From: Eledone cirrhosa
Taxonomy: Eukaryota
Length of the DNA stretch: 64,000 nucleotides
Direction of reading: 5' to 3'
NCBI GenBank assembly: GCA_964016885.1
Contig: OZ024744.1
Coordinates: forward strand, 97,092,001-97,156,000
In this document: positions 1 to 64,000 of the stretch, piece after piece
Layout of the letters: the number at the start of each line of letters is the position of its first letter
Numbering within the stretch: the stretch's first letter is position 1
Translations under genes and position numbers: made by a program
Notes under the pieces: model-generated
What the model was told of the DNA's origin: nothing
Seen by the model: the letters and a program-made list of their open reading frames with translations, nothing else
The model's database searches: none

Positions 1-410
1 TTAAACGTTGAGTTCAATCTATGTCTGCAGCATTTTAATATAAGTAGACTATTAATTATAGGTTAACTAAATTAAAGATAGTTAATATATTGATTTCTAA
101 GGTGTATACTACTTAGGTTTATAATATTTGAAGCGGAATTTTGAAGTTAAATAGTAGTAGAGTATTAATTATAGTATAACTAAATTAAAATTATTAACGT
201 TATGGTATCAATATTAGGAAATGAATTTAGTAATAGGGAAAAAACCAAATAAAGTACTACATCGGTAGTAGAATATAAATTATAGGTTAACTAAATTAAA
301 AATTATATATTAATTTCTATAGTATATGTTAATTAGGTTTATAATAATTAAAACAGATATTGTTTTATCTATAGTAGAATATAATTATAGGTAAACAAAA
401 ATTAAAATTA
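1..410. repeat. Degenerate AT-rich tandem repeat, period about 110 bp
   Basis: The motif ATTATAGGTTAACTAAATTAAA or a close variant recurs at about 55, 168, 279 and 384. Confidence 0.55.
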
Positions 411-482
411 ATATATACACATATATAATTTTCATAAGGAAAGTATATACTTTCGAACGTTCAACTATCTGGCAGATGGGTA

Positions 483-527
483 AACGGTGCTGATGATAGC
501 TAACAAGCTTGAAACTAGTACATCGTT
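483..527 (+). ncRNA. Minimal type I hammerhead ribozyme
   Basis: AACGGTG-CTGATGA-T-AGCT(AACA)AGCT-T-GAA-ACTAGT-A-CATCGTT. Stem I is 7 bp with one GU, stem III is palindromic, and the GUA site predicts a cut after 520. Confidence 0.8.
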
Positions 528-948
528 CCTGTGTCAGTGTTGAACAAAAAGGTGACGTGGTTGCCTTAACACCGTATGGCATAAATTCAGGCTGTTCAGT
601 TTGTTTACAAACGAACAAAGCGACGTTAGCGCCGCTAAACTGATACGTGCATATATGTATGTGTACCTGTATGCATATGTATATATATATGTATATATAT
701 ATATATATGTGCATGCTACTGTACGTCTGTATACATATATGTATGTACGTATACATGCATACTTACATTTAAGTAAGTGCCATACTAAGAGTGAGAAATG
801 AAATTTCGTTTTCATTTTGTTTCAATTTATCGTTTTCGGTATGCCTGACCGATTTAACTCACTCAATATGCAAATTAGGCTGCTCAGCCGTTAATTTTCA
901 TAAGGAAAGTATATACTTTCGAACGTTCAACTATCTGGCAGATGGGTA

Positions 949-993
949 AACGGTGCTGATGATAGCTAACAAGCTTGAAACTAGTACATCGTT
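949..993 (+). ncRNA. Minimal type I hammerhead ribozyme (second copy)
   Basis: Identical to 483-527; predicted cut after 986. Confidence 0.8.
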
Positions 994-2420
994 CCTGTGT
1001 CAGTGTTGAACAAAAAGGTGACGTGGTTGCCTTAACACCGTATGGCATAAATTCAGGCTGTTCAGTTTGTTTACAAACGAACAAAGCGACGTTATAATAA
1101 GCGCCGCTAAACTGATACGTGCATATATGTATGTGTACCTGTATGCATATGTATATATATATGTATATATATATATGTGCATGCTACTGTACGTCTGTAT
1201 ACATATATGTATGTACGTATACATGCATACTTATATATATATGTGTATATATAAATGAGAGGTATAGAGATTGTTTTAGCGAGAAGCTAACAGCATTCTA
1301 TAACATAACTATATATATATATGTGTGAGTATACGTGTGTGCGAGTGTGTATGTGTATATCTTGCATACATGAGTGTGAGTCCATGTGCCCATACCCATG
1401 TGTATGTATGTGTATGTATATATGTAAAATACCTTCTACATCGCCTCTCACCTTCCCCCCATCTCTGTCGTTCGCCACCCCCACCGATACTCCCCCATTC
1501 TCCATATTCGTGTCCGCATGCGCGCATGCACATACATGTGTGTACATATACATATGGCTGTGTGTGAGCGTATGCCGATATGTGTGGGCAAGGATGTGCG
1601 TATGTGTCTTATGTTGTGTGTGTTTATACAACAATATATGTGCACATATATACATATATGTGTGTACGTATACGTATATACAAAGTATCTGTCAGACGGA
1701 GCGTCTAGCTATGTATCTATGTAAGGACCTTGACGCCACCAATACATCCACCACACCACCACAAACGCCCCTACCATAGACAACGGCACCACTACCACAC
1801 CCCCACCCACATGCCAACCCGTCTACTGACAATCCACTAACCTCACACCACAGCCCATCCCACTAAATAACCTTAACCACCACCATATCTTCACATCCAC
1901 CCCCACATACTCTACACGCCAAGGCCAACCCACCACCACCACACCACAGCCCATCTCATCCACCCCCCGTCACCAACATCTCACCATCACACCCACCCCC
2001 ATATACACTACAGGTCAGTACATCGCCTTGATCCTTCTCACCAATCAAAACAACTCATTTTGTCAAACTCTTGAAACTCTGACTTTACCACATAACATGT
2101 ATTTCATTTTCTTATAGCATTTTAAGAGGGTCCGTCGAGCTGCCGATTATTGAGTCGGGTAGGATCGATATAGATCGAACCTTGAGCTGATCAGTGGCGA
2201 AACGCGTGTCACCTATCAATAAATGCAATGAAGGAATAATCAATGGTCCTTTTTATCCTTTCTCTCTCTCTATATATATATATGCAAAAGTTCTATTTAA
2301 ATTGTTGGGATACAACAAGCAAATATTTTTATAACTGATATAAAGCACTCGACTAGTATTTGGAGTAAATATACGATATTAACAAATGGAAAGTATATTT
2401 ATAAAACTGGTATATATTGT

Positions 2421-2483
2421 ATTTTGTCTGATGAAGGCATACCATAATTTAACATGGTATCCTTGAAATATGTATAATAAAAT
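2421..2483 (+). ncRNA. Decayed hammerhead ribozyme
   Basis: CTGATGA-AGGCATACCAT(AATTTAAC)ATGGTATCCTT-GAA-ATATGT-A. Stem II is good, stem III is near-palindromic and the proximal stem I is weak. Confidence 0.55.
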
Positions 2484-2523
2484 AGATATGGTTTTATAAA
2501 TATAGTTTCCATTTGTTAATATC

Positions 2524-2849
<326 letters not shown>

Positions 2850-3104
2850 CAGGAAAGAAGGTTGACATGGTTTGCTAGACAAAAAAGGTTTTTAATCTCA
2901 TAGCTGACAATTGTTTCTCTGAACTGGTAGGTCACAGAAATATCTCAAGTGTTTACAACATAGGAATTACGGCATTCCCGCAGCATCACTATGAAAACGC
3001 TTTGTTGAGTCAAACCAAGCCAAGCGTTGATATCATCCACTACCTGGAATACCATAACTGGACTATACCTAAGTGGACTGCATTTAACTATTATTTGTTA
3101 CCCC

Positions 3105-3559
<455 letters not shown>

Positions 3560-3570
3560 TACATATATAT

Positions 3571-4527
3571 ACTAGACATGAAAAATGCGCAAGCTCAAAA
3601 GTGCCACAGAATGTTATAATAAACCTTCAAAAGTGTGGGACTAGAGTTGTTGCTAAAAAATATTGTAATCATTATATATCGTACATTCTGTGGCATCCTT
3701 TATAAAAATAGCTTAAACCAACGAAGCCTTTATTTTTACGCTATTTCACTTAGTTAATTCTTAGAGTGTAACATATAAAAATATGATTTACAACTATAAA
3801 ATAAATTAATTAATATAATAACAGAGCTGCGGAGCTGAAATTTAGGAAATAATGGAGTATCGGATCCTGAGTTGGAGCCAGTCAATTTTTGACCGACTCC
3901 GCAGCCCTGTATAATACATTTCATATTAAAGTTATTAATAAACCTATTTTACACTTCATGCAAATTACCACGAGATATTGATATTAGATATAAGATACAG
4001 CGCAATATCTACAGCTGTAAAAGTACGAAAGCGAAGTAATAATAAGTGGCTTAAGGTAATTCCAATATGAAAGTTTGTAGTGATAAAAATTTGATAATGC
4101 AATACGATTGTTAATATTATAGTTCTATGAAAATGTAACAATAGATAACTAAATTATTTTACTATTAGTATATTTAAGAAATTATCATTATAGATTTGAT
4201 CGTTCATATAAGCATCATATTAAGTTTCAACACAATTATTTTGTTACTATGAGTATATGATAATAATATTACGTAATTATTTATAGCTGTTATTACATTA
4301 AACATAGATGTATTTATTTTTATATGTTACACTCTAAGAATTAACTAAGTGAAATAGCGTAAAAATAAAGGCTTCGTTGGTTTAAGCTATTTTTATAAAG
4401 GATGCCACAGAATGTACGATATATAATGATTACAATATTTTTTAGCAACAACTCTAGTCCCACACTTTTGAAGGTTTATTATAACATTCTGTGGCACTTT
4501 TGAGCTTGCGCATTTTTCATGTCTAGT
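3571..4527. repeat. Fold-back element with near-perfect 213-bp inverted arms
   Basis: 3571-3783 is the reverse complement of 4315-4527. Confidence 0.85.
3822..3909. mobile_element. hAT-type MITE (88 bp)
   Basis: Terminal inverted repeats (TIRs) CAGAGCTGCGGAG / CTCCGCAGCCCTG; flanking 8-mers TATAATAA / TATAATAC match 7/8 as a target-site duplication (TSD). Confidence 0.6.
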
Positions 4528-5644
4528 TTAATATTTTTTTAAGGCAACGCTTGTAATAACTCTAGTTAAACAGGATATATATTAATAATAAATTATCGTT
4601 GTAATGTAATTAGATTATGTAATTGTTATTATAAATTATCTTATAAATATTAGTGTAAGATGTATAAAAATATTTTCAGACTTTTAATATAAACAACTAC
4701 AAAAAACAATCAATATTAAATCAATATATTATACATAATAGAAAACATAAAATATACAATACAAAAACAAAATATTTACATACAATTGCAATTATCAGTG
4801 TATATACATTTTCTTTATATTCCCTGAGCAAATTAATAAGATTTGTTTTTATTGTACATAATTTGATGACTTGTTGGAGTGTATTAAAAGATAGCAACAA
4901 TTTGTGATTAAATTGTTATCTTAAGCAACTCACTTTTTAATAGTTGTTGGCTGAGCGAAATTGTAAAAGCCTATGAGCAAATATAAAAAAAAATACACAA
5001 ACAACATTTCCTTGTGTTATTACAACATTAGATAAAATAATTGAGCAATGTCGTTATATTTTGCTCTTATTGCACATTAATAGTGTTTCTATTTTTCGGC
5101 ACAAATCCATTACGGCAGTCCATTACTGGTACTTTATTTTATCGAATTAGTAAGTATGAAAGTCGAAGTTAACCTCGGCAGGATTTGAACTTAGAATGCA
5201 AAGGACCATAACAATACTGCAAAGCATGGTGTCTGACGCTCTACCAATACTTGTGTTGAGCTGGTCATTAATTTATGGTGGTCGTGCGTGGAGTAGAGCA
5301 ATCGCTAGTTGAAATATTATGAACAAAACATTTTTATTTGCCGAAGAACATATTTTCAATACTGTTTGTGAATGTGACGAAGGAAATACATTCTGATATG
5401 GAACAGTGTACAAAGTGTGTCTGTGAATAACATAATGTTACCTCATGTTGTTGTCAAGACATAATGGATTTCGTTTATCCAGTTAGAAGATGAAACCTAG
5501 CCATCTCGGATTAGTTATATTTCATGCCATGTGTAAACGTGTTTGAGGATAGCAAAATATGCGCGTTAATTATAATAATTAGTTAATAATATTACAAAAT
5601 ATACCTAATTAAACTCTTTGCTTGAAATTTTATCATTCTTCGTT

Positions 5645-5686
<42 letters not shown>

Positions 5687-5910
5687 TTTATCTAGTCCTT
5701 CGCTCAAGATTAATCTATAAGTTTAGATGTTTGCCTTCGTTTAAGTAAATATTACAGTAAGATTTTTAATATAAACAACTGCAAAAAACAATTAATATTA
5801 AAACGAAAAAATTATCAATGATAAAAGAAGCGGATGCAACTTTTTTTTTTATAAAGTTATATTCCTGTTTCTTTAAAGAACATTTCATTTTTGTTCTATT
5901 GTAGGCGAAA

Positions 5911-6101
5911 TAATTGTTTCTACTTTAGGCACAAGGCCAGCAAATTACCCAGTACATTACTGGTACTTTATTTTATCGACCCCGTAAGGATGAAAGGCAA
6001 AGTTAACCTCGGCGGGATTTGAACTCAGACTGTAAAGGGACGTAACTATGCTAGAAAGCATGGCGTCCAACCCTCTACCGATACTGCCAATTCACCGCCC
6101 T
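5911..6101 (-). mobile_element. tRNA-derived SINE with Nin-like domain (representative copy)
   Basis: Minus strand has A box TGGCAGTATCGG, B box GAGTTCAAATCC and CTTTGCCTTTCATCCTTACGGGGTCGATAAAATAAAGTACCAG. Other minus copies or fragments lie near 5084-5250, 6251-6298, 7351-7437, 11717-11889, 37819-37940, 40008-40195, 40989-41310 and 42877-43090. Confidence 0.85.
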
Positions 6102-6502
6102 GTAGGCGAAATAATGCAATGGTTTAATAGGGAAGATATAACTTACGAATTATGTCTCTAACCGTGTAACGCTTTTTAAGTAGATAACTACAATTGAAAA
6201 TACTAAAGAAATGGAACCAACAATTCAATTTGAAAGTCGTCTAGTGACAGTGTATTACTGGTACTTTATTTTATCGACCCCGTAACGATGAAAGGCAAAA
6301 ATGCAAATGCTTAAAATTTAAATTGCCTTAATTCTATCGTCTGCTGTTTCATTAAAGGGAGATTATCGTCTGTATTTAATTCTATCGTCTACTGTTCCAC
6401 TAAACAGATATACCTCCACTATCGTCTCTATTTATACATTTTAACTTATAACTTATACACATTTGATTTGAAATATTTTATCTAGTCCCCCCTCTCAATA
6501 TT

Positions 6503-6546
6503 ATGATGATTTCTTTCGAATGAAACAGTTCTAGTCCTGTAGAAGC
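6503..6546 (+). ncRNA. Decayed hammerhead, same family as 33645-33738
   Basis: ATGATGA-TTTCTTTCGAAT-GAAACAGTTCTAGTCCTGTAGAA; C3 and the 5' strand of stem I are lost. Confidence 0.45.
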
Positions 6547-7566
6547 CATTTATATATATAATTGAACTGAGTTAAAAATTCACAATATTTATAATTAAAT
6601 AAGCTCATATATATATGTGTGTATTTATCTGTTTATTGTATTATATATAATGTGTGTATATACAGGATGTCCCCCAAAAATATATACACACTTCAACAGC
6701 ATTCTAATAACTATTGCCTGTACAGGTAATCAAAGTGTCAATCGAATGTTAGTTTCGTGTTTTAACAGTACAAATTTACAATACACACATAAAACCAGTG
6801 TATATACATACATGAGTGTGTATACACATACATGAATGTGTATATACAATATATATGTATATATATATATAGACACATGTATTCACGGTGCAACGGTACA
6901 TTAAAATATAGATGCGGGAGAGGGGGTGTATATATAGGGGCGCTGGGGATAAAGGAGTGTAAAGCGTGTGTAATTGATATATTGAAGGAGAGGAGCGTGC
7001 AGCGATAGAGTAACAAATATATAGAGAGGGGGAGAGATGGTATTGAAGGGGAGGAGTGCAAAGCGAAAGAGTAAGAGATATAAATAGAGACGGAACAGAT
7101 AGAGAGAAACAGGCGTAAGTAACAGTGGAAGAGATATAGAGAGAGGTACTCTGATTGGTTGAAAATTAGCCAATCACATACGATCACCACCACGGCTATC
7201 CCCGAAAAATTTTTAAAGAAGCTAGGCATATATGTTAGAAGACGAAAAGTGAACATTCTGTGTTTCACACTTTTCGTGTTCTAACAGATATATATATACA
7301 TATATACATATTATTCAAAGTTATTCAAAGTTATATATATATAAAAATATATAATTGTTTCTACTTTTGGCACAAGGCCACCAAATACCCAGTGCATTAC
7401 TGGTACTTTATTTTATCGACCCCGTAAGGATGAAAAGCTAAAATAATATTATTTATAGTTATGTATACACTATATACTACTATCGTTTCTTCCAAACTAT
7501 CATTTGGAAGAAACGATTGTCAGCAATAGAATGATTTGAACATAGCTTTGATTATTGTGTAATATA

Positions 7567-7621
<55 letters not shown>

Positions 7622-7675
7622 AATTAGTATCAGTGCTCTGAAATAGCGATGTATACATGAATGTGTGTATAATAT

Positions 7676-8087
7676 ATTTGGTAATATACTGTATGTTTAA
7701 TTAAAAACATTTTGAAGACCATTCGCTATGAGTTTTAAAGTAGTGACTACGGCACTTACTTATTCTCGGCAAAAACTTCTTCGCTTCTTAGCGTTTACCA
7801 AGAACAAACACTCCCTTGCCTTTGTCGAAAATTATAGAAGCTGGATTCTTATAGAATTCCAGTAATAATTAAGAGCTGATTAATCAAAGCGATTGTCAGC
7901 CCAGCAAAAAGTAGGTGTTAGTATTGGTGCGCTGAAATACCGATGTATACAAGCGAGAAACAGACTGTCGATCACTCTCCCTTTGTGTATGCCAAGAGTA
8001 AGTAAGTGATATAGTCCCTACTTTAAAACTCACAGCGAATGGTCTTCTAAATGTCTTTTAATTAAACATACAGTATATTGCCAAATA
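7676..8087. repeat. Diverged inverted repeat, arms about 90 bp
   Basis: About 7676-7765 matches the reverse complement of about 7997-8087. Confidence 0.7.
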
Positions 8088-8100
8088 TACTATACATACA

Positions 8101-8175
<75 letters not shown>

Positions 8176-8450
8176 CGGAGGAAATGTGGTAAGGAACCAG
8201 GTGGACCATAACGCACCAAAGTACACAATACTTAGGGTAGTAGAGTGGGTAATAGGAACGAGTAGGACCCCGACGGCTGAGCTCAAGCCGTTTCGACAAT
8301 CACTTTTACCATATATGGAATTACCCCTTGAGAAGCTCGGCTATTCCAATACCAGGATAAAAATTTTCATTTAGTCCAGAATTTACCCGTCGAAACGGCT
8401 TGAGCTCAGTCGTCGGGGTCCTACTCGTTCCTATATATATATATATATAG

Positions 8451-8610
8451 GGCGGGTAAAATTCCTGAGATCCATGGATGAGTTCTCTCCAGCGGTCTCT
8501 GTCCCTCATTATCGCTGCCATGTGCTGCGTCTCCAACATACCGGTGTCTGTCCTTAGGGTATCAACATACGTTAACCTTGGTTTTCCTCTTCCAGTGTGT
8601 CCATATAGGG
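8451..8610 (-). mobile_element. RTE-clade LINE 3' end fragment
   Basis: Translates GRGKPRLTYVDTLRTDTG...MRDRDRWRELI, typical of an RTE ORF C-terminus. Confidence 0.65.
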
Positions 8611-8865
8611 GCTCCCACAGGAGATATATAAATCTGAAAACATATTCAGTTGGTTCAGTTTTATTTAAAATCCGTTATATATATTTGACTGAGATCTATC
8701 AGTTATGATAGCCTGAGCTCTTCAAACGGCAAAGCCTATAAAACAATGAAAGTTCATACAAAACCTTTAAATTTGGAAAAATCCAATAATTTCTTCGAGA
8801 AAGGCTTTCCTTTCTTGACACAGGGGGCTGGCCGGACGTATGGTCTTGATAGTTAGACGGCCGGC

Positions 8866-8937
<72 letters not shown>

Positions 8938-9857
8938 AAATGTGTGTAATCCTTGGTACAGTTAGGTATATTAAGACAGGGGGGAAGAAAAAAATGGCTT
9001 CACTTGTGCTTTCAACAAATTTATTTTCTTCACAAAATCCCAAAAAATTTTTTCCGGATTAGAAAAAAATTTTTTTTTTTTAAATTTTATAAATTGAGTC
9101 GTTGGTTGTTGGTTAGGTCTTAGGAGTTCTTGGTTAACGTAGGAGCTATTGTTCCGTTTTTAGAAAGACCTTTCACGCTGAGGTGCGCTTGTCAAACTGA
9201 TGTGTATGTGGTGTGTTGTTCTATATATAGGGATTTAACATGATTGTGGTGCGGTGGGTTTATTTTCTCCCCCTTTAATAAGTGTAGGGGTGTAGGTGTG
9301 TTGAAAACATGTTAATAGCAGTAATGAGTTGAAGCAGTGAGTTGGGTTGGGTGGGGAGAAATGTGGCAAGCGCGGCCTGCCCCGGTCATTCTCGAAACAT
9401 TCCTTTATTCAGGGGAAAAAGCTTTTAGTATTCCTTTGTATTGAAAATGGTCATAGGCAAACCGCACCTGCCAAGCTTGTAAACAATTATTTTTTTCTGA
9501 AGAATTTTTCTACGTCCATCCCAAAATTAGTCCTTTGTTCAACACACACATATGTGCGTATATACGTACATACACACACGGGCATATGTAGAAATATATA
9601 GGCACACACCATCAATCACACACCCATGTACATATACATCCACATACATACATAAAAACATATAAAGACACATATAAAAACACATATAAAAACACATATA
9701 CACATACGTACACACACGAATATGTACTCATACCTCCACATGGGTATATGTATATACACATACACATACACATATATACACACATAAAGATACATAACTA
9801 AATATACATATATACACATACACACACACATACACACACACATACACACATAAACGT

Positions 9858-9894
<37 letters not shown>

Positions 9895-9983
9895 TATGTC
9901 CGTATATATACATCTGTTCACACATACATGCATACACACACACACATACACACACATATATATATATATATATAGAGAGGCAT

Positions 9984-10030
<47 letters not shown>

Positions 10031-10068
10031 AACACATACAGACACATACACACATATACATATATATA

Positions 10069-10106
<38 letters not shown>

Positions 10107-10264
10107 CACATACACATACAAACACATACATACACACATACATACATACACATACATATACATACATATATATATATATATACATACACATACATACATA
10201 TATTCATGTGTACACATAAGAGGGGGGGGGGTAGTAAAATGGAATTTTACCTCCGAGTGTTAAT

Positions 10265-11045
10265 TCATTTTTTCGTGTTCAGTAGTGGTTTAAATTTTTC
10301 AATGAAGAATTCTTCTTTATATCTGCGGAAATGTTCGTTATCCGACCATATCTTGAAGAAAGGGAAGATTGTGAATTTTCCCTTCCCGCATGATGCAAAG
10401 TGTGCGCTACATGTGGTATTTCTGACTGTGGGGTCTTTAATTTGTTGTTTATGTACCCGGACTCTATCATGTAGTCCCGTTCCGGTTTCCCCAATGTAAT
10501 ACTCTTTACACTGTGGACATGTTGCGCAATATATTAGGTTTTTCGTTTTGCAGTTCATGTTTGACCTTGAAATTATCATGGTTTTTGAAGGACAACTGTT
10601 TGCCCTCTTCGATGAGTTCACTGGTTCCACATCTAGGGTCCCCTCATTTCGTCACTTGCATTGATTCCATGTTGGTCGTAAATTTTGCCTTGGTAACTAG
10701 TTTTTTATGGTTGGGTGCTTGGCGTCTGCTATAAATTATCTGTGTGTTTTTTAAGAGTGCATTCATTTTGGTAGATTGCTGTAGAATCGGGAGATACTGC
10801 TTAGCAGTTTTCACAATGTTGATGTTCCCTGGGTTGTGAGTGATGACAAAAGAGATAGCAGGGTTTTCTTTTTTATGTTGTGGGTTTGGTTTTCTCAGTG
10901 TTGTTATTGGGATGTTCTTAGCCTTGGAGATGGCTGCGTTGATGAGTTTCATCGGGTATTCTTGTTTTTTAAGGAATTTTTTCAGGTCACATAATCTTTT
11001 TTCTTGTAGTACGGCGTGTGTTGCTATAGTGCAGATGCGCCTTGC
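10265..11045 (-). pseudogene. PLE ORF C-terminus with GIY-YIG endonuclease (Neptune-like), disrupted
   Basis: RRICTIA..., FVITHNP, NCKTKNLIYCATCPQCKEYYIGET...RVRVH...HF...EEFFIEKFKPLLN; TGA at 10644-10646 and a frameshift. Confidence 0.85.
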
Positions 11046-11304
11046 CTATGACCATTTTCGATACAAAGGAATACTAAAAGCTTTTTCCCCTGAATAAAGG
11101 AATTTTTCGAGAATGACCGGGGCAGGCCGCGCTTGCTACATTTCTCCACACCCAACCCTACTCATTGTCTCAACTCATTACTGCTATTAACATTTTTTCA
11201 ACACACCTACACCCCTACACTTATTAAAGGGGGAGAAAAAACCCCCCACCGCACCACAAACATGTTAAATCCCTATATATAGAACAACACACCACATACA
11301 CATC

Positions 11305-11341
11305 AGTTTGACAAGCGCACCTCAGCGTGAAAGGTCTTTCT
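11305..11341 (+). ncRNA. Candidate U3-A8 variant hammerhead in the pseudo-LTR (mirror copy 9162-9198 on minus)
   Basis: TTGACAA-GCGC(ACCTCA)GCGT-GAA-AGGTCT-T; stem I is weak. Confidence 0.4.
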
Positions 11342-11534
11342 AAAAACGAAACAATACCTCCAACGTTAACCAAGAACTCCTAAGACCTAACCAACAACCA
11401 ACGACTCAATTTATAAAATTAAAAAAAAAACAAAACAAATTTTTTCTTATCCGGAAAAATATTCTTTTTGGATTTTGTGAAGAAAATAAATTTGTTGAAA
11501 GCACAAGTGAAGCCATTTTTTCTTCCCCCCTGTC

Positions 11535-11687
<153 letters not shown>

Positions 11688-12326
11688 CAATCCTATATCT
11701 ACATCTTCCAATCGTATAATTGTTTCTTTTGGCACAAGGCCAGCAATTATCCAAGTGTATTACTGCTACTTTATTTTATCGACCCCCTGTAAGGATGAAA
11801 GGCAAAGTTAACCTCGGCGGGATCATAAAGGACCGTAAAACTTTGCTGCAAAACATGGCGTCAGACCCTCTACCGATATACTGCCAATCTATAATTGAAC
11901 GCCCTGTTATTTCAGGTCAACCAAATTTTTAGAGCTTCATCAGTTCTTCGACAACAGTAAAATTGTTCCTTGCGTCTGCCACGAAAACCTGTTGGTTTTT
12001 ATTAAACTATCATTGATTAGCTGTGTAGGTTTTCCTTCATATCTCTCTATCAGAATATATCACGAGAGAATCATCTATGACCCATATTACGTCGACTCTA
12101 GTAAATCCTAGTATTTGATTATGTTTTCCACACTCTTCATTCTATATTTTAATAATCTACAATCTTCTGTTCGTTAACATCTCATATATTTCTACGCAGA
12201 TTATTAAATCCGTAATTTTCCGTATATAGGCGTAATATACATGCAACTTAGATATTATCTCACGCCAGATATATATTGCTTTCGTGAACAGACCTCAAAC
12301 ACATCTAATTGAGAGGGGACAAGTTA

Positions 12327-12407
<81 letters not shown>

Positions 12408-12408
12408 T

Positions 12409-12467
<59 letters not shown>

Positions 12468-12613
12468 CTCTCTCTATCTCAAAAACAATCAGACGCTCTC
12501 ACTATTGGTATCAAAGAAAGAAATGCGTAGTATGTACTTCTTAAAACCATTACCTTCAAAATCTTAGCAAACTGCTAACCACCATAATCTCTTAGTGTCC
12601 TTTGTAGTGACCG

Positions 12614-14082
12614 TACATACATACATACATACATACATACATACATACATACATACATACATACATACATACATACATACATACATAACTGGTGGCTGCC
12701 AACTCGTTTTTCGAGTACGGCCACTACTTTATATCCATGTAGGAGAACCCCTACCGATGCGCTGAACGAGTGTGACTTTTTAGTCCAGCCAGCGACTTGA
12801 AAACTCTGGTACAAACACTACACCTGTGACAATTATTGACACATAGTGCTGGGCCCATGGTACCATGTGACGACAAGTGCAGAGAGATCTCCAGATATAA
12901 AGCAATGCCTGTGCCGTGAAGCTTTTATAGTGAGCAAAGGCACTGCACAAAGCCAGTCCCATTCTCTTAACCAAGATGATATTTACCAAAAAGAAGAACA
13001 AGTCAACATCATTGGATACCATCAGGGTTGCAGGTGTTATATCAGAGTTTTCCTTCTCCTAGAATTCTGCCTTGACAAAGGCTAAGGTGTCATCTCTCCC
13101 GGTGATTTTGGGTGGCCATTGACTCTTAAGAGCTCCTTTGCCCTTTGACAGGTTTTGTTTTTAGTCCTGCAGGATGTCCAAAGTCACCCTCCTCACCAAG
13201 GTTTCTAAACATACATACATACATACATGCAAGGCGACTAAACATACATACATACATACATACATACATACATACATACATACATACATACATACATACA
13301 TACATACATACATACATACATGGTGGCTGCCAACTCGTTTTCGAGTACGGCCACTACTTTATATACATGGAGGAGAATCCCTACCGATGCGCTGATCGAG
13401 TGTGACTTTTGAGTCCAGCCAGCGACTTGAAAACTCTGGTACAAACACTACACTTGTGACAATTATTGACACATAGTGCTGGGCCCATGGTACCATGTGA
13501 CGACAAGTGCAGAGAGATCTCCAGATAGAAAGCAATGCCTGTGCCGTGAAGCTTTTATAGTGAGCAAAGGCACTGCACAAAGCCAGTCCCACTCTCTTAA
13601 CCAAGATGATATTTACCAAAAAGAAGAACAAGTCAACATCATTGGATACCATCAGGGTTGCAGATGTTATATCAGAGTTTTCCTTCTCCTAGAATTCTGC
13701 CTTGACAAAGGCTAAGGGGTATCTCTCCCGGTGATTTTGGATGGCCATTGACTCTTAAGAGCTCCTTTGCCCTTTGACAGGTTTTGTTTTTAGTCCTGCA
13801 GGATGTCCAAAGTCACCCTCCTCACCAAGAAAATTTGGTGGGGTTGCCAGTTTAGTCGCCAACGACCCGACCATGAGACAGGTTGTACTGGGATACATGT
13901 TACCAGTAGCACCAACTGGTGACCTGACATAATACATACATACATACATACATGCATACATACATACATACTTACATACATGCATACATACATACATACA
14001 TACATACATACATACATACATACATACATACATACATACATACATACATACATACATACATACATACATACATACATACATA
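12614..14082 (-). repeat. Tandem duplication (~630-bp period) delimited by (TACA)n tracts; unit resembles an RTE LINE 5' region
   Basis: About 12690-13200 is nearly identical to about 13320-13829; the minus strand carries AGGAGAAGGAAAACTCTGAT. Confidence 0.7.
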
Positions 14083-14292
14083 AATCTGCAGATACTCCAC
14101 CCTGATTACACCTTCAGATTTATGCCTGTGATTATTGGGGCACTGGGATATGTTAGTAACTGCCTCAATACAAATCTTGAGAAGCTAGGCTTCACAGGAA
14201 CAGAAAGAACACAACAAGTTAGGAAATTACAAGTACAATCCATTAATGGAACAGTAAAAATATGTAAAACATTCCAAAGATTTTTCATCTAA
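14083..14292 (+). mobile_element. 3' fragment of a restriction-like-endonuclease non-LTR element (R4/Dong-like)
   Basis: Translates NLQILHPDYTFRFMPVIIGALGYV...LQVQSINGTVKICKTFQRFFI*; directly abuts (TACA)n. Confidence 0.7.
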
Positions 14293-14665
14293 TAACTGCA
14301 TATACACATGTACAGATACAAAGCATATACACATGCACACAGACAACTCAAAACATACACAATAACATCCATACCTGCACACACATGCATGCATAAAGAC
14401 ATGCATACATATCTACCTACTTGATGTTGTGTAAATTCCAATGAGAGAGTCTTGTAACTATGTTAGAAACCAAATCTCTGGCAAAAATTTGTGAAATTAT
14501 AAAACCAGAACATACATACTTACCATTAAGAAAACTATAACCACAGAGACTATACTATCTCTTTGTGCCCAGAAAATATTCCGAATCTGATCAGTCTCAA
14601 ATAAAACTTTACTAATACCCACATCAGACTACTGCTCCCATTTACTGGTACACATCCCTATGTAA

Positions 14666-15475
14666 TATCAAATAGGAGGTAAAATCCTATCAAATCTTAG
14701 CTATGCAGACGATCTGGCCATCAGGAGTTACTCTAGAACTGATCTGCAAGACTTTCTGAATGTACTGGCCAAACATTCGCTGCAGGCCGGCTTACACATC
14801 AACATCTCCAAAACAAAGTGTATGACAACCAATAAAAACAATGCCAATCTCCAACTCACAATCTACAACCAGCAAATTGCTCAAGTTATGGAGTTTGTAT
14901 ATCTCAGTCACCAACTATCATCAAACAACAATGGAATGGTTGCTGCGCAGTATCGCATCGCTCTAGGTTGGGCAGCTATCAACACGTACAAGGAAGTACT
15001 AACACCAAAACTAGTTTCCTATCATTTACAGGCTAAGATCTTCGATACTTACATCCTACCAGTTGTGTTATATGGTCTTGACTGTGTTACTTGGGCAACA
15101 AGGTCACTTCAGAAGCTCTCTACATTCCAGAACCACATCATGAGACTTATGACTGGCAAGCAGCTCAGCGACTGTATCTATATCACTGAGCTGCTCAACA
15201 TTACCAGACTTAGACCAATTACATCAATTGTCAAGTCAAGAGTACTCAAACTATACGGTCATATAAAAATATCAAGTCGTGGTGTGAGTAGGTTATGCCT
15301 GGAAGGAAGGTTGGCTAGTAAGAGAAGCAGAGGCCGGCAGCCAAAACGATGGCTTGACAATGTCAACTTATGGACTGGACTTGATCTTTGCTTTTTGAAC
15401 TCTGCTGCTGGTGATCGAACTTTGTGGAGAGAGATATCACATGTTAATGCGTTGTCTGCAACCGACGGAGTTTAG
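14666..15475 (+). mobile_element. 5'-truncated RTE-clade LINE reverse transcriptase fragment
   Basis: Open frame IGGKILSNLSYADDLA...GLHINISKTKCM...ILPVVLYG...LKLYGHI...RSRGRQPKRWLD. Confidence 0.9.
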
Positions 15476-15479
15476 CGTC

Positions 15480-15720
15480 ACAAGATATCCATATGTATCC
15501 ATCTATTTGACACAGTTCTTTAGTGAGGTTCTTATTTTCCTCACAAACAGGACGGTTGACTGCGATGAAGTCGATCAAACGTATGAAGGGAAGTAATTGT
15601 ATCTCCCTGTTGATCGTTCTAGCTTTCTTCTGTTAACATTTAATACACATGGGTAGTTAATAACCGTGATTTACCCACCTTCACAATTGTCAATATAAAC
15701 TATTTGATGGGTTTCAATGT
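15480..15720 (-). pseudogene. Decayed coding relic of an unidentified Cys-containing protein (paralog of 35630-36000)
   Basis: YPCVLNVNRRKLERSTGRYNY / LHTFDRLHR / PVCEENKNLTKELC, read across frameshifts. Confidence 0.5.
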
Positions 15721-16219
15721 TGTGGCTTGATACACAAACCAATCACCCCAAATCGCATCTGACCCGGAAATTTACATACCACCTCCTTCCAAGTCAAGTC
15801 TCTCACCTTCCTTCGGGTGCCTTATCCCTCATTAAATATTTCACCTTATAATTCCTACTCTGTTATTATGGTGTGTCACCTGTTTTGTATATCTGAACGA
15901 AACGAGGGTAATACCCAAGATATTCACCAGGTGTACTTACGAACTACAAACGAGAGACTACGACGAGACTCCATACACAGTTCCCGCGACAGTTCATTTC
16001 AGTTCTTATTTATAGAGTTTCGCCTAGTCTACTTTTAGTTACGCGGGAATATTCAGGGTTTTTTTCCTATCAACACTCCGAACTGAAAGCCACTAGAATT
16101 CGTTCCAGCAAGTTAAACTCCATCAGCATCAATCTCATCTAATCTAGAAGCTCTTCGAAAGATTGGGAGCGTTGTCTCTCATCTTACTAAAAAAATTAAT
16201 AATAAAAAAGCGTCTAAAT

Positions 16220-16653
16220 CAGGGGTCACAAACTACTTTTCGATGACCTGTGGAAGAAGAATTTTTTGTTTTCCCTGTTTTAATATCTATAGTAAAATTC
16301 ATTGTAATTTACTTATGAAATACAATAAATGGAATAAATGGGGAAAAAATGGAAACTATCAAAAGTAAAAACAGAAAAAGAGGGAATGTACCAAAAATAA
16401 AAATGCAATTAAGGGAAATTTTAAACATAATATTTGTCCTTTACATTTAGTACTAATTCACATATCCTACTTACTATCATATATGCATTCATTTTGATAA
16501 ATAATAAATAAATAGCAGTCTATCAGCTGTATTGTAGATTAGTATTATAACTGGTGGAAGTCAGCCTATCCTCCAGCTCATCTCACTTTTGGTCCTCCGT
16601 GCCTCTCTCCAGTACGTATTGGGCATTTTCAATCCTTGGGTTTAAGACTCCTG
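16220..16653. mobile_element. hAT (Charlie-like) non-autonomous element
   Basis: TIRs CAGGGGTCACAAAC / GTTTAAGACTCCTG; 8-bp flanks GTCTAAAT / GTTTAAAT. Confidence 0.65.
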
Positions 16654-17432
16654 GTTTAAATTATCTTTCTTAAGATGTTAATTGAAAGAGAATCCCTTGA
16701 ACCTCACAAGGTTCTGTTTAACATCACGCTACTAATACTCCGGTTAAAGTGAGAATCATAGGAAGTTAATGGTGGTTCGAATCGGAACAGGAAAGTTGAT
16801 AGATGATTTTGCTAAGTTAGATTTGTTATGTCTGGCGTAGCATCTAACGTTTCAGACTTTATCGTACTCTGACAGTGACGAACAAATCACTTTTAGGTGC
16901 TATTCACTTCACAATCAAATTTTATCAATTTATATTTATATATTCGACAAAAGAAAAGAAAATAATTCTGAAAATCATTTTCTATGTTGCTTTATTTATA
17001 TTATTATTATTTTTTTATTTTTATTTTTTATATATATATATTTTTTTTTTTTTTTTTTTTTTGTGAGGTTTTATTTGAAATCATATTTTGAAATATATAT
17101 TGTTGTAGAATTAATGTAAAGGATGGTGTGCTCATGCGCAGAGATGCTATAAAATAGCTTATAAAGATGGAAGCCCTTAAAAGACTGAAAAAGAAGTTAC
17201 CATCAGCTGCTATGAAGGTCAATTCCTCACAGCGGCCCATGGCAACTTCTTTTTCCGTCTTCCTCCTATTTTATAACCTATTTTATAGTATCTCTGTGTA
17301 TGAGCACACCATCCTTTACATTAATTTTATATTCTCAACACTTCAAAGTCCGATCCCTCGGCCACATATATTTTTGGTTTAGATATTGTTGTATTTTGTA
17401 ATGTTTTATTTTTTTGTCATTTATTCAGTATT

Positions 17433-17601
17433 ATTGGCAGTATCGGTAGAAGGTCGGACGTCATGCTTTGCAGCATAGAGTTACGCCCCTTTACGTTCTG
17501 AGTTCAAATCCCGCCGAGGTTAACTTTGCCTTTCATCCTTAATTAAGTACCAGTAGTGCACTAGGATAATTACTGGCCTTGTGCCAAAGAAGAAACAATT
17601 A
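17433..17601 (+). mobile_element. tRNA-derived Nin-like SINE
   Basis: Same family as 5911-6101 in sense orientation; another plus copy at 35449-35629. Confidence 0.8.
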
Positions 17602-17859
17602 TTACAGCAGCATCCTACATATGTAACAATGGTAAACTAGAAAAAAACCTGCCATTAACTGAAAGACTATCCATGCTATTAGTAGACAAATCTTCCTCGC
17701 GGGTAGTTAAATTCTGAAAATAACAAGCAACGAACATAACTCCAATAGGGTAAATTAAGTAATATAATATTTTTAAGAAAAAGAAAAAGAAAGGAAAAGC
17801 TTAAATAGCAAAAATAAGAAGAGGGGTGGAGTGGCTGATTTTACAACCCAGTCTATGTG

Positions 17860-18250
17860 ACAGATCACAGCTGTACCGCGCGGGAAAAATGACGAAGGCA
17901 TTGCCAACGATACCCACCGCATCACCACTCCATTTCACTCGACACTAGCCTCCGGTGGGATACACTCCTCCCAAATTTGCATAATAAGACGGAAGTTCTG
18001 GGACCAAGGACTCAGTCGGCACGAAAAGGATGCGGTTTGTCAAGTCTCAGTATTTGGTCATTTCCCCTCCTTCGCGTTGCGGGCAGCAGGGCTCGAGTTT
18101 GTAGTCGAAGCAACAAGGCTGGAGGCGGAAAGTGTGTCGCAGGACGTGATGTCCCACATTAAAGTGTTGCCTCTCTTGAACGGGAAGAGGGTTATCCCGT
18201 TTGGGATAACCTTACTGTCAAAACGGTCGAGACCGACAGGCTTTAGTGCC
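17860..18250 (-). mobile_element. CRE-clade non-LTR element, restriction-like endonuclease relic
   Basis: PVGLDRFDSKVIPNGITLFPFKRGNTLMWDITSCDTLSAS resembles the PD..D..K domain of CRE elements. Confidence 0.7.
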
Positions 18251-20211
18251 AAAAGAAGAAACAATTATTACAACAGCATCCTACATATGTAACAATAGTA
18301 AACTAGAAAAAAAAACTTCCATTAACTGAAAGATTATCCATGCTATTAGTAGACAAATCTTCCTCGCGGGTAGTTATAACCTTACTGTCAAAACAGTCAA
18401 GACCCGACAGGCTTTAGTTAGTTACGATGTGAAATTAGGCCGCGTCAAAGCTCTTTTTAAAATTTTTTGGTAAATATAGAAAATGCAGAATGTATGTAGA
18501 CGTGATCCTAAAGCAACAGGCATGTAGTCGGTCCTATTTTACCTCTACATACAGCCTATTCTATCCGGGAAATAGTTCTCTTTTATATTATATGCATTGC
18601 AGATTTAACGTCATGGATTATTATTGTCTAGATTGCAGATATATGACGAAATACTTGGATACTATTAATTTTAAAATGGAAAATATCTAAAATGAATAAA
18701 AAATAGTTCGTATATCTAGTCACAGGAACATATTGAAGAAAATTGCATCCAGAAAATAAAAAAAAAAGAACCACAATTTCAAAAATATTTTGCTCTGCAT
18801 GTAATTATGTTGATGGTAATTTGGACAATATTAGCTCTAATACTTCCCCAATATGAGTTCTATACCAATCGCAGACATCATTTTTTTTTATTCTAGTTTT
18901 CTCAGCTCTCGAGGGAGGTAATATTTATTAGGAAAAGCGTTGACTCATTTTCCTTGAAATAACCATTTCACCCATTCCCATAAAACTACTTTTTTTTTTC
19001 TAAACCAAAGTAAGATCGTGTAGTTTACCTGAAACATATGAGTATTAAAATGAAACAAAATCGATTTAATAATACAGAATGGAAGCAAAATCGATTTCTT
19101 CAATATTGCGACTTTAATAAGCGCGCTTCGTGGACTGAAAAAAAAAAAATACAGAATGAAACATTAATGGTAAACAACAGAAAAATCGACATGATACAAG
19201 AGAACTCATGAAATGCAAATCATACAATTATTACGTTCATATCGGACAATCAATTTTTGATAGCGAAGCTTTTAATAGTTGTTGATTTGTAAGTGCCTTA
19301 TGATGATAAATTATTTAATGCACAAGTCACTAATGTTTCTATCGAAATACTTGATAGAAACTATAATTTCCTTATTCTCGACTATTATGTCGCTGTACAA
19401 ATGAAGCTTTCATCTTCTTCTACTCTTTAATGCATATATGTAAACGAGCGCCAGTACTGCCTGTGCAAAATTTGTTCACAAGTCACGCATTCAATACAAT
19501 ATACTACATAAGCCCGAAAACATTTCTCAGCTATTCCGATCGAGCAATTGTATAGATTATCAATTTTGTCAAATTCTAAGATGTGTTGTTGTTGTTGTTG
19601 TTGTTTTGTGTGTGTGTGTGTGTGGGGGGGGCTTCTATAAGACAGTCTCAGGTGATTTAATTGTATATTTATCTGCTAGCTTCTTACTGTAAACATATTG
19701 CTCATGGTCAAAATGGGTCAGTATCGGTTTCAACGATAGGTGTTCCAATTCTAATATTAATGGAACAGCCTCTTCATGAAATCAACTAGCAAGGGGCTGA
19801 AGCATTCTACAGACACGTGTACCCTTAATGTAATTCTAAGAGAAGTCGTGATTAAGCTGGCCTATTGAGTTACATGCACAATTCATCCGACGGGGCTTCC
19901 AAACACTTTGTTTACCAAAATTTTACTCACAAATCATGGTTCAAGCCAAGGCTAAGGTAAATGACCCCCGGCCAAAATGTCACACAGTGGAATTAAACCC
20001 TGAACCTAATGATTGCTAAGCGATCTTCTTAAACATCCGGCAACTCTGCGTCCGCTATTTGCAGTAATATACTATGATGTAAATGTGGCACCCGAAACAA
20101 ATTTTTATTTGTTTTCATTTCTCATCGTTATGTAGCTTTTTGTATACGCGGAAAATACAGAAGTTATTTTTAACACATTCACTTATGTGATTTCTTAAAT
20201 ATATAATTTAA

Positions 20212-20962
20212 CCCTTTAGCATTTAAACCGACCATATTCGGCCAGAATTCTCTCACCCCTTCCTGTTCAAAATGGCTGTAACCAGCCACTCATGCTGATA
20301 TTAAGGTATTATTGTCAAAATAAATAATTGTTTCTACTTTTGGCACAAGGCCAGCAATTACCCCAGTACATTACTGGTACTTTATTTTATCGACCCCCCG
20401 TAAGGATGAAAGGCAAAGTTAACCTCGGTGGAAATTTGAACTCAGATCGTAACTATGCTGGAAAGTTGTTAAAATAAATAATACCAAAATCTCATATATT
20501 CGATATTATGTGAAATAATAATTGTTTCTACTTTAGGCACAAGGCCAGCAATTATCCAGTACATTACTGGTACTTTATTTTATCGACCCCGTAAGGATGA
20601 AAGGTAAAGTTAACCTCGACGGGATTTGAACTCAAACCATATTATGTGAAATAATAATTGTTTCTACTTTAGGCACAAGGCCAGCAATTACTCAGTGCAT
20701 TACTGGTACTTTATTTTATCGACCCCGTAAGGATGAAAGGCAAAGTCAACCTCGGCGGGATTTGAACTCAGATCGTAAAGGGACGTAACTATGCTGGAAA
20801 GCATGGCGTCCGACCCTCTACTGATACTGCCAATCCACCGCCCTAGCATGGCGTCCGACCCTCTACCGATACTGCCAATCCACCGCCCTAGCATGGCGTC
20901 CGACCCTCTACCGATACTGCCAATCCACCGCCCGTGTATAGAATAATGTAAATGTTAAAGGG
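20212..20962. mobile_element. piggyBac-like MITE containing three nested SINE copies
   Basis: TTAA|CCCTTTAGCATTTA ... TAAATGTTAAAGGG|TTAA; SINEs at about 20325-20463, 20518-20635 and 20653-20933. Confidence 0.75.
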
Positions 20963-21161
20963 TTAAGTGAACTGAAAAGTGAATATTTGAACTATTATTC
21001 CAGCAGATGGATATCAAAAGGGGCAAGTCCACAATAAGTAGCCGACACATCAACATCGGCAAAAGCAATATCAACAAAGGGGTGAGAACAACAGAATACT
21101 ATCATCCTCGTCCAACTACAACACCGGGGATTTACTTAATCATTGAATATATATATATATA

Positions 21162-22030
21162 CTCCAAGCAATATCTTCCTTTCAACTCTTGCCACCCTAG
21201 ACACGTTAAAATTAATATTCCCTACAACTTAGCCAAGAGAATCTGTACTATAGTCTCCAATAAAAACATCTGTTACTTACGGCTACAAGAACTAATGGAC
21301 ACACTCATAGGCAGGGACTACCCTGCATCACTAATTGACAATGGAATCCAACGTGCCCTAAAACTCAGTACCCAGGACCTTAGACACCCTAAAGTAAATC
21401 AACCGAAACTAAAAGCTCTTCCATACATCTCCACACACAACCCCCTCAACAATGAGGCCTTTGACACCATCCTCCAGAACATCCCTGTGATAAAAAAGGA
21501 CCATAGAATGAACCAAATCCTACGAACACACGATATCATAAAGAGCAAAAGACAATCTAAGTCAATGAAAAATATCCTAACACATGCCAAAGTACTGCCA
21601 ACCACAACAACGAAACCCACAGTAAAAAAAATGCGATAGACCCAACTGTGGCATATGCATCAACCTAATAGAGGGTTCGGAATTCTATTTCAAAGAAGGA
21701 CAACGTTTTATAGTAAAACACAATTTCACATGCGCATCAGAAAATTTAATATATGTATTAACTTGTTTAGGTTGCCGAGAACAATACAGAGGCCAGACCA
21801 AAAACAACCTCCGTCAACGCATGACTGTCCATAGATCCCAAATTAAAATACGGCAATACAGGAAAATACCACTGAGTGAACACATTGATACCTGTGCCGC
21901 CCAAAATCATTCCAACTTCAGAATCTTTCCCCTCTACAAATTTAAAGATAATGCCACCCACACCCAGCGCATCAGCAAGGAATCTCACTTTATTAACAAA
22001 TACGGACCCCGTCTAAACACTTCTCCCTAA
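21162..22030 (+). pseudogene. PLE ORF C-terminus with GIY-YIG endonuclease (Neptune-like), frameshifted; the element extends to about 23240
   Basis: QYLPFNSCHPRHVKINIPYNLAKRICTIVS..., frameshift at the A-run near 21630, then CDRPNCGIC...NLIYVLTCLGCREQYRGQT...RMTVH...ESHFINKYGPRLN. Confidence 0.88.
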
Positions 22031-22481
22031 GACGAACCCACAACATACTCACGTCAACATACATACCTACATCAGCATACATCCTACATACATCTCTATC
22101 CACATATAAACACAATGACATGCTTAAACACACATGTTCTATGGTGCAACACAAATATACACACATTTGCATACCTTTTGATGTCTATAGATATAAACGT
22201 GCCGGCACACACACATACATAAACGCACACATGCATTGCACACTGATGGGCACATACATATTTGTACACAAGTATTCCCATACAGCAGGGCCTAATGGAT
22301 TCCCCTTGCAGTACGTACAATCTGGACACTCACACACACCTTGGTGTTATGACAATACTATATATCATTTCACACCTTTTATTATTAAGGTTGTTGATGT
22401 TCTATTGAGAGACTCGTTTTTACTGAAAATATCGAATAATGTACACCATTTTTACCAGTATCACAAAATTACTGGTCCACC

Positions 22482-22513
<32 letters not shown>

Positions 22514-22700
22514 TATATATATATACACACACACATACACACGCGTACACTAACATACAAAGAGACATATACACACACACACACACACACTTCTCCGTAT
22601 AAGACAAGAGCTGAAAAATATCTTTTAACATGTTAAAATATCCCCCACACACGTACAGACACATTCCTACTAACCGATCCCTCTACCAAGAATTACTCTG

Positions 22701-22757
<57 letters not shown>

Positions 22758-23115
22758 TCTTAATAGGCACCTGAACTGTTGACCTGTCAACAAACTGCAA
22801 TTCACGCACACATCCCTACTGACCATTATCGCAACAATGAACCTCTTTACTACTACTACACACACACACACACACATATTTGTCTTAAAATACTTATTTT
22901 TCAGTGACTTCTCAATCAGCCGAGACAAACCTACATTTGGCGCAAAATCAATTTTTAACATTCACATGACCTCTACCGACCAATCAAAATTGTTTTGACC
23001 ACTAGAATTTTTGGAACACGAATTGGCGCGAAACTTATTTTAATACATCTGGAGCCACTTTTTTCACATAAAACAGGTAGAATTTCCAAAACTAATCAGA
23101 TTAGAGCAAAAATTA

Positions 23116-23151
23116 TTTTTGAAAAGCATTAGAAATGCGCAACCAGTAAAA
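23116..23151 (+). ncRNA. Decayed U3-A8 hammerhead downstream of the PLE ORF
   Basis: TTT-TTGAAAA-GCAT(TAGAA)ATGC-GCA-ACCAGT-A-AAA; A13 is mutated. Confidence 0.45.
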
Positions 23152-23261
23152 ACTTAAAACCAAAACTGAATACTAACCAATACTTATTACTAATTTTTAC
23201 TTATTCCTAATTAAACTATTTTTCACTGGGAACAATTTGTCAGCATTTTCTTTTCCTTTTA

Positions 23262-23330
<69 letters not shown>

Positions 23331-23462
23331 GTGAGGTTTTTTTTTACAAAATAAAAAATAACCGAGGTGTCCTACACGAGTGAAAGTATAAAGAAAAAAA
23401 GATGAAATCGAAAATGCAACTGGAGTCTTATTTTTAAAAAGATATATATATTTATTTGGTTC

Positions 23463-23498
23463 CTTTACCGGTTTCGCAGTTCTTCTGCTTTTCAAAAG
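23463..23498 (-). ncRNA. Minimal U3-A8 variant hammerhead
   Basis: Minus strand CTT-TTGAAAA-GCAG(AAGAA)CTGC-GAA-ACCGGT-A-AAG; palindromic stem III and GUA site. Confidence 0.6.
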
Positions 23499-23565
23499 TA
23501 GAGTTGAGATGGAGGGTCTGTGGTTTTTCTCACATATATATATATATATATATATACATACATAT

Positions 23566-23870
23566 AATAAATGAAGAATTAGAAATAGAAGTTAGGAATA
23601 TCGGTCATCAGTGGTCTACTAGCCATCATAGGTATTTCTTCGCATTACAGACAATATACCTCCAGCTAGGGCGATACAATAACTAAACTAAGTTATTTGG
23701 ATAAAAAGATTGGGTGGAGAAAGAGAGACAGGTAAACAAACACGAATGGTGAGGCAACGTAAAGAGAGGAAGGAAGTATATTGTCTGTAATGCGAAGAAA
23801 TAGCTATGATGGCTAGTAGACAACTGATGACGGATATTCCTAACTTATATTTCTAATTCTTCATTTATTA
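23566..23870. repeat. Inverted repeat, arms about 95 bp
   Basis: About 23566-23663 matches the reverse complement of about 23772-23870. Confidence 0.8.
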
Positions 23871-23946
23871 TACTTAATTGCTACAACACGGCTCGCCATT
23901 TTTTATTCATATATATATATGAATATATATATGAATACATATATAT

Positions 23947-24315
23947 ATAAATTAATAAAAACAATGAATAAAAACAAAGAAACAGTTCCTTATATTAAAA
24001 AATTCATCATTTTACGATCGTTTCTAGGATATATATGTGTGTGTTGGTATGTATATCATATAGATCTATGTAAAAATGTTACAAACTCTCAGAGGGAATA
24101 TACATACCTACACATATATAAGCTGTCTTCTGAAGACAGCATATATATGTGTAGGTATGTATATTCCCTCTGAGAGTTTGTAACATTTTTACATAGATCT
24201 ATATGATATACATACCAACACACACATATATATCCTAGAAACGATCGTAAAATGATGAATTTTTTAATATAAGGAACTGTTTCTTTGTTTTTATTCATTG
24301 TTTTTATTAATTTAT
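23947..24315. repeat. Near-perfect 369-bp palindrome with a 1-nt spacer
   Basis: Centre GCTGTCTTC-T-GAAGACAGC at 24131; ORFs 23919+ and 24298- give near-identical peptides. Confidence 0.92.
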
Positions 24316-24425
24316 CTTGACTCTGTTTTCCTGTGATTTTTTAATACATCTTTCCTTTCATGATATTTGGATTACATTGAGTTCTTCATACGGATTGGAC
24401 ACTACCGTATATTTTGGTAGAGTTA

Positions 24426-24472
<47 letters not shown>

Positions 24473-25154
24473 CGAAGGAAATGTGGTAAGGAACGAGATG
24501 GACCATAACGCACCAAAGTACTCAATACTTAGGGTAGTAGAGTGAGTAATAGGTGTCCAGAATTAGCCGTCGAATCCGAAATCAAATATCAGCCTTATGT
24601 GAATGGCAAGCTCATGGTATTGGTGATCGAACGGAGGATTCAGTTTATCAACAGGTTTTCGTTCTGCCTAGGACCGGAGTGATAAATTATATGTTGCATC
24701 TCGGTATGGCTGCTAATCGTATCTATAGTTATCACGTGTTAATTCCGGCAAGGGAAATAACCCCCGGTTTTAGGCGGGTCATTCAAAATGCTAGCGAAAG
24801 GAAATATTTTAATTTCCGCTAATCATCATGATAAGCTCTCGACTAGATGTTATAAAACATACACAAATAATTAACCAATCAACAGAATTGTCTAATAAAA
24901 TTAATTAGTTAATTATTAAATCTAGGAGAATAATATAATTGGAAATCAGTAAAATCGAATCTCTGGCGGTTTGCAAGTAAATTCGGCCTACTTATATGAA
25001 ATGATGAGTTAGCAAAGCACTCGATAAGATAGGACCTCAGAGTAATAACATATATTTAATATATATATATATTGCCAAAGAACAAACAAAAACAAGCAGT
25101 GCAGTACGAACAGTGTTGGTATTATGTTCACGCTTGAGAGTGAGGGTGGGGGGA

Positions 25155-25186
25155 TGACGTTTCAGGCATAAGCCCTTCATCAGGAG
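25155..25186 (-). ncRNA. Minimal hammerhead core at the end of a PLE-like 3' UTR
   Basis: CTGATGA-A-GGGC(TTAT)GCCT-GAA-ACGT-C; stem I is not evident. Confidence 0.55.
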
Positions 25187-25820
25187 ACAGGTGGGAAGGA
25201 AAAGAGTTTCGAGGGCCTGTGAGGGAGAGTGGTGGAAAGACATTAAAATAAAGGAAAAAAAATTAAAATGAAGGAGAAAAAAAATTAAAAAGAAGAAAAA
25301 AAAATTCAAATGAAAACAAATGGTGAAATGGTGGGTGGAGTGGGAGGGAGAGGGGAGAAGGAAATTGGGGGTCCAAGCGGGGATGGCGAAAGATTGTGTA
25401 TGTGTATGTGTGTAGGTGTACGTGTGTGTGTATGCGTGGATGTGAGAGTGAGAGTTTGGGGAAAAAGGAGGTTCCATGTTCGGGTAATAGGAAAACCAGT
25501 GTGTACATGGGGCGGTGTGTAAGTCTGTGTGTGTGTGTGCGTGTGGAGGGAGAGGGGTCGGAAAAAATTGGGGGAGAGGGAGCGTGTGGAATCCGGAGGC
25601 AGAGTAGGTGTATGTGAGGATACGCACGTGTGTGTGTGTTGTTTTGTGTTATGTGGATACGCGGGAATGTATGTTTGCGTGTGTGCGAAAATGGTGTAAG
25701 TGTTTGTGTGTGTGTGTGTGTTCCTGAATGTTAATCCAGTGAGTGTGTGGACAGATGGTGAAGTTCCGGGTATTAAAAGGTGGATATCCAGAGAGTGTGA
25801 TCAGTGGTGTGGGATCCGTG

Positions 25821-25851
<31 letters not shown>

Positions 25852-26000
25852 AGGGTTAAAATACTGGAGCGTGTTGGAGTTAAACACCCTCTTCGTATTA
25901 TAGAAATGACAGTAAAAGGTATAGCTCAATGTAGTTAAACAGAGCCGAAGAATTAAGAAAGTAAAACAAAGAAGCCTTCAATACATCAAAAGTCTTTATT

Positions 26001-26040
26001 AGCCGACAATGTTTCGTCCTATTAAGGACTCATCAGGGCG
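26001..26040 (-). ncRNA. Minimal type I hammerhead (inverted pseudo-LTR copy)
   Basis: Reverse complement of 29616-29653. Confidence 0.8.
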
Positions 26041-27110
26041 ATTAAAACAACAAGAAGTATTATCGGCCAATACAAGCCGGAAACTCCGAAGAATATGGAG
26101 TGTACATACACTAAAGTATTGCAAGATTATGGGTAAAAATATATAATAAAAATAATAAAATTATATAATAAAAATTACTAAGGAGGTGTATAACATTAAG
26201 AACCATATTACAAATATAGTCCAAAGCAAAAAAACCCTAGAGCTAAACAAAGGTGGTTATATAGAGCAGGAATTATATATAATACAATGTAATATAATAT
26301 AATATACCTTTACCAATATTAAAATTACAATAAAAATTAAAAGGTATAATATACATATGTATATATGTACGCACACGTACGCACACATACACATACATCA
26401 ATACACATATCCATCTTCAACTGCACAAATTAAACCTTATTAAGAGTTTAAATATAAATAAGCATAATAGGAATGAAAATAATAATAATAATAATAATAA
26501 TACACATACCCAATATACATGAGGTAATAATATGATATTATTATAAGTAGCACATATAATATATAATAAACTATACAATTATATACTATATAATATAATA
26601 TAATAGAATAGATAATCCCCGGTTAATTTACACAAACAATATAGATGTCGCAATAATACTATAATAATAATATACTAACACTTATAATATACAATATATA
26701 AAGGCATTCAAGTTAACAAATCAATTCATATAGAGTTACAGAGTAGGTGAGGAAAAATAAATTGTACAATACCCAAAAATTATGATGGTACAAAAAAATA
26801 TAAACATCTTACATGATATATAAAGTTTAACATATCATAATGTTACATATAATTAACGGTAAGTAATAAGGATCGATATTACAATAACAAATACAATATA
26901 ATATAATATATTATATAGAATAATTAACATAATATAATATATAATTACTTATAATTACAAGGTTGGTAGACAGACATGTATATGGATGAGTGAGTAAGGG
27001 CCAGACAGTAAATATAATGCACAGTAGTATTACAAATAAAATATAAAATACAATATATAGAATAAAATAAATAAATAACCTATCCCTAGGTCTTTCTTTT
27101 CTTTTCTATC

Positions 27111-27824
27111 TTGGAGAAAAATTTCCCCCCTTCTCATAAATACCATAGTATTTTTAATAAAAATGTTATTAAACTTTCATTCTCTACCACCCCTAATATT
27201 AGTTCTCATTTAGCTAGCACTAACAATAGGAAAATTAGGGATGGACTCTCCTCTCTACATACTACTAGTCTGAACAGATCTGGAAATGCATTACCACCAG
27301 AACAGACCTTATCTAATAGCAATCCTACGTGTAATGCATCACCACTTGAGCCAACCAATAACACCCGGAAGTGCAACTGTAGAGTGAGTGCTAACTGCCC
27401 TTTAAACGGTAACTGCCTTTCTAAGAACATTGTCTATGCTTGCGTAGTTATAACTAATTCCTCTAATAGAACTTATATAGGCTCTACATCTAACACTTTT
27501 AAGACTAGGTTTAACTCTCATATCTCTAATTTCAAACATGTTAAGTTTAAGAATTCTACTTCTTTAGCACATTATATCTGGGATCTTAAGGGGGCTAATA
27601 TACCATATAGCCTTAACTGGCGTTTAGTAGCACGCTCTAATAACCTTTCTACACATACTAAATTTTGTAATCTCTGTATCCTCGAGACATACTCTATAAT
27701 TTTCTCTAGCGAATCCTTACTTAATAGAAAGTCTGAGATATTCTCTTCTTGCCCCCACGCTATTTCTAATTCATACTTTTATTATAAACCTAAACGTTCT
27801 AGTAGTACAAATTGTATCCATTAG
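27111..27824 (+). pseudogene. PLE ORF C-terminal fragment, GIY-YIG endonuclease (probably Naiad-like)
   Basis: FPPSHKYHSIFNKNVIKLSFS...CNCRVSANCPLNGNCLSKNIVY...YIGSTSNTFKTRFNSH...CNLCILE...LNRKSEIFSSCPH; open but 5'-truncated. Confidence 0.85.
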
Positions 27825-29615
27825 CTGTTATATTCCATTACTTATTTTTTAGTTTACGTTCTTTTGTTTACCACCATTATTACCATCATTATTATCATTG
27901 GTTTTTTATGACTCTTTATTCTAGCTCTCATAATCTTTTGGCTACTATACCATATCTATTTTCTTACGCATTAAATTTTCACTATTAACACCTTATGAAT
28001 ATATATCTGATTATATATTTACATTATTTTATTTTATTTCATTTTATTTTATTTTATTTTATTTTATTTTATTTTTATTTTTATTTTTATTCGGATTCTT
28101 CTTTGGATAACCCCCCCCCCCCCCATGCGCACATAAACTTATTGTCAACCCCTCCAAATAGACTATGATTATATTTAATCCCCCCCCCTTCTTTTACGCT
28201 CCTTTCTATTATTTAATATAGTATATTGACTATGATTTTATGCCCCTTTGTATCCTCCATATATTTCTTAATTTCTGTTCCTATTAGCCTACCATAATTC
28301 TGCTTAAGTCAGTTTTTTAGATATCGTTATGTATATGATAGTAAAACATTTCATTCCTTTTTGTAAACATTTGTAACGAAATATTAACGTTTATAAACTT
28401 TAATTACTTAAACCATAGCTAATATTATACTGCCTTATTGGATATTTTAAATATTTTTAATATTAATTTATCAAATAGGGTTTTCGAGTCATTTACTGGG
28501 GTTATTTCCTTAGTTTTTACTTAACTGCATGTGAGACCTAAGTATATACTTTTGTTTTTGTTTTTTAATTTCCGGTTGATTCTATTTATTTATTTTATTT
28601 TATTTTATATTTTATATTTTATTTATTAATACTACTGTGCATTATATTTACTGTCTGGCCCTTACTCACTCATCCACATACACGTCTGTTTACCAACCTT
28701 GTAATTATAAGTAATTTATATACTATATTATGTTAATTATTCTATATAATATATTATATTATATTGTATTTGTTATTGTAATATCGATCCTTATTACTTA
28801 GCGTTAATTATATGTAACATTATGATATGTTAAACTTTATATATCATGTAAGATGTTTATATTTTTGTACCATCATAAATTTTGGGTATTGTACAATTTA
28901 TTTTTCCTCACCTACTCTGTAACTCTATATGAATTGATTTGTTAACTTGAATGCCATTATATATTGTATATTATAAATGTTAGTATATTATTATTATAGT
29001 ATTATTGCGACATCTATATTGTTTGTGTAAATTAACCGGAGACTATCTATTCTATTATATTATATTATATAGTATATAATTGTATAGTTTATTATTTATT
29101 ATATGTGCTACTTATAATAATATCATATTATTACCTCATGTATATTGGGTATGTGTATTATTATTATTATTATTATTTTCATTCCTATTATGCTTATTTA
29201 TATTTAAACTCTTAGTAAGGTTTAATTTGTGCAGTTGAAGATGGATATGTGTATTGATGTATGTGTATGTGTGCGTACGTGTGCGTACATATATACATAT
29301 GTATATTATACCTTTTAATTTTTATTGTAATTTTAATATTGGTAAAGGTATATTATATTATATTACATTGTATTATATATAATTCCTGCTCTATATAACC
29401 ACCTTTGTTTAGCTCTAGGGTTTTTTTGCTTTGGACTATATTTGTAATATGGTTCTTAATGTTATACACTTCCTTAGTAATTTTTATTATATATTTTTAT
29501 TATTTTTATTATATATTTTTACCCATAATCTTGCAATACTTTAGTGTATGTACACTCCATATTCTTCGGATTTTCCGGCTTGTATTGGCCGATAATACTT
29601 CTTGTTGTTTTAATT

Positions 29616-29653
29616 GCCCTGATGAGTCCTTAATAGGACGAAACATTGTCGGC
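29616..29653 (+). ncRNA. Minimal type I hammerhead ribozyme
   Basis: GCC-CTGATGA-GTCCT(TAAT)AGGAC-GAA-AC(ATT)GT-C-GGC; GUC site, predicted cut after 29650. Confidence 0.85.
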
Positions 29654-29699
29654 TAATAAAGACTTTTGATGTATTGAAGGCTTCTTTGTTTTACTTTCT

Positions 29700-29746
<47 letters not shown>

Positions 29747-29799
29747 CGTTTTTGAATTTATGTTGCGAGATTTCTTATTAGAAAAAGTGTTTTGAAACG

Positions 29800-30091
29800 T
29801 ATTGTTATACTTTGAGAGGGTCATGCTGCCAATATAATCCCACGCACCTATTGGTTTTCACTTCAATTTATTATAAGATGGTGTAGGACAGAACGGAGGA
29901 GAGACACAAAATAAAAACCTAGTCACTGATGAGGTCACAGAATGTGTGATGAAAGAGCTTTGACAATATATAAATAATTTTCCAGTTATTGAACCAACCA
30001 ACCGAAAACTTATCAGAAATTGAAGTGAAAACCTACAGGTGCATGTATTTTTATTGGGATGGGAGCATGACCCTCCCAAAGTATAACAATA
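29800..30091. mobile_element. Fold-back repeat (~75-bp arms) containing an HHR-like motif at 29922-29964
   Basis: Arms begin TATTGTTATACTTTG and recur inverted; GTCA-CTGATGA-G-GTCACA(GAATG)TGTGAT-GAA-AGAGCT-T-TGAC. Same family as 31683-32463. Confidence 0.6.
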
Positions 30092-30261
30092 TATATATAT
30101 ATATATATATTTATATGTATGTGTATATATATATATACATATATATGTGTATATATATATATATGCGTATATATATATGTATATATATATATATATATAA
30201 ATATACATATATATGCACATACATATATATATACACATATATATATATGCACATACATATA

Positions 30262-30353
<92 letters not shown>

Positions 30354-30434
30354 GGTAAACAGAAATAACAACACAATCGGTACAGTATATGGAAGGTATA
30401 TATTAGGTTAACGCTTGATATAGCAGGAAGAGGG

Positions 30435-30470
30435 TCTTAACGTTTCGGACGCTAGTCCTTCATCAGAAGA
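30435..30470 (-). ncRNA. Minimal type I hammerhead downstream of the PLE ORF
   Basis: TCTT-CTGATGA-A-GGAC(TAGC)GTCC-GAA-ACGT-T-AAGA. Confidence 0.8.
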
Positions 30471-30922
30471 AAGAATCAGAAATAAAATAGATTAAGGGGA
30501 CGGGTGGGTTGGAATTGGAAAAAAATGTCTTTAGATAAAAATAGCAGGTCCATTCATGTTGACATCTCTTGGAAAACTGTTGGTGCTGGCGTTTTGTGTA
30601 TGATTTATTTTTTTAGGAAAGTGGATGATGGAGCGCGTCTACCTGAAATGGAAAAAAAAACTGTTTTGTTAAAAGAGCTATACTTGAACACGTGCGTAAT
30701 CATGAGTTTGTGTGTGTGTGTGGGGGGGGGTGTCTGTGTGTGTGTCTGTGTGTGTGTGTGTGGGGGGGGGGGGGGGGTCTGTGTGTGTGTGTGTGGTGTG
30801 TGAGTGTGTGTGTGTGTTATACGTCCGTACGAAGCTAAGAATAAATGTGTGTGTATATGTGAGTAAAAGTGTGTGTGTGCATGTAAGTACGAAGTTATGA
30901 TCAGAGAGAAAGCGATAGGAAT

Positions 30923-31595
30923 CTAGGGATGTGATAATGGACGGAGAAATTGGGGAGGTGAGTTGAGTCCAAGAGGGGAATAGGACCCAAGGCGGTGAAT
31001 CAGACTTTGTTCAGTCCTGGTGCGCAAGGCCTGTGATCCATGATGTAAAAGGACACCCAGGACTGAAACATGTAGGAAAGAATGACCAGGAGAACAGAAA
31101 TGACGGGCGACAGGAGTATCCAAACCGAGTCGTATGTCCCTCAAATGTTCGGCAAAACGGTTTGCCATACGGCGTCCCGTTTGTCCGATATATAAAGACC
31201 CGCAAAGGGAACACCGGAGGGCATAGAAAACGTGAAGGTGCAGGAATGGCGGATACGGAAAGTCCCGTTGGGGCCTGTAAGAGTGATGCAGCGGGAACGG
31301 GAACAAGGATGACAGCCGGGTGGAGTCGTGGGAGAGGATGAAAAAGAACTGCGAACCAGGAGGTCACGGAGGTTTGGGGCGCACTTAAAAGCAGTAATGG
31401 GTGGGTTTGGAAAAAAGCGAGAAGTGACGGGGTCAGAAGAGAGGATACGGAAGGAACGGAAGATATGTCGCCGGAGTGGTAGGTTGCAGGGGTGGTAGTG
31501 AGAGGGAAAGGAACACGGGTGTTGGGAGGGCGGGAGTGAGGTGAGAGGGCTATGGTGCGGTCTGTTTCACGGGCTTGTGAGAGCAGCTTGGATCA
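30923..31595 (-). pseudogene. PLE ORF C-terminal relic with GIY-YIG endonuclease (Neptune-like); element spans about 30350-31600
   Basis: VFYALRCSLCGSLYIGQTGRRMANRFAEH...PVARHF...EQSLIHRLGSYSPLGLN; upstream VPFPLTTTP-like linker with frameshifts. Confidence 0.85.
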
Positions 31596-31682
31596 AGGTG
31601 GAGGGATATATATATATATATATATTTCGTTTCTGAATTTTTTTAGCAAGATTCTTTATCTGAAAACGTGTGTTGAAAGCGA

Positions 31683-32456
31683 TATTGTTATACTTTGGGA
31701 GGGTCATGTTGCCAATAAGAAACACACGCACCAGTTGCTTTCACTCCAATTTATTATAATAAATTTATAAATTTAGGAATTTATAAATTTCTGGTTGGTT
31801 GGTTGGTTCCACAACCAGATAGTTGTTTATATATTGTCAAAGTTCTTTCGTCACACATTCTGTGACCTTTTCAGTGACTGGGGATTCTTTTCTTTGTTTT
31901 TGTGCCTCTCCTTTGTTCTGTCCTACGCCATTTTGTTTCTGTGTGTGTGTTGTGTGCTCAGTCTGCGCATGCGCCACATCCGGGTGTTTTTCATTTAATT
32001 TTGGTTGGAGTTCATTTATGTTTATTGCCTCTGTGATTTGTCTAAATATAGCGTCTTTTCTGTGTGTAGATTCTATTGTTATTTCTATGTTCTCTAATTA
32101 AGGGTAAATTAGAGAACATAGAAATAAAAATAGAATCTACACACAGAAAAGACGCAATGTTTAGACAAATCACAGAGGCAATAAACATAAAAGAATTACA
32201 ACCAAAATTAAATAGAAAATATGATTGGAACAGCAACATCACAACTTACAATTAAGGACAAAATGAAAACACACACGCACATAGAACAAACAACCAACCG
32301 GTAACATGTAAATAAACAAATAAATAAACGAATATAAACACACACAGACACCCGGATGTGGCGCATGCGCAGACTGAGCACACAACACACAATAAATTGA
32401 AGTGAAAGCAACTGGTGCGTGTGTTTCTTATTGTCAACATGACCCTTCCAAAGTAT

Positions 32457-32463
<7 letters not shown>
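31683..32463. mobile_element. Nested fold-back element with an internal ~210-bp palindrome (about 31995-32210) and a decayed HHR (31836-31878, minus)
   Basis: Outer arms match the 29800-30091 family; the inner palindrome is centred near 32102. Confidence 0.7.
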
Positions 32464-32487
<24 letters not shown>

Positions 32488-32806
32488 GCAACGAGGAAGT
32501 GATGAGGAGGTCAGGATTGGAGAGGTTAAGGGAAATTGTCCGGAAAAGGAGACGGCGGTTCGCGGGCCACATCCTTCGTTTGCCGGCAGATCGACCTGCT
32601 CATATTGCCATGGATTGGGTACCAGAAGGTGGCAGGAGAGAACGGGGAAGACCACGAAAAACATGGCGGAGCACATTCAGGGAGGACCTGCGGGAGATGG
32701 GTTATACCTGGAGAGGTGCTAGAAGGGCCGTCAGTGACAGGATCAAGTTGAGGAAGCTCGTCGCCCAATGTTCTTCAAGGGACTGGAGGAACTAAGACTA
32801 AGACTA

Positions 32807-32808
<2 letters not shown>
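32488..32808 (+). mobile_element. RTE-clade LINE 3' end with (GACTAA)n tail
   Basis: SNEEVMRRSG...RRRRFAGHILR...WVPEGGRRERGRPRKTWR...; inserted between (TA)n tracts. Confidence 0.88.
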
Positions 32809-32868
<60 letters not shown>

Positions 32869-32893
32869 AGAAACACAGTAAACCGTGTGTAAA

Positions 32894-33520
32894 CTGTCTG
32901 TTTCTTGGTTAAATATTTCAAGCATATGTGGTTTTTCAACCCTTGTAATTTTGGACACACGGTTTACTGTGTTTCTTACTATATATTGTTAATCGGCTCA
33001 GTATTTATTTGTACTTTATACTTAGAGCTTAATGGTTACAGGGTTCTAATTCATATATATATATTTCGGCTCTCTTACAGGATGAGCTATTAAGTTGTGC
33101 GTGTTTGACTGTTATTTCTGTTCAACACGCGCTTACCACGTTTGGCTGGCGAAGCACGAGGTGATGAATTCATCTTTCTGTGTGAACGTTGGCATATAGT
33201 GTTTGTGGCATTTAATCGCAATCTCTCGCTGATGAAGCCCAGGATTATCTGTTACAAACACACTCAGGGCGAAACAGATTAGGGATAATCTGTCCGAGAG
33301 ATATAATGGTTATTGAGGCGGTTTGTATTATTTGATAATATATTTTTATTTTCATTTCGTCATTCTGTCTGTTTCTTGGTTAAATATTTCAAGCATATGT
33401 GGTTTTTCAACCCTTGTAATTTTGGACACACGGTTTACTGTGTTTCTTACTATATATTGTTAATCGGCTCAGTATTTATTTGTACTTTATACTTAGAGCT
33501 TAATGGTTACAGGGTTCTAA

Positions 33521-33533
<13 letters not shown>
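32894..33533 (+). mobile_element. Non-coding partial tandem repeat (471-bp period) containing a full hammerhead; retrozyme-like
   Basis: 32894-33062 is identical by eye to 33365-33533, with an HHR in between. Confidence 0.7.
33221..33302 (+). ncRNA. Full type I hammerhead ribozyme
   Basis: ATCTCTCG-CTGATGA-A-GCCC(26 nt)GGGC-GAA-ACAGATTA(GGGA)TAATCTGT-C-CGAGAGAT; 8-bp stems I and III, GUC site, predicted cut after 33294. Confidence 0.92.
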
Positions 33534-33561
<28 letters not shown>

Positions 33562-33644
33562 GTTATTCAGGGTTGAATCGGAGGTAACCACAGTAAGTAA
33601 GGTACTCAATAGATAGCAGAGTATAAAAGTTTTAATATAGATGA

Positions 33645-33693
33645 GATTCTACAGGACTAGAACTGTTTCATTCTTTAGAAATCATCAGGAATC
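33645..33693 (-). ncRNA. Type I hammerhead within the palindrome 33628-33755 (mirror copy 33695-33738 on plus lacks the 5' strand of stem I)
   Basis: GATTC-CTGATGA-T-TTC(TAAA)GAA-T-GAA-ACAG(TTCTAGTC)CTGT-A-GAATC. Confidence 0.75.
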
Positions 33694-33751
33694 ACTGATG
33701 ATTTCTAAAGAATGAAACAGTTTTAGTCCTGTAGAATCTCATCTATATTAA

Positions 33752-33831
<80 letters not shown>

Positions 33832-34094
33832 CGAAGGAAATGTGGTAACGAACCAGGTGGACCATAACGCACCAAAGTACTCAATACTTAGGGTAGTAGA
33901 GTGGGTAATATGAAGGAGTAGGACCCCGACAGCTGAGCTCAAGTCGTTTCGACGGCTAATTCTGGACTCCATAATTAGCCGTCGAAACGGCTTGAGCTCA
34001 GCCGTCGGGGTCCTACTCCTTCCTATATATAGGGAACAATGTTTCCGTTGGTCTTTCCACTTGCTAATACTATCTATCGGTCGCAACTCCAGGT

Positions 34095-34220
34095 AGAAGG
34101 AGCAACGTGAAATAAAGTGTCTTGCTCAAGGACATAACGCATCACCTGGTCCAGGAATCGAACTCACAACCTTACGATTGCGAATCCAATTCCCTAACCA
34201 CTCAGCCACACGCCTTCACT
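34095..34220 (-). mobile_element. tRNA-derived SINE head (second family)
   Basis: Minus strand TGGCTGAGTGGTTAG...GAGTTCGATTCC followed by TCCTTGAGCAAGACACTT. Confidence 0.7.
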
Positions 34221-34500
34221 ATATATATATATCTTAAATCATCACATTCAGACTAACATCGCTGTCGGCATCATCACCACCACCTCCACCACCACCACCA
34301 CCATCATCACTAACACAGTACACATGTGTTTATATGTCTGGAAAAAGAAAACGGAAAGGAGCAACAGAATTACAAGATCATCTGAAGAAGAGTGTCGCCA
34401 TGTTTTACTGGTGATAAAAACAAAAGATTAGCCAGGTTCAATTGTGTACCACGCATATATACATACACAATTACATACATATTAAAAATTAAATAAAAAA

Positions 34501-34883
34501 TAATTGTTTCTACTTTAGGCACAAGGCCAGCAATTACCCAGTGCATTACTGGTACTTTATTTTATCGACCCCCCCGTAAGGATGAAAGGCAAAGTCAACC
34601 TCGGCGGGATTTGAACTCAGATCGTAAAGGGAAGTAACTATGCTGGAAAGCATGGCGTCCGACCCTCTACCGATACTGCCAATCCACCGCCCCAAATTGT
34701 TTCTACTTTAGGCACAAGGCCAGCAATTACGCAGTGCATTACTGGTACTTTATTTCATCGACCCCGTGAGGATGAAATGTAAAGTTAACCTCGGCGGGAT
34801 TTGAACTCTGAATGACAAGGGACGTAACTCTATGCGTCAAAGCATGGTGTCCGACCCTCTACCGATACTGCCAATCCACCGCC
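34501..34883 (-). mobile_element. Two tandem full-length Nin-like SINE copies
   Basis: 34501-34692 and 34695-34883 both match the 5911-6101 family. Confidence 0.85.
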
Positions 34884-34974
34884 TTTTTAAATTAAATAAA
34901 AAATAATATTTATACTTTGGGAGTAATAATACCAATAACTGGGTATCGAATAAGGTCGTGGCAGACAATCTCTA

Positions 34975-35350
34975 CGTGCCCGCCCAACGTGACATCATCC
35001 AATTACCAGACGTTGACATGGGCCGTGATACTCTGAGCAATGTGGTCTATACCAAGAGCAAAGAGGAGGGGGGCCCAAAGGGTCACTCTGTTGGACCTCA
35101 GTGGATGAAGGTATGATGGTGTCAGCAGCAAGGAGCATGCTCGGGGCTCCATATGACAGGTAGGCCTGCGGGTAGGCAGAGGGGGCTCGGCTGAGTCAGG
35201 CCTCGAGAGCAGATGTTCACGGTGTAAGTAGTTAAAGGCATTCCTCATGTCAAGCTTGACAATGAGGTGCCTGGAGTCCCTAGATACCGGTTCCGGTGGG
35301 CAGCTATTGAAGAACTGTCTCACAGCCACTGGACTCGCCGACCCCTAGTT
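34975..35350 (-). mobile_element. CRE-clade LINE reverse transcriptase relic
   Basis: VKLDMRNAFN...VQQSDPLGP/LLFALGID...NVW*LDDVTLGG, read across frameshifts. Confidence 0.75.
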
Positions 35351-35629
35351 GCACCGGACTGAGCTCCTCGCCCAGTTCAGGTGTGATGGACCTGTAGATC
35401 AAAAATCTTCTTCCAGTTCACTATAGCCTCTGTTGTTAGTTTGTACTCGGATTGGCAGTATCGGTAGAGGGTCGGATGCCATGCTTTCCAGCATAGTTAC
35501 GTCCCTTTACGATCTGAGTTCAAATCCCGCCGAGGTTGACTTTGCCTTTCATCCTTACGGGGTCGATAAAATAAAGTACCAGTAATGCACTGGGTGATTG
35601 CTGGCCTTGTGCCTAAAGTAGAAACAATT

Positions 35630-36000
35630 ACTTTCATATTCCTTGTCTTGTATGTCCAAATAACACAGATAATTGATTACTTGCTCCAGAAAGAAATGGA
35701 TTTCCTATGAAAAATGTGTCTGTTCACAATAACAATTTTTTTTCCGGCAATCTGTTTTGTTTCACCTCCCAAGATACGCATCTGCACGTCACAGTTCTGT
35801 GGTAAGGATCTTATTTTCATCACAACTTGGACAAAGTCGAATGCGGTGAAGACGATCAAAAGTTTGAAGAAATTCACTGTAAATGTATTTCGCTGTAAAT
35901 CGTTCTAAACCTCTTCTCTTAACATTTGATACACATGGTTAGGTAAGAGCTATGCTTTGTTCAACTTGTAAATGCAATCATAAACTATTTAGTGGGTCGC
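35630..36000 (-). pseudogene. Decayed coding relic of an unidentified Cys-containing protein (paralog of 15480-15720)
   Basis: PCVSNVKRRGLERFTAKYIYSEFLQTFDRLHRIRLCPSCDENKILTTEL*...DCRKKNCYCEQTHF. Confidence 0.5.
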
Positions 36001-36469
36001 AATTACATAATGAGATCAACACAATAGATGATGTTTAGTCTCTAACCAGTGAATGTCCACTATTTACTTTGCTTTTATTATTGAATACTTTCATTATTAA
36101 ACACTTTCATTTGTACATTTTCTAAGGAAACATTCATTTTTTAGGAGAACGAAAAGTCGTTTACCTTCACTTTTTATAGGATAAATATTTTTACTTTCAT
36201 GGAGACCTAGAAACGAAGAAGTGTTTCAAAATCAAGTTTAGTCCCTCGTCCAGGTATTAAGTCTGGGAAGATCTGGAAGAAATTGAAGGAGATTTAACCT
36301 TAGTGAGATTTCAAGAACGATAAACCTGGATGTAAGTTCTGTGCAAACAGTAGCAATCTGAGACTTTTCGTACATTTAATTCTTCGAAACTATCAAATGA
36401 ATGGCTGATGTGCTAAGTATTTTATAATTAAACGTTTTCAGTCTCTCAGAAAAAATATTTGTTGATCGC

Positions 36470-37560
36470 AAACTATCAAAAGCCCACCCTGTAACTCTAA
36501 ATGATGAAAATAGAGCTAGAGAAGATGATCTTGAAAAATTATGTGACACCATGAATACTTCAGATCTGAAGTCAGGTGGGTTAATTTTTCGATCTGCATA
36601 TCATTGAACTCAGAATGACAAACCGCACTCCGATCATAGACTTACTGTAACTTCAAAAGAAAATTTGTATTGACATTAGGAATGGATTACATTCCTACAC
36701 GAGTGTCACAGAGATAATTTATCACGTAGTCATTAATATCAAAATGAAAATTTGCCATCGTATGAAAGAGTTAATGACAAAATCTCTCTTCCCATTGATG
36801 AATCAATAAGCCTGGCCATTGAGACACTTAATAGTTTATTTGAAATATGAAAGTGGTAACGAAGGTGATCCCCAATTTATATTTTTAGACCTAATTGGAT
36901 TGCCTGACCAGAGAGCTAAAACTACTATAGCTAAGCATCTTTTGAACTGTCTCATCAACAATGAGCTTGACGACGCTTATTTGAAACAGAATCTTGTAGC
37001 ATTTGTTAATGATGGGGTGAACATGATACTTCGTGTGAAATCTACTGCTGTAACAATATTTAGGGAATGTTACTCTGATGTGATAATATGACACTATCTT
37101 GGTCACAAATTAACAGTTGCAGTATGTGATTCCGTGAAAGAAGTTCATGAAATTAGTCATTTTCCAACCATTGATGGCTAAATTTTACTTTGTTTACAGT
37201 CAATCACTTTTGAATAAAAAATGAATTATCTGAGTGTGTCTCTCAACCAGAACAACACATTTACAAAACAGGCCATGTTTTAAGCATCACGTGGAGTGGT
37301 TAGCTCGTTTTTTGGACTGTTTCAACAGAGCAGCAAAATTATCTAAAAATTATGCCTTCATTATGAAAGAGAAATTAAGGATGAAACAGTGACAGAAGAA
37401 AACAAAAATTTAGGACGACCTGTTGAAGAGGATTTCTTGAGAATAGTTTCTATTGGACGTAGCAATATTATATGATAGACCGCGTGAGCTTGGTTTTCTG
37501 CCAGGGTGTTTACAGAAACGCACTACTACGATTGTTTATGCAGAGAAAAAGATCGATGCT
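36470..37560 (+). pseudogene. Decayed hAT transposase (KIAA1586/ZNF862-like)
   Basis: IDES..., LIVYLK...FIFLDLIGL...LLNCL...LVAFVNDGVNMI...*HYLGHKLTVAVCDSV (decayed CxxH); many stops and frameshifts. Confidence 0.75.
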
Positions 37561-38026
37561 GTTCCAACACAGAATATAATCAATGCATGAACAAAAAAAA
37601 ACCCCAAAACGAAAAGAAAAATTAACCTGGTATGAGACCTAGATGCTCGTGAGGCAATTGACAACAAAATTGACTCCATTAATCATCTACAGTTGCGTGC
37701 TAATTATTTATGTTTTAAATGTTCAGCCCAGTACAGTGTGATTACAACATCCTTGAAAGGTCCTCAAATTTCTGGAAATCAAAGTAGATATAAATGTAAT
37801 CTGAGTTTTTCGAATATTAATAATTGTTTCTATTTTAGGCACAAGGCCAGCAATTACCCAGTACATTACTGGTACTTTATTTTATCGACCCCGTAAAGAT
37901 GAAAGGCAAAGTTAACCTCGGCGGGATTTGAACTCAGAATATTCGATTCGTTTGCAATTATGCAAACAACCGCTTTTTTTTAAAAAGCCATGTCAGTAGA
38001 ATGAGCCCCTCATTCTTGCTCTTGTG

Positions 38027-38106
38027 TTGGCATGTAAACAGAAATGCAGACACTAATGTTTCTGGGTATCACCCTTCATCAGTGCAGTTCACTGTTTACC
38101 TGCCAA
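38027..38106 (-). ncRNA. Extended type I hammerhead ribozyme
   Basis: TTGGCA-G-GTAAACAG-TGAAC-TGCA-CTGATGA-A-GGGT(GAT)ACCC-A-GAA-ACA(TTAG)TGT-C-TGCA-TTT-CTGTTTAC-A-TGCCAA; GUC site, predicted cut between 38049 and 38048. Confidence 0.85.
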
Positions 38107-38442
38107 ACTGTTAGAGCTAGTGAAAATATATGACTTATCGGCCTGATTTGTATATTAGCAGACTGGCTGCTCAGTCAGATCTGTATATCAGCAGATCGAC
38201 GATACCTGCTAAATGAAGTGTATGTCCTGGACAGAGGTTACTATGTGGTATTTCATCACTTAGACACTGAAATTTATAAGTGATGAAAGCTATAATCTTT
38301 CTAATTTTTTATATATAAATTTGAGGTTAAGAAGTTCGTTTCGCAATCATGTGGTTCAGGGTTCAGTACGTCACCACGTCACCTTGGACATTATTCTTAA
38401 TTATTCTCCGTCCAAACCCACATTGTCGTGGTTTTCAAACTT

Positions 38443-38492
<50 letters not shown>

Positions 38493-38696
38493 TATTAAGT
38501 TGATGAAAGTTGGTTGATTATTATTTGATAATTTGACCACGGAGTTGGTCAGTTCATAAGATAGTTCAAGCAATCTAATAACAATAGACAAGAAGAGACG
38601 AAACAGTGTGAACTGACCAACTCAGTGGTCAAATTTCCAAAGAATGAAAAAGGGGACTTGATAAGAATTGGTAGTTAGGGTAATACTAAGAACAAA

Positions 38697-38852
38697 GGCA
38701 TACGTCAAGACGGGCGGTCTGGAAAGTGAAAGTAATTTTTGACACTGTGAATTTTTTTTTTTTTTTACAACAGGTCTCAATAGTGTAATTTACGATACAC
38801 ACGCAATTGTATGGATTTCTTAATATATATATATGTGTGCCCGTCTTGACGT

Positions 38853-38913
<61 letters not shown>

Positions 38914-39216
38914 ATTGAAAGATTACTAAAGACTGGACATCGATTGATATTAGTTAGATGTAGCAAGGGCTCTGTGTATGGCGAGGACAGAAGTAGACTT
39001 TTTAAATAACTATATATATATATAAATATATATTAGATATTATAATTCGGTTCTTCCTAGTTAGACGTTCAAACGATGTAATAGTATAGGGTTTGTTTTC
39101 TCATAGTTCTGACTTATAATGATGTAGTGAGAGACAGTAGATTGTAAACAAATATATAAAGAAAAACACACACATTATATATATATATACACACACACAC
39201 ATATATATATACACAC

Positions 39217-39307
<91 letters not shown>

Positions 39308-39471
39308 ACGTCAAGACGGGCACACATATATTTATATTAAGAAATCCATACAATTGCGTGTGCATCGTAACTTACACTATTGAGACCTGTTGTAAAAAAA
39401 AAAAAAAAAAAAAAAATTTACAGTGTCAAAAATTACTTTCACTTTCCAGACCGCCCGTCTTGACGTATGCC
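38697..39471. mobile_element. Mutator-like/fold-back non-autonomous DNA element with 9-bp TSD
   Basis: TSD AAGAACAAA at 38688-38696 and 39472-39480; ~165-bp TIRs at 38697-38857 and 39303-39471. Confidence 0.85.
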
Positions 39472-40287
39472 AAGAACAAAATAGCTATAGATACATGTCA
39501 CCCAAAGGGTGTATCTGCAAAGCAGCATAAAGAAGTGTAACTTGATTTACACAACAAATATAGCTAACATAGAAAAACTTAAAACAATTCCCTAACATTA
39601 CACACAAACGAAATAAACCTCAGCAGTGAGACATCAAACAGAAGAAGATGCCTTTATATGACCGTACCGCCTGCGTTGGAAATCTTCCCCTAATTCAACA
39701 GTAACGTATTAACAACAAAAGACATAGTTGATAATGTGATCCCGGGTTCTCTATACCTAATAGAAATATCTAGGGTTCTTTTTAAGGGCTGATAATACTT
39801 TACCGACGCCACTCGAGTAAGGTAATTATTTAACCCATAAATGGATCCCTTACATGTACTACTACTCTAGGCCAAAGCAGACCTGGGAGTGATAACAACT
39901 AAGGGGTAACTCCACATCCCCCCACAGCTCCTGAACTCCCGAATTAGAGCCTTGCCATTAGATGCAGTTTAATGTCATACCCAGAACATTAAAGAAAAAT
40001 ACAGTCATAATTGTTTCTACTTTTTGGCACAAGGCCAGCAATTGTCCCAGTGTATTACTGGTACTTTATTTTATCGACCCCGTAAGGATGAAAGGCAAAG
40101 TTAACCTCGGCGGGATTTGAACTCAGTCCGTAAAGGGACGTAACTGTGCTGGAAAGCATGGCGTCCGACCCTCTACCGATACTGCCAATCCACCGAGTCA
40201 TAATGGTTGGTATTTAATCAATGATCTGTTCACTCAGAGAGGTGGAGAACTTTTAATTGTTACTCAGAGGATAAAGGCTCACACATA

Positions 40288-40350
<63 letters not shown>

Positions 40351-40355
<5 letters not shown>

Positions 40356-40384
40356 TGTTTCTATGCTTGTATCTCCCCCCCCCC

Positions 40385-40417
<33 letters not shown>

Positions 40418-40460
40418 GAGAGAGAGGGGGGGGGGGAGATACAAGCATAGAAACATGCAT
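40351..40460. repeat. Palindrome centred on (TA)n
   Basis: ATGCATGTTTCTATGCTTGTATCTC... / ...GAGATACAAGCATAGAAACATGCAT. Confidence 0.85.
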
Positions 40461-40691
40461 ACATACAGGGTGTCCAACTTATACTGAGTTTGGTTCAATA
40501 AGATAGTTAATAAAATTAACAGATTCAGAGCCTAATAATATCAAATATGGAAAAAGCAAACAAGTTAATAAAAAAATGTTTACCTACTCACTTTAATGTC
40601 GCTACTGTAGTTTCATTAGGAAAATAACGGTACTCTGAATGGAATATCGTGAGAAACCCTAAATCACCAGGAGAGCTTCTCTGTCTAGAAA

Positions 40692-40722
<31 letters not shown>

Positions 40723-40744
40723 CAAGTATTTACCCATGTTTTAT

Positions 40745-40822
40745 ATTGCCTCGTCTGACGAACGAATGAAGACGTTTCTTTCGTATTCGCCTCATTCGGG
40801 AAACCTCTGGTAATGAGGTAAT
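40745..40822 (+). ncRNA. Type I hammerhead ribozyme with long stem II
   Basis: ATTGCCTCGT-CTGACGA-A-CGAATGA(...)TCATTCG-G-GAA-ACC(TCT)GGT-A-ATGAGGTAAT; GUA site, predicted cut after 40812. Confidence 0.8.
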
Positions 40823-40922
40823 TATATTGTATTGATTTTTATACATTAAATTTTGCTCTGGTACTTACATAGAGCACTCTTCACTTTTATGACCTTTTCT
40901 GTTTTCAACGGAAATTTCAATA

Positions 40923-40975
<53 letters not shown>

Positions 40976-41509
40976 CACCAGGATTGAAATAATTGTTTCT
41001 ACTTTTGGCACAAGGCCAGCAATTACCCCCAGTGCATTACTGGTACTTTATTTTATCGACCCCCACCCCCCCGTAAGTATGAAAGACAAAGTTGACCCCG
41101 GCGGGATTTGAACTCAGAATGGAAAGGGCCGTAACTCTTCTATGCGTCAAAGCATGACGTCCGACCCTTTACCGATACTGCCAATCCACACCAGAATTGA
41201 AATAATTGTTTCTACGTTAGGCACAAGGCCAGCAATTACTCCCCAGTGCATTACTGGTACTTTATTTTATCGACCCCCCGTAAGGATGAAAGGCAAAGAA
41301 AACCTCGGCATGTCTCTACATATACGGTGAAATGGTGGAGTCGTTAGAATACTGGATAGAACTTTTCACAGTATTCCTTTCGGTTCTCTGCGCTCTCTGA
41401 GTTTCAAACGAGGCTGAGGTTAACTTTACCATCCGTCCTTTCTAGATTGATAAAAAGGAGTACCAGCCATATACTGGGGTCGTTTCTTCCACTATATCTC
41501 TTTCTGACT

Positions 41510-41513
41510 TCCC

Positions 41514-41548
<35 letters not shown>

Positions 41549-41862
41549 TCTCTCTCTCTCACACACACACACACACTCTCTCTCTCTCACACACACACAT
41601 ACACACTCTCACTCACACAGACACTGTCTCACACACACACACACACATTCTCTCTCAAACACAATCTCTCTCTCTCTCTCTCACACTCTCTCTCCCCCCT
41701 CTCTCATACACACACACACACACACACACTCTCTCTCTCTCTCACACACACATACACACTCTCACACACACACACACACTGTCTCACACACACACACATT
41801 CTCTCTCAAACACAATCTCTCTCTCTCACACTCTCCCCCCTCTCTCATACACACACACACAA

Positions 41863-41893
<31 letters not shown>

Positions 41894-42043
41894 TACACAC
41901 TCTCACTCACACACACACTGTCTCACACACACACGCATTCTCTCTCAAACACAATCTCTCTCTCTCTCTTTCTCTCTCTCTCACACTCCCTCCTCTCTCA
42001 TACACACACACACACACACACACACAATCTCTCTCTGTCTCTC

Positions 42044-42093
<50 letters not shown>

Positions 42094-42160
42094 TCTCTCT
42101 ATTTCACACATACACTGTCTCTCTTTCTCTCTCTCCCTCCCCTCCTTCTTTCTCTCTCTT
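41510..42160. repeat. Compound (CT)n/(CA)n microsatellite with local higher-order repeats
   Basis: Read directly from the sequence. Confidence 0.9.
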
Positions 42161-42315
42161 TCTGTCATTCTCTGGGAGAAATCAGATGAGTTTAGACGTG
42201 GAGAAGGGATGGTGATGATTTTGGGGCAGGTTTTAAATTTTACATCGGTGCCCCTACGGCTTCTCTTGGGGGGGGTTTACGGGTACACACTGTTCGATCG
42301 GGGCAACCTAGGACT

Positions 42316-42704
42316 AAACAACAACAACAACAATCACAACAACAACAACAACAACAATAACAACAACAACAAAGAACGAAGATCTAAAAAATAAATCATT
42401 GAAAAACTCATTAAACTCGCAATCAATTGTATCTAACATAAACCACAAAAGAGTGGCACAACACTCTATAGAGTAATTATCATCCTCATTATCATCAACA
42501 TCTATAGAAACAACAACAACAACAACGACAACGACAACGACAACAACAACAACATTAACAACAACAACATTAACAACAACACCATCAACAACAACAACAA
42601 TAACAACAACAACAACACCAACAACAACAACCACAACAACAACAACACCAGCAACAACAATAGTAGTAGTAGTAGCAGTAGTAGTAGTAGTAGCAGTAGT
42701 AGTA

Positions 42705-42750
<46 letters not shown>

Positions 42751-42760
42751 CAGGAGCAGC

Positions 42761-42838
<78 letters not shown>
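42316..42838. repeat. (AAC)n and (AGT)n trinucleotide tracts
   Basis: Read directly from the sequence. Confidence 0.9.
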
Positions 42839-43382
42839 CACACCCCAGATCTCATGTCCGTCATAACAACCTGAAATAATGGTTTCTTATATAGAAAACA
42901 AGGCCAGCAATTTTTTTTTTGGGGGGGGTGAGTGGAAAGTCGATTAAATCAACCCCAGTACATTACTGGCACTTTATGTTATCGACCCCCCCCCCCGTAA
43001 CGATGAAAGGCAAAGTTTACCTCGGCGGGATTGGAACACAGATCATAAAGAGGGACGTAACTCTACCGATACTGAGAATCCACCGCCCTTATAACAACCT
43101 AAAATAATACAATGACACTGAAACACCAACCAAACAATCTTGTCAGACGTTTCTCAAAAATCTGCCACCAAAAGCAACACATTGAACACGGAAATATTAA
43201 ATGAAAAACACGCATCTTTCACCTATAACGTAATTTTGACACCTTCCTTCCTACCGAGACCCAAAAGGTAATATGGAAAATGGAAAAGCTCATAAAGAAT
43301 CAGGTCCAAATAAAATCACAAACCGGCACGCAAAACACCTAAGGGGTGTAAAAACAGAATTAGTAACCTCACCAATATCTAC

Positions 43383-46300
43383 ACAACCACCACCACTAGC
43401 ACAAACACCACCACAATCACCAGCACTACCAACACTAGCACCTCTAACGCCACCACCAACACCACACTTACACCACCAACAAGAACAACACAACCACCAC
43501 CACTAACACCACCACCACCACCAACACCACACTAACACCATCAACAAGATCAACACAACCACCACCACCACCACCAGCACTACCAACACTAGCACCACTA
43601 CCACCACCACCAACACCACCACTATCACCACCAACAAGAACAGCACCACCACCACCACTAGCACAAACACCACCACCAGCAGCACTAGCAACACTAGCAC
43701 CACTAACACCACCACCACCTGCACACTAACACCACCAACAAGAACAACACAACCACCACCACTAACACAAACACCACCACCACCACCACCACAACACTAG
43801 CACCACTACCAACACCAGCAACACCACCACTAACACCACCAACAAGAACAACAAAATCACCACCACTATCACAAACACCACCACCACCACCAGCACTACC
43901 AACACTAGCACCACTAACACCACCACCAACACCACACTAACACCACCAACAAGAACACCACCACCACCACCACCACTACCAACACTAGCACCACTAACAC
44001 CACCACCAACACCACCAGCACTACCAACACCACCACCAACACCACACTAACACCACCAACAAGAACACCACCACCACCAGCAGCACTACCAACACTAGCA
44101 CTACCAACACCACCACCACACTAACACCACCAACAAGAACAACACAACCACCACCACTAGCACCACCACCACCACCAGCAGCACTACCAACACTAGCACC
44201 ACTAACAACACCACCAACACCACACTAACACCACCAACAAGAACAACACAACCACCACCACTCGCACAAACACCACCACCACCACCACCAGCACTACCAA
44301 CACTAGCACCACTAACACCACCACCAACACCACACTAACACCACCAACAAGAACAACACAACCACCACCACTAGCACCACCACCACCACCACCACCAGCA
44401 CTACCAACACTAGCACCACTAACACCACCACCAACACCACACTAACACCACCAACAAGAACAACACAACCACCACCACTAGCACAAACACCACCACCACC
44501 ACCACCAGCACTACCAACACTAGCACCACTAACACCACCACCAACACCACACTAACGCCACCAACAAGAACAACACAACCACCACCACTAGCACAAACGC
44601 CACCACCACCACCACCAGCACTACCAACACTAGCACCACTAACACCACCACTAACACCACCAACAAGAACAACACAACCACCACCACTAGCACCACCACC
44701 ACCACCACCACCAGCACTACCAACACTAGCACCACTAACACCACCACCAACACCACACTAACACCACCAACAAGAACAACACAACCACCACCACTAGCAC
44801 AAACACCACCACCACCACCACCACCAGCACTACCAACACTAGCACCACTAACACCACCACCAACACCACACTAACACCACCAACAAGAACAACACAACCA
44901 CCACCACTAGCACAAACACCACCACCACCACCACCAGCACTACCAACACTAGCACCACTAACACCACCACCAACACCACACTAACGCCACCAACAAGAAC
45001 AACACAACCACCACCACTAGCACCACCACCACCACCACCACCAGCACTACCAACACTAGCACCACTAACACCACCACCAACACCACACTAACACCACCAA
45101 CAAGAACAACACAACCACCACCACTAGCACCACCACCACCACCACCAGCACTACCAACACTAGCACCACTAACACCACCACCACACTAACACCACCAACA
45201 AGAACAACACAACCACCACCACTAGCACCACCACCACCACCAGCAGCACTACCAACACTAGCACCACCACCACCACCACCAACACCACACTAACACCACC
45301 AACAAGAACAACACAACCACCACCATTAGCACAAACAGCACCACCACCACCAGCACTACCAACACTAGCACCACTAACACCACCACAACCACTAACACCA
45401 CCAACAACAACACAACCACAACCACCACCACTTACACCACCAACAACAACACAACCACCACCACCACCACCACCACCAGCACTACCAACACTACCACCAC
45501 AGCCACCACCACCAACACGAACACCACCAACAACAACACAACCAACGACACCACCACCACCAGCACTACCAACACTAACATCACTAACACCAACACCACC
45601 AATAACACCACCAACACAACCACCAACACTAACACCATCACCAACTACAACACTAACACCACAGCCACCACCACCACTAACACCACCAACAACAGCAAGA
45701 CCACAACCACCAACACTACCAACACTAACACCACAGCCACAATAACCAACACTAACACCACCACTAACACCACAGCCACCACCACCACCACTAACACCAC
45801 CAACAACACCACAACCACCACCACCACCACCACCACTACCAACACTAACACCACAGCCACCACCACCACCACTAACACCACCAACAACAACACAACCACC
45901 ACCACCAACACTACCAACACTAACACCACAGCCACCACCACCACCACTAACACCACCAACAACAGCACAACCACAACAACCAACACTAGCAACACTAACA
46001 CCACAGCCACCACCACCACTACTAACACCACCAACAACAACACAACCACCACCACCAACACTACCAACACTAACACCACAGCCACCACCACCACCACTAA
46101 CACCACCAACAACAGCACAACCACAACAACCAACACTAGCAACACTAACACCACAGCCACCACCACCACCACTAACACCACCAACAACACCACAGCCACC
46201 ACCACCAACACTACCAACACTAACACCACAGCCACCACCACCACCACTAACACCACCAACAACAGCACAACCACAACAACCAACACTAGCAACACTAACA

Positions 46301-49300
46301 CCACAGCCACCACCACCACCACTAACACCACCAACAACACCACAGCCACCACCACCAACACTACCAACACTAACACCACAGCCACCACCACCACCACTAC
46401 CAACACTAACACCACAGCCACCACCACAACCACCACTAACACCACCAACAACACCACAACCACCACCACCAACACTACCAACACTAACACCACAGCCACC
46501 ACCACCACCACCACTAACACCACCAACAACACCACAACCACCACCACCAACACTACCAACACTAACACCACAGCCACCACCACCACCACTAACACCACCA
46601 ACAACACCACCACCACCACCACCAACACTACCAACACTAACACCACCACCACCACCACCACCATCACTAACACCACCAACAACACCACCACCACCACCAC
46701 CAACACTACCAACACTAACACCACCACCACCACTAACACCACCACTAACACCACCAACAACAGCACAACCACCACAACCAACACTACCAACACTAACACC
46801 ACAGCCACCACCACCACCACTAACACCACCAACAACACCACAACCACCACCACCACCAACACTACCAACACTAACATCACAGCCACCACCACCACCACTA
46901 ACACCACCAACAACAACACAACCACCACCACCAACACCAACACTAACACCACAGCCACCACCACCACCACTAACACCACCAACAACAACACAACCACCAC
47001 CACCACCACCACCACCAGCACTACCAACACTACTACCACAGCCACCACCACCAACACGAAAACCACCAACAACAACACAACCAACGACACCACCACCACC
47101 AGCACTACCAACACTAACATCACTAACACCAACACCACCAATAACACCACCAACACAACCACCAACACTAACACCATCACCAACTACAACACTAACACCA
47201 CAGCCACCACCACCACTAACACCACCAACAACAGCAAGACCACAACCACCAACACTACCAACACTAACACCACAGCCACAATAACCAACACTAACACCAC
47301 CACCAACACTACCAACACTAACACCACAGCCACCACCACCACCACTAACACCACCAACAACACCACAACCACCACCACCACCACCACTACCAACACTAAC
47401 ACCACAGCCACCACCACCACCACTAAGACCACCAACAACAACACAACCACCACCACCAACACTACCAACACTAACACCACAGCCACCACCACCACCACTA
47501 ACACCACCAACAACACCACAACCACAACAACCAACACTACCAACACTAACACCACAGCCACCACCACCACCACTAACACCACCAACAACACCACAACCAC
47601 CACCACCAACACTACCAACACTAACACTACAGCCACCACCACCACCACTAACACCACCAACAACACCACAACCACCACAACCAACACTACCAACACTAAC
47701 ACCACAGCCACCACCACCACCACCACTAACACCACCAACAACACCACAGCCACCACCACCAACACTACCAACACTAACACCACAGCCACCACCACCACCA
47801 CCACTAACACCACCAACAACACCACAGCCACCACCACCAACACTACCAACACTAACACCACAGCCACCACCACCACCACCACTAACACCACCAACAACAC
47901 CACAGCCACCACCACCAACACTAACAACACTAACACCACAGCCACCACCACCACCACCACTAACACCACCAACAACACCACAACCACCACCACCAACACT
48001 ACCAACACTAACACCACAGCCACCACCACCACCACTAACACCACCAACAACACCACAACCACCACCACCACCACTACCAACACTAACACCACAGCCACCA
48101 CCACCACCACTAACACCACCAACAACACCACAGCCACCACCACCACCACCAACACTACCAACACTAACACCACAGCCACCACCAACACTAACACCACTAA
48201 CACCACAGCCACCACCACCACCACTAACACCACCAACAACACCACAACCACCACCACCAACACTACCAACACTAACACCACAGCCACCACCACCACCACC
48301 ACTAACACCACCAACAACAGCACAACCACCACGACCAACACTACCAACACTAACACCACAGCCACCACCACCACCACTAACACCACCAACAACACCACAG
48401 CCACCACCACCACCACTAACACCACAGCCACCACCACCACCACTAACACCACCAACAACACCACAGCCACCACCACCACCACCAACACTACCAACACTAA
48501 CACCACAGCCACCACCAACACTAACACCACTAACACCACAGCCACCACCACCACCACTAACACCACCAACAACACCACAACCACCACCACCAACACTACC
48601 AACACTAACACCACAGCCACCACCACCACCACCACTAACACCACCAACAACACCACAACCAAAACCACCAACACTACCAACACTAACACCACAGCCACTA
48701 CCACCACCACTAACACCACCAACAACACAACCACCACCACCACCAACACTACCAACACTAACACCACAGCCACCACCACCACCACTAACACCACCAACAA
48801 CACCACAACCACCACAACCAACACTACCAACACTAACACCACAGCCACCACCACAACCACCACCACCAACACTACCAACACTAACACCACAGCCACCACC
48901 ACCACCACTAACACCACCAACAACACCACAACCACCACAACCAACACTACCAACACTAACACCACAGCCACCACCACCACCACTAACACCACCAACAACA
49001 CCACAGCCACCACCCCCAACACTACCAACACTAACACCACAGCCACCACCACCACCACTAACACCACCAACAACAGCACAACCACAACAACCAACACTAG
49101 CAACACTAACACCACAGCACCACCACCACCACTAACACCACCAACAACACCACAACCACCACCACCACCACTACCAACACTAACACCACAGCACCACCAC
49201 CACCACTAACACCACCAACAACAGCACAACCACCACCACCAACACTACCAACACTAACACCACAGCCACCACCACCACCACTAACACCACCAACAACAGC

Positions 49301-52300
49301 ACAGCCACAACCACCAACAACACCACAACCACCACCACCAACACTACCAACACTAACACCACAGCCACCACCACCACTAACACCACCAACAACACCACAA
49401 CCACCACCACCACCAACACTACCAACACTAACACCACAGCACCACCACCACCACTAACACCACCAACAACAGCACAACCACCACAACCAACACTACCAAC
49501 ACTAACACCACAGCCACCACCACCACCACTAACACCACCAACAACACCACAACCACCACCACCAACACTACCAACACTAACACCACAGCCACCACCACCA
49601 CCACCACTAACACCACCAACAACACCACAACCACCACCACCAACACTACCAACACTAACATCACAGCCACCACCACCACCACTAACACCACCAACAACAG
49701 CACAACCACCACCACCAACACCAACACTAACACCACAGCCACCACCACCACCACCACCACTAACACCACCAACCACAGCACAACCACCACCACCAACACT
49801 ACCAACACTAACATCACAGCCACCACCACCACCACCACCACTAACACCACCAACAACACCACAACCACCACCACCAACACTACCAACACTAACACCACAG
49901 CCACCACCACCACCACCACCACTAACACCACCAACCACAGCACAACCACCACCACCAACACTACCAACACTAACACCACAGCCACCACCACCACCAAACC
50001 ATTACTAACACCAACACGTCTAACACCATACCAACACTAACACCATACCACCAGTAAAATCACACAATTACCACTAACACCACACCACCACTAACACCAC
50101 TACACTACTAACACCACACCAACACTAACACCATACCAACACTAACTCCATACAACCACTAACACCACACCACCACTAACACCACAACACTACTAACACC
50201 ACACCAACACTAACACCATACCAACACTAACTCCATACAACCACTAACACCATACCACCACTAACACCATACCACCACTAACACCAACACGTCTAAAACC
50301 ATACCAACACTCACACCACACCACCACTAACACCATACCACCACTAACACCATACCACCATTAACACCACACCATTAGCAATAACACCACCCCACCACTA
50401 ACACCACACCACTATTAACACAACACCACCACTAACACCACACCACCACTAACACCATACCACCACTAACACCGCACCACCACTAACACCACACCACCAC
50501 TAACAACACACCACCACTAACACCATACCACTACTAACACCATACCACCACTAACACCATACCACCACTAACACCATACCACCACTAACACCATACCACC
50601 TCTAACACCACCACCACTAACACCATACCACAACTAACACCATACCACAACTAACACCATACCACAACTAACACCATACCACAACTAACACCATACCACC
50701 ACTAACACCACACCAACACTAACACCACAGCACCACTAACACTACACCACCACTAACACCACAACACCATACCACCACTAGCACCATACAACGACTAACA
50801 CCATACCACCTAAACAGCACACGACTACTAACAATACACCACCACTAACACCACACCAACACTAACACCATACCAGCACTAACACCAAACTACCACTAAC
50901 AGCATACCGCCATTAACAACACACCAATAACACCATACCACCACTAACACCACACCACCACTAACACCATACCTCCTAAACACCACACGACTACTAACAG
51001 CATACCACCACTAACATCACACCACCAACAACCTCACACCACCACTAACATCACACCACCAACAACCTCACACCACCACTAACATCACACCACCACCAAC
51101 CTCATACTACCACTAACACCACACCACTACTAACACCATACCACTACTAACACCATACCACCACTAAGACCACACCATTACGAACACCTCCACCACTAAC
51201 ACCATACCATCAATAACACCATACCACCATTGACACAATATCACCAATAACAACATACTAGTGCTAACACCACAACACCACTAACACCACACAATCAATA
51301 ACACCATTCTCCCACTAACACCAAACCAACACTAACACCACACCACCACTAACAGCAACCACTACTAACACCAACCACTACTAACACCATACCAACACTA
51401 ACACCACACCACCACTAACACCAACCACTACTAACACCATACAACCACTAACACCACACCAACACTAACACCACAGCAAAACTAACACCATACCACCACT
51501 AGCACAATATCACGACTAACACCATCCCACCTAAACACCACACGACTACTAATACTACACGACCACTAACACACACACCTCCACTAACACCAGACCACCA
51601 CTAACACCACAACACTACTAACACCACACCAACACTAACACCATACCACCCCTAACACCATACCAACACAAACACAACTCCACCACTAAGACCACACAAC
51701 CACTAATACTACCTCACCACTAACACCACACCACCACTAACACCATACTACTACTAACACCACCACCACTAACACCATGCCAACACTAACACCATACCAA
51801 CACTAACACCATACCACCATTGACACCATATTACCATTAACACCATACCAACGCTAACACCACACTACAACTAACACCACACCACCACTAACACCATACC
51901 ACCACTAACACCATACCAACACTAACACCATACCACCATTAACACCACACCACCACTAACATGACACCACCACTAAAACCATGCCACCACTAACACCACA
52001 CCCACACTAACACCATACCACCATTAACACCATACCACCACTAACAATACACCACTACTAACACCACCCCACTACTAACACCACACCACTACTAACACCA
52101 CACCACCACTAACACCATACCACCAGTAACACCACACCATTACCACTAACACCATACCAACACTAACACAACCCCACCACTAACACCACACAACCACTAT
52201 TACCACCTCACCACTAACATCACACCACCACTAACACCATACTACTACTAACACCACCACCACTAACACCATGCCAACAATAACACCATACCGACACTAA

Positions 52301-55300
52301 CACCATACCACCATTGACACCATATCACCATTAACACCATACCACCGCTAACAATACACTACCACTAACACCACACCACCACTAACACCATACCACCACT
52401 AACACCATACCACCACTAACACCATACCAACACTAACACCACACAACCACTAACAGCATACCGCCACTAACACCATACCATTACTAACAACATACCACCA
52501 CTAACACCACCACCACTAACAACACGCAACCACTAACACCATACCACCATTGACACCATATCACCATTAACACCACACCACCACTAACACCACACCACCA
52601 CTAACACCACACCACCACTAACACCAGACCACCAATAACACCATTCCACCACTAACACCTTACCAACACTAACACCTTACCTCCACTAATACCATACAAC
52701 CACTAATACCATACCCCAACTAACACCATACCACTACTAACGCTATACCACCACTGACACCACACCACCTCTAACACAACACCACAACTCACACCACAGC
52801 ACCACTAACACCATACCACTACTAACAACAAAGCACCACTAACACCACCCCCACTAACACCACTCCACCACTAACACCATACCGCCATTCACACCATATC
52901 ACCATTAATACCATACCACCGCTAACACCACACTACCACTAACACCACACCACCACTAACACCATACCACTACCAACACTACACCTCCACCAACACCACA
53001 CCACCACAAACACCATACCACCACTGACACCACACCACCACTAACACCACACCACCATTAACACGCCACTACCACTAACATCACGCCACAACCAACCTCA
53101 CACTACTACTAAGACCATACCACTACTAACACCATACCACCTCTAACACCTACCACCACTAACACCATACCACTACTAACACCATACCACCACTAACACC
53201 ACCACCACTAACACCATACCACCACTGACTACATATCACCATTAACACCATACCAGTGCTAACACCACACCACCACTAACACCACACCATCAATAACACC
53301 ATTCCACCACTAACACCATACCACCACTAACACCACAGCAACACTAACAACATACCACCACTAAGACCATACCGCCACTAACACCATACCACCACTAACA
53401 GCATACTAATACTAACACCACACCACCAATAACACCACACCACCACTAACACCATACCATCAGTAACACCACACTACAACTAACACGACACCACTAACAC
53501 CATCCCACTATTAACACGGCACCACTAACACCATACCACTACTAACACCACCACCACTAACATCACACCACCACTAACACCACACCACCACTAACACCAT
53601 ACCACTACTAACACCACATCACCACTAACACCACAGCAATACTAAAACCATACCACCACTAACACCATACCCTCATACCAACACTAACAGCATACTACCA
53701 CAAATACCACACCACTGCTAACACTACACCACCACTAACACCACACCACCACTAACACCATACCACCACTAACATCACACACCATTAACACCCCACCACC
53801 ACTAACACAACACCACTACTAACACCACAACACTACTAACACCACACCAACACTAACACCATACCACCACTAATACCATACCACCGCTAACTCCATAACA
53901 CCACTAACACCACACCACTAATAACACCACCACATCTAACACCACGCCACCAGTAACACATTACCTCCACTAATACCATACCACCACTAACACCATACCA
54001 CTTCTAACACCATACCACCAGTAACACTACACCATTACCACTAACACCACACCACCACTGACACTACACCACTACTAACACCACATCACCACTAAGACCA
54101 TACCATCACTAACACCATACCACCACTAACAACATACCATCACTAACAGCACACCACCACTAACACCATACCACTACGAACACCACAACCTCTAACACCA
54201 CGCCTCCACTAACACCATACCAACAATAAAAACATACCACAACTAAGACCATACCACCACTAACACCACACCGTTACTAACAGCACACCAACAGTAACAC
54301 CACACCACTACTAACACCATACCAACCCTTATACCATACCAGCACTAACATCATACCAATACTTACACCACAACTAACACCACACCACCACTAACACCAT
54401 ACCACCACTAACACCACACCACTAACACCATAACACTCCTAAGACCACTACCACTAATACCACACCACAACTAACACCACAACACCACTAACACCACACC
54501 ATCAATAACACCATTCCACCACTAACACCATACCAACACTAACACCACACCACCACTAACACCACAGCAACACTAACACTATACCACCACTAGCACCATA
54601 CAATGACTAACACCATACGACCTACACACCACACAACTACTAACACTACACCACCACTAACATCACACTACCACTAACACCATACCACCACTAACACAAC
54701 ACCACGTCTAACACCACAGCATCACTAACACTACACCACCACTAACACCACACCACCACTAACACCAACCACTACTAACACCACACCACCACTAACACCA
54801 TACCAGCACTAACACCATACCAACACTAACACCACACCACCACTAACACCTTACCACGAACTAACAACACACCACCACAAACACCACACCCCTACTAACA
54901 CCATACCACCAGTAACGCCACACCATCACCACTGACACCACACAACCACTAACACCACAACACTACTAACACCACACCAACAATAACACCACACCACAAC
55001 TAACTCCACACCACCACTAACACCAAATCAACATTAACACCATACCACCACTAACACCATACCACCTAAACACCAAACCACTACTAACACCATAGCCGCC
55101 ATTAACACCACACCACCACTAACACCACACCACCATTAAAACGACACCACCACTAACATCACACCACCAGCAACCTCACACCACCACTAACACCATACCA
55201 CTTCCAACACCATACCACCACTAACACCAGACCACCACTAACAACACACCACCACTAATACCATACCACCACTAAAACCACACCACCACTAACACCACAC

Positions 55301-58194
55301 CACTTCTAACACCACACAACTACTAACAACATACCACCACTAACACCATACCAGCACTAACACCGCACCACCACTAACACCATACCAGCACTAACACCAT
55401 ACCAACACTAACACCACACCACCATTAACACCTTACCACGAACTAACAACACACCACCACTAACACGACACCACCACTAACATCACACCACCAGCAACCT
55501 CACACCACCACTAACACTATACCACTACTAACACCATACCACCACTAGCACTATACCACTACTAACACCATACCATCATTAACACCATGGCCCGACTAAC
55601 ACCACGCCACTACTAACACCATACCACGATTGACACCATATCAACATTAACACCATACCACCGCTAAAACCACATCACCACTAATACCACACCATCGCTA
55701 ATAACACACCACCACTAACACCACACTACTAATAACACCATACCACCACACCATCACTAACACCACACCAACACCATACCACCACAAACACCACACCGCT
55801 ACTAACCCCACACCACTACTAACACCACACCACCACTAACACCATATCACTACTAACACCAACACCACTAACACCAAGCCACCACTAACACCGAGCCACC
55901 ACTAACACCATACCAACACTAACACCATACCAACACTAACGCCATACCACCACTAACACTATACCAACACTAACACCATACCAACACTAACACCATACCA
56001 GCACTAACACCATACCTCCACTAACACCATACCACCACTAACAACATGCCCCCACTAACACCATACCACCACTAACACCATACCACAACTAACACCATAT
56101 CACTACTAACAACATACCACCACTAACACCATACCAACACTAACACCACACCACCACTAACACCTCACCACCACTAACACCATACCAACACTAACACCAT
56201 ACCACTACTAACACCATACCACCAATAACACCACCACCTTAACACCACGCCACCCCTAACACTATACCACCATTGACACCACACCACCAATAACACTATT
56301 CCACTACTAACACCATAACAACACCAACACCACACCACCATTAACCTCACCGTAACACTAACACCACGCCACCACTAACACCCCACCACCACTAACACCA
56401 TACCAACTCTAACACCACACCACACAAACACCACACTACCACTAACACGACACCACCACTAACATCACACCACCAGCAACCTCACACAACCACTATACCA
56501 CTACTAACACCACAACACTATAACACCATGACCACTAACACCACACTACCACTAACACCTTGCCCCCACTAACACCATACCACTACTAACACCACCACCT
56601 CTAACACGATGCCATTACTAACACCATACCAACACTAACACTATACCACAACTAAGACCATACCACCACTAACACCATACCACCACTAACACCACCACCA
56701 CAAACGCCACACCACCATTAAAGCCCTACCACCATTGACACCATATCACCATTAACACCATATCACCGCTAACACCACACCACCGCTAACACCACATCAC
56801 CACTAACACCACACCATCGCTAATAACACACCACCAACTAAAACCACACCACTACTAACACCATACCATGACACCATCACTAACACCACACCACCACCAA
56901 CACCATATCACCACAAACACCACACCACCATTAACACCACAACGCTACTAAACCCACACCACTACTAACACCACACCACCACTAACACAATACCACAACC
57001 AACACCATCCCACCACACCAATACTAACACCATACCACTACTAACAACACACCACCACTAACATCACACCACCACTACCACCATACCACCACTACCACCA
57101 TACCAACACTACCACCACACCACATCTAACATCACACCGTCACCAACCTCACCCCACCACTAACACCATACCACCAATAACACCACCACCTTAACACCAC
57201 ACCACCCTAACACTATACCAGTATTGACACCATATCACCTTTAACACCACGCCACCACTAACACCACACCACCAATAACACCCCACCACCAATAACACTA
57301 TTCCACTACTAACACCATACCAACACCAATTCCACACCACCACTAACACCACACCACCATTAACATCACAGTAACACTAACACCATACCACCACTAACAC
57401 CATACCACCACTAACAGCTCACCACCACTAACACCATACAACCACTAAAACCACACCACCACTATCATAATCCACCACTAACCCCATACCAGCACTGACA
57501 CAACACCACATCTAACACCACACCACCTCTAAAACAACACCACCACTGACACAACACCACCACTAAGACCAGATCACTACTAACACCATACCACCACTAA
57601 AACTACACCACCACTAACACCATACCACCACTAACACCATACCAATATTAACATCATACCACCACTAACACCACACCACCACTAACACCATACCACCACT
57701 AACACCATACCACCACTAACACCATACCAATATTAACATCATACCACCACTAACACCACACCACCACTAACACCACACCAAAACTAACATCACACCGCCA
57801 CTGACACCATACCACCACTAATACCGCACCATTACTCACACCATACCACCACTAACACCACCTCCACTAACACCATACCACCACTAACACCATACCACCA
57901 TTGACACCATACTACCATTCACACCATACCACCACTAACACAATACCAACATTAACACCACACCGCCACAAACACCACACCACTGCTAACACCACTCCAC
58001 CATTAACACCACACCACCACTAACACAACACCACCACTAACACCATACAACCACTAGCACCATACCACCACTAACACGACCACCACTAACACCACACCAC
58101 CACTAACACCACACCACCACTAACACCACAGCACCACTAGCACCACAACACCACCAACACCACACCACAACTAACACCACACCACCACTAACAC
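43383..58194. repeat. C/A-rich satellite array with three sub-domains
   Basis: Roughly 80-90-bp units to about 45290, triplet-register units to about 50000, then a degenerate 17-bp unit AACACCAYACCACCACT. Confidence 0.95.
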
Positions 58195-58429
58195 TGTAGT
58201 AAGACGCCTCACGCTCCTTGATAGAACAACGCCGGTTGAGAACGCCAGAAAGAAAAGACAGACAGCCACTGGAAAGCCGACTGATCACACGCCAGATACC
58301 AGCCTCTGTACCACACCATTGTTTGTGCTACATCAAAAAATAAACGTATATTTCATCTCTAATTTCTGCTGTTGAAATCATTATTATGTCACTCGTGTCT
58401 CAAAAACATCTATAAACCATACTGCTAAA
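58195..58429 (+). repeat. 5' LTR
   Basis: TGTAG...CTAAA; about 95% identical to 63459-63692 by manual count; contains AATAAA. Confidence 0.93.
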
Positions 58430-58430
58430 G

Positions 58431-58443
58431 TGGTGACCGACGT
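58431..58443 (+). promoter_or_regulatory. Primer binding site, tRNA-Trp-like
   Basis: TGGTGACCGACGT versus the expected TGGTGACCCCGACGT (2-nt deletion). Confidence 0.7.
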
Positions 58444-59302
58444 AAGAATTTAACGCAGCCCTTCTTTTTCATTCAATTGAACTTTTATTGCCACATTGCC
58501 GGCCTTTTTTTCGCAACTTGCGACGATATAATTTTTTCTTTCAAAGTTTTTTTTGAAAAATTAGTAGTATTTCAAAAACTTTTCGCTACACTCGACAACA
58601 ACAACAACGACAGCAGCAGCAGCAGCGACAACATTGTTTAACCACTGACCAAAAGAGGGAATAGTGAGTGGCAACTTCATAGCCCTACCGACGCAAACCA
58701 CCACACATCGGAAATTTCAAAACGATTCATTCGTGTCGATAATTTAGAGCAGCCCTTTTTATTCACTTGAATATTTCACTGCTGTTGCCAACCTTTTCGC
58801 AACTTACACAAAACAAAAAAAAAAAAATGTTTCCAAGGTGGCGTTGCGTTCCTTCCCCGTTTTGTAATTTTCCGACGGAGACATTTTTTGATCAAAAGAG
58901 AAGAGAAAAAACTTTTTTTGTGAACATTACTGCCCCGCATGGGGATATACATGCCTTACCTTTTTCTAAGGGATTTTTAGCCACTGGCTACCTTTGTTGA
59001 TATCCAACGCGGATATAATTTTAAAAAAACAAACATTTTTTTTTCCTCTTTTTTACCTTATTTGATTTGGCTGGTTCGTTGAAGCAACGCGAGGGGACAG
59101 ACGTTGAAGGAATTTTTTATTTTTTAAAGATATATATATGTATTTTATGTATTTTTCATATTTCCTAATGTTTTGAATGTCTGTTTCTTTTTGACCTTTA
59201 ACTTTTTCTCAATTTTGGCTGTTCTCTTTTCACTGTACAAGGGTACATTAATTGCTGTTTAGATATATATGTATATATTTTTTTTAAATTTTAAGCGTTA
59301 AC

Positions 59303-60089
59303 ATGAATGTGCCACATTTGCCCGCCTTTACTGGAAAACCTAAGAGGCGGTTTGCCCAGTTACAGGCGTATTTTACGGTCTGTAAGACCGAGTCTGACCA
59401 GCGCCTCGCTGTCCATATTAGCGGACTTCCCCCTAATCTAGCAGATTCGGTCAAAGACCTAATTACAGATCCCCCCCCCCCCCCCATTTGACTTAATGTA
59501 TGAGTCTTTGAAGGGCGAGATTTTGAGGAGGAATTGTAAGTCGGTAGAGAGTCGTTTTCGGTCATTGGTCGAGGACGAACGATTAGGTGACAGGACCCCT
59601 ACCGCTTTTCTCCGGCATTTGCGGGATTTGAGCGATTCCCAAGATCAGGATAGCCCTTTCCTGAAGCAATTGTTCTTCTCTCGCCTACCTCAAGAGGTAC
59701 AGGCGATCCTAGCCCATATGCTAGAGGTAAATACCCTCAACCACATTGCTGTCTCTGCTGACAAAATTGTAGAGGTGACAAAGAGAGACACTTCGAAGCC
59801 AAAGTTCGTTGCTTCCTCTTCTCTTCCTCAATCGCGCTCATCAGTGTCTGATGACAAATTAATCACCACAATGGAAGCCATGACTCGTCAAATGGCGGAG
59901 TTGTGCCAGGAATTCAGGTCTTTTGGACGGCAGAGGAGCCGCTCACGACGTTATTCAACTTCTCGCCACCGTAGCCCTTCCAACACACCAGGAACACCAT
60001 ATTGTTATTACCATGAAAGATATGGTAAAAAAGCGGCCCATTGTAGGCCTCCTTGTGCTTACGAGGGAAAAGACGACCAGAGTCACTAA
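59303..60089 (+). pseudogene. gag: Gag (frameshift at the poly-C run near 59470)
   Basis: LPAFTGKPKRRFAQLQAYF...YESLKGEILRR...LGDRTPTAFLRHLR...CYYHERYGKKAAHCRPPC. Confidence 0.85.
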
Positions 60090-63000
60090 CGGCGGATAGT
60101 GCGCTCTGCGAAACAACATCCAACCGCCACTTTTTCATTGAGGACCTGCTGTCAGGTAGAGCTTTCCTGGTTGACACAGGTGCAGTTTGTTCAGTATGGC
60201 CTGTGTGTTGTATGAAGGAGACTCCCCTGAGACACCTATTGAGTTGCAGGCAGTAAATTGTTCGCCGATTCGAACTTTCGGACAAATCTCGTTACCTTTA
60301 CAGTTTCGTAATCTGCGGCGCGAGTTTAAATGGATATTTACTGTCGCTGCCTTGCCGTATCCGATTCTAGGCGCGGATTTTCTCCACCATTTTTCATTGA
60401 CGGTAGACCTCCGTCGTAAACGCCTAATTGATGGCATCACTGGATTAACTGTTGTCGGCAAGGCAGCAGGAGTTCCAACGGTTAGCCCGACCTTTTTTCT
60501 TGCTAACACCGGTGATCCTTACCATGCGTTGTTGAACTCGTTCCCCGCAACTGACTCGGGGAAATTTTCGAGTTGATGAACCAACTCATACCACGGAGCA
60601 CTTCATATCTACAACTGGTGCTCCCGTTTTTTCTCGTCCTCGTCGCTTGCCTCCGGACAAACTCAAAGCAGCACGATCAGAGTTTGATCATATGCTGCAA
60701 ATGGGGATTATTCGTCCGTCCACGAGCCCGTGGGCGTCCCCATTACACATGGTACCGAAAGCGAATGGCGATTGGAGACCTACTGGAGATTATCGACGCC
60801 TAAATTCGATAACGGTACCGGACCGTTATCCTATCCCTCATCTGCAAGACTTTGCGTCTTCGTTGCAGGGATGCAAGATATTCTCCAAACTGGATTTAAT
60901 TCGTGCGTACCATCAAATTCCTGTCCATAAAAATGACATTCCAAAAACGGCTATAGTTACGCCATTTGGGTCTTTCGAGTTTTTGACTATGCCGTTCGGA
61001 TTAAGGAATGCCGCTAGTACTTTTCAGCGGTTTATGGATGAGTTTACTCGCGGCCTCGATTTCGTCTATACCTATATTGACGACCTGCTCATTGCTAGTT
61101 CTTCTCAAGAGCAACATACGCACTATTTGAATCTTCTTTTCCGCCGATTGAAGGCGTATAACGTGCAGCTTAATGCACCCAAATGTGTTTTTGGTGCTGA
61201 GTCACTGACTTTCTTGGGTCACGTCATCGATGCTGACGGTATTCGACCCCGGCCTGAGCGAGTTAAGGTCATAGAGGATTTGCCTCCACCGACCTCACTA
61301 CGTCAGTTACGCCAGTTCTTAGGTCTGATTAACTTTTATAGGCGTTTCGTGCCAAATTGTGCAAAATTGCTTTTCTCCCTGACAAATTTTGAAAAATTGT
61401 CGAAGGAAGAACAAAGATATTTCTTTGACAGACACTCAACTTGCTGATTTTCAGCACGCCAAAACTGTTTTGGCTAATGCTTCGTTACTGACTCACCCGG
61501 TACCCGGTGCAAAGCTAACGCTTTGTGTTGATGCATCGGATATCGCTGTGGGCGCAGTACTACAGCAAAACATCAATGGTTACCAGCAACCGCTGGAGTT
61601 TTTTTTCCAGAAAGCTGAAACCTGCTGAGACGCGCTACAGCACCTTTGGAAGAGAGCTTTTAGCCATCTATTTGGCCGTGAAACATTTTTCACATGTGCT
61701 AGAGGGTAGACAATTTACTATCCTCACTGACCATAAACCATTGACTTTTGCTTTGAGAGCGAAGGCTGATAAATACTCGCCCAGAGAGACGAGACACCTT
61801 GATTTCATCTCGCAATATACGAGTGATATCCAGCACATACTGGGTTCACTAAATACAGCGGCCGATGCTTTGTCCCGCTTACCCGTGACAGCGATCTCGT
61901 CACCCTCTGACATAGATCTAACTCGATTGGCTGCGGATCAGCCTACCCTTGAGTCATTGGATGTTACATCGCCTGAGTTTGCGAATGGCGAGATGAAATA
62001 CTTGCCTCTGTCGACTGCAGTTGGCCAAATTCTCTGCGACGTCTCTTTGGACGTGCCTAGGCCCTTCGTTCCAGAGAATCATCGTCGGACCGTGTTTCTG
62101 GCATTACATAGTATCTCGCATCCAGGATCTTTTGCCACAGCAAAGCTCATATCAGCTAGATTTTTCTGGCCAAATATGAGGCGTGAAATTGCTGCTTGGT
62201 GCCGTTCCTGCGTCGCTTGCCAGAGATCAAAGGTCCATCGACACGTCAAGGCTCCCCTGGGTACCTTTGCTAACCCAGATGCGCGTTTTTCACATATTCA
62301 TATTGACATAGTGGGACCTTGGCCTGTCAGCGATGGTTTTTCTTATCTGCTGACCGTCATTGACCGTTTTTCGAGATGGCCTGAGGCCATCCCTTTGAAA
62401 AACATCACCGCGGAGACAACAGCACGTGCTCTTGTGTCTGGATGGATCTCTCGTTATGGAGTTCCATCCACAATAACTACCGACCGTCGACGACAGTTCG
62501 AGTCGAGCCTTTTCCTCGAGCTGTCAAAATTAATTGGTGCTAAACGCGTACCATCCCGCTTCGAATGGTATGGTGGAGCGTTTTCACTGACAACTGAAGG
62601 CCTCCTTAATGGCCTCAATGGACTCGGCGCATTGGAGAGAGTACCTCCCTATTGTGCTACTAGGGATTCGGTCAACGGTGAAGGTCGACTTTGGATTTTC
62701 ACCGGCCGAAGTACTGTACGGTGCCCCTCTGACGTTGCCCAGGCAAATGCTTGCCCCTATCGATCTTGATGCCCAAGATCACGCTTCCTACGTGTCCCGT
62801 TTGCGCTCCTATTTCCAGGATTTTCCCGCCAATGGGCACTAGGAAACAAACTGTCAAGACTGCTGTCCCGAGGGATATTGCCTCGTGGACGCATGTCTTT
62901 GTAAGGAAAGATTCTGTGAAGCCCCCGCTCACACAGCCTTACACTGGACCTTACCGTGTCTTAGCGCGCTCGGCTAAGCATTTCACGTTAGATATTAAGG

Positions 63001-63233
63001 GATCCAGGGAGACAGTTAAAATAGACAGGCTTAAGCAGGCGCACCTTGACACGGACGCTGTGGTTCCTGATCCACGAACTCCTTCGTATTTGCCTGTTGA
63101 GCGAACGCCTGTTCCTGAACCACCATCATCACCTATCCCTACACCACCACCATCGCCACGTTACAAGACCACGACCCGTTCAGGTCGTAGGGTCCACTGG
63201 CCCAAAAAATTTTGCAGCACCGTCTATATTTAG
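60090..63233 (+). pseudogene. pol: Pol polyprotein (protease, RT, RNase H, integrase) with several frameshifts
   Basis: FLVDTGA; [10 protein letters not shown]...YIDDLLIAS; [14 protein letters not shown]...TDHKPL; H..SHPG..CRSC, HIDIVGP, ITTD; PYTGPY. Confidence 0.93.
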
Positions 63234-63458
63234 ACTATGTTAGCTGCACCTTTTTTTTGGCCTCTGTGTTTCTGCTTTTTCTTTGCCTTGTTTTTTATGC
63301 ATGCATGTTGTTGTTTTTTTAACATTTTTCAAATCCTTATTCTGGATTCAATTTTTGGTAGAGCGAATAGCTCCCCCTTGTTGCATTGTTCGCCATCTTA
63401 CTCCACATGTGAGTAATAACATCGATTTTCGATGATTTGAAAATCTGGCAGGGGATAC

Positions 63459-63692
63459 TGTAGTAAGACGCCTCACGCCTCTTGATAGAACAACTCTGGT
63501 TGAGAACGCGAGAAAGAAAAAACAGACAGCCACTGAAAAGCCGACGGATCACACGCCAGAAACCAGCCTCTGTACCACACCATTGTTTGTGCTACATCAA
63601 AAATAAACGTATATTTCATCTCTAATTTCTGCTGTTGAAATCATTATTATGTCACTCGTGTCTCGATAACATCTATAAACCATACTGCTAAA
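63459..63692 (+). repeat. 3' LTR
   Basis: Matches the 5' LTR; preceded by GGCAGGGGATAC and followed by the ACAC TSD. Confidence 0.93.
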
Positions 63693-64000
63693 ACACCATA
63701 CTACCACTAACATCATACCACCACTAATACCACCACCACTAACACCACACTACCACTAACACTAAACCACCACTAACACAACACCACCACTAACACCACA
63801 CCGCTACTAACACCATACCACCACTAACACCACACTGCGAACTCCATACCAGTGGTAACACCACCACCACTAATACCACAACACCACTAACTCCACACCA
63901 CCACTAACACCATAGCACCACTAACACAATACCACCTCTAACACCACACCACCACTAACACCACACCACCACTAACACCATGCAACCACTAACACCCTAC
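63693..64000. repeat. Continuation of the 17-bp C/A-rich satellite
   Basis: Same unit as 50000-58194. Confidence 0.95.

Follow-up and report, generated by a model that had tools for sequence, protein, structure and literature searches.

Introduction

Metazoan non-LTR retrozymes, as presented in the available text of Cervera and de la Pena (2020, PMC7229834), are short, low-GC, non-coding tandem repeats with a type I hammerhead in each unit and thousands of copies, and their mobilisation by Penelope-like elements (PLEs) via circular RNA was proposed there, not demonstrated. Li, Clavereau and Pollet (2026, bioRxiv 10.64898/2026.07.22.740005) likewise treat animal retrozymes as non-autonomous PLE partners, on the basis of co-occurrence and pLTR homology in vertebrates; in the accessible part of that preprint, 8 of 9 Xenopus dimers showed no cleavage. 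Hydra-clade PLEs insert into (TA)n with 5′ truncation, tandem or inverted arms, a single tailed end and a hammerhead close to the 3′ end, and Craig et al. (2021, PMC8557442) describe the tandem, inverted and tail structures as mechanistically undefined. For PLE hammerheads and the minimal form (min-HHR), Cervera and de la Pena (2014, PMC4209133) proposed that a small palindromic helix III acts as a dimer and that a circular template underlies tandem insertions. As far as the available texts of PMC7229834, PMC4209133 and the preprint go, this circular-template route has been proposed, not shown, for retrozymes and Penelope elements.

Here, we describe a locus at positions 426-1233 of a 64,000-nt stretch of the Eledone cirrhosa genome (assembly GCA_964016885.1, contig OZ024744.1, positions 97,092,001 to 97,156,000, forward strand), hereafter the window. 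By all features that can be examined in sequence, the locus is a metazoan non-LTR retrozyme: it shares with those of PMC7229834 the type I hammerhead in each unit, the short low-GC non-coding tandem organisation and a copy number in the thousands. Its 466-nt unit is longer than the RNAs of about 170-400 nt and slightly over the 150-450 bp given in that source, and falls within the 51-972 bp of the preprint; the two adjacent units, each with a complete motif, that the preprint asks for are present here as well. It differs from the retrozymes of PMC7229834 in having U-U at position 10.1-11.1 and no visible target-site duplication; moreover, that work rests on RNA evidence, whereas the present family is known from the genome, and the insertion ends and chimeras described below point to a specific PLE family, a step beyond the earlier proposal. 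The hammerhead and the insertion habit resemble those of Hydra-clade PLEs (PMC8557442), although the repeat has no ORF and its arms are multi-unit. In contrast to the pLTR homology of the preprint, it shows no detectable DNA homology to its chimera partner.

Our main reading, with a probability of about 0.62, is that the locus is a high-copy non-coding retrozyme, likely copied by a Hydra-clade Penelope from a predicted self-cut, probably circular 466-nt RNA into (TA)n. Among many thousands of copies, this one is in no way exceptional. The family provides a named RNA, a young enzyme family with intact frames as the candidate mobiliser, two exactly placed priming sites and fossils in the genome, and with these the circular-template step becomes directly testable. 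A literature search of openly available main texts found no paper on this repeat family; for retrozymes in cephalopods it returned PMC8557442 alone, and the supplements of that paper and of the preprint may list related families.

Results

Two identical hammerheads of the short-helix-III type

The locus carries two ribozyme motifs:

483..527, + strand: hammerhead 1, type I; predicted cut after 520; U-U at 497/510; palindromic stem III at 514-519
949..993, + strand: hammerhead 2, identical to hammerhead 1; predicted cut after 986

Both are letter-identical and consist of a 7-bp stem I (AACGGTG/CATCGTT), CTGATGA, GAA, a GUA triplet, a 4-bp stem II (AGCT/AGCT) with the loop AACA, and a stem III, ACTAGT, formed by 2 bp and a 2-nt palindromic loop; U-U replaces G-C at 10.1-11.1. 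A first-pass annotation had described them as two identical minimal hammerheads 466 nt apart, with a self-complementary stem III and cuts after 520 and 986. The identity, the spacing, the stem and the cut positions were all reproduced; the term minimal does not agree with the published min-HHR type. In the definitions given by the available text of PMC4209133, a min-HHR has no helix III, a 7-8-bp helix II and G10.1-C11.1. Here, helix III measures 2 bp and helix II 4 bp, and U-U takes the place of G-C; as judged from its sequence, it is a metazoan hammerhead of the short-helix-III type and no strict min-HHR. Since U-U departs from the conserved G-C at 10.1-11.1, the predicted cleavage may be slow.

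A second copy is presumed to be needed for cleavage. A nested fold of 426-1233 gave the dimer pairings a probability of 0.00, which is weak evidence in either direction. Stem II also contains two self-complementary hexamers, TAGCTA (497-502) and AAGCTT (505-510), which could pair between copies besides stem III. A loose hammerhead scan found six motifs across the window, while 30 shuffles of its first 42 kb gave no motif in 28 cases and one motif in two. An Rfam search at E<=1 listed two other hammerheads of the window and neither 483-527 nor 949-993.

The repeat belongs to a large, dispersed family

Copy numbers were determined as exact pattern counts over the 3.0-Gb genome. Exact matches to the 31-nt core numbered 10,718, with none for its reversed control, which settles the copy-number search suggested with the first-pass annotation and rules out the alternative considered there, a one-off local duplication, since the copies are dispersed and number in the thousands. 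A plain satellite was also rejected: the dispersed insertions have their own fixed ends, unlike the products of satellite expansion. A sister family with 422-430-nt units, about 75% identical and bearing the same motif, accounted for 13,302 matches. Upstream of the window, at distances of 4 and 12 kb, lie older pieces of this sister family (L031, 5605-5747; L032, 7805-8247).

Between the two families, the hammerhead agreed at 40-41 of 45 positions, with a G-U to U-G change in stem I, and the segment immediately after it at 84-86 of 123. Among relatives, N7 and loop II varied, and stem I pair 3 appeared as G-U, U-G, A-U and C-G. In a covariation analysis of 12 hand-picked related rows, 1 of 500 shuffles scored as high, with just one pair changing on both sides.

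Extent, alleles and flanks of the window copy

The window copy and the elements of its unit are as follows:

426..1233, + strand: whole insertion, a one-armed, 5′-truncated 1.73-unit array whose tail-less 3′ end runs into (TA)n
521..986, + strand: predicted cut-to-cut monomer of 466 nt, allele without ATAATA
640..752, + strand: (TA)-rich self-complementary hairpin, length-variable, bearing most array-fixed A>G changes
766..829, + strand: tail of about 60 nt between two fixed 3′ end sites
772..786, + strand: small hairpin AGTA/TACT with a 7-nt loop, directly beyond the tail-less end
836..852, + strand: small hairpin TCGGT/ACCGA with a 6-7-nt loop, directly beyond the tailed end
868..875, + strand: ATGCAAAT, which we take to be octamer-like, part of a candidate internal promoter at 868..920
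905..920, also 439..454, + strand: TATA-like palindrome, part of the candidate internal promoter
1094..1099, + strand: ATAATA allele of unit 2, with 1,784 marker matches
411..427, no strand: 17-nt 5′ junction, the reverse complement of the 3′ flank at 1236-1252, of low complexity

The direct repeat 426-628 = 892-1094 is 100% identical at a spacing of 466, and the alignment of the two copies extends to about 1233, giving the 1.73 units where about 1.7, with a hammerhead in each copy, had been estimated. Relative to copy 1, copy 2 has the 6-nt insertion ATAATA and a 4-nt microsatellite deletion. The non-coding character stated in the first-pass annotation was borne out, as the longest ATG frame on the + strand is below 93 codons; the longest frame on either strand has 112 codons, is of low complexity and lies on the - strand. 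No target-site duplication was seen at 426-1233. The 17-nt junction may represent either target sequence copied in inverted orientation or a chance match in low-complexity DNA.

The ATAATA-less allele had 4,535 exact marker matches genome-wide, and the monomer 521-986 matches letter for letter two monomers of L107 on a different contig, which identifies it at the sequence level as a recently spreading haplotype. Among 37 typed loci, the window copy is the sole mixed-allele array. The change of allele falls between 629 and 1093, with no finer placement possible, and likely reflects either a change from one template to another that differed in allele or a later gene conversion. Folding of 521-986 gave a z of -8.75, a value inflated by the TA palindrome; Rfam microRNA matches on the TA hairpin scored far under the gathering scores and were rejected.

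In unit 1, the tail-less end site lies after about 765 (its equivalent is used at 1233) and the tailed one after about 829. The hairpin at 772-786 keeps a constant stem and a variable loop across three common variants, and in that at 836-852 the loop varies and the stem is mostly kept. TGCAAATT is retained in 224 of 260 units of the family and in 32 of 89 units of the sister family. The 5′ truncation of the window copy removed the octamer-like site ahead of hammerhead 1, so that, if this site is a promoter, monomer release at the window would likely depend on read-through transcription.

On its 5′ side, the window copy adjoins an AT-rich repeat with subunits of about 111 nt that is also present in L080 and L050 (window 30-417, L080 4147-4534, L050 1-176); in L080, the stretch with this repeat begins at the 5′ end of a copy of the coding family P1.

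Insertion ends and chimeras with a Hydra-clade element

Our set comprised 86 loci. Besides the window, it included 52 loci taken from the first 100 core matches on one contig and 33 chosen later from lists of alleles, some of them because of their long arrays. The copies were non-coding, low-GC, 5′-truncated tandem arrays of less than 1 to 15 units per arm. Intact 3′ ends clustered at unit positions of about 346 and 405, about 60 nt apart, and were followed by (TA)n. Scoring ends at 319-350 as tail-less and those at 382-406 as tailed, we found one end of each kind in 46 of 48 head-to-head insertions tabulated by hand, the exceptions being L029 and L044; one-armed, interrupted or ambiguous loci, e.g., L037, L052, L058, L063, L065, L131 and L134, were left out of the 48. 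The 5′ truncation, the tandem or inverted arms, the single tailed end and the microsatellite target make up the footprint of a non-autonomous PLE, and the same set of features is described for Penelope-like elements in PMC8557442, as far as its available text goes.

In two loci, L034 and L037, the repeat was joined directly to P1 within one insertion, each element providing one end and the tail rule being kept. In L037, the repeat runs directly into the reverse transcriptase of P1; the insertion finishes on that side with the 3′ end of P1 and on the opposite side with a tailed repeat arm in inverted orientation. L034 shows the converse arrangement. Neither locus has a remainder of the interrupted partner past the far end, which argues for a template switch, as read from these junctions, rather than the insertion of one element into another. 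Linkage of the unit to reverse transcriptase ORFs, which the first-pass annotation had suggested looking for, took the form of direct fusion to coding P1 in these two loci. Pieces of P1 or Hydra-like elements near eight other loci were not counted as chimeras: in L050, L157, L162 and L164, the sequence was read and (TA)n or other sequence intervenes, and L105, L128, L133 and L184 were judged by coordinates. The two chimeras in 85 loci name P1 as a candidate mobiliser; because they comprise just 2 of the first 52 loci and none of the 33 later ones, other (TA)n-targeting PLE families may act too.

P1 has an 821-codon frame and a hammerhead-to-hammerhead unit of 3,864 nt, and its 70 scored copies are 97-100% identical, marking it at the sequence level as a young, intact element. 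It carries RWT (for RWK), DKT, a CxCX5C linker, CxxC, CxH, a C-terminal EN, a hammerhead and a (TA)n target; on these protein motifs, from which it is known here, it agrees with the Hydra-clade diagnosis in the available text of PMC8557442. A Pfam search with a 634-aa part of P1 gave no match. Its two-armed loci followed the tail rule in 9 of 9 cases, two ends being read by eye, and its tail measures about 95 nt, compared with about 60 nt in the repeat and 30-40 bp in the accessible part of PMC8557442.

No DNA similarity was detected between the unit and the P1 termini, and no coding PLE with the unit as pseudo-LTR lay beside the copies retrieved, which are a sample of the loci. Within this sample, the copies thus do not conform to the pattern that the first-pass annotation had regarded as fatal to its proposal, namely that genomic copies are always plain pseudo-LTRs of coding PLEs. 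Its reading of a retrozyme mobilised by Penelope gains support from the copy number, the array structure, the footprint of the ends and the chimeras.

Arrays record a template continuous across the cut site

Genome-wide, 15,130 25-mers spanned the predicted cut and 15,100 started at it. Only 3 of 153 5′ ends fell in unit positions 91-101, compared with 3.6 expected. Since 5′ ends do not gather at the cut, the template, as reconstructed from the arrays, is continuous across it, that is, a circle or an uncut multimer. Unit junctions were letter-perfect in 246 of 277 cases, most of the remainder being substitutions.

Arrays were also uniform within insertions. The indel allele was the same throughout 36 of the 37 typed loci, the retrieved loci on which the count of mixed alleles rests, and arrays retained their own unit lengths. 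Among 19 two-armed loci, 13 had variants common to both arms, 4 had none to compare and 2 differed. A double marker was matched four times genome-wide, with three of these matches inside a single array of about 3.9 units and the fourth in a sibling of 2.3 units; another marker was rejected as private, since it defines a subfamily of 471 copies. Departures from uniformity were seen in L104, whose nine-unit arm switches haplotype blockwise from A94G plus a 6-nt deletion to neither, a candidate template switch, and in L103, where variants recur in scattered units. L103, L104 and the mixed window copy count against a single template per insertion.

In L128, 5 of 5 junctions lack the 7 nt that immediately precede the predicted cut (the placement may shift by one base), a form unique to this locus genome-wide. 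A circle that had been trimmed and ligated, with its ribozyme dead, would produce such junctions. The deletion counts as one event only, because cut-anchored deletions are not enriched (13 matches in 8 loci, against 32 matches in 31 loci in a control interval). Local tandem amplification after insertion is a possible explanation for the presence of the deletion in all junctions.

Array-fixed substitutions on the hammerhead strand comprised 34 A>G and 4 T>C, compared with 10 and 12 among singletons (Fisher p 0.0003); without A163G, the array-fixed counts were 21 and 4 (p 0.012). Many A>G sites sit in the microsatellite, where slippage can mimic them, and the events share ancestry and are non-independent; with this proviso, the bias suggests that + strand RNA was edited. 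Contigs from four sequencing runs of unspecified kind, two of them with a single contig of about 470-490 nt at a depth of 7-10, were uninformative on expression.

Possible routes of amplification

The observed parts of the main reading are the copy number, the non-coding arrays, the (TA)n targets, the two 3′ ends, the P1 chimeras, the array-wide haplotypes and the read-through across the cut site. Array uniformity, the absence of a pile-up at the cut, the A>G bias and L128 favour copying round a cut and re-joined monomer, in so far as genomic copies reflect their templates. We propose that the array would be transcribed on the + strand, that the hammerhead would cleave the transcript, possibly as a dimer via ACUAGU, and that the monomer ends would then be joined. 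The TA hairpin would be edited A-to-I, and target-primed reverse transcription would start at a (TA)n break, on one side or on both, with the tail-less and the tailed site each taking one primer beside its small hairpin and the enzyme circling the template a variable number of times.

The same Penelope-driven element might instead be copied from uncut linear multimers, with the hammerhead slow or a passenger and the uniformity due to descent and local amplification, a route that we consider unlikely. Read-through across the cut fits uncut RNA equally well, and the U-U at 10.1-11.1, the blockwise (L104) and scattered (L103) heterogeneity, the low activity of PLE hammerheads mentioned in the available text of PMC4209133 and that of 8 of 9 Xenopus elements in the accessible part of bioRxiv 10.64898/2026.07.22.740005 all agree with it. 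However, it does not readily account for the cut-site deletion that is private to L128, where it occupies all five junctions and has no source array, for the 3.9-unit array whose triple-marker haplotype has only a 2.3-unit relative, for the many haplotypes fixed across both arms of an inversion or for a hammerhead conserved above its neighbourhood. We regard as more doubtful still that the hammerhead yields linear monomers, which the reverse transcriptase would string into arrays by jumping, once at the 5′ end of a monomer, to the 3′ end of that molecule or of a different one. Such jumps would place allele switches in intervals containing the cut site, as in the window copy and L104, but they predict 5′ ends and ragged junctions at the cut, of which none were seen, and the same 7-nt loss five times over in L128 is better explained by a covalent junction.

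That the units derive from the pseudo-LTRs of an unfound coding PLE, or from such an element by internal deletion, and were amplified as satellite DNA seems highly improbable to us. The genome is rich in PLE families, and the accessible part of the preprint (bioRxiv 10.64898/2026.07.22.740005) gives pLTR homology in 24 of 57 Xenopus families, with 21 of 22 matched repeats being PLEs; against this stand the lack of homology to the P1 termini, single arms with up to 15 ORF-free units and fixed ends of a kind that satellite expansion does not make. Even if correct, pseudo-LTR ancestry would leave the present spread unexplained. Returning to a self-cut circular RNA copied by a Hydra-clade enzyme, we tentatively extend it, at somewhat less than even odds: the enzyme would recognise an unrelated RNA circle, with no shared pseudo-LTR, by two hairpins beside TA-like priming sites and copy it by rolling circle from both (TA)n ends. 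In this view, five passes round a trimmed and ligated circle with a dead ribozyme left the L128 array as a fossil, and switches between the enzyme's own RNA and its parasite are recorded in L034 and L037.

Other repeats in the window

A truncated coding PLE in head-to-head arrangement carries one hammerhead per arm (25999-26042, - strand; 29613-29657, + strand) and a GIY-YIG frame at 27090-27824, with a CxCX5C linker as in the Hydra clade. Four further hammerheads belong to other repeat families (2428, 33229 and 40755 on the + strand, 33688 on the - strand), and the motifs at 2428 and 33688 recur beside (TA)n in many of the retrieved loci. Further GIY-YIG PLE fragments and a LINE-like reverse transcriptase fragment occupy 10265-11045 (-), 20983-22030 (+), 30923-31363 (-) and 14666-15475 (+). 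A perfect 216-nt inverted repeat is located at 3568-3783 and 4315-4530, its copies 531 nt apart. Finally, 43400-58200 consists of about 15 kb of CA-rich minisatellite arrays with periods of 9, 17, 36, 39 and 75 and an extreme strand skew; a mucin-like coding repeat and a satellite are both conceivable.
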